From contig JACPND010000033.1 of NCBI GenBank assembly GCA_016185625.1, forward strand, positions 1,496 to 65,495: a DNA stretch of 64,000 bases. The letters are read 5' to 3'. The notes below the pieces were generated by a model. That model did no database searches. It was not told where the DNA came from and saw nothing but the letters and a program-made list of their open reading frames with translations. A program made the position numbers and the translations under genes. Origin of the DNA: Candidatus Woesearchaeota archaeon (GTDB taxonomy: Archaea; Nanobdellota; Nanobdellia; Woesearchaeales; GW2011-AR9). Within the stretch, counting starts at the first letter, position 1, and each line of letters begins with the position of its first letter. Positions 1 through 64,000 of the stretch are shown here, piece by piece.

Positions 1-143
1 CTTTTGAGGATAAATTGTAGCGGTTCCTCATATAATTCTCCCGGTTTTACACCAACAAATGTGACAACATAATCTCCAAAAATATCAACCGCAGTAGCAC
101 TGGAATATTGTTTAGGAAGGAATTTATACGGCTTTCCCACCAA
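1..143 (-). CDS. partial ORF running off window start (C-terminal part missing); hypothetical
   Basis: Open minus-strand frame ...KSKAEIASELVGKPYKFLPKQYSSATAVDIFGDYVVTFVGVKPGELYEEPLQFILK continues past coordinate 1; only TTG/GTG start candidates near 138-143. Confidence 0.25.
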   Translation of the reverse strand, partial: MVGKPYKFLPKQYSSATAVDIFGDYVVTFVGVKPGELYEEPLQFILK

Positions 144-173
144 TTCAGAGGCAATTTCAGCTTTTGATTTTTA

Positions 174-533
174 TTGAGGTTTACCAAAATGACCACAAAA
201 ATACTCGTAGCACTTGATGAATATGATAAATCTAGATTTCAACCTCATAAAGATTTAGGGATAATCGTAGAGAAAATCATCCCTCTGGGCAGACCGTTCT
301 GTATTGATATAGGATGTCCTCGGGACACTCTTCCCACGTACTGGTGGGTTTTTGGAAAAGAAAGCCATATTTTGAATGAGCTATTACAACGAAATTTACC
401 GCCAGAAGCTAACGCCTACTCTTATTCAGAATTTAGTATTCGTTTAAATGATTGCGGACAAAGTAGTTATTTAGATTCTGAATCTAAGAGTGATCATCAT
501 ATTGTAGCTGTCCAGCTTTATCGGTTAGAGTAG
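174..533 (+). CDS. hypothetical protein (119 aa)
   Basis: ORF track; no recognisable motifs. Confidence 0.3.
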   Translation: MRFTKMTTKILVALDEYDKSRFQPHKDLGIIVEKIIPLGRPFCIDIGCPRDTLPTYWWVFGKESHILNELLQRNLPPEANAYSYSEFSIRLNDCGQSSYLDSESKSDHHIVAVQLYRLE

Positions 534-652
534 TTTGTATTCCCGTTTGGGTTTGAATACGCCGGTAATACTTCAGGATATTGAAGTATTACATAAAATC
601 ATTATATTTTTAACCACAGAAAATCTTATAAAGATGTTTTCTAACGCCCCCT

Positions 653-2275
653 GTGTCGCCGGATAATATGCAATGGATTGTGGTAACGGGTGGTAATCTT
701 TCTGGTTTAGGCAAGGGAATTGTTTCCGGCTCCATCGCCAAACTTCTTGAACCGCATAAAATTGTGAATGTAAAGTGTGATGGGTATTTGAATGTTGATC
801 CCGGGACAATCAATCCGTTTGAGCATGGGGAAGTGTTTGTGCTGGAAGATGGTGGGGAAGTGGATATGGATTTTGGGCATTATGAGCGTTTTACCAACCA
901 TACCAGCAAGTCCAGCCATAATCTGACCTCGGGGAAAATTTTTGATGCAGTAATCACCAAAGAGAGAAAAGGAGAATATTTAGGGAGAACGGTGCAGATT
1001 TTTCCCCATGTCATTGACGAAATTAAACGGCGATTGCTTTCTATTGTAGAGGAAGAGAAACCTGATGTGATGATGGTAGAGATAGGCGGGACGATTGATG
1101 ATATTGAAGAGAGTTGGTTTGTGCGGTCTATCCGTGAGTTGAGCCATGATTTCCCTCATCGAATGACGTTTTGTCATCTGGCGTATGTGCCGTTTTTATC
1201 AGGAGTGGATGAAGTGAAAACAAGGCTGGTGCAGACGAGTGTGGAGAGCCTGTTGCAGAAAGGAATCAGGCCGGATGTGGTCATCTGTCGGGCAGAGAAA
1301 CGGATGACCGCCGAGGCAAAAGAGAAAATTGGAAGATTTTGCGGCATTTCGGCGGAGGCAGTCATCAGTGATCCGCAGTCGGAGACAATTTATGAATTGC
1401 CGTTGATTTTTGAAGAGGAAGGATTACGAAAATATTTGGAAAAAAAGCTGGGGTTACAGACGAATCCAAGGTTAGAAGAGTGGAAAGCCATGGTGGAGCG
1501 GATTAAAAATAAAGAGCAGGCGGTAGAGGTCGCTATTTGCGGGAAATATACGGGATTAAAAGATGCATATGCAAGTATTATGGAGAGTTTAGTGCACGCG
1601 GGGGCATTTCATAAAGTGCATGTGCAGTGGCATTTTATCGATACGACGGATATTTGTTCACATGATGATGTGAAGCGAAAGCTGCAGGGGATGCAGGGAA
1701 TCATCATTCCAGGGGGATTTGGACGGCGAGGAACGGAAGGAAAAATCCGGGTAGCGCAGTATGCGCGGGAAAACGATATTCCTTATCTGGGACTCTGTTT
1801 AGGATTGCAGATTGCCGTGATTGAATTTGCACGGAATGTGTGTGGGTTGGCAGGAGCGAACAGCACAGAATTCGTGGAAGAGGGGGCAATGGTAGAGCAT
1901 CCGGTGATTGATATTTTGCCGGGGCAGAGAAAAGTGCAGCAGAAAGGGGCAACGATGCGGTTGGGCACCTATACAGCAAAATTAATGGAGGGAGCGACGG
2001 TGCATCGGCTTTATGGGAGAACTGAGGTGTCAGAGAGACATCGGCATCGATATGAAGTGAATCCGAAGTATCATGCTCTCTTGCAGCAGCAGGGGATGAT
2101 CTTTTCCGGGACGTCTGTAGACGAAGATGGCACGACGTTAGTGGAATTTATGGAGTTGCCAAATAACGTGTTTCGCGGCACGCAGGCACATCCAGAGTTT
2201 AAGTCGAGATTGATTCATCCGGCACCGTTGTTTGTGGGATTTGTCGGAGATATTCTCCGTACTTCCCAAAAGTGA
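653..2275 (+). CDS. pyrG: CTP synthase
   Basis: N-terminal synthetase domain (VTGGNLSGLGKGIVSGSIAKLL, DGYLNVDPGTINPFEHGEVFV) plus C-terminal class-I glutamine amidotransferase domain (GLCLGLQ, HRHRYEVN). Confidence 0.95.
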   Translation: MSPDNMQWIVVTGGNLSGLGKGIVSGSIAKLLEPHKIVNVKCDGYLNVDPGTINPFEHGEVFVLEDGGEVDMDFGHYERFTNHTSKSSHNLTSGKIFDAVITKERKGEYLGRTVQIFPHVIDEIKRRLLSIVEEEKPDVMMVEIGGTIDDIEESWFVRSIRELSHDFPHRMTFCHLAYVPFLSGVDEVKTRLVQTSVESLLQKGIRPDVVICRAEKRMTAEAKEKIGRFCGISAEAVISDPQSETIYELPLIFEEEGLRKYLEKKLGLQTNPRLEEWKAMVERIKNKEQAVEVAICGKYTGLKDAYASIMESLVHAGAFHKVHVQWHFIDTTDICSHDDVKRKLQGMQGIIIPGGFGRRGTEGKIRVAQYARENDIPYLGLCLGLQIAVIEFARNVCGLAGANSTEFVEEGAMVEHPVIDILPGQRKVQQKGATMRLGTYTAKLMEGATVHRLYGRTEVSERHRHRYEVNPKYHALLQQQGMIFSGTSVDEDGTTLVEFMELPNNVFRGTQAHPEFKSRLIHPAPLFVGFVGDILRTSQK

Positions 2276-2375
2276 AAGATACTGTATCTTTAACGAATGA
2301 ATGATCCTCCAAGTTCTGGCGGATTGATCGCCGTGTACTCATCATATTTTGCTGTGTTCATAGTGCCAATTCGTC

Positions 2376-2557
2376 GGCTTTGTGTAAAAAGTCACTTTGT
2401 TTAGGGGTGCAGTGCCTGTTATCGATTTTTCTTTGTTTTTTCTCAGGCATATTTTAGATTTCTCGGATTAAAATCGATTCCTAACTTTGTCTTACGAATC
2501 GACGAATCGCAAAGTAACAGGCACTTCTTCGCATCCCCCTACTTTTTACACAAAGCC
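2376..2557. mobile_element. MITE-like element, family A (182 bp)
   Basis: 17-bp terminal inverted repeats GGCTTTGTGTAAAAAGT / ACTTTTTACACAAAGCC; internal long imperfect palindrome; flanked by 9-bp near-identical direct repeat CAATTCGTC / CAATTCATC. Confidence 0.55.
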
Positions 2558-2635
2558 CAATTCATCTTAAACTTTTGTGTTTTAAGCTTATGCTGATACT
2601 GACTTTAAATGGAAAACGCAAAAGCTGAATCATCG

Positions 2636-2793
2636 GCACTATCCAAAAAGTGAGTGATAGCAGGCCGTCTGACCAACCAAAAACCAGATCCATTTTAGGA
2701 GGTCTGAATAGTTTTTGGCCATTAACTAGGGCATATTGTCCTTTTGGTCAGACACTTACTGGCCAAGCCATCACTCACAAAACAGATAGCGCC
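2636..2793. mobile_element. MITE-like element, family B (158 bp, complete short copy)
   Basis: ~24-bp TIRs GGCACTATCC..GTGAGTGAT / ATCACTCACAAAACAGATAGCGCC; internal palindrome (GTCTGACCAA / TTGGTCAGAC); perfect 8-9-bp target-site duplication GAATCATC(G) on both flanks. Confidence 0.7.
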
Positions 2794-2852
2794 GAATCAT
2801 CGTAAGCTATATATAGTAAAACATATTTCTAAAAAGAAAAAGAGGAGAGATT

Positions 2853-3752
2853 GTGGTCCTAGAACATCTATTTCCGGAAGACTGGCTGGAGAATAAGGGT
2901 AGATATGCGTTTATTCTTGGCGCTATCTATGCCATTATCGGATTGCTGATTGCCAGTGTGCTGTTTCCTAGCGACCCGGCTCTTGTCGCCGTCGCATTTA
3001 CTTCTATGCTCTTGCTGCCAGAATTATACAAGATTTTTTCTATCGAAGAGCGTAATGAAACTATCCAGCGGCGTGTGACCTTGAAGGCGCTCTGGCAGAC
3101 AGATATTGAAATCGTGCGGATTTATGTGTTCCTCTTCCTGGGGATTTTGTTTGTCTATGCCCTGGGTGCGATTTTTCTGCCTAATTTACAGGCCAACACG
3201 CTGTTCAGAGAGCAGCTGGAAATCCGTTTTGGAGAAGGATTTTCCGGCCAAGCGATTGCCGGACAGGCAGTGGCGGGCGGCTTCTCCATGGATTTGTTCT
3301 TCGATCTCTTAAGCAATAATTTCCTAGTGTTAATCGCCTGCTTTATCTTAGCCTTGCTGGCAGGAGACGGGGCAATTTATCTGATTACCTGGAACGCTTC
3401 AGTCTGGGGGACTATTTTCGGTGTGACCGCAAAATTAGCAGGACAGTTTGGCGGCGGTGAGCATACGTTAGCACTGTTTGGAATCATCATGTTGATCGTC
3501 TTCCCCCATATGATTATAGAAGGGATTTCCTATTTCCTCGCGGCGATTTCCGGCTCGGTGATTTCCAAGGGCGTGCTGTTGGAAGAATTTGCCTCGGATC
3601 GGTTCTGGGAAGTTTTTGGATTTAATCTTTATTTATTCCTGGCAGCATTAGTCTTCGTAGTCTTAGGTGCACTGGTAGAAACCTTTGTGTTGGATAACGT
3701 TGATATTTATATGCAGATTATCCAGCAAAGTTCTGCTGCTTTTGGCCATTGA
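2853..3752 (+). CDS. SpoIIM/DUF95-family integral membrane protein
   Basis: Multi-pass TM; LLSNNFLVLIACFILALLAGDGAIYLITWNASVWG resembles stage II sporulation protein M family core. Confidence 0.55.
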   Translation: MVLEHLFPEDWLENKGRYAFILGAIYAIIGLLIASVLFPSDPALVAVAFTSMLLLPELYKIFSIEERNETIQRRVTLKALWQTDIEIVRIYVFLFLGILFVYALGAIFLPNLQANTLFREQLEIRFGEGFSGQAIAGQAVAGGFSMDLFFDLLSNNFLVLIACFILALLAGDGAIYLITWNASVWGTIFGVTAKLAGQFGGGEHTLALFGIIMLIVFPHMIIEGISYFLAAISGSVISKGVLLEEFASDRFWEVFGFNLYLFLAALVFVVLGALVETFVLDNVDIYMQIIQQSSAAFGH

Positions 3753-3774
3753 GCGTATTGCCAACCCCTTTTTC

Positions 3775-4593
3775 TTAATGCTCAAAAGGCTTACAAATAT
3801 CATAGAAATCACATTTCCCGCTGGACCACTTGCAGAGCGGCCCGGCACAGCGTGGATAATGTTTGATATCTTCCGATTGGGAAGTGTGCTTATGGATCAG
3901 TTCAATCTCCCGTTTGGCCAACGCCACTAATTCCTGGTCCACATCCATCCATTTTAATTTGTGGCGCAGAAAGAAAATGCCTACTTTCGAAGGCATGACC
4001 CCATGTTTTTCATAATACAATAACGAGTATATCGCCAGTTGCAGCTTGATGCTGTCCTTGAATTCAGAGGTGCTATTTGTTTTATAATCAACAATACGAA
4101 CTTCATTTTCTAAATGATGGATAGCATCGATAAAACCGTGGACGGAATACCTATCTGACGTAAATTCCAGCTCCCTGATCGGCGTCAGCAGATGGAAGGC
4201 GTCCGGAACAGCCAGATTCTTTTGCTGTACAGTCATTCCTAATTCCCGGATGAAATGGTTGGTCCAGTTCATCAGCATAAGCATGGTCTCTTCAAAATAG
4301 AATTTTTCCTGATCTGAATTCAAATTCAGCGCTTTTAATTTTGGCTGGTAGTCTTTCCAATAGTGCAGGAACAGTTTTTGGATGGCTTCGCGGCATCTAA
4401 GAGCAAAATTATCAGCACTCCATGCAGACACGTCAATGTCATAAAAATTCTCTAACGTGGAATGCGCGATATTCCCGCGCACCTGATGGATGTTTGGCAG
4501 CGTAGGAAATTTAGCAATATATTGGTAATAATATTTGCGGGGACACTGCTTGAACGTATTGATGGAAGACGGCGATTCAACTCTTTTTGCCAT
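3775..4593 (-). CDS. Cas4/RecB-like PD-(D/E)XK nuclease with Fe-S cysteine cluster (stand-alone)
   Basis: N-terminal Cys (FKQCPRKYYYQY), motif II/III GFIDAIHHLENEVRIVDYKT, QxxxY (QLAIYSLL), C-terminal C-x4-C-x6-C (CAGPLCKWSSGKC). ORF extends to 4755 but the conserved domain begins at the Met at 4593. Confidence 0.7.
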   Translation of the reverse strand: MAKRVESPSSINTFKQCPRKYYYQYIAKFPTLPNIHQVRGNIAHSTLENFYDIDVSAWSADNFALRCREAIQKLFLHYWKDYQPKLKALNLNSDQEKFYFEETMLMLMNWTNHFIRELGMTVQQKNLAVPDAFHLLTPIRELEFTSDRYSVHGFIDAIHHLENEVRIVDYKTNSTSEFKDSIKLQLAIYSLLYYEKHGVMPSKVGIFFLRHKLKWMDVDQELVALAKREIELIHKHTSQSEDIKHYPRCAGPLCKWSSGKCDFYDICKPFEH

Positions 4594-4852
4594 GGGCACC
4601 TCGTTTTTGTGGGCAACTGGGAACAGGTTTATATGACTTGTGGTATATATTAAGTCTACCTGCTGGCCGTTAGCTTCGTGCTTTCCTTGCTTGGCATCTG
4701 GTCCAAAAAAGGTTTTTTTATCTCCAAGAAAGCGCCATCTAATTCTCATTAACAAAAGTAATTCTCAGCTAACTTCTTGGCCTAGCAGGCAGACTCAACT
4801 TAATAGACGTCTTGTGCAAAGGTTTATAAATACGCTCTGGGGTGGGAGAAGC

Positions 4853-5164
4853 ATGCCAGAACAAGTTGCCGAAGAAATCATCCGTGTACGTCTGCCTATA
4901 GGACAAGAAGTGCTGGGCATCGTGCAGCAGCGCCTCGGTGGCAGCCGGATGCGCGTGACCTGCCTGGATGGAAAAGAGCGCATCTGTCGGATTCCGGGAA
5001 GACTGCGCCGGGCCTTGTGGGTGCGTGAAAATGATGTGGTTATTGTTGAACCATGGGAACTGGGCGGCGACGAGAAAGGCGACGTGGTGCATAAGTATCG
5101 CGGAAAAACAGAAGTGGAATTCTTGCGCAAAAGGGGATATCTTAAAGGATTGGAAGAATTGTAG
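4853..5164 (+). CDS. eif1a: translation initiation factor 1A (aIF-1A/eIF1A)
   Basis: S1-like OB-fold protein, RVRLPIGQEVLGIVQQRLGGSRMRVTCLDGKERICRIPGRLRRALWVRENDVVIV; start at the Met of MPEQVAEE inside the longer ORF 4640..5164. Confidence 0.9.
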   Translation: MPEQVAEEIIRVRLPIGQEVLGIVQQRLGGSRMRVTCLDGKERICRIPGRLRRALWVRENDVVIVEPWELGGDEKGDVVHKYRGKTEVEFLRKRGYLKGLEEL

Positions 5165-5319
5165 ATTAGAAAGATTGGGCACTGTCCGTTTTGTGAGTGA
5201 TGTGCCGATGTGTGCAGTGAGGGAGAAGGCATAATGCTGTTCGGAGGTTGGATTAGCACTATAAACGCAGCGAGATGCTGTGAAATCACTACGATTAATC
5301 CACCAGAACTGCGGCACAG

Positions 5320-5399
5320 CAGTCACTCACAAGATGAGGCAACGACCTCATCTGTGCACCAGTGAAGTAGTTTCTTTACTTTGTGTTTTGGATAGTGCC
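5320..5399. repeat. fragment of MITE family B
   Basis: Contains CACTCACAAG ... GGCAACGACC ... GAAGTAGTTTCTT ... GTTTTGGATAGTGCC blocks shared with copies at 2636, 6841, 18293, 49228. Confidence 0.4.
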
Positions 5400-5491
5400 A
5401 AGGATTGTAACCATTATCTTTGAGAATAGAATTCTGAGAATAGAAATTCCACTAGCAATATGCTTATATAGGCAACCCCATTAAAACGTAG

Positions 5492-6028
5492 TTGATGAGA
5501 CGAGCAAAACTTCTGGCATATACCGTTTTGTCGCTGGCCCTGCTTGTCGGCCTGCTGCAGATTTTCATCGAAAAAAGCGGGAAGTTCTTTGTCTTAGAGT
5601 TTGCAGGAACCTTCCTGATGCTGCTACTCATATTGGTTGGGTTCATTGGTTACAGCTTACGGTGGGGAGAACGTTTGTTCTTCCTGGTAAGTGTTTTTTA
5701 TCTGGGAAATCTGGTTTTAGTCTGGTATTTTAAGGGAGCGTTCTATGTCATCCTGGCCTTGCTGGCACTGGTGCTATTTGGGTTGAGCTTTCCGCGCCAG
5801 AAATTACTATCATCGGATCAACCGGCGTCAGCGAAACCTGCAGCGAAATTTACCCCGGGGAAATATGTCGCCAGTGCACGAAGCAATGTATACCATGAGC
5901 CGAAATGCGACTGGGCAAAAAAGATTGATCCCACACGGCAGGTCTGGTTCCAAAGCAAAGAGGAAGCGGAAGAAAAGAAATATATGCCGCACAGCTGTCT
6001 GACTACTTCTTCCACGAAATCAGAATAA
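5492..6028 (+). CDS. membrane protein with C-terminal Ada-type zinc-binding-like motif
   Basis: 4 predicted TM helices, then VYHEPKCDWAKKIDPTRQVWFQSKEEAEEKKYMPHSC (YHxPxC..N.vwF.S.eeA...Y.P...C pattern). Confidence 0.45.
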   Translation: MMRRAKLLAYTVLSLALLVGLLQIFIEKSGKFFVLEFAGTFLMLLLILVGFIGYSLRWGERLFFLVSVFYLGNLVLVWYFKGAFYVILALLALVLFGLSFPRQKLLSSDQPASAKPAAKFTPGKYVASARSNVYHEPKCDWAKKIDPTRQVWFQSKEEAEEKKYMPHSCLTTSSTKSE

Positions 6029-6431
6029 TACCGATAACGCTGAGGGTTATTGCCGTATCCGCAACATTAAATGCCGGCCAGAAGCCAAAATCAATAAAAT
6101 CTATCACATAGCCCAGAAATAGGCGGTCAATGAGATTTCCTATTACACCTCCTAAAAATATTCCCCACAGGACAAAAAGAATTTTCTTATCGGCTGCCAG
6201 TTTTGTATGATGATAGATGACGATGATAGCGACAAGGAGCGAAATGATCGTTAGCACCCCAGTATAATTCTGCAATATGCCAAATCCCGCACCGGTATTT
6301 TTGACGAGGTGAATTTGCAGGAGAGTGAGATCCAGCGCAGAATCTGTAACCGCCGCCAGATATTTTGTAAGCTGATCCAGCAACACTACACCAACAGCAA
6401 TAAGCCAGAACAGCCCATGACGATTTACCAT
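6003..6431 (-). CDS. lspA: lipoprotein signal peptidase II
   Basis: LDQLTKYLA..., conserved NxGAAFG-like block (NTGAGFGIL), FNVADTAITLSVIGIIL; 4 TM helices. Confidence 0.8.
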   Translation of the reverse strand: MVNRHGLFWLIAVGVVLLDQLTKYLAAVTDSALDLTLLQIHLVKNTGAGFGILQNYTGVLTIISLLVAIIVIYHHTKLAADKKILFVLWGIFLGGVIGNLIDRLFLGYVIDFIDFGFWPAFNVADTAITLSVIGIILISWKK

Positions 6432-6796
6432 AATTTTTTGTCTTTGCGCTGTTGCTCAATATTGGCCAGACGCTGATCTAGCGAGGCCAGCAGCGCTTTG
6501 ATGGTATCCAATTTGCTGTTGATGAGTTCCAGCTCGCGATTGGGAAAAGCGGCGGCACTGGGACCGGGGTACCGGGATGACGCAACAGGCGTGGGTGTTA
6601 ATGGCCTGCTGAATGGTGAGGCAGTCGTTGCCGCTGGAGGCTCTTCCTGAAACGGCGACTTTTCCTGATAGCCGGGCCATTCGCCGGGAGCCGGTTCTGA
6701 ATGAGCAGTTTCTTTTTCTGCAGCCTCCTTCTCTACCAGCTTGTCAAAATCAAACTCGTCCTCTTTTCTCCAGAATTTTAATTTTTCAAAGACCAT
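6425..6796 (-). CDS. hypothetical protein, Pro-rich linker plus C-terminal coiled coil; overlaps lspA start (operonic)
   Basis: ORF track; low-complexity P/S/A-rich middle, LELINSKLDTIKALLASLDQRLANIEQQ heptads. Confidence 0.4.
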   Translation of the reverse strand: MVFEKLKFWRKEDEFDFDKLVEKEAAEKETAHSEPAPGEWPGYQEKSPFQEEPPAATTASPFSRPLTPTPVASSRYPGPSAAAFPNRELELINSKLDTIKALLASLDQRLANIEQQRKDKKLW

Positions 6797-6840
6797 TTTT
6801 AGAGTAATGCCGAAGAAGTTTTTAACTCTTTTGCTTTTAG

Positions 6841-7050
6841 GGCACTACGGTTTTGTGAGTGATGGCTAGGCAATGTGTGAGCCGAGACGGGAAACCTATC
6901 CCGTCTTGCAACGATCCCTTCTTGCGTCAGCGTTCGATGTACACGTCAAAAGCGAGAGAGGGTCACTGCGTTCTCTAGTTACTTACACTTCGTTCCAGCA
7001 ACAGATGGCTGTGCTTCACTTCAGGAAGCTGAAGTATCACTCAAGAATTC
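6841..7050. repeat. MITE family B, long variant (degenerate copy)
   Basis: Begins with TIR GGCACTACGGTTTTGTGAGTGAT; shares GGGAAACCTATCCC.TCTTGCG...GTGCTTCACTTCAG.AAGC blocks with the 36840 copy. Confidence 0.5.
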
Positions 7051-7343
7051 TACCGTATCGGTATCCTCAGGAACTTCTTGCATTCGAAACAGGAAATGAT
7101 CACTTTCCCGCCACGGGTTCGTATTCTCACATTCACCCCTGGCATTAAGTATTTATAACAATGCTTACAGAAACACCGCTTTAATTCTTTAGGGATCCGC
7201 ATCCGGTTCTTCATGGCGATTTTTCTGGCAAGAGTGACGTAACGATTGGCTAAAGCTTGGTCAGAAGAGAAGGATTGCTGGGCTAAAGTAAAGAGGTCAT
7301 TAATCTTTTCTAAAGCAGTATCCTTATTTTTAATCGGTTTCAT
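7050..7343 (-). CDS. rnp4: RNase P protein subunit Rpp21/Rpr2
   Basis: C-terminal zinc ribbon CFCKHC...CFECKKF with basic N-terminus typical of Rpr2. Confidence 0.75.
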   Translation of the reverse strand: MKPIKNKDTALEKINDLFTLAQQSFSSDQALANRYVTLARKIAMKNRMRIPKELKRCFCKHCYKYLMPGVNVRIRTRGGKVIISCFECKKFLRIPIR

Positions 7344-7418
7344 CGTTTATTTGGAAAGATGGGCCGCTTTATTAAATTTCCCAGAAAAAAATATAAAAGA
7401 GCCGCATTTTAGAGAACT

Positions 7419-7727
7419 ATGCCCCGCGGACGCCCCACCAGAAGCCAGATCCGGCAGAACGTTGTGGAAATATTGTACTATCTGGAAAAAGGATATGGGT
7501 ATCAGATCAGCAAGATTTATCTGGCCATTTTTCCCAAAGTTACCCAGCGCAGCATCTATTACCATCTAAAAAGGGGAGTTTTGACCAAAGAGATCGAAGT
7601 GCAGAAGATTGCCCAGGAGAAAGGAGATTTTTCCTGGGGGCCGGATGTAGAAAAGACCTATTACACACTGGGCAAGCTGGCGAAGCCGAAAGGAGATACC
7701 AGAGTAAAAGAGTTTTTGAAAAAGTAA
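7419..7727 (+). CDS. small winged-helix DNA-binding protein (PadR-like?)
   Basis: ILYYLEKGYGYQISKIYLAIFPKVTQRSIYYHLKRGV wHTH-like. Confidence 0.45.
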   Translation: MPRGRPTRSQIRQNVVEILYYLEKGYGYQISKIYLAIFPKVTQRSIYYHLKRGVLTKEIEVQKIAQEKGDFSWGPDVEKTYYTLGKLAKPKGDTRVKEFLKK

Positions 7728-7740
7728 AACCCTGAAAAAG

Positions 7741-8067
7741 ATGATAAGGATGACGTTTGCGGAAAAAGTGTACGATGTGGTGCGGAAAGTGCCGAAAGGG
7801 AAAGTAACGACCTATAAAGCGATTGCCAAAGCGTTGAATACCAAAGCCTATCGAGCAGTTGGGCAGGCGTTGCGCTGCAATCCGTATGCGCCGGAAGTGC
7901 CCTGCCATCGGGTAATATGTTCTGACGGAAGTATTGGCGGATTTGAAGGAAAGAAAAAGGGTAAAGAAATCCAGAAAAAAATAAATTTATTGCAGGATGA
8001 AGGGATGGCGATAATTAATAATAAAATCGATAAGCGCTACTTTTTCAAACCCCCAGCATCTCCCTGA
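7741..8067 (+). CDS. ogt: methylated-DNA-protein-cysteine methyltransferase (DNA-binding/active-site domain)
   Basis: VPKGKVTTYKAIAKAL...PCHRVICSDGSIGGF (PCHRV active site). Confidence 0.85.
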   Translation: MIRMTFAEKVYDVVRKVPKGKVTTYKAIAKALNTKAYRAVGQALRCNPYAPEVPCHRVICSDGSIGGFEGKKKGKEIQKKINLLQDEGMAIINNKIDKRYFFKPPASP

Positions 8068-8329
8068 GTTCGTCGCTCGGCTGCCAGGGCGGCTCAAAGG
8101 TGACTTCAATTTCTACTTTTTTCGCTCCTTTCTCTTTGATTTGCGTCTCCAAGTCAGAGACCATCTGCGGGCCATACGGACACATCGGCGAGGTAAAGGT
8201 CAATTTTATATATACTTCCCCATCATCGATTTTTGATTCGTAAATCAAGCCCAGCGTCCAGATGTCGATATATAACTCCGGGTCAACATAGTTTTTGAAG
8301 ATTTCCAGCAGCTGTTCTTTGGTGATCAT
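8045..8329 (-). CDS. sufT: DUF59/MIP18-family Fe-S assembly protein (SufT-like)
   Basis: VDPELYIDIWTLGLIYE...TFTSPMCPYGPQM motif; last gene of the suf operon. Confidence 0.7.
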   Translation of the reverse strand: MITKEQLLEIFKNYVDPELYIDIWTLGLIYESKIDDGEVYIKLTFTSPMCPYGPQMVSDLETQIKEKGAKKVEIEVTFEPPWQPSDELREMLGV

Positions 8330-9069
8330 GTAAACCCCCGTTGTTCAATTTTTTTTGCCAACTCGTACGATCCCTGCGCCACGATTTTCCCTTGCTGTAT
8401 TATACTTACTTCATCAGGCATCAAATATTCCAAAAAGCGATTATAATGCGTGATGACAATAAGGCTCATTGCCGGACGGAGTTTTCGCGCCTGCTGAATT
8501 CCCTCGGCAACGATCTTGATGGAATCAACATCAAGCCCGGAATCCGTTTCATCGAGTAGTGCATATCTCGGCTGGAGCACAATTAATTGCAGCATTTCTG
8601 TTTTTTTCTTCTCTCCGCCAGACAATCCTTCATTGAGATGGCGGCGGCTGAAACTAGAATCCATGTTCAAGAGCGACATTTTCTCTTTAAGCAGCGCATG
8701 GAACTCCACCACATTGAGCTGTTTTTCATGGATAGTGTTATACGCCGTGCGCAGGAAACTGCCGATGGTCACTCCTGAAATTTCCGTGGGATATTGGAAA
8801 GAAAGAAACAACCCGGCTTTAGCTCGAAGATGCGTCTTTTCATGAGTTAGGTCTTTCCCATCCAACAGTACTTTTCCTGAGGTTATTTTATATTTTGGAT
8901 GGCCCATGAGGGCATTGGCCAAGGTTGATTTACCGGAGCCGTTCGGCCCCATCAGCGCATGGATTTTTCCGGAATGGAACGTCAGTGAAACTCCTTTAAT
9001 AATTTCTGTACCCTCCACTTCAACATGAAGGTCTTTTATTTCCAGTGTCATTTGCCTCCCCTCTCCCAT
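8326..9069 (-). CDS. sufC: Fe-S cluster assembly ATPase SufC
   Basis: Walker A GPNGSGKST, ABC signature LSGGEKKK, Walker B LLDETDSGLD. Confidence 0.95.
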   Translation of the reverse strand: MGEGRQMTLEIKDLHVEVEGTEIIKGVSLTFHSGKIHALMGPNGSGKSTLANALMGHPKYKITSGKVLLDGKDLTHEKTHLRAKAGLFLSFQYPTEISGVTIGSFLRTAYNTIHEKQLNVVEFHALLKEKMSLLNMDSSFSRRHLNEGLSGGEKKKTEMLQLIVLQPRYALLDETDSGLDVDSIKIVAEGIQQARKLRPAMSLIVITHYNRFLEYLMPDEVSIIQQGKIVAQGSYELAKKIEQRGFT

Positions 9070-9515
9070 AGTTCAATGCCTTTCAGCAGCGCTTTCAGTG
9101 AAAGCAACGCACAGCGCAGGCGCACTGTACTCAAGGGTATGCCTAACATCCCCACCACATCGTCTCTCGTCATTTTTTTTACTTCTTCCAGTGATTTATT
9201 CTTTATTTGATCGGTCAGCAGGGAGACGGATGCCTGGCTGATGGCGCAGCCCGTGCCGGTGAAAGCGGCATCCCCAATAAAGTTATTTCTTATCGTCACA
9301 TACATGATAACATCATCCCCACAGAGCGGATTGAATTCGCGACGGCTGAACGTGCAATGATCCATCTTTCGTTTGTTATGTGGATTTTTATAGTGGTCAA
9401 TAATGTTTTCACGATAGATCTCCTGTTCTTCCGTTAATGGCCCGTCGCCGATCTGATTCTGGTCGAATGCCGCTTTTTGTTTTTGGTATTTGTTTATCAT
9501 CTTAAGGATCCTCAC
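9048..9515 (-). CDS. sufU: SUF-type Fe-S scaffold/sulfur acceptor SufU (IscU/NifU-like)
   Basis: NPLCGDDVIMYV, TGTGCAISQAS, RLRCALLSLKAL conserved Cys blocks. Confidence 0.8.
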   Translation of the reverse strand: MRILKMINKYQKQKAAFDQNQIGDGPLTEEQEIYRENIIDHYKNPHNKRKMDHCTFSRREFNPLCGDDVIMYVTIRNNFIGDAAFTGTGCAISQASVSLLTDQIKNKSLEEVKKMTRDDVVGMLGIPLSTVRLRCALLSLKALLKGIELWERGGK

Positions 9516-9528
9516 GGTAAATATTGCT

Positions 9529-10797
9529 TCATCCGAACAACTCCTGCGCTTTTTTGACGGCCTTCACCAGTGCATCAACGTCGTCGTCGGTATTATAAAA
9601 ATAAAACGAGGCACGTGTCGTTCCGGCAATTCCCAGTTTTGCCATCAGCGGCATGGCGCAATGATGGCCGCCACGGACGGCAATACCCTCTTTATCGAGA
9701 ACTTCACCAAGATCATGAGGATGAATTCCTTCTATGACAAAGGAAATTACGGGACCGCGAAGCAGTGTTGGCTGTTTGAGTGATGTTGGTGGGTTTGATG
9801 CCGGCCCGATGATTTGTAATCCGGAAATCCCTGATAATTTCTTCAGTGCATAAGCCGTAAGCGTATGCTCATGATCTTCTATGTTATCCATTCCCACTTT
9901 TTCCAGATAGCGGATCGCTTCCATCAGGCCAACTGCACCGGCAATGTTGGGTGTGCCGGCTTCAAATTTCCCAGGGAGATCGTTCCAGCTGGAATCGTCC
10001 CAACGCACTTCACGGATCATGCCGCCGCCATAGTGAAATGGTTTCATCTTCTGTAAAAGATGTTTTTTACCGTACAATACGCCCATGCCCGTAGGACCGC
10101 ACATCTTGTGGCCGCTAAAGGCAAGAAAATCACAATCCAGCTTTTTGACGTCAATAGACTGATGAGGAACTGACTGCGCGGCATCAACGACAAAAATCGC
10201 GCCGACATCGTGCGCCAGTTTCACTAATTCCGGAACTGGATTGATGGTGCCGAGAACATTAGACATCTGCGTCACAGACACAATTTTCGTTTTTGTCGTT
10301 ATCATTTTCTTGGCCTGCCTCAGATCTAAACAGTAATCTTTAGTCAGAGGAATGAATTTCAATACCAGATTTTTCTCTTTGGCGATCTGCTGCCAGGGAA
10401 CAAGATTGCTGTGATGTTCCATTTCTGTAAGAATGATTTCGTCGCCCTTTTCCAGATCAGTGCACAGCGAATAGGCCAACAGATTCAGGCTGGCGGTGGT
10501 TCCGCTGGTGAAAATCACTTCTTCAGCTTCTGCACCAATAAACTTGGCGACCACCTCATGTGCCTGTTCATACAGAGTTGTGGCTCGCTGCGATAACACA
10601 TGAACTGCCCGATGGACGTTGGCATTGTGCTTTTCGTAATAGTCGTTCATCGCCTGCAATACTGGTTTTGGCTTTTGGGTGGTGGCGCTATTATCCAGAT
10701 AAATCAGGCGTTTTCCATAGACTTTCTGCTGCAGAATAGGGAAGTCTGTGATAGAAAAAACAGGGAGTACATTTTTTACTTTTGTAGTTTGGTTCAT
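9529..10797 (-). CDS. sufS: cysteine desulfurase SufS (class V aminotransferase)
   Basis: PLP Lys motif FSGHKMCGPTGMG, RGGHHCA active-site Cys region. Confidence 0.95.
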   Translation of the reverse strand: MNQTTKVKNVLPVFSITDFPILQQKVYGKRLIYLDNSATTQKPKPVLQAMNDYYEKHNANVHRAVHVLSQRATTLYEQAHEVVAKFIGAEAEEVIFTSGTTASLNLLAYSLCTDLEKGDEIILTEMEHHSNLVPWQQIAKEKNLVLKFIPLTKDYCLDLRQAKKMITTKTKIVSVTQMSNVLGTINPVPELVKLAHDVGAIFVVDAAQSVPHQSIDVKKLDCDFLAFSGHKMCGPTGMGVLYGKKHLLQKMKPFHYGGGMIREVRWDDSSWNDLPGKFEAGTPNIAGAVGLMEAIRYLEKVGMDNIEDHEHTLTAYALKKLSGISGLQIIGPASNPPTSLKQPTLLRGPVISFVIEGIHPHDLGEVLDKEGIAVRGGHHCAMPLMAKLGIAGTTRASFYFYNTDDDVDALVKAVKKAQELFG

Positions 10798-11846
10798 GTT
10801 GGTAAGGTTCTGGTTGGGATTTGTGAATACACTTTTTCTAAAAAGCCGTCAATGATAGTTCTCTTCGCATTTTCTTCATCCAATCCCCGGCTGAGGAGAT
10901 AAAAGAGCTGCTCCTTATCGATCTGGCTGATGGAAGTGCCGTGCGAGCAGCTGACTTGATCGTTCTCCACGTCGAGAATGGGCACGGCATCGCAGCGGGC
11001 GTTTTCCGCCAGTAATAATGCGTCGGCCCGCTGATGGCCGGAACTCTGTTCGGCTTGTTTTTCAATGTTGATTGTGCCGCGGAAAATGGCTTTGGCCTGA
11101 TCATCAAGAACACCGCGGGCCACCATGATGCTTTTGGTATGCCTGGCTTGATGGACAGCTTCTATATTCATATCGCATTGGTTTTGTGCCTGGCCGACAA
11201 AAGCAGTATACGTCTTTGCTTCTGCTCCTATTCCGGTAAGATACGATCTTAATTGCAGTTGAGACAATGTTCCAGCGTGAACAACATCAATCCAGGTAAT
11301 AGAAGAATTTTGTTCCAGTTTGGCGCGGCGATGGACAAAGGAAAGCGATGATGTGCCAGAAGATTTACCTGTGGAGCAGAACGTGAGATTGCTGTCAGGA
11401 TGCAAAAAGATTTCGGTGATGTGAGTTTGAACTTTGGATTCCTGGACGATGGTGGCGCGGGAATTCTCCTCAGCGATAATCAGGAAATGTTCCACCCCGT
11501 CATTTCCGGAAATAAGGAGAGGTTGTTCAATAATCGTATTTGCCGGAATGACAATAACGGAAGCATGTCGGAGATGGGCATAGTGAAGGGCGGTTATGGC
11601 GTTTTCATTTTTAGGAACTAGTGAAGAAAAATAGTTCTGGTATTGAGAAGTAGAAGTGAGGGGGACTATTTTCACCCGCGGATCAGCGTGAATCTCCGGC
11701 ACAGAAGAATGCAACGAATGCACAAAGGCCTGCCAATCTTCCTCTGCCAGATGGACGCTCAATCCTGAACCATAGCGGAATTGCGGCGCAGCGGCTAGAT
11801 CATTATTCTCGGTATTGATTGCTGTCAGAGTCGATTCCATGTTCAC
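10794..11846 (-). CDS. sufD: Fe-S cluster assembly protein SufD
   Basis: SufB/D beta-helix C-terminal region (LLSRGLDEENAKRTIIDGF). Confidence 0.8.
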   Translation of the reverse strand: MNMESTLTAINTENNDLAAAPQFRYGSGLSVHLAEEDWQAFVHSLHSSVPEIHADPRVKIVPLTSTSQYQNYFSSLVPKNENAITALHYAHLRHASVIVIPANTIIEQPLLISGNDGVEHFLIIAEENSRATIVQESKVQTHITEIFLHPDSNLTFCSTGKSSGTSSLSFVHRRAKLEQNSSITWIDVVHAGTLSQLQLRSYLTGIGAEAKTYTAFVGQAQNQCDMNIEAVHQARHTKSIMVARGVLDDQAKAIFRGTINIEKQAEQSSGHQRADALLLAENARCDAVPILDVENDQVSCSHGTSISQIDKEQLFYLLSRGLDEENAKRTIIDGFLEKVYSQIPTRTLPT

Positions 11847-11855
11847 GAAACACCT

Positions 11856-13241
11856 TCAGAACCCTTCAATCTCCATTTCGATCAATCTGTTTAACTCCAC
11901 GGCATATTCCAGCGGCAGCGCTTTGACAATCGGCTCAATGAATCCGTTGACGATCGTGCGCATGGCCTGCTCTTCCGTCAAGCCGCGGCTCATCAGGTAA
12001 TAGATCTGCTCTTCACCAATTCGACCGACGGAAGCTTCATGTGCAACTTTAACGTCGTTATGATCAATTTTCATGTAAGGATATGTTTTGGATATTGATT
12101 CTTTATCCAGCAGGAGTGCATCACATTGGACATGGGAGATCGTATTTTTTGCGCCGGAGGTAACCCGGACCAGTCCTCGATAAATAGATTTTCCGCCGTT
12201 TTTACTGATGCTCTTCGCCTGGATCACCGAACTAGTGTTGGGCGCGACGTGGATGACTTTTGAGCCGGTATCCTGCTCTTGTCCTGTTCCGGCAAAGGCA
12301 ATGCCTAAACTTTCAGAGCGCGCACCCTCGCCGATGAGGACGGAACAGGGATAGAGCATTGTGCATGCAGATCCCATATTGCCATTTAACCAGCGCACCG
12401 TTGCGTTCTTATGCACAATCGCGCGTTTGGTGTTTAAATTATAGACATTCTTGCTCCAGTTCTCGATGCTGGAGTAGGTCATTTTTGCGCCTGGCAGCAC
12501 GTGCAGTTCGACGCAGCCGGCATGCAGGGAATTGGTGCTGTATCTAGGCGAACTGCACCCCTCAATATAATGCAATTCCGCCCCTTCATCGACAATAATC
12601 AAAGTGTGTTCGAACTGTCCGCCTTTCTGCGCATTCATGCGGAAATAGGCCTGTAGGGGGAGTTCTACTTTTACGCCATTAGGAACATAAATAAACGTAC
12701 CGCCGCTCCAGACTGCGGCATGCAGCATGATGAATTTATGGTCGTTGACCGGAATGCAGGAAGTCATGAAATATTTTTTCACCAGCTCTGGATATTTCTG
12801 CACCGCCACATCCATGTTTTCAAAGATGACGCCTTTTTCTTTCAGTGATTTTTCGATATTGTGATACACCACGCTGGAATCATACTGCGCTCCGACGCCA
12901 GAGAGAACTTTTTTTTCTGCTTCGGGAAGGCCCAGCCGGTCAAATGTTTTTTTTATTTCTGCCGGAACTTCGTCCCAGTTGCTGGTTTCTGTGGCATTGG
13001 GATCAATATAATAAATAATATGGCGTAAATCTAAGTCAGAGAGATCCGGTCCCCATGTAGGGATTGGTGTTTCGAGAAAGTATTTGAGCCCGAGCAATCG
13101 CTTCTGGAGCATCCAGTCCGGCTCATTCTTGGATTTGGAGATTAACTGCACGATCTCTTCATTTATTCCTGGTTTCGCGGTAAACCTGGCTTGATGGACA
13201 TCAGCCTCTTCGAGCAGGACACGAGCCATGGCTTCCGTCAT
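11856..13241 (-). CDS. sufB: Fe-S cluster assembly protein SufB
   Basis: SufB hallmark blocks (HVAPNTSSVIQAKSI, CDALLLD, YYLMSRGLTEEQAMRTIVNGF). Confidence 0.95.
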   Translation of the reverse strand: MTEAMARVLLEEADVHQARFTAKPGINEEIVQLISKSKNEPDWMLQKRLLGLKYFLETPIPTWGPDLSDLDLRHIIYYIDPNATETSNWDEVPAEIKKTFDRLGLPEAEKKVLSGVGAQYDSSVVYHNIEKSLKEKGVIFENMDVAVQKYPELVKKYFMTSCIPVNDHKFIMLHAAVWSGGTFIYVPNGVKVELPLQAYFRMNAQKGGQFEHTLIIVDEGAELHYIEGCSSPRYSTNSLHAGCVELHVLPGAKMTYSSIENWSKNVYNLNTKRAIVHKNATVRWLNGNMGSACTMLYPCSVLIGEGARSESLGIAFAGTGQEQDTGSKVIHVAPNTSSVIQAKSISKNGGKSIYRGLVRVTSGAKNTISHVQCDALLLDKESISKTYPYMKIDHNDVKVAHEASVGRIGEEQIYYLMSRGLTEEQAMRTIVNGFIEPIVKALPLEYAVELNRLIEMEIEGF

Positions 13242-13639
13242 GAGCAGCTCCGAATAGGGATCAGTGGTTGATGGCAGCCGACAAGCTTAGGATCGCAGCC
13301 GGAAGGAAGATCAGAAAATAATTTGTGGATTTGGCAGAGGGCATTGGTATTGCGGATAAATCGCAGCAGGCGCTGGGTTTCTTTTAGGTAACTTAAACGG
13401 TCGGTAACGAGAGCTGCGGATTTCTTTATTTCGGCAAGGGTCTGTTCATCGAAATCAATCTGGCTTCCCCGCTTATTGCTGGTGTATTGGCTGATGGCAG
13501 ACGTATTGATCATCAGCAATGAAGCGATATCTTTCTGCTTCAGGCCTCGTTCTTTCAGCCCTAGAGCGATATGTCTACGTAACGAGGGGATGACGTAAAA
13601 CGTCTCGATTTCCTGAGGCAGGAGGAGTTTCTTAACCAT
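13238..13639 (-). CDS. HTH transcriptional regulator with C-terminal Cys cluster, first gene of suf operon
   Basis: HTH (QKDIASLLMINTSAISQYT) followed by C..H...C....C.H Cys/His-rich tail; overlaps sufB start by 4 bp. Confidence 0.5.
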   Translation of the reverse strand: MVKKLLLPQEIETFYVIPSLRRHIALGLKERGLKQKDIASLLMINTSAISQYTSNKRGSQIDFDEQTLAEIKKSAALVTDRLSYLKETQRLLRFIRNTNALCQIHKLFSDLPSGCDPKLVGCHQPLIPIRSCS

Positions 13640-13772
13640 AGTTAACTTTTGGGAGGGGTTATTTATAAATGTTGTGATGTTCTATACTCAGCCTATTATG
13701 CTACTGTACAGAAGAGAAAACTATTCTTTCTTGTGCCAGCGAGAGAGTTTCATAGTAGCTTTTTGCTGACTC

Positions 13773-15593
13773 TTACTCTAACCTATAGAAAATATCCTCC
13801 GTCGGATGCCTGTACAACGGCTCTTTCAGTCTCTTCTGATCTAAAATATGCCCGATAAGGCCAATACTTCGAGCTAACCCAAACAGCCCATTCATGTACC
13901 CGATTTCAATCATCTCATTTATTTCCTCAGCATTGAATTGTCCGCAGGAAACTAACGCATCGACAAACAACGCCCCGAGGCATCCATCTACATTCAAAAT
14001 TAGGTTCTCTGCTTTCTGGGTGGTTATTTTTTCTACTTTTAGAGCATAGTTAAGGTATTCAGTATTCGGCAAATTCTTTCTGGCAAAATCTTTCAACAAT
14101 TCTACCCTTTTATCCGGATTGCGCTTTGATTTGACCAGATGCCCTATCCCAGGAATAAGAATCCTTTTCTGTTTCATCTCTTCTACAAACTGCTCTGGCG
14201 AAATATTTTTATCAACAGCGTCCTTAAAATACCTGCTAGCGTCATCAATCGCTCCGCCAAAGCGAGGGCCAATGGTTAATAATCCTGAACATAACGCAGA
14301 AATAACATCTTTTCCTGCCCTGGCGGCGACAATGGCATTGTGCGCTCCACTCACCGCCGGGCCGTGGTCAGCGCAAAGAACCAGACATAACTCTAAAAAT
14401 TTGGAAAAATACGGCGGCAAGCTCTTCTTAAACCATAATAAGCCTATAACCTCGCCAAGAGAATAATTTTGTTTGATTATTGCACTCACCGGAATAGTTC
14501 CATACGTCGGCTCTTCACCGATGTCGGAAGAGATAGTCGTGGTGAAATGGGTGGCTTTGCGAATAAGCCCTCGTTTGAGCGCAATGTCAAAATCCAGCGG
14601 CAATGATGGCCGTTGAGATTCAGGTGCGGGGATAATTATTCCTTGTTGAACTAAATGCTGATATTGATGCGCAAGGGTCTTTTCCAAATCCTCAAACGAA
14701 GCAGGAACAAGTATGCCCGCTTCTCGAAGCGCTTTATTCTTCGCCGCAGCGCTTTCTTCTTCTTTTCCTGCTTTTGCACCCGCATGGCCAAACTGTACTT
14801 CCCAGGGGAAGAGAGAGGCGCAAGTACCAGTAACCCACATGAGGATGGGCTTGGTGAGCTTGCCCGTTTTTTTCGCTTCGATGATCTCATATTCCTGTCT
14901 TCCGCCTAATTCTCCCAGTCCAACAATAAGTTTAATATCCAGATCGGCTTCAAAGCGTAACATGTGGTCGAGTAACGTCGAGCCGGGATAGAGATCTCCA
15001 CCAATGGCGATACCTTCTTTGATGCCATCTGTCGCACGGGCAAGGATATTAAATAATTCATTCATCATGCCTCCAGATTTCGAGACGAGGCCGACGCTTC
15101 CGGGGCGATATAATCTTGCGCGAAGTAGATTTTCCATTCCCCCCCCGGCATAACCGCCGATTCTGAAAGAACCGGCAGCAATCCCTCCTACTGTAGAAGG
15201 GCCAATGACCATTTTTTTTTCTTTTTGAGCAAGAGCGATGAGTTCTTTCGTCTCCCGTTCCGGCACGCCTTCAGCAACGATAACGGCCGTTTTTATTGAT
15301 GGGAATGATAAAGCTTCTTTTGACGAAGTGAAGGCTGATCGAAAAGAGGCAAAATTAATCAGGACGTCTGCCTGAGGATGTTTTTCTGCCGCTTCGGCGA
15401 AGGATTCGTAGACGGGGAGGGTTATTTCTTTTGCTCCAAAAAAGGCCTTATGAACTCCATTTCGTCCAGGATGGACAATCGCCGCGATGCTGGGAAGAGT
15501 TCTCTGGCAGACATAATCAAAGTCCAGCATCTGCTGGATGGGAAAAGCTTTGAGATTGTAGAAGATGGCTTGTGTCGTTTTCGTAAAGTTCAT
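13773..15593 (-). CDS. aclA: ATP-citrate lyase alpha subunit (CoA-binding, CoA-ligase and citryl-CoA lyase domains)
   Basis: Succinyl-CoA-synthetase-alpha-like region with phosphohistidine loop (GHAGA) and citrate-synthase-like C-terminus GHILDQKRLKEPLYRHPTEDIFY (matches human ACLY C-terminus). Confidence 0.9.
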   Translation of the reverse strand: MNFTKTTQAIFYNLKAFPIQQMLDFDYVCQRTLPSIAAIVHPGRNGVHKAFFGAKEITLPVYESFAEAAEKHPQADVLINFASFRSAFTSSKEALSFPSIKTAVIVAEGVPERETKELIALAQKEKKMVIGPSTVGGIAAGSFRIGGYAGGGMENLLRARLYRPGSVGLVSKSGGMMNELFNILARATDGIKEGIAIGGDLYPGSTLLDHMLRFEADLDIKLIVGLGELGGRQEYEIIEAKKTGKLTKPILMWVTGTCASLFPWEVQFGHAGAKAGKEEESAAAKNKALREAGILVPASFEDLEKTLAHQYQHLVQQGIIIPAPESQRPSLPLDFDIALKRGLIRKATHFTTTISSDIGEEPTYGTIPVSAIIKQNYSLGEVIGLLWFKKSLPPYFSKFLELCLVLCADHGPAVSGAHNAIVAARAGKDVISALCSGLLTIGPRFGGAIDDASRYFKDAVDKNISPEQFVEEMKQKRILIPGIGHLVKSKRNPDKRVELLKDFARKNLPNTEYLNYALKVEKITTQKAENLILNVDGCLGALFVDALVSCGQFNAEEINEMIEIGYMNGLFGLARSIGLIGHILDQKRLKEPLYRHPTEDIFYRLE

Positions 15594-16801
15594 GTAATCA
15601 CTTCCATGGCCTTGTCGACAATATCGACCATCGGCGTATCCGGGCCTTGCACAAGCATAGGGATCCCTATCTCTTTTCCTGCTTGTTCCATCAGTTTCAA
15701 TCCTTTCTCGTAATTCGGCCCGCCACGGCGGACAAAAATAGAGACTTTCCCCCAGTGTAATTTTTCTTGATATTCTCGAAGCGCTTGGATAATCCCCATG
15801 AATGTTTTTTCCACGTCAGTGAAATTGGCGATTGCTCCGCCGATAATCAGTACTTTTCCCCGCGGATGATACTCTTTGGTCACGAGCTCCAGAATAGTTT
15901 TGGCATACAGATAGGATTCTTCCGTGGTGGGGTTGCCGGAATATTCACCATAATTGGCAATTTCCTCCTGTCGCCCGAGATTGGCAATCGTGTCAAGAAA
16001 AATAATGCTCGCACCGCCTCCTGAGAGAATGTTCCAGATCCTTCCCTGAGGATTAAGAACGGTTAATTTGAGCGAGGCGCCGCTCTCGGCGTCCAGTTTG
16101 CGGATGAATTGCTCTTCAGGATAGACTTTTTGTCCGAAGGGAATGGGAAAATCAAAATCGCTCCAGAGCTTAGGACAGTCATCGACCTGGGCTACGCAGT
16201 CGAGAAGATGGATTTGATGGTTGTTATTAGAAACAGCGAAAGGATTTATTTCCAGATAGGTAAAATGAAAAGAGCGGTACAGTTTATACAGATTTTTGAA
16301 AAATGGAATATGGTGTTGTGGAATTATGGCGAAGTCAACCTCTTCTATGTTTACGCCAGAAGGTATTTTGATGGTCTTTACTGTATTCCATCGTTCTTCG
16401 ATGTTAAAACCACCAACTTCTGAAAAATAGATTATATCACTATCCCGTTCAGAGATGATCGCCAGGTAATATTCTTCCTGATGTGGAATAAATGGTTCGA
16501 GAAGGAAATGAGTAAGTGTGTCAGTCGCTTTGCCAAGGCTAATTAGTTTGTTTCGATGTTGTTCTAAAAATCTCAAAACTTCATCAAAACTCACCTCCGC
16601 CAAGACTAGATTATACTGTTTTCGCTTGCCGAAGAGCTGGTCTGGTTTAATCACTAGTTTTTCCCGGAGCAGCCAGGGATACAATGATGGCAATTCCTGA
16701 ATCTTTGTTTCAGGCGTGATGAGAACCGCTTTATACTCTAGGTTAAGCTGCCTGGCAATCAGGTTCTTGGCATCGAATTCTCGGATCTTGCGGCGGGCCA
16801 T
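15590..16801 (-). CDS. aclB: ATP-citrate lyase beta subunit (ATP-grasp/citrate-binding)
   Basis: Collinear with ACLY N-terminus: VIKPDQL, FLLEPFIPH, FTYLEINPF, GASLKLTVLNPQGRIWNILSGGGASIIFLDTI, LANYGEYSGNP, GKVLIIGGAIANFTDV, IFVRRGGPNY. Confidence 0.9.
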   Translation of the reverse strand: MARRKIREFDAKNLIARQLNLEYKAVLITPETKIQELPSLYPWLLREKLVIKPDQLFGKRKQYNLVLAEVSFDEVLRFLEQHRNKLISLGKATDTLTHFLLEPFIPHQEEYYLAIISERDSDIIYFSEVGGFNIEERWNTVKTIKIPSGVNIEEVDFAIIPQHHIPFFKNLYKLYRSFHFTYLEINPFAVSNNNHQIHLLDCVAQVDDCPKLWSDFDFPIPFGQKVYPEEQFIRKLDAESGASLKLTVLNPQGRIWNILSGGGASIIFLDTIANLGRQEEIANYGEYSGNPTTEESYLYAKTILELVTKEYHPRGKVLIIGGAIANFTDVEKTFMGIIQALREYQEKLHWGKVSIFVRRGGPNYEKGLKLMEQAGKEIGIPMLVQGPDTPMVDIVDKAMEVIT

Positions 16802-16925
16802 GGGAGATTTTAATGAGCTTTGTTTTAATCGATCCTGTTTTAAAAGCTTCTGAAGCTGGACGTCATTAAACTTTTAAGTAGTAACTGCACCGATGTTTAT
16901 AAAGATTCGCTAAAAGGGATAATGA

Positions 16926-17356
16926 TTAAATCCTCTCTCTTTTTGATTTATAATCCCTCTCTTTCTCCCTTCTTCTCGCTTCCTCTACAGAAGAGGTATA
17001 CACCTCCTCGCTGAGCCGAAACCATTCCAGACTTAATTGGTGCATCAGCGCCAGAAATTCATCAAAGGTGATGATCTTTTTCTTGACAGATTCCAGTAAA
17101 ATGTACACTGTGCCACACGGCTCCAGTCCCATTATTTTCGCCGCCAGGCGCGCAGATTTCTCCTCGAGTAAGACTGTGCGCCCTGTTCTTGTGCCAGCAG
17201 AATGACAGATTTTTCACCAACATCAAGATCAAAAGGTATCTTTATCTGTTTCTTTATCTCTTTGATTTTTATCCATCCTGCAAGGATTTCTCTCTCTACC
17301 AGAAAAGCATCGCTGTGGTTACGTTCTTTTCCTTTATCGACAACTTCCTCTTTCAC
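16926..17356 (-). pseudogene. PIN-domain (DUF3368-like VapC-type) gene, N-terminally truncated and frameshifted
   Basis: Two abutting ORFs; reading through in the alternate frame restores ...DVGEKSVILLAQEQG/RTVLLEEKSARLAAKIMGLEPCGTVYILLESVKKKIIT, the canonical PIN C-terminal half; no Met and no first-Asp block upstream. Confidence 0.5.
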
Positions 17357-17418
17357 TTCCGAAGTAATATATACAGTTTTCCATTACGTTTAAAAAACCC
17401 AATTCCTTTTCAGGCTAT

Positions 17419-17874
17419 ATGACCGTCTGTGAGCTCTGCGGCAAAGCGACTGAATTATTCGTTGCAGAGATTGAAAACGTTGATTTGAACGTGTGTTCCG
17501 GCTGTGCTAAATATGGAAAAATCAAGCGGAGGCTGAGCCATGAGCCAGTGTATACCCGGCCTAAAATCGTCCAAGAAAAGCCTGAATTCAAGATCATAGA
17601 TAATTTTTCTCAGCTTCTCCGCCAGGCACGGGAGAGAAGCGATCTGACACAGGAAGATTTTGCGAGATTTCTGCAGGTGAAAGAGAATGTCGTTTCCAAA
17701 TGGGAGCAGGGATCATTACGGCCGGATGTGGAGACGGCGGAACGTATAGGGAAGATTCTGAGAATCAATATGGTAGAGAAAGAAGAGAAAATCTCTGCAA
17801 CAACGGCATTAGAGAAGAAGAAAGGTGATGAATTGACGTTAGGAGATTTCGTGAAAGTGAGAAAACGCCATTAA
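17419..17874 (+). CDS. mbf1: archaeal multiprotein bridging factor 1 (Zn-ribbon + HTH_XRE)
   Basis: N-terminal CELCGK...CSGCAKYG zinc ribbon, C-terminal HTH (LTQEDFARFLQVKENVVSKWEQG). Confidence 0.8.
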   Translation: MTVCELCGKATELFVAEIENVDLNVCSGCAKYGKIKRRLSHEPVYTRPKIVQEKPEFKIIDNFSQLLRQARERSDLTQEDFARFLQVKENVVSKWEQGSLRPDVETAERIGKILRINMVEKEEKISATTALEKKKGDELTLGDFVKVRKRH

Positions 17875-18251
17875 GCCAACAAAACACCGCTCAGTGACCC
17901 TTTCTGCCCCGGGCGGCTGGTTATTTTAGTGCGGCCAAGTTCGGTTTCGACAACTGCTCCTTTAGTCATGATGTTTCGACGCACTAGATGGGGATTTGCG
18001 GGATTTTCGACCACATTGAGAATTTTGGTCTTGGCGACTTTGCCGGCTTTATCCGCAACATTAATCTCATTAGTGGTGAGAATTTGGTATTTGTGATGTC
18101 CTCCGGGAGTGCGCTCACAGCGGACCTCTTTTTCGGCATCAACTCGCGTATTGGCAGGAATGCCTGCAAGTTCAAAATTGCGTTTGGTGCGCTGATAGTG
18201 ATACCTGCCGCCAGATGGTTTTCGTGTGGATCGTCGTTGTGATCGTGCCAT
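17871..18251 (-). CDS. rps8e: ribosomal protein S8e
   Basis: MARSQRRSTRKPSGGRYHYQRTKRNFELAG... typical eS8. Confidence 0.9.
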   Translation of the reverse strand: MARSQRRSTRKPSGGRYHYQRTKRNFELAGIPANTRVDAEKEVRCERTPGGHHKYQILTTNEINVADKAGKVAKTKILNVVENPANPHLVRRNIMTKGAVVETELGRTKITSRPGQKGSLSGVLLA

Positions 18252-18292
18252 GGACGTTTAGTTTAGTGTGCGCTTTTTAAAGGTTTCGCCAA

Positions 18293-18640
18293 TCGAGCAC
18301 TATCCGTTTTGGGATGATAGTAGCGCCAAGACACAAAATGTGGTCGTTGCCACATTGGTGCACAAACGAAGTAGTTTCTTCGTTTCGTGTGTAGCTGAAG
18401 CAGAGCTATAGTACAGGAACAAGTCCGATTTTCTTCTGAAATTCCAATCGTAGCGGAAAATCGGCTTCAGCGACGCAGAATGGGATTTCCGTCCCATTTG
18501 CGCAGAAGGGGAAACTACCCCTTCTTGCGCCGGAGGGAAAACTATCCCTCCGAGCGGAATATCCCTTCGTGCGTTCTCTGTAAGAGACATCCCTCTGTCA
18601 GCTCGATGTTAAAATCGAAGAAGCTCAATTTTAATGATGG
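18293..18640. mobile_element. MITE family B, long variant
   Basis: Starts with TIR GCACTATCCGTTTTGGGATGAT; ~96% identical over ~110 bp (then ~85% for ~40 more) to the reverse complement of 49330..49478; internal self-complementary GGGAAACTACCCCTTCTTGCGCCGGAGGGAAAACTATCCCTCC blocks. Confidence 0.6.
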
Positions 18641-18687
18641 TAGTGCTTCACATTACTGAAGTATTACGATTTCATCTGGCCCATACA

Positions 18688-19446
18688 TCAATACACCTTC
18701 ATGACTTTCCGCAAGGCCACACTAAAGATAATTGATAGAAAGATGTATATTCCCAGCCATCCCGGCTGCCAGCCGAAAATGTCAAACTCTCCCAACGGCC
18801 GTAGTTTGTTGTAATTAATCTTGAGGGAAGTTATGTCCGAATGCTTGTACGCCTCTAGGGGCAATTCATAACTTAAACTTCGGGTAATCAGCACTTTTTT
18901 GCTCTGTTCAATGTTGGCTGTTTTTACGGTGATGGTGTGCTCTCCTTCCGAACTTTTCAGGTTCCACGTCGCCTCGCTATTTATGTTCTGTGTTACCGGA
19001 CTCATCAATTCCGTTCCTTCGTCCGCCACCAGTTCGGCATCACCCGTCAACCCTTTGGCAAACGTCGCGGTGACGCTGTAGGTCTCTCCCGGATAAATCG
19101 GCTCATACGCCAGATGCCCGTTCATCCAGCCAAAAATAAGGATTATCGGCAGGAAAGTGATGAGTGTCGGCTTGAACGAATGCTTCATGTACTCAAAATT
19201 TTTCTTCATGGCTTCTTTCTGGATTTTCATCATCTCGCTAGGATTATCTTTAAGTTCTTTCATGCGCTGCTGATACTCCTTCTGCTCGTCTTTTAGCTGC
19301 TTCATCAATATCTGATTGGTGAAATATTTATAGGCCAGCACGATGATCAATGAAATAAGGAAGGAGACGATAACCGTCCCCCAGAACGGATTCCATTCTA
19401 GCACGGGCAAGAGTACGGGGTTAAAGACCGAATCTAAAAAGGCCAT
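18688..19446 (-). CDS. DUF106-family membrane protein (archaeal YidC/Oxa1-like insertase) with extra extracytoplasmic domain
   Basis: TM-coiled-coil (KQLKDEQKEYQQRMKELKDNPSEMMKIQKEAMKKNFEYMK)-TM architecture typical of DUF106; canonical position downstream of secY/adk. Confidence 0.65.
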   Translation of the reverse strand: MAFLDSVFNPVLLPVLEWNPFWGTVIVSFLISLIIVLAYKYFTNQILMKQLKDEQKEYQQRMKELKDNPSEMMKIQKEAMKKNFEYMKHSFKPTLITFLPIILIFGWMNGHLAYEPIYPGETYSVTATFAKGLTGDAELVADEGTELMSPVTQNINSEATWNLKSSEGEHTITVKTANIEQSKKVLITRSLSYELPLEAYKHSDITSLKINYNKLRPLGEFDIFGWQPGWLGIYIFLSIIFSVALRKVMKVY

Positions 19447-19486
19447 ATTTGAATGTTTTTTTACGAGGATTTAAAAACGTTGTGGA

Positions 19487-20644
19487 TTAAAGTAGAATAT
19501 TCGTAGCGCAACGTGGACCAAAACCTTCATCTAAGAGTGCTCGTGCTTTTACTGTAAGAATTGAACTGTTAATTATTCGTTCCATGCTCTCTCTTGTTTT
19601 TGACGCGTCCTCTGTCATCAAAATTCTGTGGTCGGGCAGTACCAAAAAATTTGCGGGACAAGCGTTGGTTTCTTCTTTTGGGATTTTAACTAAAGTAATG
19701 CCGTATCTCTTTTCTATTGTCTTAAAAATTTCCCTATTAGCATGGTAAAAAGCAGGGTCTACAACTGCCATAGTTTCATTGGCAGATAGATTTAAACCGC
19801 CGACATGATAATCGATGTGCCCGAGAGTATCATTCAAATCTTCTGCCCAAGAAAAACCTTTAAGGAGTGGATTTGATCCACGGTAGCGTACTGTTCTTTC
19901 TTGTCCGATTGGCGATACAAAATAAACAGGGGTGCCATCCCATTCAAAATCGTTTGTTTTTAATCCCAGTCTTTCTTGAAGTTTGGTTGAAGCAAGAATG
20001 AATTGACCAAAATCTACCCAACAGCCTCCCTCTCCCCAGGGACTGGAATAAATACTTTTCCCGGCAAGATAATCCTCACCATGGTTGAGAAATTGTACAA
20101 AAAAGTTTGGTAGAAACCATGGCCCATCTGTTCGTAATTGTTCTAAAATCTTCTGTTTTAATGGTTCGGATGTACCTGGTTTGTAGGCGGCATCGAGAAC
20201 AAAAGATCGACCTTTGAATGGCCCAGAGTGAAAATAGAGAGAATTCTGATGGACAGAGAAGTCGTCTCTCGGGCTCCAGCTTCTTCCAAATCCTCCTTGG
20301 GGGTAATGAGATATATAAAAAAACGGAATCTCTTCTTCGGAGCATATCTCGTACATCTCCCAAGTACAATTACGAAACTTGTTTGTTCCTTCTGATTTGA
20401 GAATTGCATCTAGAGAATCAGTAGTTTCCTCATAAAGTCCAACCCTTACGTAGTATCCCTCGGTTTTTAGTTTTCGAGCAATCTTTAGAATTTCTGCGTT
20501 ATTTTGACCACACCACCTAACTACGCCATAGTCTAGATAAACATCACTAAAAGATGGCAGAAACACTATTGGTCGTCTATAAAAGCCAGAAACGGTCGTA
20601 TCAGTGGTATACTCACTTGGTCCATTGGCCTTGATCTGATTCAT
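19487..20644 (-). CDS. agmatine deiminase / Porphyromonas-type peptidylarginine deiminase-like protein (guanidino-group-modifying enzyme fold)
   Basis: C-terminal half has GHIDYHVGG, NFLVLPDHRIL and GFGPRCATNIL (C-terminal catalytic-Cys block), resembling AguA TNGHVDD / NFLI / GGGNIHCITQQ. Confidence 0.4.
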   Translation of the reverse strand: MNQIKANGPSEYTTDTTVSGFYRRPIVFLPSFSDVYLDYGVVRWCGQNNAEILKIARKLKTEGYYVRVGLYEETTDSLDAILKSEGTNKFRNCTWEMYEICSEEEIPFFYISHYPQGGFGRSWSPRDDFSVHQNSLYFHSGPFKGRSFVLDAAYKPGTSEPLKQKILEQLRTDGPWFLPNFFVQFLNHGEDYLAGKSIYSSPWGEGGCWVDFGQFILASTKLQERLGLKTNDFEWDGTPVYFVSPIGQERTVRYRGSNPLLKGFSWAEDLNDTLGHIDYHVGGLNLSANETMAVVDPAFYHANREIFKTIEKRYGITLVKIPKEETNACPANFLVLPDHRILMTEDASKTRESMERIINSSILTVKARALLDEGFGPRCATNILL

Positions 20645-20706
20645 GAAATACGTATTTAGTGCCTTATTTATAAATATTTTGTTATGTTACTATCCTTAAG
20701 AAGTAC

Positions 20707-22095
20707 CTATTCCATAAACTTCTTCATCGCCGGATGCATGTCCATCATGTGCTGCTTGGCAATCTCTTCATACAATTTGTAGACAATCATGACCGCCAAT
20801 AAAATGCCCGTTCCCTGAGAGAGGGCGCCAGACAGATCCGCTACCGCAGCAAGCAGTCCAATCGATGCTCCGCCGACAATGGTGAGGGGCCAGATGTACC
20901 GCTTTAAGATATGTTCTAATACCCGTTCATCTCTTCGGAAGCCGGGAATCTGCAGCCCACTATTTAAAATCTGTTTCGCCTGCGAGCGGGCGTCCATATT
21001 TGCGGTCTGCACCCAAAAGATGCTGAAGACGACAGCTCCGGCCATCATCAGTATAATGTAGGCTGCTGCTTGTCCCAGCTGCGACAGGCTAAAGCTTCCC
21101 TTAATGATATTCTGCACTAAATCAGGCGGATTGATCCAGTACACTAAGCCGCTGATGGGCGCATTCCCCGAGAACGTTCCAAAGAGCGGATAGCCCCAGC
21201 TTTCTAACAATCGCCCAAACAGCTGTATATTCGCCAGCAAGGCTGCGACTAAAATGACCGGAATGTTTGACGTATAAAAAAAGTTCAGCGGCCAGCGGAT
21301 GCCGTATCCCCGAACTCTGCCAAAAGAGAGAGGGATTTCTACTTTCATCGCCTGCCCGAACACGCAGACCGCAAATACTGCTAGGGTCGCAATCACAGCA
21401 GCTAACTGCAAGCCGGCGGTGGTCAAGTCGCCGACAGCTAAAGATTGAAATAACGCCGGTATGGCGCCAGAGGCAATTTCCGGATTCGTGGGAGAGGGTA
21501 AAAAATTAAACGCCCGAATGAAGATCTGCTGGGCTACGCCGGCGGCAATAAACAGCGAAATACCCGAGCCAAAGCCCCATTTTGAAACCACTTCATCCAT
21601 GAACATGATTAATAATCCACCGAGAATCAGCTGAAAGATTAACACCAGCTCTAATTCGAAAAACGCCGGAGTGCCCGCCAGCTGCGACGAGGGAGCCAGT
21701 CCGCCCATCAGGACATAGACCGCAGCTTCAAAGATGATAAAAAAGACCGAGAGTAATTTCTGCACTCCCTGAAATTTTTTCCTTCCTTCCGGTGTTGCGG
21801 TATCAAACTTGACCATCCCCGTTCCCACCAACAATTGCAGGACGATGGACGAGGTTACCAAAGGCCCTATCCCTAAGCTGATGATGGAACCAAATGATGC
21901 TCCTAAAATGATGGATAAAAATTCAAATTGCTGCAGGGCGTTTTCCCCCAGACCAAACAAAGGCACCAATCCCAACACGAAAAAAAGCACCAACGTGATC
22001 AGCGTCCATTTCAACTTTTCCTTGAAAGGCAGCTTTTTCTGCTGCGGGCCCCGTACTTCCGGGAAATGACCAATGAGATTGTCGAGAAAGGACAT
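20707..22095 (-). CDS. secY: preprotein translocase subunit SecY
   Basis: 10-TM SecY/Sec61alpha with conserved plug and TM blocks. Confidence 0.95.
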   Translation of the reverse strand: MSFLDNLIGHFPEVRGPQQKKLPFKEKLKWTLITLVLFFVLGLVPLFGLGENALQQFEFLSIILGASFGSIISLGIGPLVTSSIVLQLLVGTGMVKFDTATPEGRKKFQGVQKLLSVFFIIFEAAVYVLMGGLAPSSQLAGTPAFFELELVLIFQLILGGLLIMFMDEVVSKWGFGSGISLFIAAGVAQQIFIRAFNFLPSPTNPEIASGAIPALFQSLAVGDLTTAGLQLAAVIATLAVFAVCVFGQAMKVEIPLSFGRVRGYGIRWPLNFFYTSNIPVILVAALLANIQLFGRLLESWGYPLFGTFSGNAPISGLVYWINPPDLVQNIIKGSFSLSQLGQAAAYIILMMAGAVVFSIFWVQTANMDARSQAKQILNSGLQIPGFRRDERVLEHILKRYIWPLTIVGGASIGLLAAVADLSGALSQGTGILLAVMIVYKLYEEIAKQHMMDMHPAMKKFME

Positions 22096-22137
22096 GATCA
22101 GGCAATAATGACCTCACATTTATGTGATTTGTGCAAC

Positions 22138-22572
22138 TTATGCAATAACGACTTCACCGCCAGCCTCTTCCAATTTTTGCTTGGCCTTTTCACTACAATA
22201 CTGACAACTGATTTTCCATCTGCCCGGTGTTCCTGAACCCAGTAGTTTCTGATAGCCCAAGGTTGCCAGGTCAATAACCACTCGGTCTTCCTCTTTGGCA
22301 ATCTTCTTCTCTGCGAGCAACTGGGTAATCTTTTTGGGAGTAAAATAATCAAAATTGATGCTTTCTATTCTTGCTGTCACCGATTTGCTGGTGAATCCAT
22401 GCCGTCCCAGCTGCAAGGGCATGCCGGCTTTCTTCTGTCCGGCTCTCTTCCCTGTTCCAGCATTACCTCGTCCGCCACGGCTACCAGCGCCCCTCCGCTT
22501 TTTCCGGGCGCCATGGCCGTGATTACTTCGGCCGCGGTATCGTCCTGATTTCTTTCGTTTGTTGACCACCAT
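22138..22572 (-). CDS. rpl15: ribosomal protein L15 (uL15)
   Basis: Gly/Arg-rich N-terminus GRSNHGHGARKKRRGAGSRGGRGNAG typical uL15. Confidence 0.9.
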   Translation of the reverse strand: MVVNKRKKSGRYRGRSNHGHGARKKRRGAGSRGGRGNAGTGKRAGQKKAGMPLQLGRHGFTSKSVTARIESINFDYFTPKKITQLLAEKKIAKEEDRVVIDLATLGYQKLLGSGTPGRWKISCQYCSEKAKQKLEEAGGEVVIA

Positions 22573-22573
22573 G

Positions 22574-23194
22574 TTAATTCACTCCTCCAAACAGTGGAGA
22601 CAGCTTAGTCAGAAAAAGAGGAGCCAGCAGGAACCACACGATAGTAATTATAATCAATGAAATAATTGTAGGGATGACATACATTAAAATAGCTTTGGTT
22701 CTGCTAATGCTGTGAACCTTTTCTGTTCCGAGTACCAGCAATATAAACGACCAGATCCAAGCTGCAAAGCTAACCAAAGGAATCCATCCTAAGATAAGGG
22801 TAGGGGTTCTGGCATATACCACTAATTCAAAAGTCTTGGCATACTTGTTTTTTCCCCTGAATATGAGAATCCATGCGTGAACTATTCCTGCCATGGCAAA
22901 AATAAGACCCAATCCTAGGATGTAGGTCCAGATAGAGTTAAAAAAAACTTTACTCACACTAAATTTTGTCATTGCGGCCGAAATTATCGGACCAAAAACA
23001 GGCATTGCCAACAAAGAAGGTGCAATCAGAAAAAAAAGAATCAAGCTGATGATAGCAGACATTACTGTCGCAAAAAGAGAAAGTGCTGCGAAATAACCAA
23101 AAGCGAAATCAAGATGATTATCACCTTTCCCGACGCGTTCAAAGAAAGAAGCTGGTTCCGTAAGTACTTTCTGTATGACTTTGAAGATATTCAT
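22574..23194 (-). CDS. Yip1-like multi-pass membrane protein inserted in r-protein operon
   Basis: 5 TM helices, Yip1-domain-like topology; no r-protein homology. Confidence 0.45.
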   Translation of the reverse strand: MNIFKVIQKVLTEPASFFERVGKGDNHLDFAFGYFAALSLFATVMSAIISLILFFLIAPSLLAMPVFGPIISAAMTKFSVSKVFFNSIWTYILGLGLIFAMAGIVHAWILIFRGKNKYAKTFELVVYARTPTLILGWIPLVSFAAWIWSFILLVLGTEKVHSISRTKAILMYVIPTIISLIIITIVWFLLAPLFLTKLSPLFGGVN

Positions 23195-23195
23195 G

Positions 23196-23618
23196 TTACA
23201 GCATCCTCTTGATTAGATCATCCATCTTCTCCTTCCGATATCCCAAGGCGCCGCCGGCAACAAAAGCCATCTTAATCCCCTTGCGGCCAAATCCTTTGCG
23301 AGGTGGATTTAATCTGAAATAGGGCTTATATTTCTTACCTTTATGTTCCAGTACAGCATATGAATATTTTTTCTTGGCATCCGTTGTTCTTGACAAAAAC
23401 GGTTCTCCCCGGACTTTCACCAGCTCTTCAAACATCTCCTCGGAAATTTCTCCCCAGGTAACCATATCTTTTACTTTTTGAATCATCCCACGATAGGCTG
23501 GCGTATCAGGCACTATCACGCAGAAATTTTTCCGCCCAAGACGCAGTGTATGCAGCGTATCCTTGACTGGCTGCGTCAGGCCGACTGCTCCACGCACTAA
23601 AACTATCGCGAGTTTCAT
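23196..23618 (-). CDS. rpl30: ribosomal protein L30 (uL30)
   Basis: MKLAIVLVRGAVGLTQPVKDTLHTLRLGRKNFCVIV. Confidence 0.9.
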   Translation of the reverse strand: MKLAIVLVRGAVGLTQPVKDTLHTLRLGRKNFCVIVPDTPAYRGMIQKVKDMVTWGEISEEMFEELVKVRGEPFLSRTTDAKKKYSYAVLEHKGKKYKPYFRLNPPRKGFGRKGIKMAFVAGGALGYRKEKMDDLIKRML

Positions 23619-24373
23619 AAAGTGATCCTTCCTTCCACGATGCCCAGCCGATCAATGTCATCGAGCTTGATTTTTACACGAGAAAGCTGTTTCAACGCAT
23701 CCATTAAAGCCATGATAAGATTCAATTTTGTTCCGGTCTGTCCATCCGTTTTGCTCCAGACATCTTTGATGCCCGCTAAAGCCAGAATCTTGGCGCATTC
23801 TTTCTCGACACACAACCCCTTCCCTTTCGGTGCTGGAATCAGTTCCACCTCTGTCGAGCCGCATTTCCCTCTCACGGCAAAAGGAATGGAATGCGGTTGC
23901 TTGCAGCTGCATTGCCAGCTGCCGCATCCCCGTTTGATGCGAATAAGATGGACGCGGGCATTTCGCCGGGATTTGTCACGTGAGGGCACTGTTTCCTTGC
24001 TTTTGCCCGTGGCCAGACCAACATATCCGTTTTTATTGCCTACGACACAGCAGGTCATGAATTTGATTTTATTCCCTTCTTCCGTCTTTTTCTGCGTCTG
24101 CCTGAAGATCCGGCGCTGACCGCCTCCAAATTTTCCCTTGGCTTGCCCAATCAGCAATAGATCCTCCTGTAAATCAGGAACCAACGCCGTGGTAATTTCC
24201 TGTTCCATGATGCGCTCGTGGCGGTTGAAAATATCATCAATATCCTTAATCGTGCCATCCTTCACCAGCAGGCCTAGTCTCGTCCGTGGTTTCCAGAGTG
24301 TCTGGACTTCCGGAGCTTCCTCTATGGTTTCAAGGATGGGCTTGGGTACTTCAATTTCTTCTGTGTTTACCAT
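23615..24373 (-). CDS. rps5: ribosomal protein S5 (uS5)
   Basis: dsRBD-like plus S5 C-terminal domain; GKFGGGQRR...CCVVGNKNGYVGLATGKSKE. Confidence 0.9.
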   Translation of the reverse strand: MVNTEEIEVPKPILETIEEAPEVQTLWKPRTRLGLLVKDGTIKDIDDIFNRHERIMEQEITTALVPDLQEDLLLIGQAKGKFGGGQRRIFRQTQKKTEEGNKIKFMTCCVVGNKNGYVGLATGKSKETVPSRDKSRRNARVHLIRIKRGCGSWQCSCKQPHSIPFAVRGKCGSTEVELIPAPKGKGLCVEKECAKILALAGIKDVWSKTDGQTGTKLNLIMALMDALKQLSRVKIKLDDIDRLGIVEGRITL

Positions 24374-24452
24374 GGTATTTTTTCTCTGTTTACTTTGTTG
24401 GGTCTTTGGTTGATTTTTTGTTATTTTTTTTAATTTTTTTGTGGATTTTTTA

Positions 24453-25001
24453 TCAAATCTTTTTCTTTACATGCTCAAAGGCCTCGCTGATTTTTGCTGG
24501 TTCTATTTTGTTTTTTAAATATTGCGCAAATTGATGGCCTTTGGGGATTGCCATGCTGATATGCTTCCCACTGATCCTTTCTGCTGAGGGAAGCACTTCT
24601 TTGGCATGAGGAACATGCAGACCGGCATCCACGACGCCTTTGAGGAAGGCAAAAATGCGGCCTCCGTGGATCGGCGAGCGCAACCCGGTGTCCAACGCCG
24701 CTTCCTGTACGCCGGCTTTCAGCGCTTTTTTGCCTAATAATAATCCGGTGAGATAGGTTGCAGGCATATTTTTAAGGGAATAGTTCCAGCCTAATTTTAC
24801 GAGAGCGACGGAATCTGCCGCTGCGAGGACTTTGTCTCCTTGGGGCTGAAATTGAATCACTTGTCCGATGACTTTCCGTCCGGTAAGGCGCACCACCACC
24901 CGTGGTTTCTGTGAGAGCAACAAACGTAATCGTTGGTGATAGTTTGTCTTCTGCTCACGTCGACGCCGATACGGGACTGGTTTGATATTGGCAGGTTTCA
25001 T
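24453..25001 (-). CDS. rpl18: ribosomal protein L18 (uL18/L5e)
   Basis: YRRRREQKTNYHQRLRLLLSQKPRVVVRLTGRKVIGQV. Confidence 0.9.
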   Translation of the reverse strand: MKPANIKPVPYRRRREQKTNYHQRLRLLLSQKPRVVVRLTGRKVIGQVIQFQPQGDKVLAAADSVALVKLGWNYSLKNMPATYLTGLLLGKKALKAGVQEAALDTGLRSPIHGGRIFAFLKGVVDAGLHVPHAKEVLPSAERISGKHISMAIPKGHQFAQYLKNKIEPAKISEAFEHVKKKI

Positions 25002-25035
25002 GGTTTTATTTTTTGATGTTTTATCTTTTGAGATC

Positions 25036-25479
25036 TTATTTTTTTATTAGATTATGCTCCGTGAGCCAGAGCTTGATATGTCTTTTGTTCCTGAAAAATC
25101 CGCCTTTGCTTTTGAGGTACAGGTCCTGGTAATCGTGGGGCGTCAGGAGTTTTTTGTCGCGCAGCTCCTGCAGAAAGATCCGCTGCACGCGAATCCTGTT
25201 GATCCATTGTCTTTTTCTGGTCACGATCGCAAAGCGGGTGCCTTTCTTGCTTCCTTTCCCGCGCTGCCGCCCTTTACGCTTCTGTACCATTTTCACTCGC
25301 GCTGGTCCCCGGGAATGAAAAGGAGTGCGCTCAGCGGTAATTTTATGGATGGCAATCAAACCGCGGATATCGGCCCGCGTAATGGCTTTGCGGATATCTT
25401 CCAGGGCTTCTGGAGCGAATCTTACTTTATGGGGAGAGATGTTCAATATTTTTCCTGCAAGTATTTTTTTGGCGTCCAT
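25036..25479 (-). CDS. rpl19e: ribosomal protein L19e
   Basis: MDAKKILAGKILNISPHKVRF...typical eL19. Confidence 0.9.
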   Translation of the reverse strand: MDAKKILAGKILNISPHKVRFAPEALEDIRKAITRADIRGLIAIHKITAERTPFHSRGPARVKMVQKRKGRQRGKGSKKGTRFAIVTRKRQWINRIRVQRIFLQELRDKKLLTPHDYQDLYLKSKGGFFRNKRHIKLWLTEHNLIKK

Positions 25480-26114
25480 TATTGTCTCTTGATCAAGGTT
25501 TTTTCTGCCAGTTCACGCTGTTCTTTTTTGAATTCGTCTTGTTCTTTTTTCAGGTCCTCTGCGGATTTTTCTTCCGGCAAGTCTTTCTTGGCCTTTTTCT
25601 CTTGCGCTTTTTTATCTTCCGCTTTTTTCTTCCGCTCTTCCTGTTTCTGTTCCTTGGATTTCGCGCGTTCGGCTTGTTTTTTCTTGCGCTCTTGCAGCGA
25701 AGCGGCGATGTTTTCCAGTTCTTGCTGCGGATTTTTGAGAGATAGTATCGTCATTTTTTTCGCCAAGGCTTTTTGGATCAATTGCAGCCGCTTTTTGGCG
25801 CCGACGGTGGAGCCGATGATTACGCCCTGTTTTTGCGCGTCAACGGCATCTAATTGTGAAACCGCATGAATAAGCACTGGTTCCAGACCAGAAGGGTGCA
25901 GCCCATAGGCTTCCCGCGGCGAGCCGTAACCCGGGCGGGGTATGGCCGGCCTTCCTTTATGCCGCTGGCGGACCGCAGAATGCCGCCCCTGCGGATAACG
26001 CCACTTGGTTTCGACGCGCTTGCTGAAATGACTTTCCCGGATAACAAAAGCTGGCATCCGCCGTTTGGCTGCTTTTCGAACAGTGAGAGCTGCGGGAGCT
26101 GATGTCGTTTTCAT
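25479..26114 (-). CDS. rpl32e: ribosomal protein L32e with ~80-aa K/E-rich C-terminal extension
   Basis: WRYPQGRHSAVRQRHKGRPAIPRPGYGSPREAYGLHPSGLEPVLIH core; tail KKKQAERAKSKEQKQEERKKKAEDKKAQEKKAKK... Confidence 0.85.
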   Translation of the reverse strand: MKTTSAPAALTVRKAAKRRMPAFVIRESHFSKRVETKWRYPQGRHSAVRQRHKGRPAIPRPGYGSPREAYGLHPSGLEPVLIHAVSQLDAVDAQKQGVIIGSTVGAKKRLQLIQKALAKKMTILSLKNPQQELENIAASLQERKKKQAERAKSKEQKQEERKKKAEDKKAQEKKAKKDLPEEKSAEDLKKEQDEFKKEQRELAEKTLIKRQ

Positions 26115-26665
26115 GCTGAGACCGCCTTACTCGATTTGCTGGTGATATATATTCCATCCTGAAAAATGCGGATATCACGATTGGTGATGCGGCAGAGCAG
26201 TTCAATTTTGGCAGCGGCCTGTCCGGCAATTTCAATATCGGGGCTGGACACAGTCACTTCTGTACCATCAACTTTAACTGTTACACCTGCAGGCAGCGCC
26301 ATCTTTCTAGGCTTGTGCTCCCCCAGGAAATTCTTGACTATTAATTCCTGTCCCGCCACCGCAACGGTCATGGGGAAATGCCCAGAGCAGATTTTGAGCT
26401 TATAGAGATGAGGCTCTTGCACGCCCTGAATCAGGTTAAGTATGTGTGCGCGATAGCAATGTAAGATAGTTTTTTCTCTTCTGGTGTTGCGTCGAGATTC
26501 TAATTCCATCTTGTTTCCCTGCATGCTGACAGTCATAGTGATTCGCGGGTCGTGGAAGTCGCGTTTGGTTTCTCCTTTCGGGCCTTTGACCGTCAACAGC
26601 GTTCCTTCTAATTTCGCGGAAACACCCGGAGGCAATACCAATTCCCGAACCATTTTTTCAGTCAT
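26111..26665 (-). CDS. rpl6: ribosomal protein L6 (uL6)
   Basis: Two uL6 alpha/beta repeats. Confidence 0.9.
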   Translation of the reverse strand: MTEKMVRELVLPPGVSAKLEGTLLTVKGPKGETKRDFHDPRITMTVSMQGNKMELESRRNTRREKTILHCYRAHILNLIQGVQEPHLYKLKICSGHFPMTVAVAGQELIVKNFLGEHKPRKMALPAGVTVKVDGTEVTVSSPDIEIAGQAAAKIELLCRITNRDIRIFQDGIYITSKSSKAVSA

Positions 26666-26696
26666 GTGTAATCATCTGCAATGCCTTTAGTAACCT

Positions 26697-27095
26697 TTAA
26701 TAACAATAGGCAATCAAACGTCCTCCTACATTTTTTTCTTTGGCTTGCGCATGCGTCATCAGGCCAAGAGGCGTGGAGACGATGATGATGCCAAATCCTT
26801 TTGCCGGCAAATACCGCTTCTCCCATTTCTCAAACTGATGCTTTTTGCTGGAGAAGCGCGGCTTGATAGCGCCAAGGTTATTGATATTTCCCAATAAATT
26901 AATTTTCAACAGGCCTCCCTGTTCGTTGGCGGCTTCTTCAAAGGCTCCGAGATAGCGCTGCTCGTTCAGAATCGTAAGCACATACTTCACCATCTTTGAA
27001 GCAGGAGCTATGCTCGTCTCTTTCTTGCCAACGCGTTCTGCGTTGTTGATTTTTGCCAATGCTGATGCTAATGAGTCGTTTAACATGGTAATCAT
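26697..27095 (-). CDS. rps8: ribosomal protein S8 (uS8)
   Basis: MLNDSLASALAKINNAE...GFGIIIVSTPLGLMTHAQAKEKNVGGRLIAYCY; true start is internal to the 165-aa ORF, directly after the S14 stop. Confidence 0.85.
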   Translation of the reverse strand: MITMLNDSLASALAKINNAERVGKKETSIAPASKMVKYVLTILNEQRYLGAFEEAANEQGGLLKINLLGNINNLGAIKPRFSSKKHQFEKWEKRYLPAKGFGIIIVSTPLGLMTHAQAKEKNVGGRLIAYCY

Positions 27096-27322
27096 CCAAA
27101 TTTTTTGAAGCCTAAGCCCACGGACATTTCCCGGAAGCAATGGCGGCAGAGATGCAGACCGTATTTTGCGATATGCGCACCCAATCGTCCGCAATTCTTG
27201 CAGTGGCGGAGGGCGATGCCGCAGGATTTTTTTCGGGGAGAGTTGAACTTCTCGTACTTGGCTTTCTTTACGGGCTTGGCATTCAATTGCTTAAACACCT
27301 TCCGATAGTCACTGGTGGTCAT
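27092..27322 (-). CDS. rps14: ribosomal protein S14 (uS14, Zn type)
   Basis: CKNCGRLGAHIAKYGLHLCRHCFRE zinc-ribbon. Confidence 0.9.
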   Translation of the reverse strand: MTTSDYRKVFKQLNAKPVKKAKYEKFNSPRKKSCGIALRHCKNCGRLGAHIAKYGLHLCRHCFREMSVGLGFKKFG

Positions 27323-27323
27323 C

Positions 27324-27848
27324 TTATTTTTCTACCCCCCCTATTTTCACTCCCAGTTTTTCCTGTGCGAAGGCGATGGCATCTTCCGCTGAAATGCGAT
27401 GAAGCTTTCCCACGGCATGCGGGTGTATTTTTCTCAGTTTTACCCGGTAGCCTGCGCGCTGGAGCGTAACGGCCACTTCCATCCCCATGATTTTAAGTTC
27501 CGGATCATATTCCAGTCCTTCTACGTCAATGTACTCAGGAACGCCAAAGCTAAAATTTCCATTCTGATCAAAGGAGCGGGCAGGAAGGGCGTACTCGCGT
27601 GCCGCCAATAGACGCTTCAGCAACGGCTCGGCATCTCTTCGTATGGTGACCGTGCAGCCCACCACTAATCCCGGACGCAGGCCCCAGTTGGGAATCCTCC
27701 GTTTGGTAAAGGTCTTGAGGGGAGTGAGCGGCGTCAGTTTTTGCAACAGCTTCAATCCCCGCTTTACCTTTTCATCATCTTTTGAGGTACCTATATTTAA
27801 TGTGATTTTTCCGATCCTGATTCCGCGCATAAGATTTGTTTTTTTCAT
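27324..27848 (-). CDS. rpl5: ribosomal protein L5 (uL5)
   Basis: uL5 fold, IRIGKITLNIGTSKDDEKVKRGLKLLQKLT. Confidence 0.9.
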   Translation of the reverse strand: MKKTNLMRGIRIGKITLNIGTSKDDEKVKRGLKLLQKLTPLTPLKTFTKRRIPNWGLRPGLVVGCTVTIRRDAEPLLKRLLAAREYALPARSFDQNGNFSFGVPEYIDVEGLEYDPELKIMGMEVAVTLQRAGYRVKLRKIHPHAVGKLHRISAEDAIAFAQEKLGVKIGGVEK

Positions 27849-27893
27849 GTTATTTTTATTTCATTATTCTTTTTATCTCATTTATTCTCCGAA

Positions 27894-28571
27894 TCAGAGA
27901 GTGATCATGGGTTTTTTGTCGCCTACCACAAATAAGTATTGAGTCAGCGTTTCTACATCCTGATTATCTCTGGTATATACTGCGTTCTTGCCTTTGAGTT
28001 CTTTTATCACGCCAGTATCCCCGGCATGCTTTCCTCTCATCAGGAACACGGAGGACTCTTTTTCGAGCGGCAGCACTTTCTGGACGCTCAGCTCCGGCAG
28101 GGAAACCGCCAGTGTGTCTCCGACGGCCGCTTTTTTGTCAAAGAGGATATTTCTCCCATCGTGGAGATGCAGCTGCACTTTGCCGCCTTTGACGGCACTC
28201 TTGCCCACCACTTTGCAGAGCTTGAGGGTGCTTTCTTCAACTTCAATTTTCTTGAGGGTTAACCGGCCTTTTTTATCAAGAGAGAGACGATATGCTTCCT
28301 GTACGTCCGGAAGGCTCATCGTATCAAACAAACCTATAGGAAAATGCGGATCCAGCTGGCGTTTGCCGTCGATTAAGATTGATTTTGTCCGCAGCATTTT
28401 CTGCACTTCATTCATCGTGCTGGCGTGCTTCAATATATCTCTGAGAAGGTATCCCAGGGGGAGGCACAACTCCAGCGGATGCGTTCCTGGATTTGGCTTG
28501 GCTATGAAGATCTTCTGACGATCAATCATCCAGGTGCGGGGTGCGATGATGCGTTTCAAGTGATTTTTCAT
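27894..28571 (-). CDS. rps4e: ribosomal protein S4e
   Basis: MKNHLKRIIAPRTWMIDRQKIFIAKPNPGTHPLELCLPL typical eS4 N-terminus. Confidence 0.9.
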   Translation of the reverse strand: MKNHLKRIIAPRTWMIDRQKIFIAKPNPGTHPLELCLPLGYLLRDILKHASTMNEVQKMLRTKSILIDGKRQLDPHFPIGLFDTMSLPDVQEAYRLSLDKKGRLTLKKIEVEESTLKLCKVVGKSAVKGGKVQLHLHDGRNILFDKKAAVGDTLAVSLPELSVQKVLPLEKESSVFLMRGKHAGDTGVIKELKGKNAVYTRDNQDVETLTQYLFVVGDKKPMITL

Positions 28572-28963
28572 TTTTTCTCCAACTTAATTTCTTTCTTAGG
28601 CATTCCCAGGCGTTTTTTGTCACCTAATTCCATCTCAATAACCAGGAGATTGCTGGGCTGTAATGGAAAAGGAACTTTTGTTCCATCCTTCCGGATTGCT
28701 TCGATGCCTACAATAAACACCTTCTCACGTTTCAGATTCACGCGCTCGACTTTGCCTTCTTTCTTGCGGTGTTCTCCGCGCAGGATCCGAACCTTATCGC
28801 CCGTCCGCAGCTGGACACTTCTGGTTTTATGCTTCTGGCGCAGTTCCGTAGAGAGATGCGCATGCATTAATTTCTGTCGGAGATGCAGGGGAGCATTCGC
28901 CCGGTATTTACGCTGTTTGCGCGGCTGCTTGCTGCTGTTCCAGGAGGCGTTGAATTTGGTCAT
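28568..28963 (-). CDS. rpl24: ribosomal protein L24 (uL24)
   Basis: KOW motif GDKVRILRGEHRKKEGKVERV. Confidence 0.9.
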   Translation of the reverse strand: MTKFNASWNSSKQPRKQRKYRANAPLHLRQKLMHAHLSTELRQKHKTRSVQLRTGDKVRILRGEHRKKEGKVERVNLKREKVFIVGIEAIRKDGTKVPFPLQPSNLLVIEMELGDKKRLGMPKKEIKLEKK

Positions 28964-29361
28964 AAGGCAATGCTGGCTAATTTAGCGACGGCAGGCCAGC
29001 GTTCTGCCACTTCTTTAGCAATAGGCCCCTTGATGAAAGTCCCTTTAGGATTGCCTTTTTCGTCTTTAAGCACGACACAGGCATTATCTTCAAATTGCAC
29101 ACGCGTCCCATCCGGGCGGCGGAACTCTTTTCGCTGCCGTACGATGACCGCAGGCACCACGGTTTTTCTCATCTCTAATTTCCCTTTTTTCACGGCGCAC
29201 ATGACTAAGTCGCCGATGCTTGCCGACGGCACTCGGCCGCGGACAGTTTTATGCCCGACAACGCAAAAGATTTTGACGACCTTGGCGCCGCTGTTGTCAC
29301 AGGCATCGACTCTGGCCTCGTGCGGCAGTGCTCGGGTGAAACGGGCTTTAAGCGCTTTCAT
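28960..29361 (-). CDS. rpl14: ribosomal protein L14 (uL14)
   Basis: CDNSGAKVVKIFCVVGHK... Confidence 0.9.
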   Translation of the reverse strand: MKALKARFTRALPHEARVDACDNSGAKVVKIFCVVGHKTVRGRVPSASIGDLVMCAVKKGKLEMRKTVVPAVIVRQRKEFRRPDGTRVQFEDNACVVLKDEKGNPKGTFIKGPIAKEVAERWPAVAKLASIAL

Positions 29362-29744
29362 GGTTTTGTCTCCACTTTAACAATGACATGATGAATGGTC
29401 TTGCTTAATGGGCGGGTGCGTGCTGCGATTACGGTATCTCCGATGTTGGCGTTGATGCAACGAGGATTATGGACGCGCAGTCGCGAACGGCGTATTTCAT
29501 GCCGTTCATATTTTTGCACATAATGGGGCCTGAACCATTCAATCGTCGCCGAACGGTTGATGTCTTTCTTGACTACCTTTCCATTGAAGAGTTCTGTCTT
29601 TACGTTAATCTCCCCGTGAAACGGGCATTTCCTATCTGCACATTCTGTCTGGGGTGCAGGCATTCCCAACACGTCTGTTTTCATGTTCTGCTTTGTTTTC
29701 ATCTTTTCAGGTTTTATCTTCCGGTCTTTTAGTAATCTTGACAC
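29358..29744 (-). CDS. rps17: ribosomal protein S17 (uS17)
   Basis: CADRKCPFHGEINVKTELFNGKVVKK OB-fold; real start probably an internal Met (overlap with Rpp29 otherwise). Confidence 0.85.
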   Translation of the reverse strand: MSRLLKDRKIKPEKMKTKQNMKTDVLGMPAPQTECADRKCPFHGEINVKTELFNGKVVKKDINRSATIEWFRPHYVQKYERHEIRRSRLRVHNPRCINANIGDTVIAARTRPLSKTIHHVIVKVETKP

Positions 29745-29949
29745 CAGATAGTATCTGGCTTCCTACGCGAAAGGTGATCGCGTTCTTGAGCAGCGTCCGG
29801 ATTTTTTGATCCGCGCCACGGACTTTAAGCGTGAACTTAGTCTCATCGAGCACCATGTTTTTTCCCGTTTGTATGTTGGGATTAGTTGAGGAGATGATTT
29901 CAATCTCCTTACCGATGAGCATCTTGGCCCTATTTACCACCAGGATCAA
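29707..29949 (-). CDS. rnp1: RNase P protein subunit Rpp29 (Pop4)
   Basis: KMLIGKEIEIISSTNPNIQTGKNMVLDETKFTLKV Sm-like Rpp29 core; canonical position between L29/SUI1 and S17. Confidence 0.7.
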   Translation of the reverse strand: MILVVNRAKMLIGKEIEIISSTNPNIQTGKNMVLDETKFTLKVRGADQKIRTLLKNAITFRVGSQILSGVKITKRPEDKT

Positions 29950-30260
29950 CCCGATCCCGATGCAATTTCTATCGTCTCTTCAGGGAAGCCGAGTTCCACC
30001 AGTGCCAGCTTCATGCGAACTTTATGGTCGCCCTGCAATTCGATTTGCCCGGTTTTTGCCGTTCCGCCGCAGGCAAACTTTGATTTGAGCTTGCGGAAAA
30101 TCTCATCGAGATTGGCTTCCTTTTCGATGCCCGTGACCATAGTATAGACTTTCCCGAATTTTTTCTTTTCCAGGCGAACGGTTATTTTTTGCTGTTCGCG
30201 CGCAATGACCTCGCAGACGCAGAGGTCCTGGGGCAGGCCACATTGATTACATACTGCCAT
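29946..30260 (-). CDS. sui1: translation initiation factor SUI1 (aSUI1/eIF1)
   Basis: N-terminal Zn knuckle CNQCGLPQDLCVC plus SUI1 domain (RLEKKKFGKVYTMVTGI...QGDHKVRMK). Confidence 0.85.
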   Translation of the reverse strand: MAVCNQCGLPQDLCVCEVIAREQQKITVRLEKKKFGKVYTMVTGIEKEANLDEIFRKLKSKFACGGTAKTGQIELQGDHKVRMKLALVELGFPEETIEIASGSG

Positions 30261-30263
30261 GGC

Positions 30264-30485
30264 TTATTTTGGGTTAGCCTCCTTTTCCCGCTGCACCATA
30301 TTGATGCGGGCGATATTTTTCTTGAGCTGCTTCAGCTTTCCTGGGCTGGCGGGATTGGCGCCCGTCGCCACCTGGACATTGAGTTTCAGGAGTTCTTTTT
30401 TAAACTCTTGCTTTCTCATGGTGAGTTCAGCGCCCGTCAGTGATCGGAATTCTTTAGCTTGTTTCATCTTTGGCCTCTTCGGCAA
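30264..30485 (-). CDS. rpl29: ribosomal protein L29 (uL29)
   Basis: LTGAELTMRKQEFKKELLKLNVQVATG. Confidence 0.85.
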   Translation of the reverse strand: MPKRPKMKQAKEFRSLTGAELTMRKQEFKKELLKLNVQVATGANPASPGKLKQLKKNIARINMVQREKEANPK

Positions 30486-31299
30486 CTGGTTCTGCGGCTG
30501 CTTCTGCCGCTTCTTCTTTACTTTCTGTTGCGGGCGCTATTTCTGTCATAGTTTCTTTTATAGTTTCTGTTACAGTCCCCTTAATTTTTTCCTTTTTCTC
30601 TTCCCTCGCTTCTTTTGCTTTCTTTGGCCTCTTCGCGATGGTCTTTTTCTTTAGCTTTTCCTCTGTTTTTTCTGCTTTTATCTCTTCAACTTTTTCGTCG
30701 AGAGCTTCCTTGATGTTGATGCGGTCTGGTAATTCCACATCGGGCGGCATGATGGCTACTTTGATGCCGATAATGCCTGATTTCAATAGCGCCGCAGCTT
30801 GGGCCCGCTTGACCCCTTCAATAGACACGTCTCCGCATTTTTTCAGATATCCATTATAAAAACGCCAGCTCTTGGCACGCGCACCAGGAATTTTCCCAGA
30901 GAGGATGATCTCTACACCCAGCGCACCGGATTTCATCACGTTTTCCATCATCTTATGGCCCACGCCCTTGAAACGAGCCGAGCCAAATTTCTCCAGCGAA
31001 CTGGCAATCCGTTCCGCCACAATCTTTGGATCAAGGAAAATATCTTTCACTTCTTCAATCTCTATCTGAGGATTCTCCAACTGGAATTCTTTCTTCAGGG
31101 TTCTGGTCAATTCCTTGATGTTTGATCCTTTGGAACCGACAATCAAGCTGGGCTTGGCTGTTTGGATGATGATTTTTTCTCCTAACGGGATTTTTTTGAG
31201 ACGGATATGAGAGACGCCGACATTACTTAGTTTTTGCTCGATGTACCTTTTGATGTAATATTCCTTTGTTTTCTGAACAATAAATCCGCGTTCAATCAT
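30454..31299 (-). CDS. rps3: ribosomal protein S3 (uS3) with ~75-aa K/E/A-rich C-terminal tail
   Basis: KH domain (IIIQTAKPSLIVGSKGSNIKEL) plus uS3 C-terminal domain; tail EKTEEKLKKKTIAKRPKKAKEAREEKKEK... Confidence 0.9.
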   Translation of the reverse strand: MIERGFIVQKTKEYYIKRYIEQKLSNVGVSHIRLKKIPLGEKIIIQTAKPSLIVGSKGSNIKELTRTLKKEFQLENPQIEIEEVKDIFLDPKIVAERIASSLEKFGSARFKGVGHKMMENVMKSGALGVEIILSGKIPGARAKSWRFYNGYLKKCGDVSIEGVKRAQAAALLKSGIIGIKVAIMPPDVELPDRINIKEALDEKVEEIKAEKTEEKLKKKTIAKRPKKAKEAREEKKEKIKGTVTETIKETMTEIAPATESKEEAAEAAAEPVAEEAKDETS

Positions 31300-31838
31300 T
31301 TCTGTTCACCTTTCTGCTCGCCGATCGGTCTCTCCGTCTTTTCCTTCTTTTCTGCTTTTTGCTTTTCTCGGCTTTTCTTTTGGGCCTCTTGTTTTCTTTC
31401 CTGTACTTCTATCTCTAGATGAGTATGCTTGTGCGCGACCTGATGTCGTCCGCCCGTACGGGGAATGTTGGCTTTATTTGCTAATACTTTAGTGATCTTG
31501 AGACTGGCTACATTCATGCCTTTGAACTGGGCGTTGGCTTCGACGGAGCCAATCAATTTGAGGAACTGCTGTACGGCTTTCTGAGGGTAACTTCCGGCGG
31601 CCATGCCCGGCTTATGGCCCAAGTCCATGATAGCGCGTCGGAAGGGAACGGCTCGCGTAAATTCTGCCACTTCCTGCAGCATTTTTTTGGCCTGTTCGGT
31701 GCTTTTATAGCGCACAAAATTGCTGATTTCCACGCTTTGCTTCGTCGAGATAGGAAGATTCTTGATGCTCGCGCGGGCAATGACTGGTTCTGTAGCCGCG
31801 GTGGTTGTTTTCGTAGACTGATCCATTTTCGTTGCCAT
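31296..31838 (-). CDS. rpl22: ribosomal protein L22 (uL22) with K/E-rich tail
   Basis: uL22 core; tail ERKQEAQKKSREKQKAEKKEKTER. Confidence 0.9.
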   Translation of the reverse strand: MATKMDQSTKTTTAATEPVIARASIKNLPISTKQSVEISNFVRYKSTEQAKKMLQEVAEFTRAVPFRRAIMDLGHKPGMAAGSYPQKAVQQFLKLIGSVEANAQFKGMNVASLKITKVLANKANIPRTGGRHQVAHKHTHLEIEVQERKQEAQKKSREKQKAEKKEKTERPIGEQKGEQK

Positions 31839-31840
31839 GT

Positions 31841-32221
31841 TTATCGTGCTGAGACTGCTTTGCTTGAGCGTGTCGCACCGATACCAGCTGCGCTATGGCT
31901 GACTGATTTTCTGGTTTGGGCGAATTCGCCCAGGCGATGACCCAGCATTTCTGAGGTGATGATGACCGGAACAAATTCTCTTCCAGCATGAACCTTGATG
32001 GTCTTATCGAGCAATTGCGGCACAATCACCATATCCCGGCAGTGGGTTTCGATGTTGACCTGATTTTTCTGCACGTTCCGCAGCAGTATTTTTTCCTGTT
32101 CGGTGAAGCCTTTCTTCAGCGCCCGGCGTGATCGGGAGGGAATCCATCTCATGAACTCCTTGAGGTCTAATTTTCGTACGTCCTCTTCCGTCAGTCCGTG
32201 CCAGCGTAATTCTTTTGCCAT
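31841..32221 (-). CDS. rps19: ribosomal protein S19 (uS19)
   Basis: HAGREFVPVIITSEMLGHRLGEFAQTRK. Confidence 0.9.
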   Translation of the reverse strand: MAKELRWHGLTEEDVRKLDLKEFMRWIPSRSRRALKKGFTEQEKILLRNVQKNQVNIETHCRDMVIVPQLLDKTIKVHAGREFVPVIITSEMLGHRLGEFAQTRKSVSHSAAGIGATRSSKAVSAR

Positions 32222-32241
32222 GGTGTTGCCAATAACCTCAC

Positions 32242-32946
32242 TTACATCTTCCTGCGCCCCGTCCTGCGGGGAGCGATTTTACCGACTTTTCGTCCGGGAG
32301 GTGCATCCCGCGGCGATTGCGTGGGACGCCCTTTGACCTTTGATGATTTTCCGCCAAATGGATGGTTGACTGCGTTCATGGAAATACCGCACACATGAGG
32401 ATAAAATTTATTGCGTGCGGCCATTTTCCAGTGCCGTGTTCCGGCTTTAAGGAAGGGTTTTTCAGTTCTGCCTGAACCAGCCACCGTGCCTATTGCCGCG
32501 CGGCATTCCGGCAGGAATACTTTTTCTTTTTTGGAGGGAAGTATGATGGTGATGCCTTGTTCTGTTTTCGCGACGATACGGGCTGCCGTTCCTGACGAGC
32601 GCACTAATTTTCCGCCGTCACCGGGATGAAGCTCGATATTATACACCAAGGTTCCTTCGGGAATGGCTTTCAGCGGGAGCACATTTCCTTCCCGGATTTC
32701 GGCATTCTCGCCCAATTCCAGGGCTTGCCCGATCTGGATATTTTGGGGGGCAATCGCTAAATTGATGGTTCTATCTGGATATTCTACTTCTAGCAGTGGA
32801 GCACTATGGCCGGCACAATGTACGATATCAACAACTTTTCCCGTAGGCTGAGAGGGATGTTGGGCCGATCCTTGAAAGCCATGGCTTCGGCTGCGAAAAG
32901 TCGGGCTTCCCCGTCCTCGTCGTTGTTGGATTAAGTTTTTACCCAT
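32242..32946 (-). CDS. rpl2: ribosomal protein L2 (uL2)
   Basis: GAGRTEKPFLKAGTRHWKMAARNKFYPHVCGISMNAVNHPFGGK hallmark. Confidence 0.95.
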   Translation of the reverse strand: MGKNLIQQRRGRGSPTFRSRSHGFQGSAQHPSQPTGKVVDIVHCAGHSAPLLEVEYPDRTINLAIAPQNIQIGQALELGENAEIREGNVLPLKAIPEGTLVYNIELHPGDGGKLVRSSGTAARIVAKTEQGITIILPSKKEKVFLPECRAAIGTVAGSGRTEKPFLKAGTRHWKMAARNKFYPHVCGISMNAVNHPFGGKSSKVKGRPTQSPRDAPPGRKVGKIAPRRTGRRKM

Positions 32947-33029
32947 GTAAACCGTACCGCTTTACCATGCCTGTGGTGCGGCGTTCGCTTCGCTTAGCCC
33001 CACTCGTTAGGTATAGCTTTTCCTCCATT

Positions 33030-33308
33030 TTAGATCAGCCCTAAATCTGCACTGACATCGCTGGCCAGATGCTCCGGCCGCAATTTGACATACGCTTTTT
33101 TGATGCCACGCATGGAATTATGCACATTGACCGCCGCTACCCGCACTTTAAAGAGCTCTTCGATCGCTCGTTTCACGTCTGATTTTGTCGCGTCGGAAGA
33201 TACGGCGAACACCAGTTTGTTTTCAAACTCGATCTGCCGGATGCTCTTTTCGCTGGAGAGGGGGCTTTTGATGATTTTATACGGATCAAATGTTTTTATG
33301 GTTTCCAT
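33030..33308 (-). CDS. rpl23: ribosomal protein L23 (uL23)
   Basis: IIKSPLSSEKSIRQIEFENKLVFAVSSDATKSDVKRAIEELF. Confidence 0.9.
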   Translation of the reverse strand: METIKTFDPYKIIKSPLSSEKSIRQIEFENKLVFAVSSDATKSDVKRAIEELFKVRVAAVNVHNSMRGIKKAYVKLRPEHLASDVSADLGLI

Positions 33309-33309
33309 G

Positions 33310-34116
33310 TCAGTTAAATAATTTTTGTTTTTGCAATGTTTCCACGGCGCTTTCTGTCCACAAGGTGGCTCGTCCCGGCATTGCGCCCGGCGCGAGCAAT
33401 TCGGCGTTTAACGATTGGACCTGTACAATATCCACGCCAGCGATGTTTCGTACTGAGCTGAGCAAAGGACATTTTCCGCCGACGACAATCAGCAGGCTTT
33501 TTTTCTTATGATAACGCCGGCCGCGCCATTTTCCTTTTCCCGCGCGAACTTTTTTCACTTCTCCCCGCTGCAGTTCCTGTTCAAATCCCAGCGTGAGCAA
33601 GGCTTTGGCCACATCTTTGGTTTTGTTCAACTGCTCGAAACTTGTGGGTAGGAGGAAAGGATATTCCATCGGGATTTTGTGGCCGCGCTGGGTAACGATA
33701 GTTTTATTGACAGTTGCCGCGATGGCGGAGCGAATAGCTTTTTGCCTCTCTTTATCGTTGATTTTTTGTTCCCAGATTTTTATCGCTTTCGGCGGATGCG
33801 CTCGTCGTCCGCCAACTGTCTGCGGCGAAAATGCGCCAATCCAATTCATTCTCGTTCCGCGGTGGGAATGCACTTTCCGCGCTACTCTGCTGATACCAAA
33901 ACCATAACTGGTCTTATAATCACGCCGCCGCTTGCTTACGTTAACGGAATGGCGTAATCCGGCCATGGGCGAAGCGCCATACCGCTGACGAGCAGCACTT
34001 TGAATCGCCAATACCGCCCGCTTAATGAGATCGGGACGATACGCTTCGCTAAATTGCGCAGGAAGCTCGCGTTCTCCGGCTTTCTTTCTGGTTGCATCGA
34101 CAATAGGTAGTTTCAT
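33310..34116 (-). CDS. rpl4: ribosomal protein L4 (uL4)
   Basis: uL4/L1e family length and conserved blocks. Confidence 0.9.
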   Translation of the reverse strand: MKLPIVDATRKKAGERELPAQFSEAYRPDLIKRAVLAIQSAARQRYGASPMAGLRHSVNVSKRRRDYKTSYGFGISRVARKVHSHRGTRMNWIGAFSPQTVGGRRAHPPKAIKIWEQKINDKERQKAIRSAIAATVNKTIVTQRGHKIPMEYPFLLPTSFEQLNKTKDVAKALLTLGFEQELQRGEVKKVRAGKGKWRGRRYHKKKSLLIVVGGKCPLLSSVRNIAGVDIVQVQSLNAELLAPGAMPGRATLWTESAVETLQKQKLFN

Positions 34117-35072
34117 GATTGTGAAATATATTGTATTTCCGGCATTTCCTTGGGAATGAATTGATCCGGCCGCATGGGCTGAGTGAGTACGAGCGCTCGT
34201 TTTTGTGGACCGACGATGGAGCCTTTTACTAATACATAAGGATTCTTGATTTGGCCGTAATGTGTGTTGCCGCCGGTTTTATTGACTTCCGCTGGATTTT
34301 TGCTGATTTTCAGGATTTGTTTGTTATATTCCGTACGGAAGTGATACCCCATTTTCCCGCCTTGCGGAACTGTGAACAGAATTCTATTTGGGTGCCAAGA
34401 TCCTAATGTGGCGATGCCCCGCTTGGTTTTTTCTGCTTTATGCTGTCGCAGATGAGCGCCAAAGCGCTTGACCGTTCCCTGATAGCCTTTTCCCCTGGTC
34501 ACTCCTTTCACGTCGACCAGATTATACCCCTGAAGCACTTCTTCCACCTGTAATTCTTTGCCCACCATCTCCTGTGCATATCGGAGTTTCTCGTCTTTAT
34601 TTCCGCCTAAGGCGATTTCGATGAGTTTTGGTTTTTTCGTGCCGACAGAGGTCAATTTCGGCTGTGACTGCACCAACAGGCGCAGATCATCAAATTGTGC
34701 AGGAATCTGGCCGTGGTTTTTGATGGGAAGAGGAAATTTTCGGGATAATTCTTTTTCCGGCTTTTCGGTCAAAAGCGTTCCGCATTTTTGGATGCCCCAC
34801 AGATCCTGTTTGTAGAAAGCTATTCCCGCCACTTTCATGGGCGGACATTCGATGATTGTGACGGGCAGTGCAACGGTCTCATTTTTGGTCATGGACTTGC
34901 CATAATTATCGACGGCCATGACGTGCGTCATGCCCGCTTTAAAGCCGATAAAGGCTAAGGGCTTGACTTTGGAATTGGCTGGCCAGGAGCGGACGCGGAC
35001 TAAAGAATGCCGAGAGCGCTTTCTAGGCCAGAACTGCATGCTTCCTAATCGTGGATGATGTATCCTTCCCAT
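34113..35072 (-). CDS. rpl3: ribosomal protein L3 (uL3)
   Basis: FKAGMTHVMAVDNYGKSMTKNETVALPVTIIECPPMKVAGI, first gene of cluster. Confidence 0.95.
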   Translation of the reverse strand: MGRIHHPRLGSMQFWPRKRSRHSLVRVRSWPANSKVKPLAFIGFKAGMTHVMAVDNYGKSMTKNETVALPVTIIECPPMKVAGIAFYKQDLWGIQKCGTLLTEKPEKELSRKFPLPIKNHGQIPAQFDDLRLLVQSQPKLTSVGTKKPKLIEIALGGNKDEKLRYAQEMVGKELQVEEVLQGYNLVDVKGVTRGKGYQGTVKRFGAHLRQHKAEKTKRGIATLGSWHPNRILFTVPQGGKMGYHFRTEYNKQILKISKNPAEVNKTGGNTHYGQIKNPYVLVKGSIVGPQKRALVLTQPMRPDQFIPKEMPEIQYISQS

Positions 35073-35130
35073 TGCTGATATTTATTACTTATTATTCTAT
35101 ATTACTTATTATTGTCCTGCGTAACGGCCT
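35073..35130 (-). promoter_or_regulatory. candidate archaeal TATA/BRE promoter of the ribosomal supercluster
   Basis: A/T-rich TAATAAATAT-type box ~20-30 nt upstream of the rpl3 start on the minus strand; largest intergenic gap (250 bp) upstream of the cluster. Confidence 0.3.
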
Positions 35131-35323
35131 TTTCCTAGCACCCATCAAAGAAATGATTCCGTGATGCTTGCTTTTTCAGGCTATTCGACCAGATTATTTA
35201 GCGGATAAGGCCAGTGTAATCAGGGTCTAGGACGATTTTTGATTTGGAACGAAGGTTGTTTATAAAGGTATCTGTTGTGTTTTTTAAAGACGTTATATCT
35301 CAATATTCGGATCTTACATAATT

Positions 35324-36745
35324 TCAAAACGGCTTTTTCCCACCGACACAAAACGTACACAGATTTTCAGGAGACAGACCAGCTTTTCTAAACGCTTCCA
35401 TCTCCCCCCTCGGCGAGAGGTAGAGCATCGTCAATCCTACTTCTCTGCTGATCTCATCCTGAGTTCTATTTCTCCCCCCAACTCGGGCAATAAAGTTGTC
35501 TTCCGTCGGCATGTCCACACCATACCTGCATCCTCTCGGCTCGCCGTCAGCACCGATAATTCCCAGCAGGGGCGTATAATTCAGAATTCGTGCTTCTTTT
35601 ACCTGGGCAACATCACAAAGTAAATGGCGAACTCTTCGAGCGACGTTTCCCCGCACCGTGCTGTCTTCAATCGCCAGCAGGACTTTTCCCCGTATCCGCT
35701 CCAGCACGTGGGGGAAGAGGTGTAAATTATTGCCAATGGAGTTCTCACGTTCTGTTTCCGTCGAGCCAAGAAAAGAGCGTTCGGTATTTTTTTTATAAAA
35801 CACTGGAAGAAAAGGCAGGCCCAACTCACCGGCGTACGTCAGCGCTGCATCTTCCGGGCAATACGGAACATAGGTAACGTAATCAACATTCTGAAAAGGA
35901 AATTCCTCGGCGCATTGTCTTCCTAAAGATTGACGTACGGTCCGTACACTGACACCATTCATAATGGAATCTGCATCAGCAAAATAATTATATTGAAAAT
36001 GACAAAATGCCGGCTGAGGATTAATTACTTTTTCTTTACGGAAATTTCCCTGCTGGTCAAAATAGTAGATCGAACCGGGAGTTAAATCCTCCACCATTTT
36101 CGCGCCATTCTTCCGCAGGGCAATATCCTCAGAGGCAGCCAGATACTTCCCTCCTTTTTTCCCCAAGACCCCAGGCATAATCCCCGTCCGGTCGCGAAAA
36201 ACCATCACTTCTTTCCGCCGTTTGTCAGCAATCGCAGCAGTATAGGCTCCTGGGATAGTCTGTACAATTTCCCGCTCATTACCGGCAAGATATTTCTGCA
36301 GAAGTGCTTCGGTATCGCAGGCCGTCTTTAAGAGACTTTTATCAACAGCGACAAGATATTCCTCATTTACTTGCCCGTTGTGGACGATAGCTGCCAGACA
36401 GTCCTGCACAAAGACGTGATCCCCACGATCGATAACCGTGCCGCCGATGGTGTGAGGATGTGCATCTTCCAGGATTTTGTCTTTTCTTCCCCGCGTCGCA
36501 TAGCGGACATGGCCAAGAAAGGTGCGGTAATTGGTATCAGGAAAAATACGATGCAGATCTTCCAGGGTAAAATCGAACTGATTTACTTTTCCTACCCACT
36601 TTAAGACGTCGATGCGCTGATCACTAACGGCAGCGATGCCGGCGGCTTCTCTTCCCCGATGCTGAAGCGATTGTAACGACGAATAGAGGTCATGTAATGT
36701 GTGCGTCACGGCTAAACCGCAATGGTCTTCAATCACTTCTGACAT
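35324..36745 (-). CDS. purF: amidophosphoribosyltransferase (PurF)-family class-II glutamine amidotransferase
   Basis: Ntn Cys after short propeptide (MSEVIEDH-CGLAV), HRGREAAGIA, PRTase motif LAIEDSTVRGNV, C-terminal Cys pair. Confidence 0.7.
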   Translation of the reverse strand: MSEVIEDHCGLAVTHTLHDLYSSLQSLQHRGREAAGIAAVSDQRIDVLKWVGKVNQFDFTLEDLHRIFPDTNYRTFLGHVRYATRGRKDKILEDAHPHTIGGTVIDRGDHVFVQDCLAAIVHNGQVNEEYLVAVDKSLLKTACDTEALLQKYLAGNEREIVQTIPGAYTAAIADKRRKEVMVFRDRTGIMPGVLGKKGGKYLAASEDIALRKNGAKMVEDLTPGSIYYFDQQGNFRKEKVINPQPAFCHFQYNYFADADSIMNGVSVRTVRQSLGRQCAEEFPFQNVDYVTYVPYCPEDAALTYAGELGLPFLPVFYKKNTERSFLGSTETERENSIGNNLHLFPHVLERIRGKVLLAIEDSTVRGNVARRVRHLLCDVAQVKEARILNYTPLLGIIGADGEPRGCRYGVDMPTEDNFIARVGGRNRTQDEISREVGLTMLYLSPRGEMEAFRKAGLSPENLCTFCVGGKKPF

Positions 36746-36839
36746 GATAGTGAAGAAGAAGAAGAAGACAGAACTTTAAATGTATTATTGTTGGAGATTA
36801 TGGAGATTTGGCAATACTTTAGCAATATGAAGCACCACC

Positions 36840-37170
36840 ATCCTAAGATCGAGCTCTCTCAATAAATACCTCGAGCCGACAAGAGGGTTGTCTGTTGCTG
36901 ACAAGCAACTGTTACCGTTAGGTAACTCACGAACGCTAGTGACTTGACACGAACGGAGCATAGCGGAGTGACTAGACTCACGGAAAACGCACGAAGGGAT
37001 ATTCCGCCCGGAGGGATAGTTCACTGAGTGGGATAGTTTTCCCACTGGTGCGCCAAAGGGAAACCTATCCCTTCTTGCGTCAGCTCTCGACCTATACTTC
37101 GAAAGCGAGAAGAGGGTGGTGCTTCACTTCAGAAAGCCAAAGTATTACAAGATTCGTTTGAGAATTACTT
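36840..37170. repeat. mosaic copy of MITE family B long variant plus repeat-D block
   Basis: Contains GGGAAACCTATCCCTTCTTGCGTCAGC...GTGCTTCACTTCAGAAAGCC (as at 6880-7050), a reverse-complement of the 18515-18590 block, and GTAACTCACGAACG.TAGTGACTTG (rc of repeat D). Confidence 0.5.
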
Positions 37171-37260
37171 TTCCTGCACTTTCCTCCTTACTGATTCAAT
37201 TTGCGGCTTACGATTTCTTGAGAAAAGTATATAAATGATTGTTTCTTAACAAAAAATAGA

Positions 37261-37884
37261 ATGAATAAACGAAAATCTTTTGTTACATTTCTTCTTCTGT
37301 TATCTCTATTTTTATTATCCTGTATTCCTGAAAAATCCATCCAAAAAAAAACTATCGTCACCGATACTAATCAGTCATATGGTGAGGGTTCAGAAGAGGA
37401 ATATTATACAGATTTAGCCATGGTAGAAAGAAATCAAACACTCTGCACTAAGATTTTAAAGGAGAGTTCTAGAGATGCTTGTGTTAGCCGTGTGGCTATT
37501 GCGTTAGAGAGCACTTCTATTTGTCAGCAAGTGAATGATGTGTTTGTAAAAAACGATTGCGTCCTCGCAGCCAGTGCTAATTTACTCTGTATGAAAAAGC
37601 AGGAACAAGAAGAAAAAGACCTATGCTATATTGGCGCAGGGAGAGTTCGAAAAGATCTTTCAAGCTGCAATCGAATTGTAAATAACGACTATAAAGATTC
37701 GTGTATAGCTGTGGTGGCACGAGAAACTCAAAACATTCGTTTATGTGCAGAAATTAACACTAAAGAAAATAGTGATTGGTGCTATTTAGTGTTAGCGGAC
37801 GACACTCAAAATATTTCACTCTGTCAAAAAATCGTTGATATAGACCTTCGCCGCAGATGTTTAGGAATGCAAGAAATTTCTTGA
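37261..37884 (+). CDS. secreted/lipoprotein with tandem Cys-containing repeats
   Basis: Signal peptide plus lipobox-like LLSC; reiterated motif (S/N)(I/L)C..I....(D/N)xC(V/I/Y)...A roughly 8 times. Confidence 0.45.
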   Translation: MNKRKSFVTFLLLLSLFLLSCIPEKSIQKKTIVTDTNQSYGEGSEEEYYTDLAMVERNQTLCTKILKESSRDACVSRVAIALESTSICQQVNDVFVKNDCVLAASANLLCMKKQEQEEKDLCYIGAGRVRKDLSSCNRIVNNDYKDSCIAVVARETQNIRLCAEINTKENSDWCYLVLADDTQNISLCQKIVDIDLRRRCLGMQEIS

Positions 37885-37931
37885 CAAAGAGATTTTCCAA
37901 GCCATAGCGACAAGTTTCATTCGTTCTAATT

Positions 37932-38159
37932 CTACCTTTCCTGTACTTTCCTCCTCACCGATTCGACGCGAGGAACCGTTTTAAACAGAAAATCGTGCCC
38001 CGATCCCTCAAATTCGACTTTGATCCAGTTCTCTTTTCCGCAGTCACAGGGGATATTCTTATAATGCTGCCCCGCATCCCAGGAAGAATTCCATTCCGCC
38101 AACTCCTTGCGGCAATACAGACATCTATTGTCTCGGAACTCATAAGGTATATGCTCCAT
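37932..38159 (-). CDS. small zinc-ribbon protein (hypothetical)
   Basis: CLYCRKE...CDCGKENW four-Cys arrangement; start at the internal Met of the 129-aa ORF. Confidence 0.35.
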   Translation of the reverse strand: MEHIPYEFRDNRCLYCRKELAEWNSSWDAGQHYKNIPCDCGKENWIKVEFEGSGHDFLFKTVPRVESVRRKVQER

Positions 38160-38205
38160 ATAGGAACAGAAACAGAGAATGTTTAAATAGGTTACGAAAT
38201 GATGA

Positions 38206-38817
38206 TTGGGCATGGAATTACTTTTAACCTCAACAGGACTGGCAAATGAAATAATCAGAGACCAATTTCTCAAACTAATTAGGAAAGCAGTTTCCACCAT
38301 CAAAGTCATCTTTATCCCCACTGCTTCCAGAACTAAAGAAAAATTAAATTACGTTCAAGAAGCAAAACAAGAACTCCTTGATCTGGGTGTTCTGCGTAAA
38401 AACATTAAAACTGTAAATCTGGATACAAAAGTAAATTACGCTGAAGTGAAAAACTATGATGTGATCTATGTTTGTGGAGGAAATACGTTCTTTTTGCTGA
38501 AAAAGGTAAGAGAGACAGGTTTTGATAAAATTATTGCCAAATTTGTCCACGAGAATAAATTATATTTTGGTGTAAGCGCCGGAAGTATTATCGTTTGTCC
38601 AAACATAGAAATAGCCAGCCTGGGAGACGAGAATGATGTTGGGCTTAAAGATTTGACGGGGCTGGGATTAGTTGATGTCGTGGTTTCTCCACAGTATAAT
38701 ATCAAAGAAAAATCGTATTTGTTTAGCATCGTAAGGTCAAAATCCCATCCCTATCAACTGCGAGAGCCGCAGGGGGACTTGCCCCATCCGGGGATGCGGC
38801 TCCAGCGATATTTATAG
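38206..38817 (+). CDS. peptidase S51 (dipeptidase E-like) class-I glutamine-amidotransferase-fold protein
   Basis: VIYVCGGNTFFLLKKVRETGFDKII...YFGVSAGSIIVCPNIE (Ser-His-Glu S51 arrangement). Confidence 0.6.
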   Translation: MGMELLLTSTGLANEIIRDQFLKLIRKAVSTIKVIFIPTASRTKEKLNYVQEAKQELLDLGVLRKNIKTVNLDTKVNYAEVKNYDVIYVCGGNTFFLLKKVRETGFDKIIAKFVHENKLYFGVSAGSIIVCPNIEIASLGDENDVGLKDLTGLGLVDVVVSPQYNIKEKSYLFSIVRSKSHPYQLREPQGDLPHPGMRLQRYL

Positions 38818-38962
38818 ACGAGGATTTTGAAGATGCTAAACAAATACGAAAAATCAATAATTGAGAAATTCAAGCAAAAATCTAAAATACCCCTAATTAC
38901 TATAACTGATAATCAGGCTTTGCTCGTTACAGATAGTGACAAGAAATTGATGGAGGCATGAC

Positions 38963-39871
38963 ATGAAATATTACTTGACCACGCTCTTCGGCTGCCAGAT
39001 TCTGGATGAGAAACTGCAGATCATCGAAACCATCCCTCTTTCCGATTGGAGCAAGCGCGAGCAGGCAGAAGAGAAAGCCCGGAAAAAAGCCAGCCCGCTT
39101 CCTCCAGAAAAAATTCCAGAAGCTTTGGCCTTATTCAAAAATAAAAAGTATTTCCGAGACTTTTACCAGAAGAATCTGGAACTGACCAAAAAAGCGATCA
39201 AAAATGCAATCGCCGAAGATCAGTTGATTATCCAGGCCAGCGCCAATATGAATGAATTGGATAAAGTAGCGAATCTTCTCAGCAAGCGCCTGCAGGAATG
39301 GTACAGCTTATACTTCCCGGAACTGTTGGAAAAAATCAATTCGCCGGAAGGATATGCCAAACTGGTGACGGGAAAAACCAAAGCGCAATCACTTCAAGAG
39401 CTGGGATTGACAGAAACGATGGGCGCTGATCTTGATAAAATCCATGTGGATGAAATATTGCGGTTGGCTGAGCAGATAACGCAGCTCTATCATCTCCGCC
39501 GGCATCACGAAGAGTATTTGCAAAGGGTCATGCTAAAATACTGCCCTAATCTGCTGGAATTAGCCGGCGTGAGCATCGGCGCAGGATTGATCGAGTTAGG
39601 GCGAAGCTTGAAGCGCTTGGCGCTGCTGCCGGCATCAACTATCCAATTATTGGGAGCGGAGAAAGCGCTCTTTCGTCATATCACGACCGGCGCAAGAAGC
39701 CCCAAACATGGGATAATTTTTGCCCATCTTTTGGTGCAGAAAGCCAAAAACAAAGGGCGCGTGGCGAGAATATTGGCGGATAAATTGTCGTTGTGCGCGC
39801 GGCTGGATTATTTTAAAGGAGAGTTCAAGGCGAAGGAGTACAGGAAGGAATTGGAAGGGAAATTGAAATAG
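38963..39871 (+). CDS. nop5: box C/D snoRNP protein Nop5 (Nop56/58), compact form
   Basis: NOP domain (AGVSIGAGLIELGRSLKRLALLPASTIQLLGAEKALFRHITTGARSPKHGIIFAH). Confidence 0.8.
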   Translation: MKYYLTTLFGCQILDEKLQIIETIPLSDWSKREQAEEKARKKASPLPPEKIPEALALFKNKKYFRDFYQKNLELTKKAIKNAIAEDQLIIQASANMNELDKVANLLSKRLQEWYSLYFPELLEKINSPEGYAKLVTGKTKAQSLQELGLTETMGADLDKIHVDEILRLAEQITQLYHLRRHHEEYLQRVMLKYCPNLLELAGVSIGAGLIELGRSLKRLALLPASTIQLLGAEKALFRHITTGARSPKHGIIFAHLLVQKAKNKGRVARILADKLSLCARLDYFKGEFKAKEYRKELEGKLK

Positions 39872-39971
39872 TGCCCTACCTATCTTGTTCCCACCTTGGT
39901 TCACAAATACCTAAAATTAGGGAATAATCCCTAAAAATAGGGAAATATTTATAAATTATCTCCCCCCTCAG

Positions 39972-40898
39972 GTGTACATGACTAAGCTACTATCATTAAC
40001 TGCCTCCAAACTGCTTCGGGTTCTGCTGGAAAACCCTTTAAAAGAATTTAAAGAGATTGAACTCATCAACACTGCAAAAATTGGCAAAGGGGCAGGAGCA
40101 GAACACATCAAAACTCTGATTGGCGAAGGAATAGTGCTAGAGCAAAGAGTGGGAAAAGCCAGAATAGTCTCTCTCAACTTAAAATCTCTCCTCTTCTTTT
40201 TTCTTAAAAATATGCTTGACCGGCAGAAAGTAAACCTTCTTTCAAAATCAAGATTGGCAGCAGTGTCGATGTTCAAACGAGAAGTGCAACAACATACGTC
40301 CTTGCTCATTCTGTTTGGCTCTACCATCGCTGGAACAGCAACGGCTCACAGCGATATTGATATATTAGTAATAAGCAAAAGTCACTCTATAATCCACGCT
40401 GCCCGTACCAAAACAGAAGGCGCATTTGGTGAAAGATTAAATCTCCATGTTTATCGTTTGCAAGATATACGGTCGAAAATTACAGACGATCCCTTTCTCA
40501 GAAATGTCCTACTACAAGGGGTAATTTTAATGGGATACGATGCCGCCACAAACCTCTTTCACCTATTAGCAAAAAACGAAAGAAAAAATTTCCAGCGAAT
40601 AGATTATTTTAAGGAAAGAATAGCCGCAGCCAAACGCAATTATGTCCGTAAAGATTATGGCGCTGCTCAGGAAATAATAAGTCATTTACAAGAACAGCTG
40701 ATCTTCTATATATTGGCTGACCAAAAAATACCGTATCAAAGTAAAAAAGATGCTGTACAAGCAATACAAAAACTACCAGAAGGAGAATTGTTGAGTAAGG
40801 TAAAGAGAGCATCTTTAAATGAAAAGATTGATAAATTGGAGGAGTTCATAAGAGAAATGTTGATAAGAATAACCCTAGAGGAAGAATATGGATTCTAA
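39972..40898 (+). CDS. minimal nucleotidyltransferase (MNT, Pol-beta superfamily) with N-terminal wHTH and C-terminal helical extension
   Basis: LILFGSTIAGTATAHSDIDILVIS (GS..x..DxD NTase motif); 4-bp overlap with downstream HEPN gene. Confidence 0.75.
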   Translation: MYMTKLLSLTASKLLRVLLENPLKEFKEIELINTAKIGKGAGAEHIKTLIGEGIVLEQRVGKARIVSLNLKSLLFFFLKNMLDRQKVNLLSKSRLAAVSMFKREVQQHTSLLILFGSTIAGTATAHSDIDILVISKSHSIIHAARTKTEGAFGERLNLHVYRLQDIRSKITDDPFLRNVLLQGVILMGYDAATNLFHLLAKNERKNFQRIDYFKERIAAAKRNYVRKDYGAAQEIISHLQEQLIFYILADQKIPYQSKKDAVQAIQKLPEGELLSKVKRASLNEKIDKLEEFIREMLIRITLEEEYGF

Positions 40899-41271
40899 GC
40901 AGCAAATAAAGGAAGATTTAGAAAGGGCTGAAAAAGCATTGCAATCTGCAGAAAGGAATTTTGATGAGAAAGATATGTTTACTTCTGCCAATAGGCTTTT
41001 TGTGGCTTGTGAAAGCGCTATTTATGCTCTATTAAAATTAAAATACGGCTCTATTTCTATGAGCCGGGAACGGATTTTAACTAGACTAAAAGATGTCGAC
41101 GCGCACATGAAAGAAATTTATGACCTAAGTTATGATTTGCGGGTACAGGCGGATTATGGAAGGCAATCAAAAATAAAGCCTTTGACAGAGCAGAATGTGA
41201 AATTTATTTTAAATGAAGTCACTCAAATTATCCAAAAGGTTAAAGATATCATTGAAACATCAATGCCATGA
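40888..41271 (+). CDS. HEPN-domain protein (putative RNase toxin partner of MNT)
   Basis: All-helical 127 aa; R-x6-H motif RLKDVDAH in the expected C-terminal third. Confidence 0.65.
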   Translation: MDSKQQIKEDLERAEKALQSAERNFDEKDMFTSANRLFVACESAIYALLKLKYGSISMSRERILTRLKDVDAHMKEIYDLSYDLRVQADYGRQSKIKPLTEQNVKFILNEVTQIIQKVKDIIETSMP

Positions 41272-41939
41272 TCAAAATAACCACCCACAAGATCTTTGAA
41301 CTCTACACCGATGGAAAGAGATTGTACACCAAAAGCATCCTGCCAGGGAAAGCGCATTTTGAAGAGCGCTTGATTCATCAGGGCATGGATGAATACCGTG
41401 AATTCGATCCGCGGCGCAGCAAACTGGCCGCAACGATCATGAAAGGCTGTACCAATGCCGGAATCCGGAAGAACGATGTGGTATTATATCTGGGCGTGTC
41501 ACATGGATATACGGCATCATTTGTTTCAGACATCGTGGGAAAAGATGGATTGATATTCGGCATCGATCCGGCGTTCCGCGTGATGCGCGATTTAATCTTT
41601 CTTTCTGCCCATCGCCAGAACCTTGTGCCGCTCTTGGCAGACGCTAACCATCCGGAAGAGTATGCCGGAAGAGTCTGTCAGGCAGATGTTGTCTATCAGG
41701 ATATTTCCCAGCGCAATCAGGCAGATATTTTCATCCGTAACTGTACGATGTTCCTGAAGAAAGGCGGTTATGGATTATTGGCCGTCAAAGCGAGAAGCAT
41801 TGACATCAGGCGCAAGCCGCGACAGATATTTGAAGAAGTGCGGAAGATGCTGGAAAAGGAATTCACCGTGATTGATTTTCGGATTTTAGAACCGTATGAG
41901 AAGGATCATTGCATGATTATTGTGAAGAAAGGGAATTGA
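41268..41939 (+). CDS. flpA: fibrillarin, rRNA/tRNA 2'-O-methyltransferase
   Basis: LYLGVSHGYTASFVSDIVG (SAM motif I), full fibrillarin collinearity. Confidence 0.9.
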   Translation: MIKITTHKIFELYTDGKRLYTKSILPGKAHFEERLIHQGMDEYREFDPRRSKLAATIMKGCTNAGIRKNDVVLYLGVSHGYTASFVSDIVGKDGLIFGIDPAFRVMRDLIFLSAHRQNLVPLLADANHPEEYAGRVCQADVVYQDISQRNQADIFIRNCTMFLKKGGYGLLAVKARSIDIRRKPRQIFEEVRKMLEKEFTVIDFRILEPYEKDHCMIIVKKGN

Positions 41940-42029
41940 GTGGCAGATAAATTTATGAGCTATTTTTGGTATAAAATGCAGAATATTTATACTGAATCTT
42001 TATAAACTATTACTTATTTCTTTGTTATC

Positions 42030-42518
42030 ATGGTTGATAGTGATGTCCAACGTGCGTATGATCAAGTGAAATTTACCCTGTTTGATAAAAGTGGGGGGCT
42101 CATTCCAAAAATAGAGAGTGAACGCTGGAGAAAAATAAAAGTGCGAGATGTTCTTAGCGGATTTGAGAATGTGGACGAAAACCTAACGATGCTCTTTAAG
42201 GAAGTAGAGAAAGTGTGGGTAAAGGTGGAGGCTGAAGCTAAAAGGACCAGAAAGGTACTAAGCCTTAAAGGAACACGAAACACCTTGGCCGAGGTGGAAG
42301 TAAGAATCAAAGGGATCAGAAACGCATTGGAACAGTCGAAGAAGATAGTGGAACGCTATGATGTTTCACAACCTTATTCTTATATGAAGGATGTAGCTTT
42401 GGTAAATACAAAGCACCAACCCGAGGAACTCTTTCCGGCTGCCGCTCATTGGACGAGGAATCATTTTCCCTATATTTACACCGCCTTGCAGCAAGCGAAC
42501 TTGATCAAGAGAGAATAA
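42030..42518 (+). CDS. hypothetical protein (162 aa)
   Basis: ORF track with AT-rich promoter-like region upstream; no motif. Confidence 0.35.
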   Translation: MVDSDVQRAYDQVKFTLFDKSGGLIPKIESERWRKIKVRDVLSGFENVDENLTMLFKEVEKVWVKVEAEAKRTRKVLSLKGTRNTLAEVEVRIKGIRNALEQSKKIVERYDVSQPYSYMKDVALVNTKHQPEELFPAAAHWTRNHFPYIYTALQQANLIKRE

Positions 42519-42566
42519 ATTCTTTTGCAGTAAACCTTTTTATACTTCATCGTTTTAATCTGATGC

Positions 42567-42830
42567 ATGACCCTCGTCAACGAAGCAGCCTATATCTACG
42601 TCTACTCCAAGAAACTGCGCTCCTTGCACGGTGATGTTATAGACCTACAGAAAGATGCTAGGGGATATCACGAGAAATTTATTTCCACCAAAAACGAAAA
42701 ATTCAAACAAAAATATGATTATGCCCTAAAAAAGATGAAAGAACGCCTGCAGGAATATCATGTGGTTTTAGCGAAAATCAACCATCATCAGATCGCCTTT
42801 GCCGGACAGTTGCAGAAGATGAGGGTGTGA
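42567..42830 (+). CDS. hypothetical coiled-coil protein (87 aa)
   Basis: ORF track; overlaps next gene by ATGA. Confidence 0.3.
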   Translation: MTLVNEAAYIYVYSKKLRSLHGDVIDLQKDARGYHEKFISTKNEKFKQKYDYALKKMKERLQEYHVVLAKINHHQIAFAGQLQKMRV

Positions 42831-43087
42831 TGAAAAAGAAAGAGAGCATCATACCAGAACTAACGCTTGGAAAATACCGGCATTACAAAGGCCATTTCTA
42901 CGAAGTCGTCGGTGTCGCCCGGCACAGCGAAACACGGGAAGAATTGGTTGTTTATCGCGCTCTGCATGATTCTACAGAATTCGGAAAAAAGGCGTCATGG
43001 GTCAGGCCGAAAGCCATGTTTTTAGAGAGAGTGGTGGTGGATGGCAAAGAAGTTCCTCGTTTTACGTATGTGGAATTGGTCAAGTAA
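42827..43087 (+). CDS. DUF1653-family protein
   Basis: GKYRHYKGHFYEVVGVARHSETREELVVYRALHD...WVRPKAMFLE matches DUF1653 signature. Confidence 0.6.
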   Translation: MMKKKESIIPELTLGKYRHYKGHFYEVVGVARHSETREELVVYRALHDSTEFGKKASWVRPKAMFLERVVVDGKEVPRFTYVELVK

Positions 43088-43112
43088 AAAAAACTTACAT
43101 TTGAAAAATCAT

Positions 43113-43346
43113 TTATTCCTTCTTCTTTATCTGTATAATACTCACCGGACAGACATCTGCCGCTTCCTGATTTGATGCACGTTCAGCTTCCGTCTCAATA
43201 TCCCGTTCCCAATGGTCATCGACCTGTTTTGCGCCTTTGAGCTGCGCCAATCCCTGCTCTTCCATCTCCCAGAAATCAGGAGAGACGGCTGCACACGCGC
43301 CGCAGCTGATACAGTCTTTCTTAATGTGAACAATTGTGTGTGTCAT
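43113..43346 (-). CDS. small single-cluster 4Fe-4S ferredoxin
   Basis: CISCGACAAVSP ... CPVSII (Fer4_13-like). Confidence 0.7.
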   Translation of the reverse strand: MTHTIVHIKKDCISCGACAAVSPDFWEMEEQGLAQLKGAKQVDDHWERDIETEAERASNQEAADVCPVSIIQIKKKE

Positions 43347-43445
43347 CAGTACTGCGAAAAGTGGCAGATTTATAAGATTTGTGCAGGAGGCGGACCAACT
43401 CTCCCCACCAAAAAGCTTATATAAACAGTTTTATTTATCTCCATC

Positions 43446-44393
43446 ATGAAAAAGAGAGGATTGTTTTTACTGTTAGCGGTAGTTCTTATTCTCCTTGTTT
43501 CCTGCCAGCGCGTGCCGCAAGGACAGCAGCCACTGGAAACCGCCGCCGCATTAAAACTGGTCCAATCTGGCACGCAGGGTGTGGAAATTTTGACGCTCGC
43601 TAATTATCCTCCTGCTTTGGTCTACGATCAAAATGAGTTAGTGACCATCGTCGAAGTCAAAAACAAAGGCAACCATGATCTTACTCAGCAGGACTGTTTC
43701 GTGCAGATAACTGGCTTCGACCCCAACATCATCCGCGGCGGATTTAACATCCCCCGTTCCTGTGCAGAAAATGTCAATATCTTGGAAGGAAAAAATGTCT
43801 ACAATGTCGAAGGGAGCTCCAATCAACTGGAATTCCGTGCTCCGACGGTGAACTTACCGTCCGGCGTGTTTGAATACAATCCGGTATTGAATTTTGTTAC
43901 CTGTTATAATTATCATACTACGGCCAGCCCTTCGGTCTGCGTCGATCCTTTATTTTATCAAGTGACTTCACAGCAAAAGACCTGTCTGCCTCATAATGTG
44001 GGTACGGGCGGCGGCCAGGGCGCTCCGGTGGGTATCAGTTATGTTGGCGTGAACATGGTCGGCAGCAAAGCCATTTTTGAACTGAATGTCGTTAATTATG
44101 GAACGGGACGTGTCCTGAGTCCGTATGCCGGCATCCAGAACTGCGGTGAAGCTTCAGTATCGTATACTGACCTCGATAAAGTAGGATATAAAGTCCAGTT
44201 GAGCGGCGGAAGCCTGATCGACTGCAAGCCGAGAGACGGCTTTGTCCGCTTAGTGAACAACCAGGGAAAGATTGTCTGCCAGTTCAGCATTCCCGGCGCC
44301 TCGGCTTACGAAACGCCTTTGTTAGTTGATTTGGATTACAGCTATATCCAATCATATCAGAAGCCGGTGAAGATTATCAAGACACCGGAGTAA
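43446..44393 (+). CDS. secreted Cys-containing lipoprotein (hypothetical)
   Basis: Signal peptide with LVSC lipobox; ~10 Cys, beta-rich. Confidence 0.45.
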   Translation: MKKRGLFLLLAVVLILLVSCQRVPQGQQPLETAAALKLVQSGTQGVEILTLANYPPALVYDQNELVTIVEVKNKGNHDLTQQDCFVQITGFDPNIIRGGFNIPRSCAENVNILEGKNVYNVEGSSNQLEFRAPTVNLPSGVFEYNPVLNFVTCYNYHTTASPSVCVDPLFYQVTSQQKTCLPHNVGTGGGQGAPVGISYVGVNMVGSKAIFELNVVNYGTGRVLSPYAGIQNCGEASVSYTDLDKVGYKVQLSGGSLIDCKPRDGFVRLVNNQGKIVCQFSIPGASAYETPLLVDLDYSYIQSYQKPVKIIKTPE

Positions 44394-44410
44394 GAGTAAA
44401 TAATGAGACT

Positions 44411-45352
44411 ATGCTCTGGGCAAATCTTCTTTTTTTTGGAATGGCAACGGCCATTTTATTTTTTTCCGGCATTCGACTAGTAAAAAGTTTAGTGGTACTA
44501 TCACGACACTTCCGTGTCCAAGAGTTCACCATTGGATTTATCGTCATGGCCGTGGCTACTTCGCTTCCTGAGCTCTTTGTAGGAATAGCCGCGGCATTTC
44601 AGAAGAATACATCGCTGGCTCTGGGAAACGTGATCGGCTCAAATATTGTTGATCTGACACTCATTGCCGGTATCGGTATTGTGCTGGTGCGTAGTTATCC
44701 CATTAAAACCCAGGAAACCAAGAGAGACGCTTTTTTTATGGTGGGCATGGCTCTGCTTCCTTTAGTCTTAATGTTTATCGGCGGACAAATTTCACGTCTT
44801 GATGGCGCAGTTCTGATAGTTGGTTTCGTAGGGTATATTTATCACCTGCTCCGCCGCCGCCGATATTATCCCAAAAAGTTCGTTTCGCCAGGGAAGAAAC
44901 GTATGGTCTGGCACGCCTTTCTTTCACTTGCCAGCCTGGCCGGGCTCATGCTTGGTGCGCACTATGTTGTTAAGTATGGAACATTTCTGGCTGCTGAATT
45001 TGGCTTCTCTTCACTATTGCTGGGCTTGTTCATGATTGCCCTGGCCACGTCGCTGCCGGAACTGGTGTTTGAGACAACGGCTATTCTCAAAAGACATGCT
45101 GAGTTGGCGCTCGGCGATCTGATTGGTTCGGTGATTGTGAATTCCTCTCTCGTTCTGGGAGTGACGGCATTGATCTACCCTATTTCTGCAGATTATCTGT
45201 TGGCGTTGAGTACGGGGGTGTTTATGCTGCTGGTCTGTTTCGTATTTGCGACGTTTATTGAACTGGGTCAAAAGCTCCACTGGAAGCAGGGAATCACGCT
45301 GATCTTCTTATATATCTTTTTTGTGATTTTGGAACTTTTCATAAAGCCGTGA
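44411..45352 (+). CDS. Na+/Ca2+ exchanger (CaCA/YrbG family)
   Basis: Two alpha-repeats GNVIGSNIVDLTLIAG and GDLIGSVIVNSSLVLG. Confidence 0.85.
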   Translation: MLWANLLFFGMATAILFFSGIRLVKSLVVLSRHFRVQEFTIGFIVMAVATSLPELFVGIAAAFQKNTSLALGNVIGSNIVDLTLIAGIGIVLVRSYPIKTQETKRDAFFMVGMALLPLVLMFIGGQISRLDGAVLIVGFVGYIYHLLRRRRYYPKKFVSPGKKRMVWHAFLSLASLAGLMLGAHYVVKYGTFLAAEFGFSSLLLGLFMIALATSLPELVFETTAILKRHAELALGDLIGSVIVNSSLVLGVTALIYPISADYLLALSTGVFMLLVCFVFATFIELGQKLHWKQGITLIFLYIFFVILELFIKP

Positions 45353-45363
45353 GGTGTTGATTT

Positions 45364-45567
45364 CAATTGATGGTGTGAAGGACTCAGGTATAGTAGCTTA
45401 TTTTCTACTTATTCAGAGCTGAACCGGGTCAAACCTGTGGAAAACCTGCTTTGTTTATTCTCGACGGTTTTCCATTCTGTTCCTGTAAAAAGGCGTAGCA
45501 GGTTTGACAACAATCTGGCCAAGCTCCTCTTTTTCACTTCAGAAAGAGAGTTCTACTACCATCAATT
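45364..45567. mobile_element. palindromic MITE-like element, family C
   Basis: 10-bp TIR AATTGATGGT/ACCATCAATT; nested stems GGTATAGTAG/CTACTACC, GTCAAACCTG/CAGGTTTGAC, TGGAAAACC/GGTTTTCCA. Confidence 0.4.
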
Positions 45568-46157
45568 ATGAACTTTGTAATCCGTATGTTTTGATTATGG
45601 TGATCTTCCAAAACTATTTGCACAGGTGGACAATAAAAGGGGGAACCTTGATGAACAAGAATTCGTAGCTATCGTAAGTTTAATTGTTGGAGCGGACGCT
45701 TCCTATTTATTTCAAAAAGCTGGAGTAATTTAAAACACTTCTGAAATAAGCTGATACGTAACATTTCATGAGAAAATCTTATATAATCCTCTTCAAACTG
45801 GTTCGCTGATGCAAGAAATTCCCTCAGAATACCCCGGACAGTATGTTGCACTCATAGTGATTGTGAATTATTTTCGAACATTTGTGCACTTTCCTATACT
45901 AATAAGCAGATGTGTAGAATAATGTTTGACACATTAGCTATACCAAAGGACATAAATAATTCAAGTCACTTCGTTCGTGAGTTGCCTGATGGCAACTATA
46001 CAAAAGTTATGTCCTTTGTATATAGCAACTGTTAATAATTGTCTAAACACGAGAAATTGGCGTGCAATTTCTGTGCCCAAAAGTGTATCCAAATAAAATG
46101 CTCACCTTTAAGTACATGCCCACAAAAAAGAAGCAGACAGTCACTGGATAACCTATT

Positions 46158-47087
46158 ATGAAAGCCCCTGAAATCGTCGGCATCGAACCGCAGAACTGGT
46201 TCAACAGCAGGCCGCTTACCCTGAAACAGCTTCGCGGAAAAATAGTGCTTTTAGACTTCTGGACCTATTCCTGCATCAATTGCCTGCGGACACTTCCGGC
46301 ATTAAAAGAGATGTGGCGAAAGTACCAGGATAAAGATGTTGTCATTATCGGCATCCATACGCCGGAATTTGAATTTGAGAGAGACCTCAGCAATGTCCGC
46401 AAAGCCGTCAAGAAGCAGGGCTTAGAATATCCGATAGCCAGCGATCCGGAACGATTTAACTGGGATAATTATGGGAATCAATATTGGCCGAGAGCCGCGT
46501 TGATCAGCGCTGACGGGGAAATCATTATGGAGCATGTCGGCGAATCCGGCTACGACGAGATCGAGCAGAAAATTATTGCCGAATTGAAAAAGATGGGAAA
46601 ATTGAACTCAGGAACACCGCTGCACGAAGAAAAACACTATCATCATCCCGAAATCTCACCAGAGATCTATGCCGGCAGTTCCCGCAACGAGGGATTAGGT
46701 TCACGGCAGGTCTGCACGGCCAAAGGCTGTGAGGAATATTACGATCCAGGCAAGCATCGGAGAAATGTGATCTACTTGCAGGGCGACTGGAAGCAGTATG
46801 CAGAATATTTGGAATTTAGGGAAGAGAAAGGGTATATTCTCCTGCCGTATTTTGCCCGGGAAGTGAAGGTCGTTCTTTCGGGAACGGGATTGGCGGAAGT
46901 GTTATGGAACGACAAACCACTCGGCAAATACGCCGGAAAGGACATCGCAATGAAGAACAATAAAAGTTACGTCAAGATTGACGGTTCAGATCTGTATCAT
47001 CTGATTCAAAATGAGGAATTTCAGGAAGGCATAGTGAAGATCATTCCCTTTTCCAGGATGAAAGTGTATGCGTTTACTTTTGGGTGA
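46158..47087 (+). CDS. thioredoxin-fold thiol-disulfide oxidoreductase (TlpA/redoxin-like) with extra C-terminal domain
   Basis: WTYSCINCLRT CxxC active site in redoxin fold; ~150-aa C-terminal domain of unknown function. Confidence 0.7.
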   Translation: MKAPEIVGIEPQNWFNSRPLTLKQLRGKIVLLDFWTYSCINCLRTLPALKEMWRKYQDKDVVIIGIHTPEFEFERDLSNVRKAVKKQGLEYPIASDPERFNWDNYGNQYWPRAALISADGEIIMEHVGESGYDEIEQKIIAELKKMGKLNSGTPLHEEKHYHHPEISPEIYAGSSRNEGLGSRQVCTAKGCEEYYDPGKHRRNVIYLQGDWKQYAEYLEFREEKGYILLPYFAREVKVVLSGTGLAEVLWNDKPLGKYAGKDIAMKNNKSYVKIDGSDLYHLIQNEEFQEGIVKIIPFSRMKVYAFTFG

Positions 47088-47244
47088 GGATGAGGGCGGA
47101 TAAAGTGGGTTATACAACATCTTACTTGCCCCGCTTTTGATGTAAAAATTCTACCAAGTACCCCGTTGTTTAGTGCAGATAATTCCTTCATTTTTTGATT
47201 GCTGCAATGCACTTATAAGTAATTTTTTCGCTTCAGGCGTTAAA

Positions 47245-47346
47245 GTCTTTGCCAAATCCTCTGTGCAGATGCAGATACAGCAGTCGCAGCATGGACAGAC
47301 GCCGCCTTTGCAGCATTGTTCTTTTTTTTCATCTTTTCCATTTTGC
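47245..47346 (-). CDS. possible small peptide (33 aa) downstream of ccdA
   Basis: GGAGGT 7 nt upstream of ATG; MEKMKKKNNAAKAASVHAATAVSASAQRIWQRL; lies in a CTGC-repeat tract. Confidence 0.2.
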
Positions 47347-47356
47347 TTACCTCCAA

Positions 47357-48226
47357 TTATTTTAAAAAAGGGAAAAATATCTTTACAAAAATCTGGTTTC
47401 CTTCAAGGGTTAACAAGGCAATGGCTAAGCCAATAACGATCATCACCACTGCCGCAACCTTTTTGATAATGGGTGCAGCTGCTATGAGATAAGGGGTCAA
47501 GGCATTCTTAAACAACCCGGCAAGGACTGTCAATAAAAACATCAACAGTCCCATCGTGAGCGAAAAGATGAGAAAGGCAGTAATTGCACCGGCAAAGCTG
47601 GCGCTGGCAAACGCATACAGAAGCAATCCCAGCATAATGGGCCCAGTACAGCCGATTGCTGCACCGTTATATAATAAGCCATAGAAAAAAATACTTTTGG
47701 TAAATCCTTTTTCTGCCATCAGGCGATAAATCCATGAAATATTAATGCTCTTCCCCAACAAAGTAAAAACTCCTAAGCTTGCTATTAGTATCCCGGCAAC
47801 AATACGAACACCAAGGATAATGGCAATATCTTGTCGCGGATCTTTGGCAAAGGGAGTAGCAGCTCCCAGCGCCGCAATCGTTACCCCGACGATCATGTTT
47901 ACTACAACGATACCTGTTGCGCCAACCAGTCCCAGATATGCTGATTGCCGGAAGGTTTGTGCTTTGGTCAGTTTTCTTACTCTCCCTCCTGTCAAAAAGT
48001 GCGCAACATATCCCGGCAGCACCGTAAATGCGCACGGACTAAAGAAAGCCGCGAGACCAAAAATAATGCTTAATATTATGAGAGGAAATGCCCCCAGACG
48101 TTCGGGCATCATAACGTTATAGATTGCTCCTAAAAATCCAAAATAGTAACCTAAAAATCCAATGAGCACTACCGCAACCAAGACGTATAAAGAATAAATT
48201 AATAATTTTTTATTTTCTGATCCCAT
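47357..48226 (-). CDS. ccdA: CcdA/DsbD-family thiol-disulfide transporter (cytochrome c biogenesis-type)
   Basis: Multi-pass TM with SPCAFTVLPGY motif. Confidence 0.75.
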   Translation of the reverse strand: MGSENKKLLIYSLYVLVAVVLIGFLGYYFGFLGAIYNVMMPERLGAFPLIILSIIFGLAAFFSPCAFTVLPGYVAHFLTGGRVRKLTKAQTFRQSAYLGLVGATGIVVVNMIVGVTIAALGAATPFAKDPRQDIAIILGVRIVAGILIASLGVFTLLGKSINISWIYRLMAEKGFTKSIFFYGLLYNGAAIGCTGPIMLGLLLYAFASASFAGAITAFLIFSLTMGLLMFLLTVLAGLFKNALTPYLIAAAPIIKKVAAVVMIVIGLAIALLTLEGNQIFVKIFFPFLK

Positions 48227-48659
48227 CTTTCTTCCCTCTTAAATTTAATACCATACCTAATAGTAATCCTAGGAGTGAGATATAATAGACTGGGTTTGAC
48301 ATCATCACAAATATGCCGATATAGATCAGAATTGAGCTAACAATAATCAAGATTAGAGGAAATTTCTGTTGGTGGAATCTGTAGGAAAAATAGGTGCTTA
48401 TGATGCCAACGAGCAATAACACTATTAAAATGGATTCTAAGATTTTTAAGTCAATTCTGGTTAAAAATCCTAAACCGATGAAATTAAGCAATTTTAATGA
48501 AAAATTAACACCATTTGCAGACATTGCTCCCATAGCAACTGCCCCAGTAGCCGCTATTGTCGTGGTCATTATTGCCATACAGCCCAACGACGCGATGGCG
48601 CTGCCGGTGCTGCAACAGGCACAGGCTATTTTTGTCGATAATAATCTATTTTTTGGCAT
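48210..48659 (-). CDS. small membrane protein with CACC motif (MerT-like?)
   Basis: KIACACCSTGSAIASLGCMAIM then 3 TM helices; overlaps ccdA start by 17 bp (operonic). Confidence 0.4.
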   Translation of the reverse strand: MPKNRLLSTKIACACCSTGSAIASLGCMAIMTTTIAATGAVAMGAMSANGVNFSLKLLNFIGLGFLTRIDLKILESILIVLLLVGIISTYFSYRFHQQKFPLILIIVSSILIYIGIFVMMSNPVYYISLLGLLLGMVLNLRGKKDGIRK

Positions 48660-48871
48660 TTTTGCTTTGCACCGAACAATAATAATCTCTTCCAGCAAGG
48701 ACGTCAGCTTTATATATTATACCTACTTTCTATTGTATAGTATAAGAACTATTTAAATCCAGAGGTTTGAAAATGGAAAGTAACAATACTTACAAAATAG
48801 AAAGTAAAGCCCTAAAAAATCAAAGATCTTTGGGGCACAGAAAATTAGAAGAATTTTCTCGTGACTGCAAG

Positions 48872-49195
48872 ATGCGTTCAGCTACAGGATATTGTCCTCG
48901 CCCTCTTGAAACCGCTTCTGCATTTTTGAGCAAAAAATGGACAATTTCAATGGTAATAACCATCGGCAATTTTAAGAAATTGAGATTCAATGATATTGAA
49001 CGAAGACTTGAGGACATAACTGCAAAAACACTTACGGACAGATTAAAAGAGTTAGAAAAAGAGCAAATTGTTATGAGAAAGGTCTATTCAGAAATTCCTC
49101 CAAGAGTGGAGTATTCTTTAACTAAAAGAGGAAGAAGATTAATGAAAGCACTAATCCCGCTTATTCACTGGGCTGAAAATGCATCATCTCGATAA
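48872..49195 (+). CDS. HxlR-family transcriptional regulator
   Basis: CPRPLETASAFLSKKWTISMV...RFNDIERRL..ITAKTLTDRLKELEKEQIVMRKVYSEIPPRVEYSLTKRG; divergent from the ccdA operon. Confidence 0.75.
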   Translation: MRSATGYCPRPLETASAFLSKKWTISMVITIGNFKKLRFNDIERRLEDITAKTLTDRLKELEKEQIVMRKVYSEIPPRVEYSLTKRGRRLMKALIPLIHWAENASSR

Positions 49196-49227
49196 TTTAC
49201 TTTCACATCATCTTTTTATCTCATTCT

Positions 49228-49478
49228 TTGCTTAAAAATTCAACTAATCAACGCAAAGATTCGTACACCCCACGAATCTACAGACCTAGCCGCAGCGTAG
49301 TCCGGAGAGGTTCAATCAAAATCCTCTATAGAAGAAAATCGGATTTGTTCCCACACTATGGCTCTGCTTCAGCTACACACGAAACGAAGAAACTACTTTG
49401 TTTGTGCAACAATGTGGCAACGACCACATTTTGTGTCTTGGCGCTACTATCACTCACAAAACGGATAGTGCCGTTTTG
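49228..49478. mobile_element. MITE family B, long variant (inverted relative to the 18293 copy)
   Basis: Ends ATCACTCACAAAACGGATAGTGCC; ~96% identical over ~110 bp to the reverse complement of 18293-18410. Confidence 0.6.
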
Positions 49479-49516
49479 AGCAAAACTTTATAAACAAACC
49501 CCCATCCAGAAAGAAA

Positions 49517-49936
49517 ATGATACCGCAAGTCAACACTCAGGAACTGATTACCCGCGCCAGCGGAGAATTGAAGAAGCAAAAGCTGGTGCAGCCCCCTGAA
49601 TGGGCTAGATTCGTGAAAACCGGCCGCGAAAAATCCCGCATGCCCGACAACCCTGATTGGTGGTATATGCGTTCAGCAGCCGTTCTCAGAAGCGTCGCCA
49701 AGCTCGGCCCTGTGGGAACGGAAAAATTGCGCCGCAAATTCGGCGGAAGGAAAGACCGCGGACATCAGCCAGATCGTTTTTTCAAAGCCGGCGGCTCCAT
49801 TATCCGGGAAATCTTACAGCAGCTGGAAAAATCAGGATTAGTTGCTCAGGCCGCCAAAGGCGTTCACAAAGGAAGAGTATTGACACCGAAAGGAACATCA
49901 TTCTTAGCAAAAATGAACAAACATGGCACGATATAA
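49517..49936 (+). CDS. rps19e: ribosomal protein S19e
   Basis: PPEWARFVKTGREKSRMPDNPDWWYMRSAAVLRSV typical eS19. Confidence 0.9.
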   Translation: MIPQVNTQELITRASGELKKQKLVQPPEWARFVKTGREKSRMPDNPDWWYMRSAAVLRSVAKLGPVGTEKLRRKFGGRKDRGHQPDRFFKAGGSIIREILQQLEKSGLVAQAAKGVHKGRVLTPKGTSFLAKMNKHGTI

Positions 49937-50096
49937 AGACCCCGCTCGCAAAAAGCGGTTAATCAAAGCAGGTACACAGACTAAATGGGCGCCGTTCTGG
50001 ACGGTGTTCAAGATTTATGGCAAAGGGAAGAAAGTCCATCCCTCCCGCCACACCGCAATCAAGCGCAGCTGGCGCAGGACCAAATTAAAAGCATAA
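49923..50096 (+). CDS. rpl39e: ribosomal protein L39e (57 aa, below ORF-track cutoff)
   Basis: MARYKDPARKKRLIKAGTQTKWAPFWTVFKIYGKGKKVHPSRHTAIKRSWRRTKLKA; overlaps rps19e stop. Confidence 0.8.
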   Translation: MARYKDPARKKRLIKAGTQTKWAPFWTVFKIYGKGKKVHPSRHTAIKRSWRRTKLKA

Positions 50097-50115
50097 TTGA
50101 ATTTAAAGCAACAAT

Positions 50116-50523
50116 ATGGCCAAAAAAGAAACCACCATTATAGAACGAACGTACACCGTCCCTTTACGCAGGGAATTTCTCAAAGCACCGCAATATCGCA
50201 GGGCAAAAAAAGCCGTGACCGCACTGAAGCAATTTCTGGAAAAGCACATGAAATCAAAAAATGTAAAGTTGGGCAACGAGGTAAATCTGGAACTGTGGAA
50301 ACACGGCATCAAGAATCCTCCGCATCATGTAAAAGTTACTGCCACCAAGAACGAAAAAGGAGAAGTGACTGTTGAATTGTTCGGCCTGAAAAAAGAAGCT
50401 CTTCAAAAAGAAACGAAAAAAGAACGCCAGAAAGAGAAAAAGACAGAAAAAGCAGAAGAGGCCAAAAAAGAAGAAAAGACTGATAAAAAAGCAGAAAAAA
50501 CAGAACTTAAACCTTCTGAATGA
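50116..50523 (+). CDS. rpl31e: ribosomal protein L31e with K/E-rich tail
   Basis: ERTYTVPLRREFLKAPQYRRAKKAVTALKQF core; tail KETKKERQKEKKTEKAEEAKKEEKTDKKAEK. Confidence 0.85.
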   Translation: MAKKETTIIERTYTVPLRREFLKAPQYRRAKKAVTALKQFLEKHMKSKNVKLGNEVNLELWKHGIKNPPHHVKVTATKNEKGEVTVELFGLKKEALQKETKKERQKEKKTEKAEEAKKEEKTDKKAEKTELKPSE

Positions 50524-51464
50524 TCTTTATCAAAAAAGACGCCATTGGCGAAGTGGGGAAGAAGCCGGAAGAGCGTACGACTATAGAATTATTAAAGTAT
50601 GCCCTTATTAACCTCGACAAGCCGAAAGGGCCGACCTCGCATCAGGCTTCTGATTACGTCAAGAAAATTCTTCACGTTGATAAAGCCGGACATTCCGGTA
50701 CGCTTGATCCTCAAGTTACGGGTGTGCAGCCTGTCGCCATAGGAAAAGCGACCAGGATCACCCAGTTTTTGCTCACCGCGCCCAAAGAATACGTCGGCGT
50801 GATGCATCTGCACCAGGAAGTGGAGGAGAAGTTATTACACAACACCATTCAACAATTCATCGGCAAGATCCAGCAGCTCCCTCCAGTTAAAAGTGCCGTC
50901 AAACGACAGCTTCGTACACGTGAGATTTATGAATTTGAGATTCTCGAAATGAAAGAAAAGGAGGTTCTCTTTCGGGTGAAATGCCAGGCAGGAACATACA
51001 TCCGTAAGTATTGCCATGACCTGGGCCAAGCTTTAGGTGTAGGCGCCCACATGGCCGAATTAAGAAGAACACAAGCCGGGCCGTTCACTGAAAAAGACAA
51101 TTTGGTCACACTCAACGACCTGCAGGACGCATTGTATTTTCATAAAGAAGAAGGGAATGATAAATTTCTGCGATATTGCCTTCAACCAATAGAAAACGCT
51201 GTAAAACATCTTTCCAAATGCTGGATTTTTGATACCACCATTTCCAGCGTCACGCACGGCCGGGATGTTGCCGTTCCCGGAATCAGCGCATTAGATAATT
51301 TTCGGAAGGGAGAACTGGTGGCAGTCCTAACATTAAAAGGGGAATTAGTCGCCATCGGCGAAGCCTTGATGTCGGCGGTGGAGATTAACACGCAGGAGAA
51401 AGGATTGGCGATAAAAGTGGAAAAGGTATTTATGGAAGCAGTTACCGTAAACCCGCTGCAGTAA
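50520..51464 (+). CDS. cbf5: tRNA/rRNA pseudouridine synthase Cbf5 (TruB family with PUA domain)
   Basis: TruB catalytic block HSGTLDPQVTGV plus C-terminal PUA. Confidence 0.9.
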   Translation: MIFIKKDAIGEVGKKPEERTTIELLKYALINLDKPKGPTSHQASDYVKKILHVDKAGHSGTLDPQVTGVQPVAIGKATRITQFLLTAPKEYVGVMHLHQEVEEKLLHNTIQQFIGKIQQLPPVKSAVKRQLRTREIYEFEILEMKEKEVLFRVKCQAGTYIRKYCHDLGQALGVGAHMAELRRTQAGPFTEKDNLVTLNDLQDALYFHKEEGNDKFLRYCLQPIENAVKHLSKCWIFDTTISSVTHGRDVAVPGISALDNFRKGELVAVLTLKGELVAIGEALMSAVEINTQEKGLAIKVEKVFMEAVTVNPLQ

Positions 51465-51479
51465 GATTTCTCAGTACCC

Positions 51480-52076
51480 TTATTTCAGTTCAATCACCAT
51501 CCCATTCCAGCCGGGATTGACGATCTTCGTGCCATTAATGAGATCCACTTTTCCCACTGTCTCATGCAGATGGCCGCAGACGACTAATTTAGGCTTGATG
51601 CGATCAATGAATTGGCGATAGTCAACATTCCCGACATACCCCCTTTCCAAGAGATCGACAGCCGTGCCATACGGCGGCATATGGCAGACAAAGACAATTT
51701 TCTCACCATTAAACTCGCTGTACCATTCACGGGCAATCTTGCGGAAGCGGGCATCCTCCTGCGCAAACCCGCCTTCACCATATCCGAGAAAACGATAGCC
51801 ATTGGCTTCAAACGACTGCCTATGGAAATTAATGCAAAGGGAAAATTCCTCTGCGGCATCCGTCAGCAGCGCATCACTTTCATGATTGCCGGGAATGCAG
51901 TAGAATTTCTTTCCGGTCTGCTGGAAGCTCTGGAGCACAAGCGACAGGCCAGCGCCCATCTTAGTAAAATCGCCGCACGTCATCACCAAATCAATATCTG
52001 GTTCAGAAGCCCTCTTTACCAGAGCTTTCAGTGTGGGTTGATGGGCATGAAGATCGGTAAAAAATAAAATTTTCAT
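51480..52076 (-). CDS. calcineurin-like metallophosphoesterase
   Basis: DLH, GDF, GNHE, GHLH metal-ligand motifs in order. Confidence 0.8.
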   Translation of the reverse strand: MKILFFTDLHAHQPTLKALVKRASEPDIDLVMTCGDFTKMGAGLSLVLQSFQQTGKKFYCIPGNHESDALLTDAAEEFSLCINFHRQSFEANGYRFLGYGEGGFAQEDARFRKIAREWYSEFNGEKIVFVCHMPPYGTAVDLLERGYVGNVDYRQFIDRIKPKLVVCGHLHETVGKVDLINGTKIVNPGWNGMVIELK

Positions 52077-52651
52077 CTCGTCAGGTGGGCCACGCGGATG
52101 GCCATTTCCCGGACAGGATACACTTTACTCAACTGCTTTCGTATGCCACCCTGGATTTTTTGGCCGACTAAATTTTGAATGAAAGACAAAAAATCACCTT
52201 TCATCAGCTCTTCAGTCAGTAACGTCCTTAACAGAGTGCGGATACTCGTGCATACCTGTCGCTGACAATGTGCTATGGTCACGACGAGCGTCTTAATCTG
52301 AACTTTTCGGCCATCGGCGACCGTAACTATAAAAGAATCATCCAGGCGGGACGTGCTTTTACGCACCATGCGCTTGATGTAAGAAGGCGTCATTTCATAG
52401 CCGATAGCCTCGGTCTGAAAATTATTTCCCTGCATCTCTTTGACCTGGAAAGAAACATAAACGTGCTGGTCTTTCATACCGCCGGTAATTTCTCTCAAGT
52501 TAACCCGGAGCGTCCGGCCTATACCAACTTGTGCATCAGGCAAGTAAAACTCGCCTATTTCCTTGGAGCCAAACGCCGCAGGAGCGAGAATCTTGTACCA
52601 GTTCTTCTTCTTTGCTTTGATTCTGCTTACTTTTTTTTCTTCTTCAGCCAT
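52073..52651 (-). CDS. rps3ae: ribosomal protein S3Ae (eS1)
   Basis: KKKNWYKILAPAAFGSKEIGEFYLPDAQ typical S3Ae N-terminus. Confidence 0.9.
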   Translation of the reverse strand: MAEEEKKVSRIKAKKKNWYKILAPAAFGSKEIGEFYLPDAQVGIGRTLRVNLREITGGMKDQHVYVSFQVKEMQGNNFQTEAIGYEMTPSYIKRMVRKSTSRLDDSFIVTVADGRKVQIKTLVVTIAHCQRQVCTSIRTLLRTLLTEELMKGDFLSFIQNLVGQKIQGGIRKQLSKVYPVREMAIRVAHLTR

Positions 52652-52875
52652 TGGAGATTGTGAGAAAGAGGCTTATTTAAAAAGGCTTCGCTTTTTTGTA
52701 ATACTTCACTATTCTGAAGTTCAGCAAAGTCGTCTTGGCCGTTAGTCAAGCCGTCTCGTTCGTGACATTCCTGACGGAACGCGACGCCGATTTCTAGATG
52801 TGTTTATGGCCAGAAAATAGCAGATTTCAGTACCCTCTGGAAAATTCGTGACCGCCTGAAAGAGGCAGGAAAAGA

Positions 52876-53209
52876 AGAAAAAATTTGGAATGCACTTTAA
52901 CATCAGTTAAATCAAAAAGGATATTTTGGTACAAAGCTTAAAGCTAAAGATGTTCTGGATAAAACAATGGTAAAAGTGGGAAGAGGCCAGGAACTTACTC
53001 TGAGAGAGATTGAAAGAAATAAAAAAATATCTCATGTTCGCGCACCAGGGGAAAGGCCATTTAGCGTGATGAAAAGAATATTTCATGGCGGCCGTACATT
53101 TGTGAAAACACTTCATCGTGTGTCTATCAAAGAAATGTTCAGATGTTTTGCATTTGATTTGTATCAGCTGGTGACACTCAGGCGCAGAGAGCTAGCGAAA
53201 GCTCTCTGA
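52876..53209 (+). pseudogene. IS5-family DDE transposase, C-terminal fragment only
   Basis: ...GYFGTKLKAKDVLDKT...ISHVRAPGERPFSVMKRIFHGGRTFVKTLHRVSIKEMFRCFAFDLYQLV matches IS5 C-terminal consensus (VEHxFGxxKRxFGxxKxRYRGL....LxxNLxRL); upstream frames broken by stops. Confidence 0.6.
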
Positions 53210-53449
53210 GAACATTGAAAAAAGAGAAAATGAAGAAAAAGATGAAGAGTAGAGAAGAAAAAGAGAGAATTCTACACTGAATTTAAAGAAAAATCAATTT
53301 TATCTCGAAAAAGAGGGGTTATTCAAAGCATTTTATATGACTGGAGTGCCTATGCCTTGCACGGCAATAGGTATAACTTCACAGAAACTATGCCGGATCA
53401 GATTGAACACGGATGATGAGGATCAGAAATATAAAATAAAAAAATAGGC

Positions 53450-53692
53450 TTATCGCCTCTTCTTTCGTCCTCGAGCCATCTTCGCCCGGCAGACATTTCC
53501 TTTACCGTCAATGAAATAGAGGTATCCTTTTACCTTTTTCACACCGACTTTGGCCACGAGTTCTTTCTTGACTTTTCCTTTCGTTCGGCCGGCTCTGCTC
53601 ATCGCAGCGCGGGAGACATTCCCCTGCTTATCGACGAAATACAAATACCCTTTTGCTTTCTTGACTCCTGATTTTGCTACAACTTCAGCCAT
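53450..53692 (-). CDS. small basic protein made of two tandem ~38-aa repeats (hypothetical nucleic-acid binder)
   Basis: VAKSGVKKAKGYLYFVDKQGNVSRAAMSRAGRTKG / VAKVGVKKVKGYLYFIDGKGNVCRAKMARGRKKRR. Confidence 0.4.
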   Translation of the reverse strand: MAEVVAKSGVKKAKGYLYFVDKQGNVSRAAMSRAGRTKGKVKKELVAKVGVKKVKGYLYFIDGKGNVCRAKMARGRKKRR

Positions 53693-54387
53693 GTAAATCC
53701 CTCCTTTTTTCGGTCATTCTACCGTTTTTATAGACGGAAAGAAAGGCTGATAGTATATAAAGGTTTCTGTTTTGACGACGATTACGACGTATTACTCTCG
53801 CTTGACAACTCCCTTTCACGGAGAGGGCACGCTTTGATGGCCTGTGCGCAAGATGCCAGGATCCGGCAACTTTTAAACCAAAGAGTTTTAAACTAAAAAG
53901 TTTATAATTTGTGCCATTTTGCTGTAAAGCTTTTAAAGTGTACACTATTCGACTTACCAAAGAGGTTCTTAGAGAATATTATGACTAATGCTATAGTAAA
54001 ACAAAGTACTGGTAGTCTTGAACGGGTAGTTGCACTTACCAAAGTTCCCAAGATGTGTACTGACAGAGTGTTAATGTATAGAGGGAATATTCCGCGTCTG
54101 GCAAAGAGAAGACTAAGGGGAGAGCTACATGATGACTCAGATGATGAATATTATAGACGAGGCTCAGACCACTTTCTGGTCTCCAATTGATTTTCCGTCA
54201 AGAGCAGCATTTAAAATTTTAACATCTTCTAAACCGCCAAGGACGACCATAGGACTTGACCAAGTCGTGCGAGCCGGAGGGTATACATTTGCAAAAAAAA
54301 CAGTATCAACCAGCTCTGCAAAAAGCAGCAGAAGTGATTAAGAAAGATCCAGACACGATGACGTTGATGAGATTGATGTGAAAGAAT

Positions 54388-55155
54388 TTATGAAGAAACA
54401 CCCAACCCATTCAACACACTCTCCGTCCCTAAAATTTCTTCAGCATCAAGAGCATCATTTAGATTAATCACGCCTTTCACAAACTTCTCCTGGTCGTCCA
54501 ATCCCACACGGGGACAGGCCGTATTCACCCAGATTTCTATGAACGGAAAATTCTCCAGCTGATCAAAAGAGACGACATTGTCAATAAAATAATAAAATTT
54601 CTTGTTAGGATATTTCTTTTCCAGCAGCAGCGCCGGACGGAACTGCTCCTGGCCTGGCTTAATCGTCACCATCACGCCGACAGTCTGAGCGCTCAGGAAC
54701 TTCATCAAGGCCCCTCTGTACTTTCGTAGAATCACTTTTACATCGGCAATGCCCAGCACCGTCATCTTCTTCTGGATCGGATCATTGCAGACGATTTCTT
54801 TCACCTCATTCCTCTCCTTCTGCCGATAGACTAACGCCAGCGGATGGAACTTCCCATCACCAATATAAAGATAACAATCAAGCTCTGCCAACTCTTTTTC
54901 GGACAGATTCAGCGACTGATGATAATTGTCGCAGCCCAATAACTGCCCTCGCAGATGCGTTCTGTCAGCTTTGGACGTGATTATAGTAATCCCTGCCCCT
55001 TCCAATTGTTTTTTAATCTCATCTAATGCATTCACAAACTGCACTGATGCATATAATCCGACAACAGAATATTTTTTCTTCTTCAGATAGCGCAGCGTCT
55101 CTTCTGCTAATTTCACTTCTCCAGAATACGGCGCATCAAGAAAGAGGACGTCCAT
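54388..55155 (-). CDS. dph2: diphthamide synthesis Dph2 (2-(3-amino-3-carboxypropyl)histidine synthase), domains 2-3
   Basis: GQLLGCDNY and VNTACPRVG Cys blocks, YLYIGDGKFHPLAL motif. Confidence 0.75.
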   Translation of the reverse strand: MDVLFLDAPYSGEVKLAEETLRYLKKKKYSVVGLYASVQFVNALDEIKKQLEGAGITIITSKADRTHLRGQLLGCDNYHQSLNLSEKELAELDCYLYIGDGKFHPLALVYRQKERNEVKEIVCNDPIQKKMTVLGIADVKVILRKYRGALMKFLSAQTVGVMVTIKPGQEQFRPALLLEKKYPNKKFYYFIDNVVSFDQLENFPFIEIWVNTACPRVGLDDQEKFVKGVINLNDALDAEEILGTESVLNGLGVSS

Positions 55156-55425
55156 TTACCATCCCTCTTTCTTATGAAACGGATTATGCCCCCAGGAAAT
55201 CAGCAGATCCACACCCATCCGATTCAGTCCCTGCGGAATATCACAGGCGCCGAAATTGCTTCCCAGCCAGATCAAGACCCGTGCGCCGGTTTCCGTGCGG
55301 ATTCGTTCTTCTATCTCCGCAGCCATTGGCTTCATTCCGTCCGGCAGTTGGATGCACACAGTTTTAGCCTGGCTAGACCTAATGCGGGCAATTGCTTTCT
55401 CCAGTTCTGGTTTATAAAGTGCCAT
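55156..55425 (-). CDS. dph2: Dph2 N-terminal domain as a separate cistron
   Basis: KTVCIQLPDGMKPMA...GSNFGACDIP...GVDLLISWGHN = Dph2 domain 1; in-frame TAA immediately followed by the ATG of the next cistron (TGGTAAATGGAC on the minus strand). Confidence 0.7.
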   Translation of the reverse strand: MALYKPELEKAIARIRSSQAKTVCIQLPDGMKPMAAEIEERIRTETGARVLIWLGSNFGACDIPQGLNRMGVDLLISWGHNPFHKKEGW

Positions 55426-55462
55426 CGGAAATTTTTTATACTCTTTCTTTATATAGTTTCCT

Positions 55463-56032
55463 ATGTATGGGTATACCAGGCAATTTATCGATACCTTCAG
55501 GGACTATCGCTCGGAAAAATTCGAAAACGTGGGGAAATTCTTTCTCCGTGCCGGCATTACGGCAAATAACGCTACCACGCTCTCTTTTTTGTTCGGCCTG
55601 TTCGCGGTGTATTACCTCTTTCAGAATCATCTGCTGTTTGTAATCTTCGTCCTTCTGCATCTGCTCACCGATGCGCTGGACGGCGTGATTGCCCGGGCTG
55701 CCTCGCCAACAACGTTTGGAAAATATCTGGATTACGCCACTGACCAGCTCATTCATCTGTTAACCATCGTCAAAATAGGATTTTATCTGGATGATTATTA
55801 CGCGTTCATCATTGCGGGACTCTTGATCCTGGCACAGTTAGTGTATATTCTCTCCAAGTGTACGGCCCCAGTATTATTTCTAAGAACAGTGACGTTACTT
55901 CTGCTGTCGTTGAACATACCAACACTCTCTTTTTTACAGCTGCCGACGATTGCCTATTTGGCGACGGGAGTGACAGCCGCGTACTCATTGATGCTGCAGG
56001 TGCAGTTTTACATGAAGAAAAGAGACTGGTGA
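55463..56032 (+). CDS. CDP-alcohol phosphatidyltransferase (archaetidyl-headgroup synthase type)
   Basis: D-x2-DG-x2-AR motif LTDALDGVIAR, 5-6 TM helices. Confidence 0.8.
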   Translation: MYGYTRQFIDTFRDYRSEKFENVGKFFLRAGITANNATTLSFLFGLFAVYYLFQNHLLFVIFVLLHLLTDALDGVIARAASPTTFGKYLDYATDQLIHLLTIVKIGFYLDDYYAFIIAGLLILAQLVYILSKCTAPVLFLRTVTLLLLSLNIPTLSFLQLPTIAYLATGVTAAYSLMLQVQFYMKKRDW

Positions 56033-56040
56033 AAAGCTTT

Positions 56041-56922
56041 TCATCCCATCATCGCCGGCAACACCAGTTCCTCACGCAGCGGCTGCAGTTCAAAGAGTGT
56101 CTGCCTTTTAGGAATAGTGATGCGACAGCCATGATAGGTTCTTCCCCGATAATACTCGATGCTGTGCCGCGACCAGTATTCTGCCTGCGGGTAGCCTTGC
56201 CGCAATGCTGCCAAGAACAATTCCAAAAATTGCTGTGCTGTCCGTTCCTGTGTAAATCGTGGCAAAAGAATCTCCTGTGTCCCGTGATTATTGATCCGCA
56301 ATTTATGGTCCAAAATCCCTTCCACAAAGCGCTCTACTACTTTTATATCAGCGCTTTCAACTGCCCTCTCCAAAAAATTCAAGCCCAGAGCTTCATACGA
56401 CTCATGGACCAGTCGTCCACGGGAAAGGCCCATCAATTCCAAGACACGCATATACGGCCGTCGCAGTACAAAACAGTGGGAACGCTGTGGTTTGGTAACT
56501 GTACTTCCCAGCTTATCATAAATATCTTTTCTCGATGGCGTGATCTCTGCCTTCCCTGTAACACTAATCGAACCTCCGGCAATAATTGACGCTGCGAGAT
56601 AGGCCAATCCGGGAACGGCCGCATCCTCGTCCGACAAACCCTGATGGCGAAGCAGATTCATATGATAAGGAGAAAGCGGATCTTCTCGCAGCTGGTCCAA
56701 CGAGCGGATGCTTTGCGGCTGTTGTCCCTGTTCCCACGCTTCTTTCAACTCTTTGGAAAGGAAAGGCACATCAACATCCGGAGCCTGATACTTGTGCTCA
56801 TACGGAACATGCACCAATCCGTGCGTAACCGCACTCAAATATTCCAGTCCATAATCCTGCCGTTGGCCATCAAACGACCGGATCCAATCTTCAAGTGTAA
56901 AAAGCATCAGCCGCAAAAACAA
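56041..56922 (-). CDS. hypothetical protein (293 aa)
   Basis: ORF track; the overlapping opposite-strand 243-aa ORF looks non-coding (C-rich, overlaps a lipid gene). Confidence 0.4.
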   Translation of the reverse strand: MFLRLMLFTLEDWIRSFDGQRQDYGLEYLSAVTHGLVHVPYEHKYQAPDVDVPFLSKELKEAWEQGQQPQSIRSLDQLREDPLSPYHMNLLRHQGLSDEDAAVPGLAYLAASIIAGGSISVTGKAEITPSRKDIYDKLGSTVTKPQRSHCFVLRRPYMRVLELMGLSRGRLVHESYEALGLNFLERAVESADIKVVERFVEGILDHKLRINNHGTQEILLPRFTQERTAQQFLELFLAALRQGYPQAEYWSRHSIEYYRGRTYHGCRITIPKRQTLFELQPLREELVLPAMMG

Positions 56923-56943
56923 GGCTTGTTTTATAAAGATGCC

Positions 56944-57462
56944 TCAAAACTTCGTCTCTCTTATCTTCAATAAATATCCGATATAATTCACACCTAAATG
57001 TAAAATCGGACTTACCACCAATAACATCACTACGACCTCGATCGGTGCCACATACAGGACAAAAAAACCGATTATTCCGCCAAACACAAAATCCGCCTGA
57101 TCCCAGGGAATCCATGGCTCGCCAGGAGGAATTCCATTTTTCCTTTTATAATAACTCTTCACCAAATCTCCCAGAATCGCGCCCGCACCCATGAAAAAGC
57201 CACTCCACCAGGGAAAGCCGGCATAATCTATCAACAAAAAGCCGCGAAATCCACTGGCATAGGCATATTTCTGAATCGCAAAGACCATTCCGCCAAAAAG
57301 TGTAGCGACAACTAACCCTCTCCAGGTCTTATGCGCTCCAAACCATCTCTCAGACACCGGCTGGGCACCAAACGGAATCCAGCGGAGTAACACTGGCGCC
57401 ATGTTGGCAACATACGCCGGAAGGAAAAAGTACAATGATTTCAGCAACAGATCTGCAATCAT
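56944..57462 (-). CDS. carS: CDP-archaeol synthase CarS
   Basis: ~170-aa 5-TM protein with HKTWRG motif and GDL..S..KR C-terminal block. Confidence 0.75.
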   Translation of the reverse strand: MIADLLLKSLYFFLPAYVANMAPVLLRWIPFGAQPVSERWFGAHKTWRGLVVATLFGGMVFAIQKYAYASGFRGFLLIDYAGFPWWSGFFMGAGAILGDLVKSYYKRKNGIPPGEPWIPWDQADFVFGGIIGFFVLYVAPIEVVVMLLVVSPILHLGVNYIGYLLKIRETKF

Positions 57463-57671
57463 GCCCCAGAAAAAACAACACCTATATTTAAATTATTGTT
57501 TTTGGCGTTGATGTAAAAAAAGATATTTAAAAAAAAAGAAAAAAAATCATAAAGTAATTATCGTCTTTTCTTAGCTTTCTTTGCCATTATCGTTCACCTC
57601 TTTGTTAACAATAGTGGGAAGTAAGATTTATTTCTTTTTAAACGTTTCCTTTTTTGAACCAATTTCCAAAT

Positions 57672-58367
57672 TTATCGACGAGAAATTTTTTTCTTAAAAA
57701 CAGCAGGATTATTGCTGGCGATGCCGTCAATCCCCCAACTTTCAAATTTGTCGACGAGAGAAGGCTTGTCCACTACCCAGACCGAAACGCAAAAGTTCTG
57801 TTGATGAGCCAGATCAATGAAAGTTTTATTTACCACTTTGTACAATCCGACAAGCCATTCTACCCGAAGATCTTTCGCCCGACGGAGAAATCTCGTCCGA
57901 TTGAATATTCTATCTTTAAAGATCAGTCCCGTGGTTATCGACGGATCCAGTATTTTGATGGCGGCTAATGTCTCCGCACTGAAAGAGATAACCTGCGGAC
58001 GTGCTCCCGCCTTAATTATTTCCTGCACGACAACCTCTTCCATGCCCGGATCTTTGATCTCTACCTGCGGAAGAACTTTGCTTTTCTTGGCTAAAGATAA
58101 GAACTCGGCCAAGGTCGGCAGTTTCTCGCCTTTTCCGGCATCCAAACCTCGTAATTGAGCGAGGGAGAAATCTTTGACCAGACCTTTCCTATTGGTCGTA
58201 CGGTTCAGTGTCTGATCGTGGATGACGATAACTTGATGGTCTTTGGTCAGCCGAACATCGCATTCGATGGCATTGACGCCCATAGTGATGGCTTTCTTCC
58301 AAGAGCGTAAGGTATTCTCCGGTTCATAGTGGGGTGCGCCCCGGTGTCCTACATTCAGAAAAGCCAT
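57672..58367 (-). CDS. ugpQ: glycerophosphodiester phosphodiesterase
   Basis: [44 protein letters not shown] motifs. Confidence 0.85.
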
Positions 58368-58454
58368 GGTACTGCTATTTTTTCTGAATTTAAAAATATT
58401 GCCATAAACTTTAAAAACAGAACTACATTGAGAGACACATTTGGAGGTTCAATC

Positions 58455-59006
58455 ATGGTATCCGGAACAATTATCGGCATTATTATTGGAGCAGTCGTAC
58501 TATTATTTGTGATTTACATCTACAACAGCCTGATCAAGTTAAAGATGCGGGCGAGCAATGCCTGGTCGCAGATTGACGTGCAGCTCAAGCGCCGATACGA
58601 CTTGATTCCTAATTTAGTGAATACGGTCAAAGGCTATATGAAACACGAGAAAGGCGTGCTGGAAGAAGTCACGAAAGCACGAACCTCCCTGATGAGCGGA
58701 TCGATGCAAGCTAAGGCGAAAGCTAATAATCAGATTACCGAAGCTTTGAAGAGCATCTTTGCTGTGGCAGAGAACTATCCGCAGTTGAAAGCTAGTGAGA
58801 ATTTCAGGATCTTGCAGGAAGAGCTATCCGGCACTGAATCGAAGATTGCCTATGCCCGGCAGTTCTATAATGACACCGTGATGCAGCTTAACCAGGCGAT
58901 TCAGTCTTTCCCGACTAATATCTTTGCCAAGCTCTTTGGCGCCCAGCAGCGGGAATTCTTTGAAGCGGCCGAAGGGGAACGGAAGAACGTCAAAGTGGAA
59001 TTTTAA
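58455..59006 (+). CDS. lemA: LemA-family membrane protein
   Basis: N-terminal TM plus LemA domain ([33 protein letters not shown]); GGAGG RBS 7 nt upstream of the internal Met. Confidence 0.8.
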
Positions 59007-59011
59007 TCCTC

Positions 59012-59911
59012 ATGGGCTTGTATGAAGAGATTGCAGGAAATAAGCGCAGGACTTTCTTGCTATTATTTTTCTTTTTTGGATTGGTGGTTTTTCTAGGCTT
59101 GGTCATCGGCCTGATGTACGGCAATCAGTATTTCGGCCTCGGTCTGGCGCTGGTGATCGGTGTGGTGTATTTTTTGATCAGCTATTTCGCTGGCTCTTCG
59201 ATGATTCTAAGCATGACCGGCGCACGGGAAGCGACGAAGCCGGAGTACACGCATCTGATTAACACTGTGGAAGGATTGGCGGTCGCTGCGGGATTGCCCA
59301 AACCGCCGAAAGTGTATGTGATAGATGATTCAGCCTTGAATGCTTTTGCCACGGGCCGGGATCCGGAACACGCCACGATTACCGTCACCACCGGCTTATT
59401 GCAGAAGATGAATCGGTTGGAACTGGAAGGCGTGATTGCGCATGAGATGTCGCACATCAAGAATTTTGACATCCGGGTGATGATGCTGGCGGCAGTGCTG
59501 GTGGGATTGACTGTCTTGTTATCTGACTTTTTATTGCGCTCATTTCTCTGGGGCGGCAAGCGGGATCGCGAGCAGAATCAATTAGGGGTAGTGTTGATTA
59601 TTGTCGGTATTGCGTTAGCGATTCTGGCGCCATTAATCGGAGAATTAATCAAGTTATCCGTCTCCCGGAAACGGGAATTTTTAGCCGATGCCTCCGGTGC
59701 CTTATTGACGCGATATCCGAAGGGATTGGCGGATGCGCTGCGGAAAATAAAACACGATCCTGATCCGTTAGTGGATAAAGCGAATAAGGCGACGGCACAT
59801 CTGTTCATTTCTATGCCCTTCCGCCATGACGGGAAAACGAGCCTGATGCAGAATCTATTCAGCACGCATCCGCCGATTGAGGAAAGGATTAAGAGATTGG
59901 AAGGGATGTGA
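59012..59911 (+). CDS. htpX: M48/HtpX-like zinc metalloprotease
   Basis: HEMSHIKNFD zincin motif between TM segments; paired with lemA. Confidence 0.85.
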   Translation: MGLYEEIAGNKRRTFLLLFFFFGLVVFLGLVIGLMYGNQYFGLGLALVIGVVYFLISYFAGSSMILSMTGAREATKPEYTHLINTVEGLAVAAGLPKPPKVYVIDDSALNAFATGRDPEHATITVTTGLLQKMNRLELEGVIAHEMSHIKNFDIRVMMLAAVLVGLTVLLSDFLLRSFLWGGKRDREQNQLGVVLIIVGIALAILAPLIGELIKLSVSRKREFLADASGALLTRYPKGLADALRKIKHDPDPLVDKANKATAHLFISMPFRHDGKTSLMQNLFSTHPPIEERIKRLEGM

Positions 59912-60375
59912 ATCAATGCTCTCTTGACGAAGTAACTATCAATTCCCACAAATAAGATCCTAAACCGCCTACAAAAGCAAGAACTGAGACAGGGTCAAAA
60001 CTGCATTGCGTACCCGTGTATACAAATGCCAATACTATTAATGATAGCTGAAGAATTCTAAACGTTATTAAAAGAGCCATTGTAAAATTATGCCTATTGC
60101 GCCGATAAGACCAAGGATTAAGAATACTATTTCCATAACGAAAGCAAATTTTCTAAATCCATGGAGTTGGGAGAGTTCTATGTTTTCTACCATTTTTATC
60201 TGAAAAGAACCTATTTATTTAAATTTTCCGCATTTTTTTTAATAATTATGTGGGTTGCAAAATTTAAAATCAAGCGTAAAGCAGAATCGAAGCTTAGGCG
60301 TATTTCCCTCCAGAGGGCTGGCATATGACAGCATAAAGAATAAATAGTGGTTAAAATTTTCTTTCGAAATGGTAA

Positions 60376-60528
60376 CTCAAAAACTCTTTTGGTCCAACCC
60401 CTATCAGACCGAATGCACTGCAACCGTAACCGGAATCAACGGCAATAGAATACGTCTTTCCATCCCGGTCTATCCAAGTCACTTCGTTCGTGGGTTGCCT
60501 GACGGCAACGACCGGTGGTAGGGCGCTC
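60376..60528 (+). pseudogene. possible decayed alaX-like (tRNA_SAD N-domain) gene remnant
   Basis: MVTQKLFWSNPYQTECTATVTGINGNRIRLSIPVYP resembles AlaX-M N-terminus (KLYY.D.Y..EF.A.V....GN.V.LD.T.FYP); terminates after 50 codons, downstream frame lacks HxxxH. Confidence 0.25.
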
Positions 60529-60838
60529 GCAACGTTTGACAAAGCACTCCTGCTCAAAAAAAGCATGCATACAACTGAATTTGTGAAGCTTCTTTCTGCT
60601 GAAACACGGAAAGAGATACGGGAAGTTCCCAAGAAAGAATGGGTTGAGTTCGCAACGGGTGTGCAGAAAGCAGAATGGAAGCGGAAGAAATACTTGACAC
60701 AAGCGTAGCTCTTGACCATAAAGAAGGGATAATTACCATCTTCACACTGGGGATGGTGATTTTGAGCGAATAAAACTGGTGGAACTGAAATTTTTTTTGA
60801 AGTGAAATAACCGCGAAATTTCTCAAGAATCCATTTGC

Positions 60839-63478
60839 TTAAATCTCCTTAATCTTCCTCAGCGTTTCTTCAAAGTATTTCTTCTTTTCTTTCAGCGCCG
60901 TGGGACTTCCGCCGCCATGCCAGGTAAAGCGCGGCCGGACTTGGATGGGAAACAGCCGTTCATTGGCATCGTCAAAGACAATCGCCGATCCGGTTACTTT
61001 GGGCAATTGATCTAATTCCTGATCTAATCCTTTGCGCATGTAACTTTGCATCAGCTGTCCCAGCGCTTCGACATCGAGACGTGCCGTCAGGCGGTGGGCA
61101 AGAACAATATCCGACTGTGTCATTACGTCAGTGTGGATTTTCCCGGGCTGCTGCGATGCCAAAATTAACGAAATGCCCGGCTGACGGCCTTCGCGTAAAA
61201 TGGTGACCAGCGCATCGGTGGCAGCAGTCTTCCCTTCTTTTGGCAAAAGTTCATGCGCTTCATCCAACCCCAGCCAGACCAATGGCTCTTCTAATTTTTC
61301 TTCTGTTTCTTTGGAAAAATAATGCAGCGCGGCATCGACAGTACGAAATTCTTCAGCTTTTCTTGCTACCATGCGTTGATTGAACAAGGAGCGGCAGATC
61401 AGGCCAACCACCAGCGCTTTGATGCTCCAGCCGGAGGCCATGACGGCATAGGGGCTTAAATCCAGCACCGTGACCTGCCCTGCGGAGATAATATCTTTTA
61501 ACGGCGTTCCTTGTTTGGAGAAAATTTCCCACTCGTGGGCTTTTTCAAACTGATTGACAACGATGCTCTTGACGACTTTGTCGCTTTCCGGATCGTTTTG
61601 AAATTCCCGGATCAACTGCTCGATTTCGTAACTGACGCCGGCTCGATTTAATCTCTGAACCACTTTTGTAATCAAGACGCCTTCGGCGGAATTGACATTG
61701 ATTTCAAAAGCATTGCACCAGTCTTCCGGATTGACATCGAGGGGTTGGATGGAGAAGGAGAAATCAGTAGGGATGCCTTCCTCTTTAAAGCGGTTGAAAA
61801 AGCCGGAGGGCGTGTAGATTTTCACAGCTAATGATTTGGGATCAAATCCCCATTGCTTGGCTAGTTCCGCATCCTGAAAGTTTGGATACTTCATCGTCCA
61901 ATAGATGCCCATAGTATCCAGAAGAACGATAGAAAGGTTTTGCTTGATTTCCGCAGGGAGATCGGATAATCCTTCAGCGATGGCGCCCAGCGAGTAGGAG
62001 TTGTGAACGATAATATCATTTGCAACAAAGTTATGTGTTTCTGGAACAGTTAAATCATAAACTTCAAATTCTCCTTCTAATAATTTCATAGAGGTGATTT
62101 CATCCCAAAAGATATCCGAACTGGCAAATTTGGAAAGCAAATCAGATTCATCGGCTAGGGCGACTTGTAGCAAGGTCTGCCGTGAAGGGGAATAATGAAT
62201 CCTTTCACGCATAGCTTTAGGATGTGCATAGCCTAATTTTCTACCAACTTCAGCCCAATTGTCTGGTCGATATAACTCCCAGATCTCTTTAGGAATAGTA
62301 TCAATGTTAGGATTTCTTTTAATGGATGGGGCTTCTTTAAGAGCAAAACAGGCCCGTTCTTCTTTTATTCCATAAAAACCAATTTCTTGTAAGTATTGGT
62401 TAACATTTTCATCATAAACTTCTAATTCATGAGACTTAAATATTTTTCCATTCAATTTAATGTTTTTATTTCTAATCTTTGAAAGAACTCCGAATCTTAA
62501 CAGTAGGTGTTGAACGCCATCAATAATTTCTTTTGAAGAAGAACAATAACTTACAAACCAATGTCCTGCTTTTTTATAAATCGTTCCGTCACATGAGAAT
62601 AACCGATTGAGGAACAGACTTAACTGATGTTTTGGCAATTGGAAGATCTCTTTTGGAATGAATTTTGTCAATGAATTTTTATTATACAAACCAAAACGCC
62701 CTATCCAGTTTCTAATGGAAGAATGAGCAAACTTGGGACCAGCATTAAATCTGCCTAAAACATCTTTTTTACTCTGCTCGGACATGACTTTTTTAATTTG
62801 ACTGACGCGGTAACAACCTTTTTTACCATGCAAATCAACTCTTAAATTAGAATCAAGATACGTTACAGACTGCTTGAATTCTTGCAATATCTTTTCATCC
62901 ATATTGGAAAAAAGCACAAAACCTTTACCTAAATGTCCCTCAGCAATCAAATAAGCTAATAATCTGATTTCATGTTCTGGCATAGAATTTTCCCCAAAAG
63001 CTTCTACTTTTCGTGGTGTCGCAATTCTAGAGCCGAAACCTAGTTTTCCGGCCGGAACCCATCCTTTTACAGTTAAAAGAGGGTGTTCTGATGTAAGTTT
63101 AATGGATCTTCCACTCCTTAAACCAATCTCGATAAGCCGGTTTACCGGTCTTTTGAAGAAGTTACTTTTCTGTCCTTGTTTAATCTTAAGATCTTCGTCA
63201 AGAGTAAAAATATCCTGATCATTATTCTCTAAATCTTTGATTTTAGCTACTGAACCATCATTGAGAGTTATGAGGGTGTCTCCGTGTAGACATTTCCCAC
63301 TTCCCCTTTTGCCGACAATAAACACCACGTGCGCACCAGCAATATCCATAAACACAGGATTGGAAAGAGATGTCGTCTGACCCATCTGGATATACTGCTT
63401 GCCGACGAGGATAGTTCCCTCTTTGCCGTATTTCTCAACGTCCTTCTTACTTCTCCCGATGATGACCTCAAAGACCAT
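60839..63478 (-). CDS. HerA/FtsK-superfamily (DUF87/AAA_10-type) P-loop ATPase interrupted by an intein
   Basis: Extein: Walker A VVFIVGKRGSGK|S (reconstituted), VLDLSPY, Walker B LVWLGLDEAHELL, REGRQPGISLILASQQPGKI...DIVLAHRL. Confidence 0.75.
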   Translation of the reverse strand: MVFEVIIGRSKKDVEKYGKEGTILVGKQYIQMGQTTSLSNPVFMDIAGAHVVFIVGKRGSGKCLHGDTLITLNDGSVAKIKDLENNDQDIFTLDEDLKIKQGQKSNFFKRPVNRLIEIGLRSGRSIKLTSEHPLLTVKGWVPAGKLGFGSRIATPRKVEAFGENSMPEHEIRLLAYLIAEGHLGKGFVLFSNMDEKILQEFKQSVTYLDSNLRVDLHGKKGCYRVSQIKKVMSEQSKKDVLGRFNAGPKFAHSSIRNWIGRFGLYNKNSLTKFIPKEIFQLPKHQLSLFLNRLFSCDGTIYKKAGHWFVSYCSSSKEIIDGVQHLLLRFGVLSKIRNKNIKLNGKIFKSHELEVYDENVNQYLQEIGFYGIKEERACFALKEAPSIKRNPNIDTIPKEIWELYRPDNWAEVGRKLGYAHPKAMRERIHYSPSRQTLLQVALADESDLLSKFASSDIFWDEITSMKLLEGEFEVYDLTVPETHNFVANDIIVHNSYSLGAIAEGLSDLPAEIKQNLSIVLLDTMGIYWTMKYPNFQDAELAKQWGFDPKSLAVKIYTPSGFFNRFKEEGIPTDFSFSIQPLDVNPEDWCNAFEINVNSAEGVLITKVVQRLNRAGVSYEIEQLIREFQNDPESDKVVKSIVVNQFEKAHEWEIFSKQGTPLKDIISAGQVTVLDLSPYAVMASGWSIKALVVGLICRSLFNQRMVARKAEEFRTVDAALHYFSKETEEKLEEPLVWLGLDEAHELLPKEGKTAATDALVTILREGRQPGISLILASQQPGKIHTDVMTQSDIVLAHRLTARLDVEALGQLMQSYMRKGLDQELDQLPKVTGSAIVFDDANERLFPIQVRPRFTWHGGGSPTALKEKKKYFEETLRKIKEI
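62000..63292 (-). other. intein (431 aa) with LAGLIDADG homing-endonuclease domain inside the Walker A motif
   Basis: Starts CLHGDTLITLNDGS right after GSGK; LAGLIDADG-like blocks LLAYLIAEGHLGKG and LNRLFSCDGTIYKK; ends ...NDIIVHN followed by +1 Ser (SYSLGAI). Confidence 0.75.
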
Positions 63479-63563
63479 ACGGTAGAGAAAGTAAAGAAGA
63501 TTAAAAAGGTTGTGGCGAGGTTGGAAGATTCAATATCCTCCTATTCCCACGCAAAGTTTCACT

Positions 63564-63983
63564 TTATGCCAGCAATTCATCCGTCACGATGTTCACTCGG
63601 CTCGGCTCTTTGACTTTGCTGCTGGTGCCGATCACATGGCGGATGCCGACACGCTCCGCTAAGCGAATCAAATCAATATCTACCGCTCCGTCAATCGCTA
63701 AGGCATACACGCCGCCTTCTAAGCTTCTCAACGTCGTCGCCAGTTCTGTCAAAGGAACCTTGCCTAAGATATTTAATTTTTGATCAAAGATGCACGCCCC
63801 GTGGGTGCCAAAGAGATCTTCCAAAGTTTTCTTGAACAGTCCTTTTTCTTCTTCAGCAAGCCTTCTGGGAGCTTCAGTCGGACTCGGCCGGGCAAAAGGC
63901 TGCGACCGTGGTTGCTGCATGGCTGGACGAGCTGGCATCGGTGATCCTGCCTGTCGCTGCGGCATCGGAGGCCGTTGGCCCAT
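63564..63983 (-). CDS. hypothetical protein, P/Q-rich N-terminus plus conserved C-terminal alpha/beta domain; may extend past window end
   Basis: ORF track; ALAIDGAVDIDLIRLAERVGIRHVIGT block. Confidence 0.3.
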   Translation of the reverse strand: MGQRPPMPQRQAGSPMPARPAMQQPRSQPFARPSPTEAPRRLAEEEKGLFKKTLEDLFGTHGACIFDQKLNILGKVPLTELATTLRSLEGGVYALAIDGAVDIDLIRLAERVGIRHVIGTSSKVKEPSRVNIVTDELLA

Positions 63984-64000
63984 CCGTTTGGTGCCGTTTT

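Follow-up and report, generated by a model that had tools for sequence, protein, structure and literature searches.

A class-1 intein with a two-motif LAGLIDADG homing endonuclease in the Walker A motif of a woesearchaeal HerA-like ATPase

The window, i.e. the whole stretch of DNA analysed (64,000 nucleotides of contig JACPND010000033.1 from Candidatus Woesearchaeota archaeon), carries a complete precursor gene on its minus strand at 60839..63478. This gene has 879 codons and a stop codon and encodes a HerA-like (DUF87) ATPase with one intein inside; all the features described below lie on the same strand. At NCBI an identical product is recorded as MBI2669235.1, 'hypothetical protein HYX14_05315 [Candidatus Woesearchaeota archaeon]', and the identical 879-aa protein was found on two contigs (sources listed: NCBI and Logan). 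The N-extein (63293..63478, precursor residues 1-62) shows 81-89% identity to the N-termini at related loci, and its last seven residues, GKRGSGK (63293..63313), form the start of Walker A. The intein (62000..63292, precursor residues 63-493) is 431 aa long and of class 1, with Cys1, a terminal His-Asn and a +1 Ser. The C-extein (60839..61999; 386 aa and the stop codon) starts at Ser494 (61997..61999), which has a double role as the +1 splice nucleophile and as the Walker A Ser of GKS, and it also contains the Walker B sequence LGLDEAHE (61250..61273). The insertion point is the Lys|Ser of the Walker A GKRGSGK|S, between Lys62 and Ser494, and the junctions are GSGK|CLHGDTLITL...IIVHN|SYSLGAI. 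On translation, the initial annotation of the ORF, of its 431-aa insert and of both junctions was found to be right to the base, as was its claim that the P-loop is split, the insertion being at GK|S inside Walker A. The intein-free site rebuilt from the window flanks is GTCGGCAAAAGGGGAAGTGGGAAA|TCCTACTCGCTGGGCGCCATCGCT, with the insertion point at the bar, and GTCGGCAAAAGGGGAAGTGGGAAATCCTACTCGCTGGGCGCCATCGCT is an example sequence of an intein-free site.

Removal of the insert restores Walker A GKRGSGKS and gives a spliced product of 448 aa with the Walker B DEAH, as had been proposed from the sequence. This product aligns continuously across the junction with 448-aa intein-free orthologues, over 100% of its length and with 73-79% identity, and its intein-free relatives in Woesearchaeota/Nanoarchaeota number in the hundreds; in all, more than 5,800 orthologues were listed. 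Pfam DUF87 ('Helicase HerA, central domain') was detected only with the insert removed (1.9e-10, 41.7 bits, cut-off 23.2). The initial annotation had spoken of a DUF87 C-terminal block; the family is present above the cut-off, but the match extends over residues 52-246 of the spliced product, which is the N-terminal/central part, and in the C-terminal part only sub-threshold matches to HerA_C/FtsK were obtained. At the family columns with at least 90% conservation, the window exteins keep 117 of 117 positions, which indicates that selection acts on the host gene and that it depends on splicing.

The predicted structure of an intein-free orthologue (P0001, 79% identical and used as a proxy for the window host) folds like HerA, with matches to the proteins of T. 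kodakarensis (9x1m, E 9e-20) and S. solfataricus (4d2i); the top 44 Foldseek matches are all HerA-type proteins, with TM of about 0.6. The top PDB sequence and fold matches of the host are thus all to HerA proteins, the hexameric translocases of DSB repair and anti-phage defence, with which it shares Walker A, the Walker B DEAH and a C-terminal RecA-like core. Whereas, the host has only 448 aa with about 50 residues before Walker A, and its conserved neighbour is dnaG and not nurA. The curated HerA equivalog models gave scores far below those required (36.6 bits vs 970 for NF040819, 29 vs 800 for NF040937 and 46 vs 850 for NF042944), and no NurA was seen in the immediate neighbourhood of the host gene. 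A true HerA was rejected on these two grounds, and the host is best called a HerA-like ATPase. Upstream of the host gene lies the 3' end of dnaG, an arrangement found in 53 of 80 related loci; this 139-aa ORF was assigned to the DnaG C-terminus by NCBIfam and had no Pfam match, and a PDB sequence search with it was uninformative. Downstream of the host gene lie an AlaX-like remnant and htpX. Neither Rfam at its gathering threshold nor a tRNA scan found anything in the window, and the 930-bp gap downstream of the host gene gave no match even in a permissive Rfam scan.

The insert is a class-1 intein with a two-motif LAGLIDADG homing endonuclease. It was matched, at levels far above chance, by Pfam Intein_splicing (1.4e-24, 87 bits, cut-off 35.8), TIGR01445 intein_Nterm (1.7e-13, 51 bits, cut-off 24.5), TIGR01443 intein_Cterm (6.9e-10, 38.9 bits, cut-off 15.6) and Pfam LAGLIDADG_3 (1.7e-18, cut-off 22.5), and the HINT blocks A, B, F and G were all found on profile search and alignment. 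The N-terminal half of the HINT splicing domain (62993..63292) is assigned from the TIGR01445 match (residues 63-136), the 1mi8 match and conservation, and includes block A (CLHGDTLITLNDG, 63254..63292) and block B (KLTSEHPLLT with its TxxH motif, 63071..63100); the domain limits are approximate, being taken from the secondary structure of the AlphaFold model. The LAGLIDADG homing-endonuclease core (62414..62992), recognized by the Pfam LAGLIDADG_3 match, the conserved acidic residues and the fold, contains motif 1 LLAYLIAEGH (62933..62962) with catalytic Glu118 and motif 2 FLNRLFSCDGT (62582..62614) with catalytic Asp235. Between this core and the C-terminal splicing strands lies a helical accessory region (62123..62413, helices 295-390 in the model), which is probably DNA-binding by its likeness to the accessory domains of VMA-b inteins (PMC8966425). 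The C-terminal part of the splicing domain (62000..62122; TIGR01443 match and conserved D413, H430 and N431) contains block F (VYDLTVPETHNFVAN, 62018..62062) and block G (DIIVHN, 62000..62017).

Residue conservation was assessed in an alignment of 51 rows, i.e. the window intein and 50 homologues. C1, T67, H70, D413, H430, N431 and the +1 S/T are conserved in 47-51 of the 51 rows: the nucleophile Cys1 (precursor Cys63) is Cys in 50, the block B T67-S-E-H70 has T in 50 and H in all 51, D413 is found in all 51, H430 and N431 in 50, and 49 of the 50 homologues have S or T at +1. In the endonuclease, the E118 site is acidic in 49/51 rows and the D235 site in 51/51, followed by Gly in 50/51 and 51/51 respectively, and Lys210 is conserved in 48/51. 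All the splicing residues and both endonuclease acidic residues are present in the window intein. The Cys1 start, the HN end, the +1 Ser and the two LAGLIDADG-like blocks noticed at first reading are therefore real, and the intein, said there to look intact, keeps all its catalytic residues.

The AlphaFold model of the intein (pLDDT 95.2, pTM 0.92) had as its best Foldseek match the TliVMA HE-intein (7qss, E 5.6e-25, TM 0.68), and its fold also matches PI-PfuI, PI-TkoII and PI-SceI. The HE-inteins match along the whole length and the mini-inteins (1mi8, 4o1r and Mtu RecA) along the two splicing halves, the best cases having an rmsd of 1.4-1.7 Å. The model and the Foldseek matches show a HINT fold with the endonuclease placed between the N- and C-terminal splicing halves. 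A tblastn search with the intein found no second related intein in the window.

Very probably, the 879-aa gene product is an inactive precursor, from which the 431-aa class-1 intein excises itself to give the 448-aa ATPase, and the freed endonuclease homes into intein-free alleles. In the precursor, Walker A is broken between Lys62 and Ser494. Post-translational splicing would begin with an N-S acyl shift at Cys1, followed by trans-esterification onto the +1 Ser, cyclisation of Asn431 with the assistance of His430 and finally an O-N shift, by which GKRGSGK and S are rejoined in a functional 448-aa ATPase. The freed intein, as a two-motif LAGLIDADG endonuclease, would cut an intein-free allele at the P-loop codons in the same cell, and repair would copy the intein into the cut allele (homing). 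Judged from the conserved residues, splicing is expected to occur and the endonuclease is predicted to be active. TliVMA, the best fold match, likewise sits in a P-loop and has been demonstrated to be an active endonuclease (PMC8966425), which was counted in favour of the homing intein. Intact catalytic residues do not by themselves guarantee endonuclease activity.

The distribution and base composition of the element bear on its mobility. A search of related genomes for intein-free alleles found 72 of the 79 related GTDB species loci without any insert and seven with one, and for every intein-bearing allele the nearest extein relative is intein-free. The identities of inteins and exteins do not track each other: between loci L042 and L045 the inteins are 77% and the exteins 75% identical, and between L041 and L042 these values are 55% and 79%. 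The GC content is 35.3% in the intein, 48.6% in the exteins and 45% in the window overall, with GC3 of 0.28 in the intein vs 0.56 in the exteins. The deviant GC3, the patchy occupancy and the intein/extein incongruence point to horizontal spread by homing; the element may have been acquired horizontally, from a Woesearchaeal donor of lower GC, and is probably still mobile. The inteins of all eight alleles examined are of low GC, so this composition may partly be a property of the element and not a mark of recent arrival. The closest full-length intein relative (P0121) is only 86% identical and a near-identical intein-free allele of the same species was not found, hence a recent homing event is not demonstrable. 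The window flanks differ from intein-free alleles by 5-16 mismatches per 30 bp and the target varies at synonymous sites; among 71 intein-free alleles only codon positions 1 and 2 are conserved, and no conserved DNA homing site beyond the protein-constrained bases can be inferred.

The intein may instead be competent for splicing with a dead or idle endonuclease, as a passenger that is passed on vertically near the end of the homing cycle and is kept only since the loss of splicing would kill the ATPase. Related genomes have mini-inteins of 160-187 aa at this site that have lost the endonuclease (P0102/L040, P0243, P0259 and P0273), showing that degeneration does happen in the lineage, and the distance to the closest full-length relative also fits a passenger. 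The PhoVMA intein gives a precedent, as its HE fold persists without activity, but it has lost its active-site aspartates (PMC8966425), whereas the window intein and its homologues retain both LAGLIDADG acidic residues as well as the conserved Lys. A GC3 far from that of the host gene, the patchy distribution and the incongruent divergence of intein and extein also argue against the passenger, which we consider unlikely though still worth some weight.

Conditional splicing would make the intein a co-opted post-translational switch that holds the ATPase off until conditions are right, for example through redox control of Cys1; such a switch has been proposed for RadA and for DnaB inteins in the P-loop. 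With its catalytic loop interrupted, the precursor can neither bind nor hydrolyse ATP, and the window intein is related to DnaB inteins. Conditional splicing has been documented for the M. smegmatis DnaBi1 and P. horikoshii RadA inteins (PMC6195587, PMC4513877), and selective retention of P-loop inteins was argued by Novikova et al. (PMC4760082). On the other hand, no sequence feature specifically indicates regulation, and 72 of the 79 orthologues work without an intein, which would make a regulatory role lineage-specific at best. Control of this kind is improbable here, and it would be an addition to the main explanation of a self-splicing homing intein and not an alternative to it. An assembly chimera or a pseudogene with a non-splicing insert, suggested by the metagenome-assembled source and by the sharp difference in GC between the insert and its flanks, was rejected as scarcely credible, because the junctions are in frame and coincide exactly with the canonical Cys1 and HN|S, the 431 AT-rich codons stay open, the same architecture recurs in many independent genomes, the exteins keep all their conserved positions and, if the two contigs with the identical protein are separate assemblies, mis-assembly is disfavoured further.

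Outside the orthologous host, the closest relatives of the window intein are the bacterial DnaB-b (P-loop) inteins, whose identity to it is 30-37% across all 431 aa, endonuclease included, and which share its Walker A insertion position (ARPSxGK|C...HN|S/T). The DnaB site b was defined as a P-loop site by Novikova et al. (PMC4760082). The NCBIfam DnaB-with-intein model PRK07773 matches the window intein at 1e-72, and in a PDB sequence search the window intein is closest to the Ssp DnaB mini-intein 1mi8 (E 2.4e-20). The hosts are different, an archaeal HerA/FtsK-superfamily ATPase here and a bacterial RecA-fold SF4 helicase in the case of DnaB, and in the window intein the +1 Ser is followed by Tyr, unlike in the DnaB-b inteins. 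The same intein lineage was also found at the DnaB H4 site (RESG|SIEQD, P0224) and in a 'GRRVGK|TE' ATPase, hence it is not tied to one site. The RESG|SIEQD flanks of P0224 match the Ssp DnaB junction and belong to the H4 site. The Ssp DnaB intein does not sit in the P-loop, so the comparison with DnaB-b rests on the other DnaB matches.

The best structural match is with the archaeal VMA-b inteins (TliVMA and PhoVMA, in the P-loop of V-type ATPase subunit A). These have the same arrangement of HINT, LAGLIDADG endonuclease and accessory domain, the P-loop insertion and a similar size (429 aa), whereas the sequence identity is only 18-20% and the host protein and the accessory domain differ. The VMA-b P-loop site hosts both active and degenerate endonucleases (PMC8966425), and the occurrence of both at one site is a further likeness.

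In the HerA-like family, three intein sites were identified: a (GKRG|SGKS) and b (GSGK|S), which lie three codons apart in Walker A, and c (VDE|CHEF) in Walker B. The alleles include mini-inteins, full-length inteins and b+c doubles, and dozens of DPANN orthologues carry inteins at site b or at the two other sites. The known multi-site hosts, i.e. haloarchaeal MCM (a-e), DnaB (a-c) and RFC-S (a-d), similarly have several sites in conserved ATPase motifs and patchy occupancy across species (PMC4760082, PMC10643990). Unlike these, the HerA-like host goes unmentioned in the two surveys, and in the main text of PMC4760082 HerA, DUF87 and FtsK have 0 occurrences each; the three-codon spacing of sites a and b is also a difference. 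Nothing relevant on inteins linked to HerA, DUF87, COG0433, DPANN or Woesearchaeota was found in the searchable literature. The initial view that this is a less commonly reported intein host thus holds for the literature but not for the sequence data.

It can be tentatively proposed that the DPANN HerA-like ATPase syntenic with dnaG is an unrecognised intein hot spot like MCM and DnaB, with exchange at sites a, b and c between Woesearchaeota, Diapherotrites, Pacearchaeota and related lineages. In the same proposal, inteins of the site-b lineage would have crossed from one domain of life to another. The GK|S/T codons common to these P-loops would have served as the ectopic homing site and would connect archaeal HerA-like ATPases with terminase-like ATPases and with the DnaB of bacteria, CPR included. 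If this is true, the family would lend itself naturally to testing how adjacent inteins compete and how inteins hop between the P-loops of different hosts.

The window intein is a genuine but ordinary kind of element, as its host family is often intein-bearing in public sequence data, and no concept of intein biology is altered by it. It brings this host family and the little-studied DPANN/Woesearchaeota into the established pattern in which inteins target the catalytic loops of P-loop ATPases. Inteins 50-86% identical to that of the window, the mini-inteins that share their site and a second lineage placed three codons off form a useful natural series, which could serve to study the homing cycle and interference between neighbouring inteins, and as a source of new splicing or meganuclease reagents. 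The 879-aa gene is called 'hypothetical protein' at NCBI, and several orthologues are labelled 'replicative DNA helicase' at JGI because of their DnaB-like intein; both annotations need correcting. Metagenome assemblies often break within these inteins, leaving many partial 'LAGLIDADG endonuclease' fragments.

The 879-aa precursor is encoded by the minus-strand ORF 60839..63478, as seen in the ORF listing and its translation, and its residues 63-493 form a 431-aa insert (62000..63292, minus strand) with the junctions ...VVFIVGKRGSGK/CLHGDTLITL ... NDIIVHN/SYSLGAIAEG.... The insert coordinates and junctions proposed in the initial annotation were reproduced exactly on translation. In silico excision of the insert left 448 aa in which Walker A reads GKRGSGKS and Walker B reads LGLDEAHE, which bears out the claimed rebuilding of an ATPase of that length with GKRGSGKS and DEAH; both the observation and its interpretation are correct.

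The insert is a class-1 intein of the canonical type that carries a LAGLIDADG endonuclease and sits in the P-loop, the classic intein niche. Pfam Intein_splicing matched above its gathering score (1.4e-24) from residue 70 to 493, hence bridging the nested endonuclease, and the NCBIfam intein_Nterm and intein_Cterm cut-offs were passed, so that the HINT blocks are recovered by profile search. The top NCBIfam match of the insert (1e-72) is the intein part of the intein-containing DnaB model PRK07773. Residue conservation was judged on 51 aligned rows, the window intein and 50 homologues, in which the class-1 splicing residues are conserved: Cys1, Thr67/His70 of block B, Asp413 of block F, His430-Asn431 and the +1 Ser/Thr. 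The two LAGLIDADG-like blocks noticed earlier are upheld by a LAGLIDADG_3 match (1.7e-18, above gathering score) and by helices terminating in Glu118-Gly and Asp235-Gly, where the acidic residue is kept in 49/51 and 51/51 rows, respectively; Lys210 is present in 48/51. The AlphaFold model built from the 51-row alignment (pLDDT 95.2, pTM 0.92) matched over its full length the crystal structures of endonuclease-containing inteins, namely TliVMA (7qss, E 5.6e-25), PI-PfuI, PI-TkoII and PI-SceI, and its splicing halves matched the mini-inteins Ssp/Npu DnaB and Mtu RecA (rmsd 1.4-1.7 Å at best). TliVMA, a VMA-b intein and thus also inserted in a P-loop, has HINT, endonuclease and accessory domains, with demonstrated endonuclease activity (PMC8966425); the helical stretch 295-390 of the window intein plausibly corresponds to a TliVMA-type accessory domain. 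Based on sequence and model, the intein is predicted to be probably splicing-competent, and it is plausibly still mobile, with predicted endonuclease activity.

An identical 879-aa protein is deposited at NCBI as MBI2669235.1 ('hypothetical protein HYX14_05315 [Candidatus Woesearchaeota archaeon]') and is recorded on 2 contigs (sources NCBI and Logan); the archaeal origin fits the nearby genes for CDP-archaeol synthase and diphthamide synthesis. At least 5,864 relatives of the spliced sequence were found, the best 120 being 72-79% identical and, where named, called 'ATP-binding protein' or 'DUF87 domain-containing protein' from Woesearchaeota/Nanoarchaeota. The insert is absent from 116 of these 120, nearly all of which are 443-451 aa long, and Pfam DUF87 is found in the host only after removal of the intein; the flanks align with the intein-free orthologues as one continuous ATPase. 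The host fold was inferred via P0001, an intein-free orthologue (79% identical), whose model (pLDDT 86) best matched T. kodakarensis HerA-NurA (E 9e-20) and S. solfataricus 4d2i; sequence and fold searches of PDB returned HerA proteins only. Of the DUF87/HerA assignment, the DUF87 part stood and the HerA equivalog part did not. Since the host scores far under the cut-offs of the NCBIfam HerA equivalog models and NurA does not adjoin it among the neighbouring genes inspected, HerA proper was rejected and the host is named HerA-like. All 117 family positions conserved at >=90% are kept in the window exteins, hence the host gene is under selection. As Walker A is broken in the precursor and the Ser of GKS is also the +1 nucleophile, the host needs splicing to function.

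Intein-free alleles in related genomes are plentiful. Among the best 80 loci from GTDB species genomes, 79 carried both exteins: 72 have no insert, four have 428-429-aa inteins at GK/S (50-71% identical to the window intein), one has a 167-aa mini-intein at GK/S, and in two the insert lies three codons further upstream, at GKRG/SGKS, and is an unrelated intein of 370 aa (23-25% identity). Inteins are under-represented in this sample, since a match split by an insert scores lower. For every intein-bearing allele the nearest relative by extein is intein-free, and intein and extein identities are incongruent (77% vs 75% for loci L042/L045, 55% vs 79% for L041/L042). The window intein has 35.3% GC and GC3 0.28 as against 48.6% and 0.56 for the exteins (window GC 45%); in each of the eight alleles examined the intein is richer in AT than its host, and the GC3 gap is widest in the window allele. 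Patchy occupancy, incongruence and low GC are in keeping with homing as the presumed means of horizontal spread, the window intein having probably come from a relative of lower GC. The distribution and GC evidence do not prove present-day homing activity.

The nearest intein relative is in the woesearchaeotal protein P0121 (86% identical). Dozens more orthologous ATPases from Woesearchaeota, Nanoarchaeia, Diapherotrites, Pacearchaeota and Parvarchaeota are interrupted at GKRGxGK/C...HN/SY, with inteins 42% to 72% and exteins down to 30% identical to the window's; many of these records are contig-end fragments, and the JGI label 'replicative DNA helicase' on some is wrong on account of the intein. 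The next tier (30-37% identity across the whole intein) lies in bacterial DnaB, one from Patescibacteria, at ARPSxGK/C...HN/S/T, the same Walker A position as in the window. This position is DnaB site b, analogous to MCM-a and RFC-a (Novikova et al., PMC4760082). Further members of this lineage interrupt DnaB at its H4 site and another ATPase at GRRVGK/TE. Relatives of ~34-37% identity were further seen at GK/T or GK/S of other P-loop hosts (P0214, P0216, P0226, P0237, P0204 and P0213), with flanks such as RIAARMGRRVGK/TETMVV, a putative host type that is possibly terminase-like, and AGEANIGK/SLFISQ.

Inteins recur in the HerA-like ATPase family, which may be a hot spot for them. When 50%-identity cluster representatives were searched exhaustively with P0001, inserts were found in many orthologue clusters, at Walker A site a (GKRG/SGKS, 141-372 aa), at Walker A site b (GK/S, 160-437 aa, rarely ~600 aa) and at Walker B site c (VDE/C...HN/CHEF; 444-449 aa, LAGLIDADG; proteins P0245, P0253, P0248, P0250, P0270 and P0308), where the Ala of DEAH is replaced by the +1 Cys. 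The window allele is occupied at site b only, and P0248 (1071 aa), P0250 (1308 aa) and P0270 (1300 aa) carry inteins at both b and c. The site-a lineage, 23-25% identical to the window intein, comprises full-length inteins of 370 aa and mini-inteins of 141-148 aa, as in loci L039 (2059..4512) and L046 (3720..6104) and in proteins P0066, P0079, P0087, P0246, P0251 and P0254. Three codons separate site a from site b, so that an insertion at one destroys the target of the other, which is reminiscent of the interference between adjacent MCM inteins (PMC10643990); no a + b combination was seen in the small sample of alleles examined. Separately, P0255 (923 aa) is a tandem duplicate of the whole ATPase, with two complete Walker A/B modules and no intein.

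Our literature search gave no paper joining inteins to HerA-like, DUF87 or COG0433 ATPases and no treatment of Woesearchaeota or DPANN inteins, and HerA, DUF87 and FtsK are absent from the main text of PMC4760082, the main intein survey. The description of a less commonly reported host thus holds for the searchable literature but not for the sequence data. The added value is modest and comprises an intein-rich host family unreported in that literature, three catalytic-motif sites in one host family, and an intein lineage shared with bacterial DnaB at the identical P-loop position.

Upstream of the ATPase lies the 3' end of archaeal dnaG (63564..64000, minus strand, running off the window end; NF003108 C-terminal positions 319-419), present as a full 453-aa DnaG at the related locus L002. 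It adjoins the ATPase in 53/80 related loci, and this pairing hints at a functional link, apparently undescribed. Downstream is the lemA-htpX pair (58329..59911, plus strand), with htpX (Peptidase_M48) at 59012..59911; in related loci htpX is near the ATPase in 28/80 and lemA in 11/80. The ~930-bp gap from htpX to the ATPase stop codon (59912..60838) holds no convincing gene, and a permissive Rfam scan of it gave no match. The gap does contain an AlaX-like remnant (60369..60473, plus strand) of only the first 35 codons, apparently a decayed pseudogene, with 60% identity to its intact counterpart in L002 (6358..7014). Some relatives (L042, L052) have htpX directly behind the ATPase, within ~15-35 bp.
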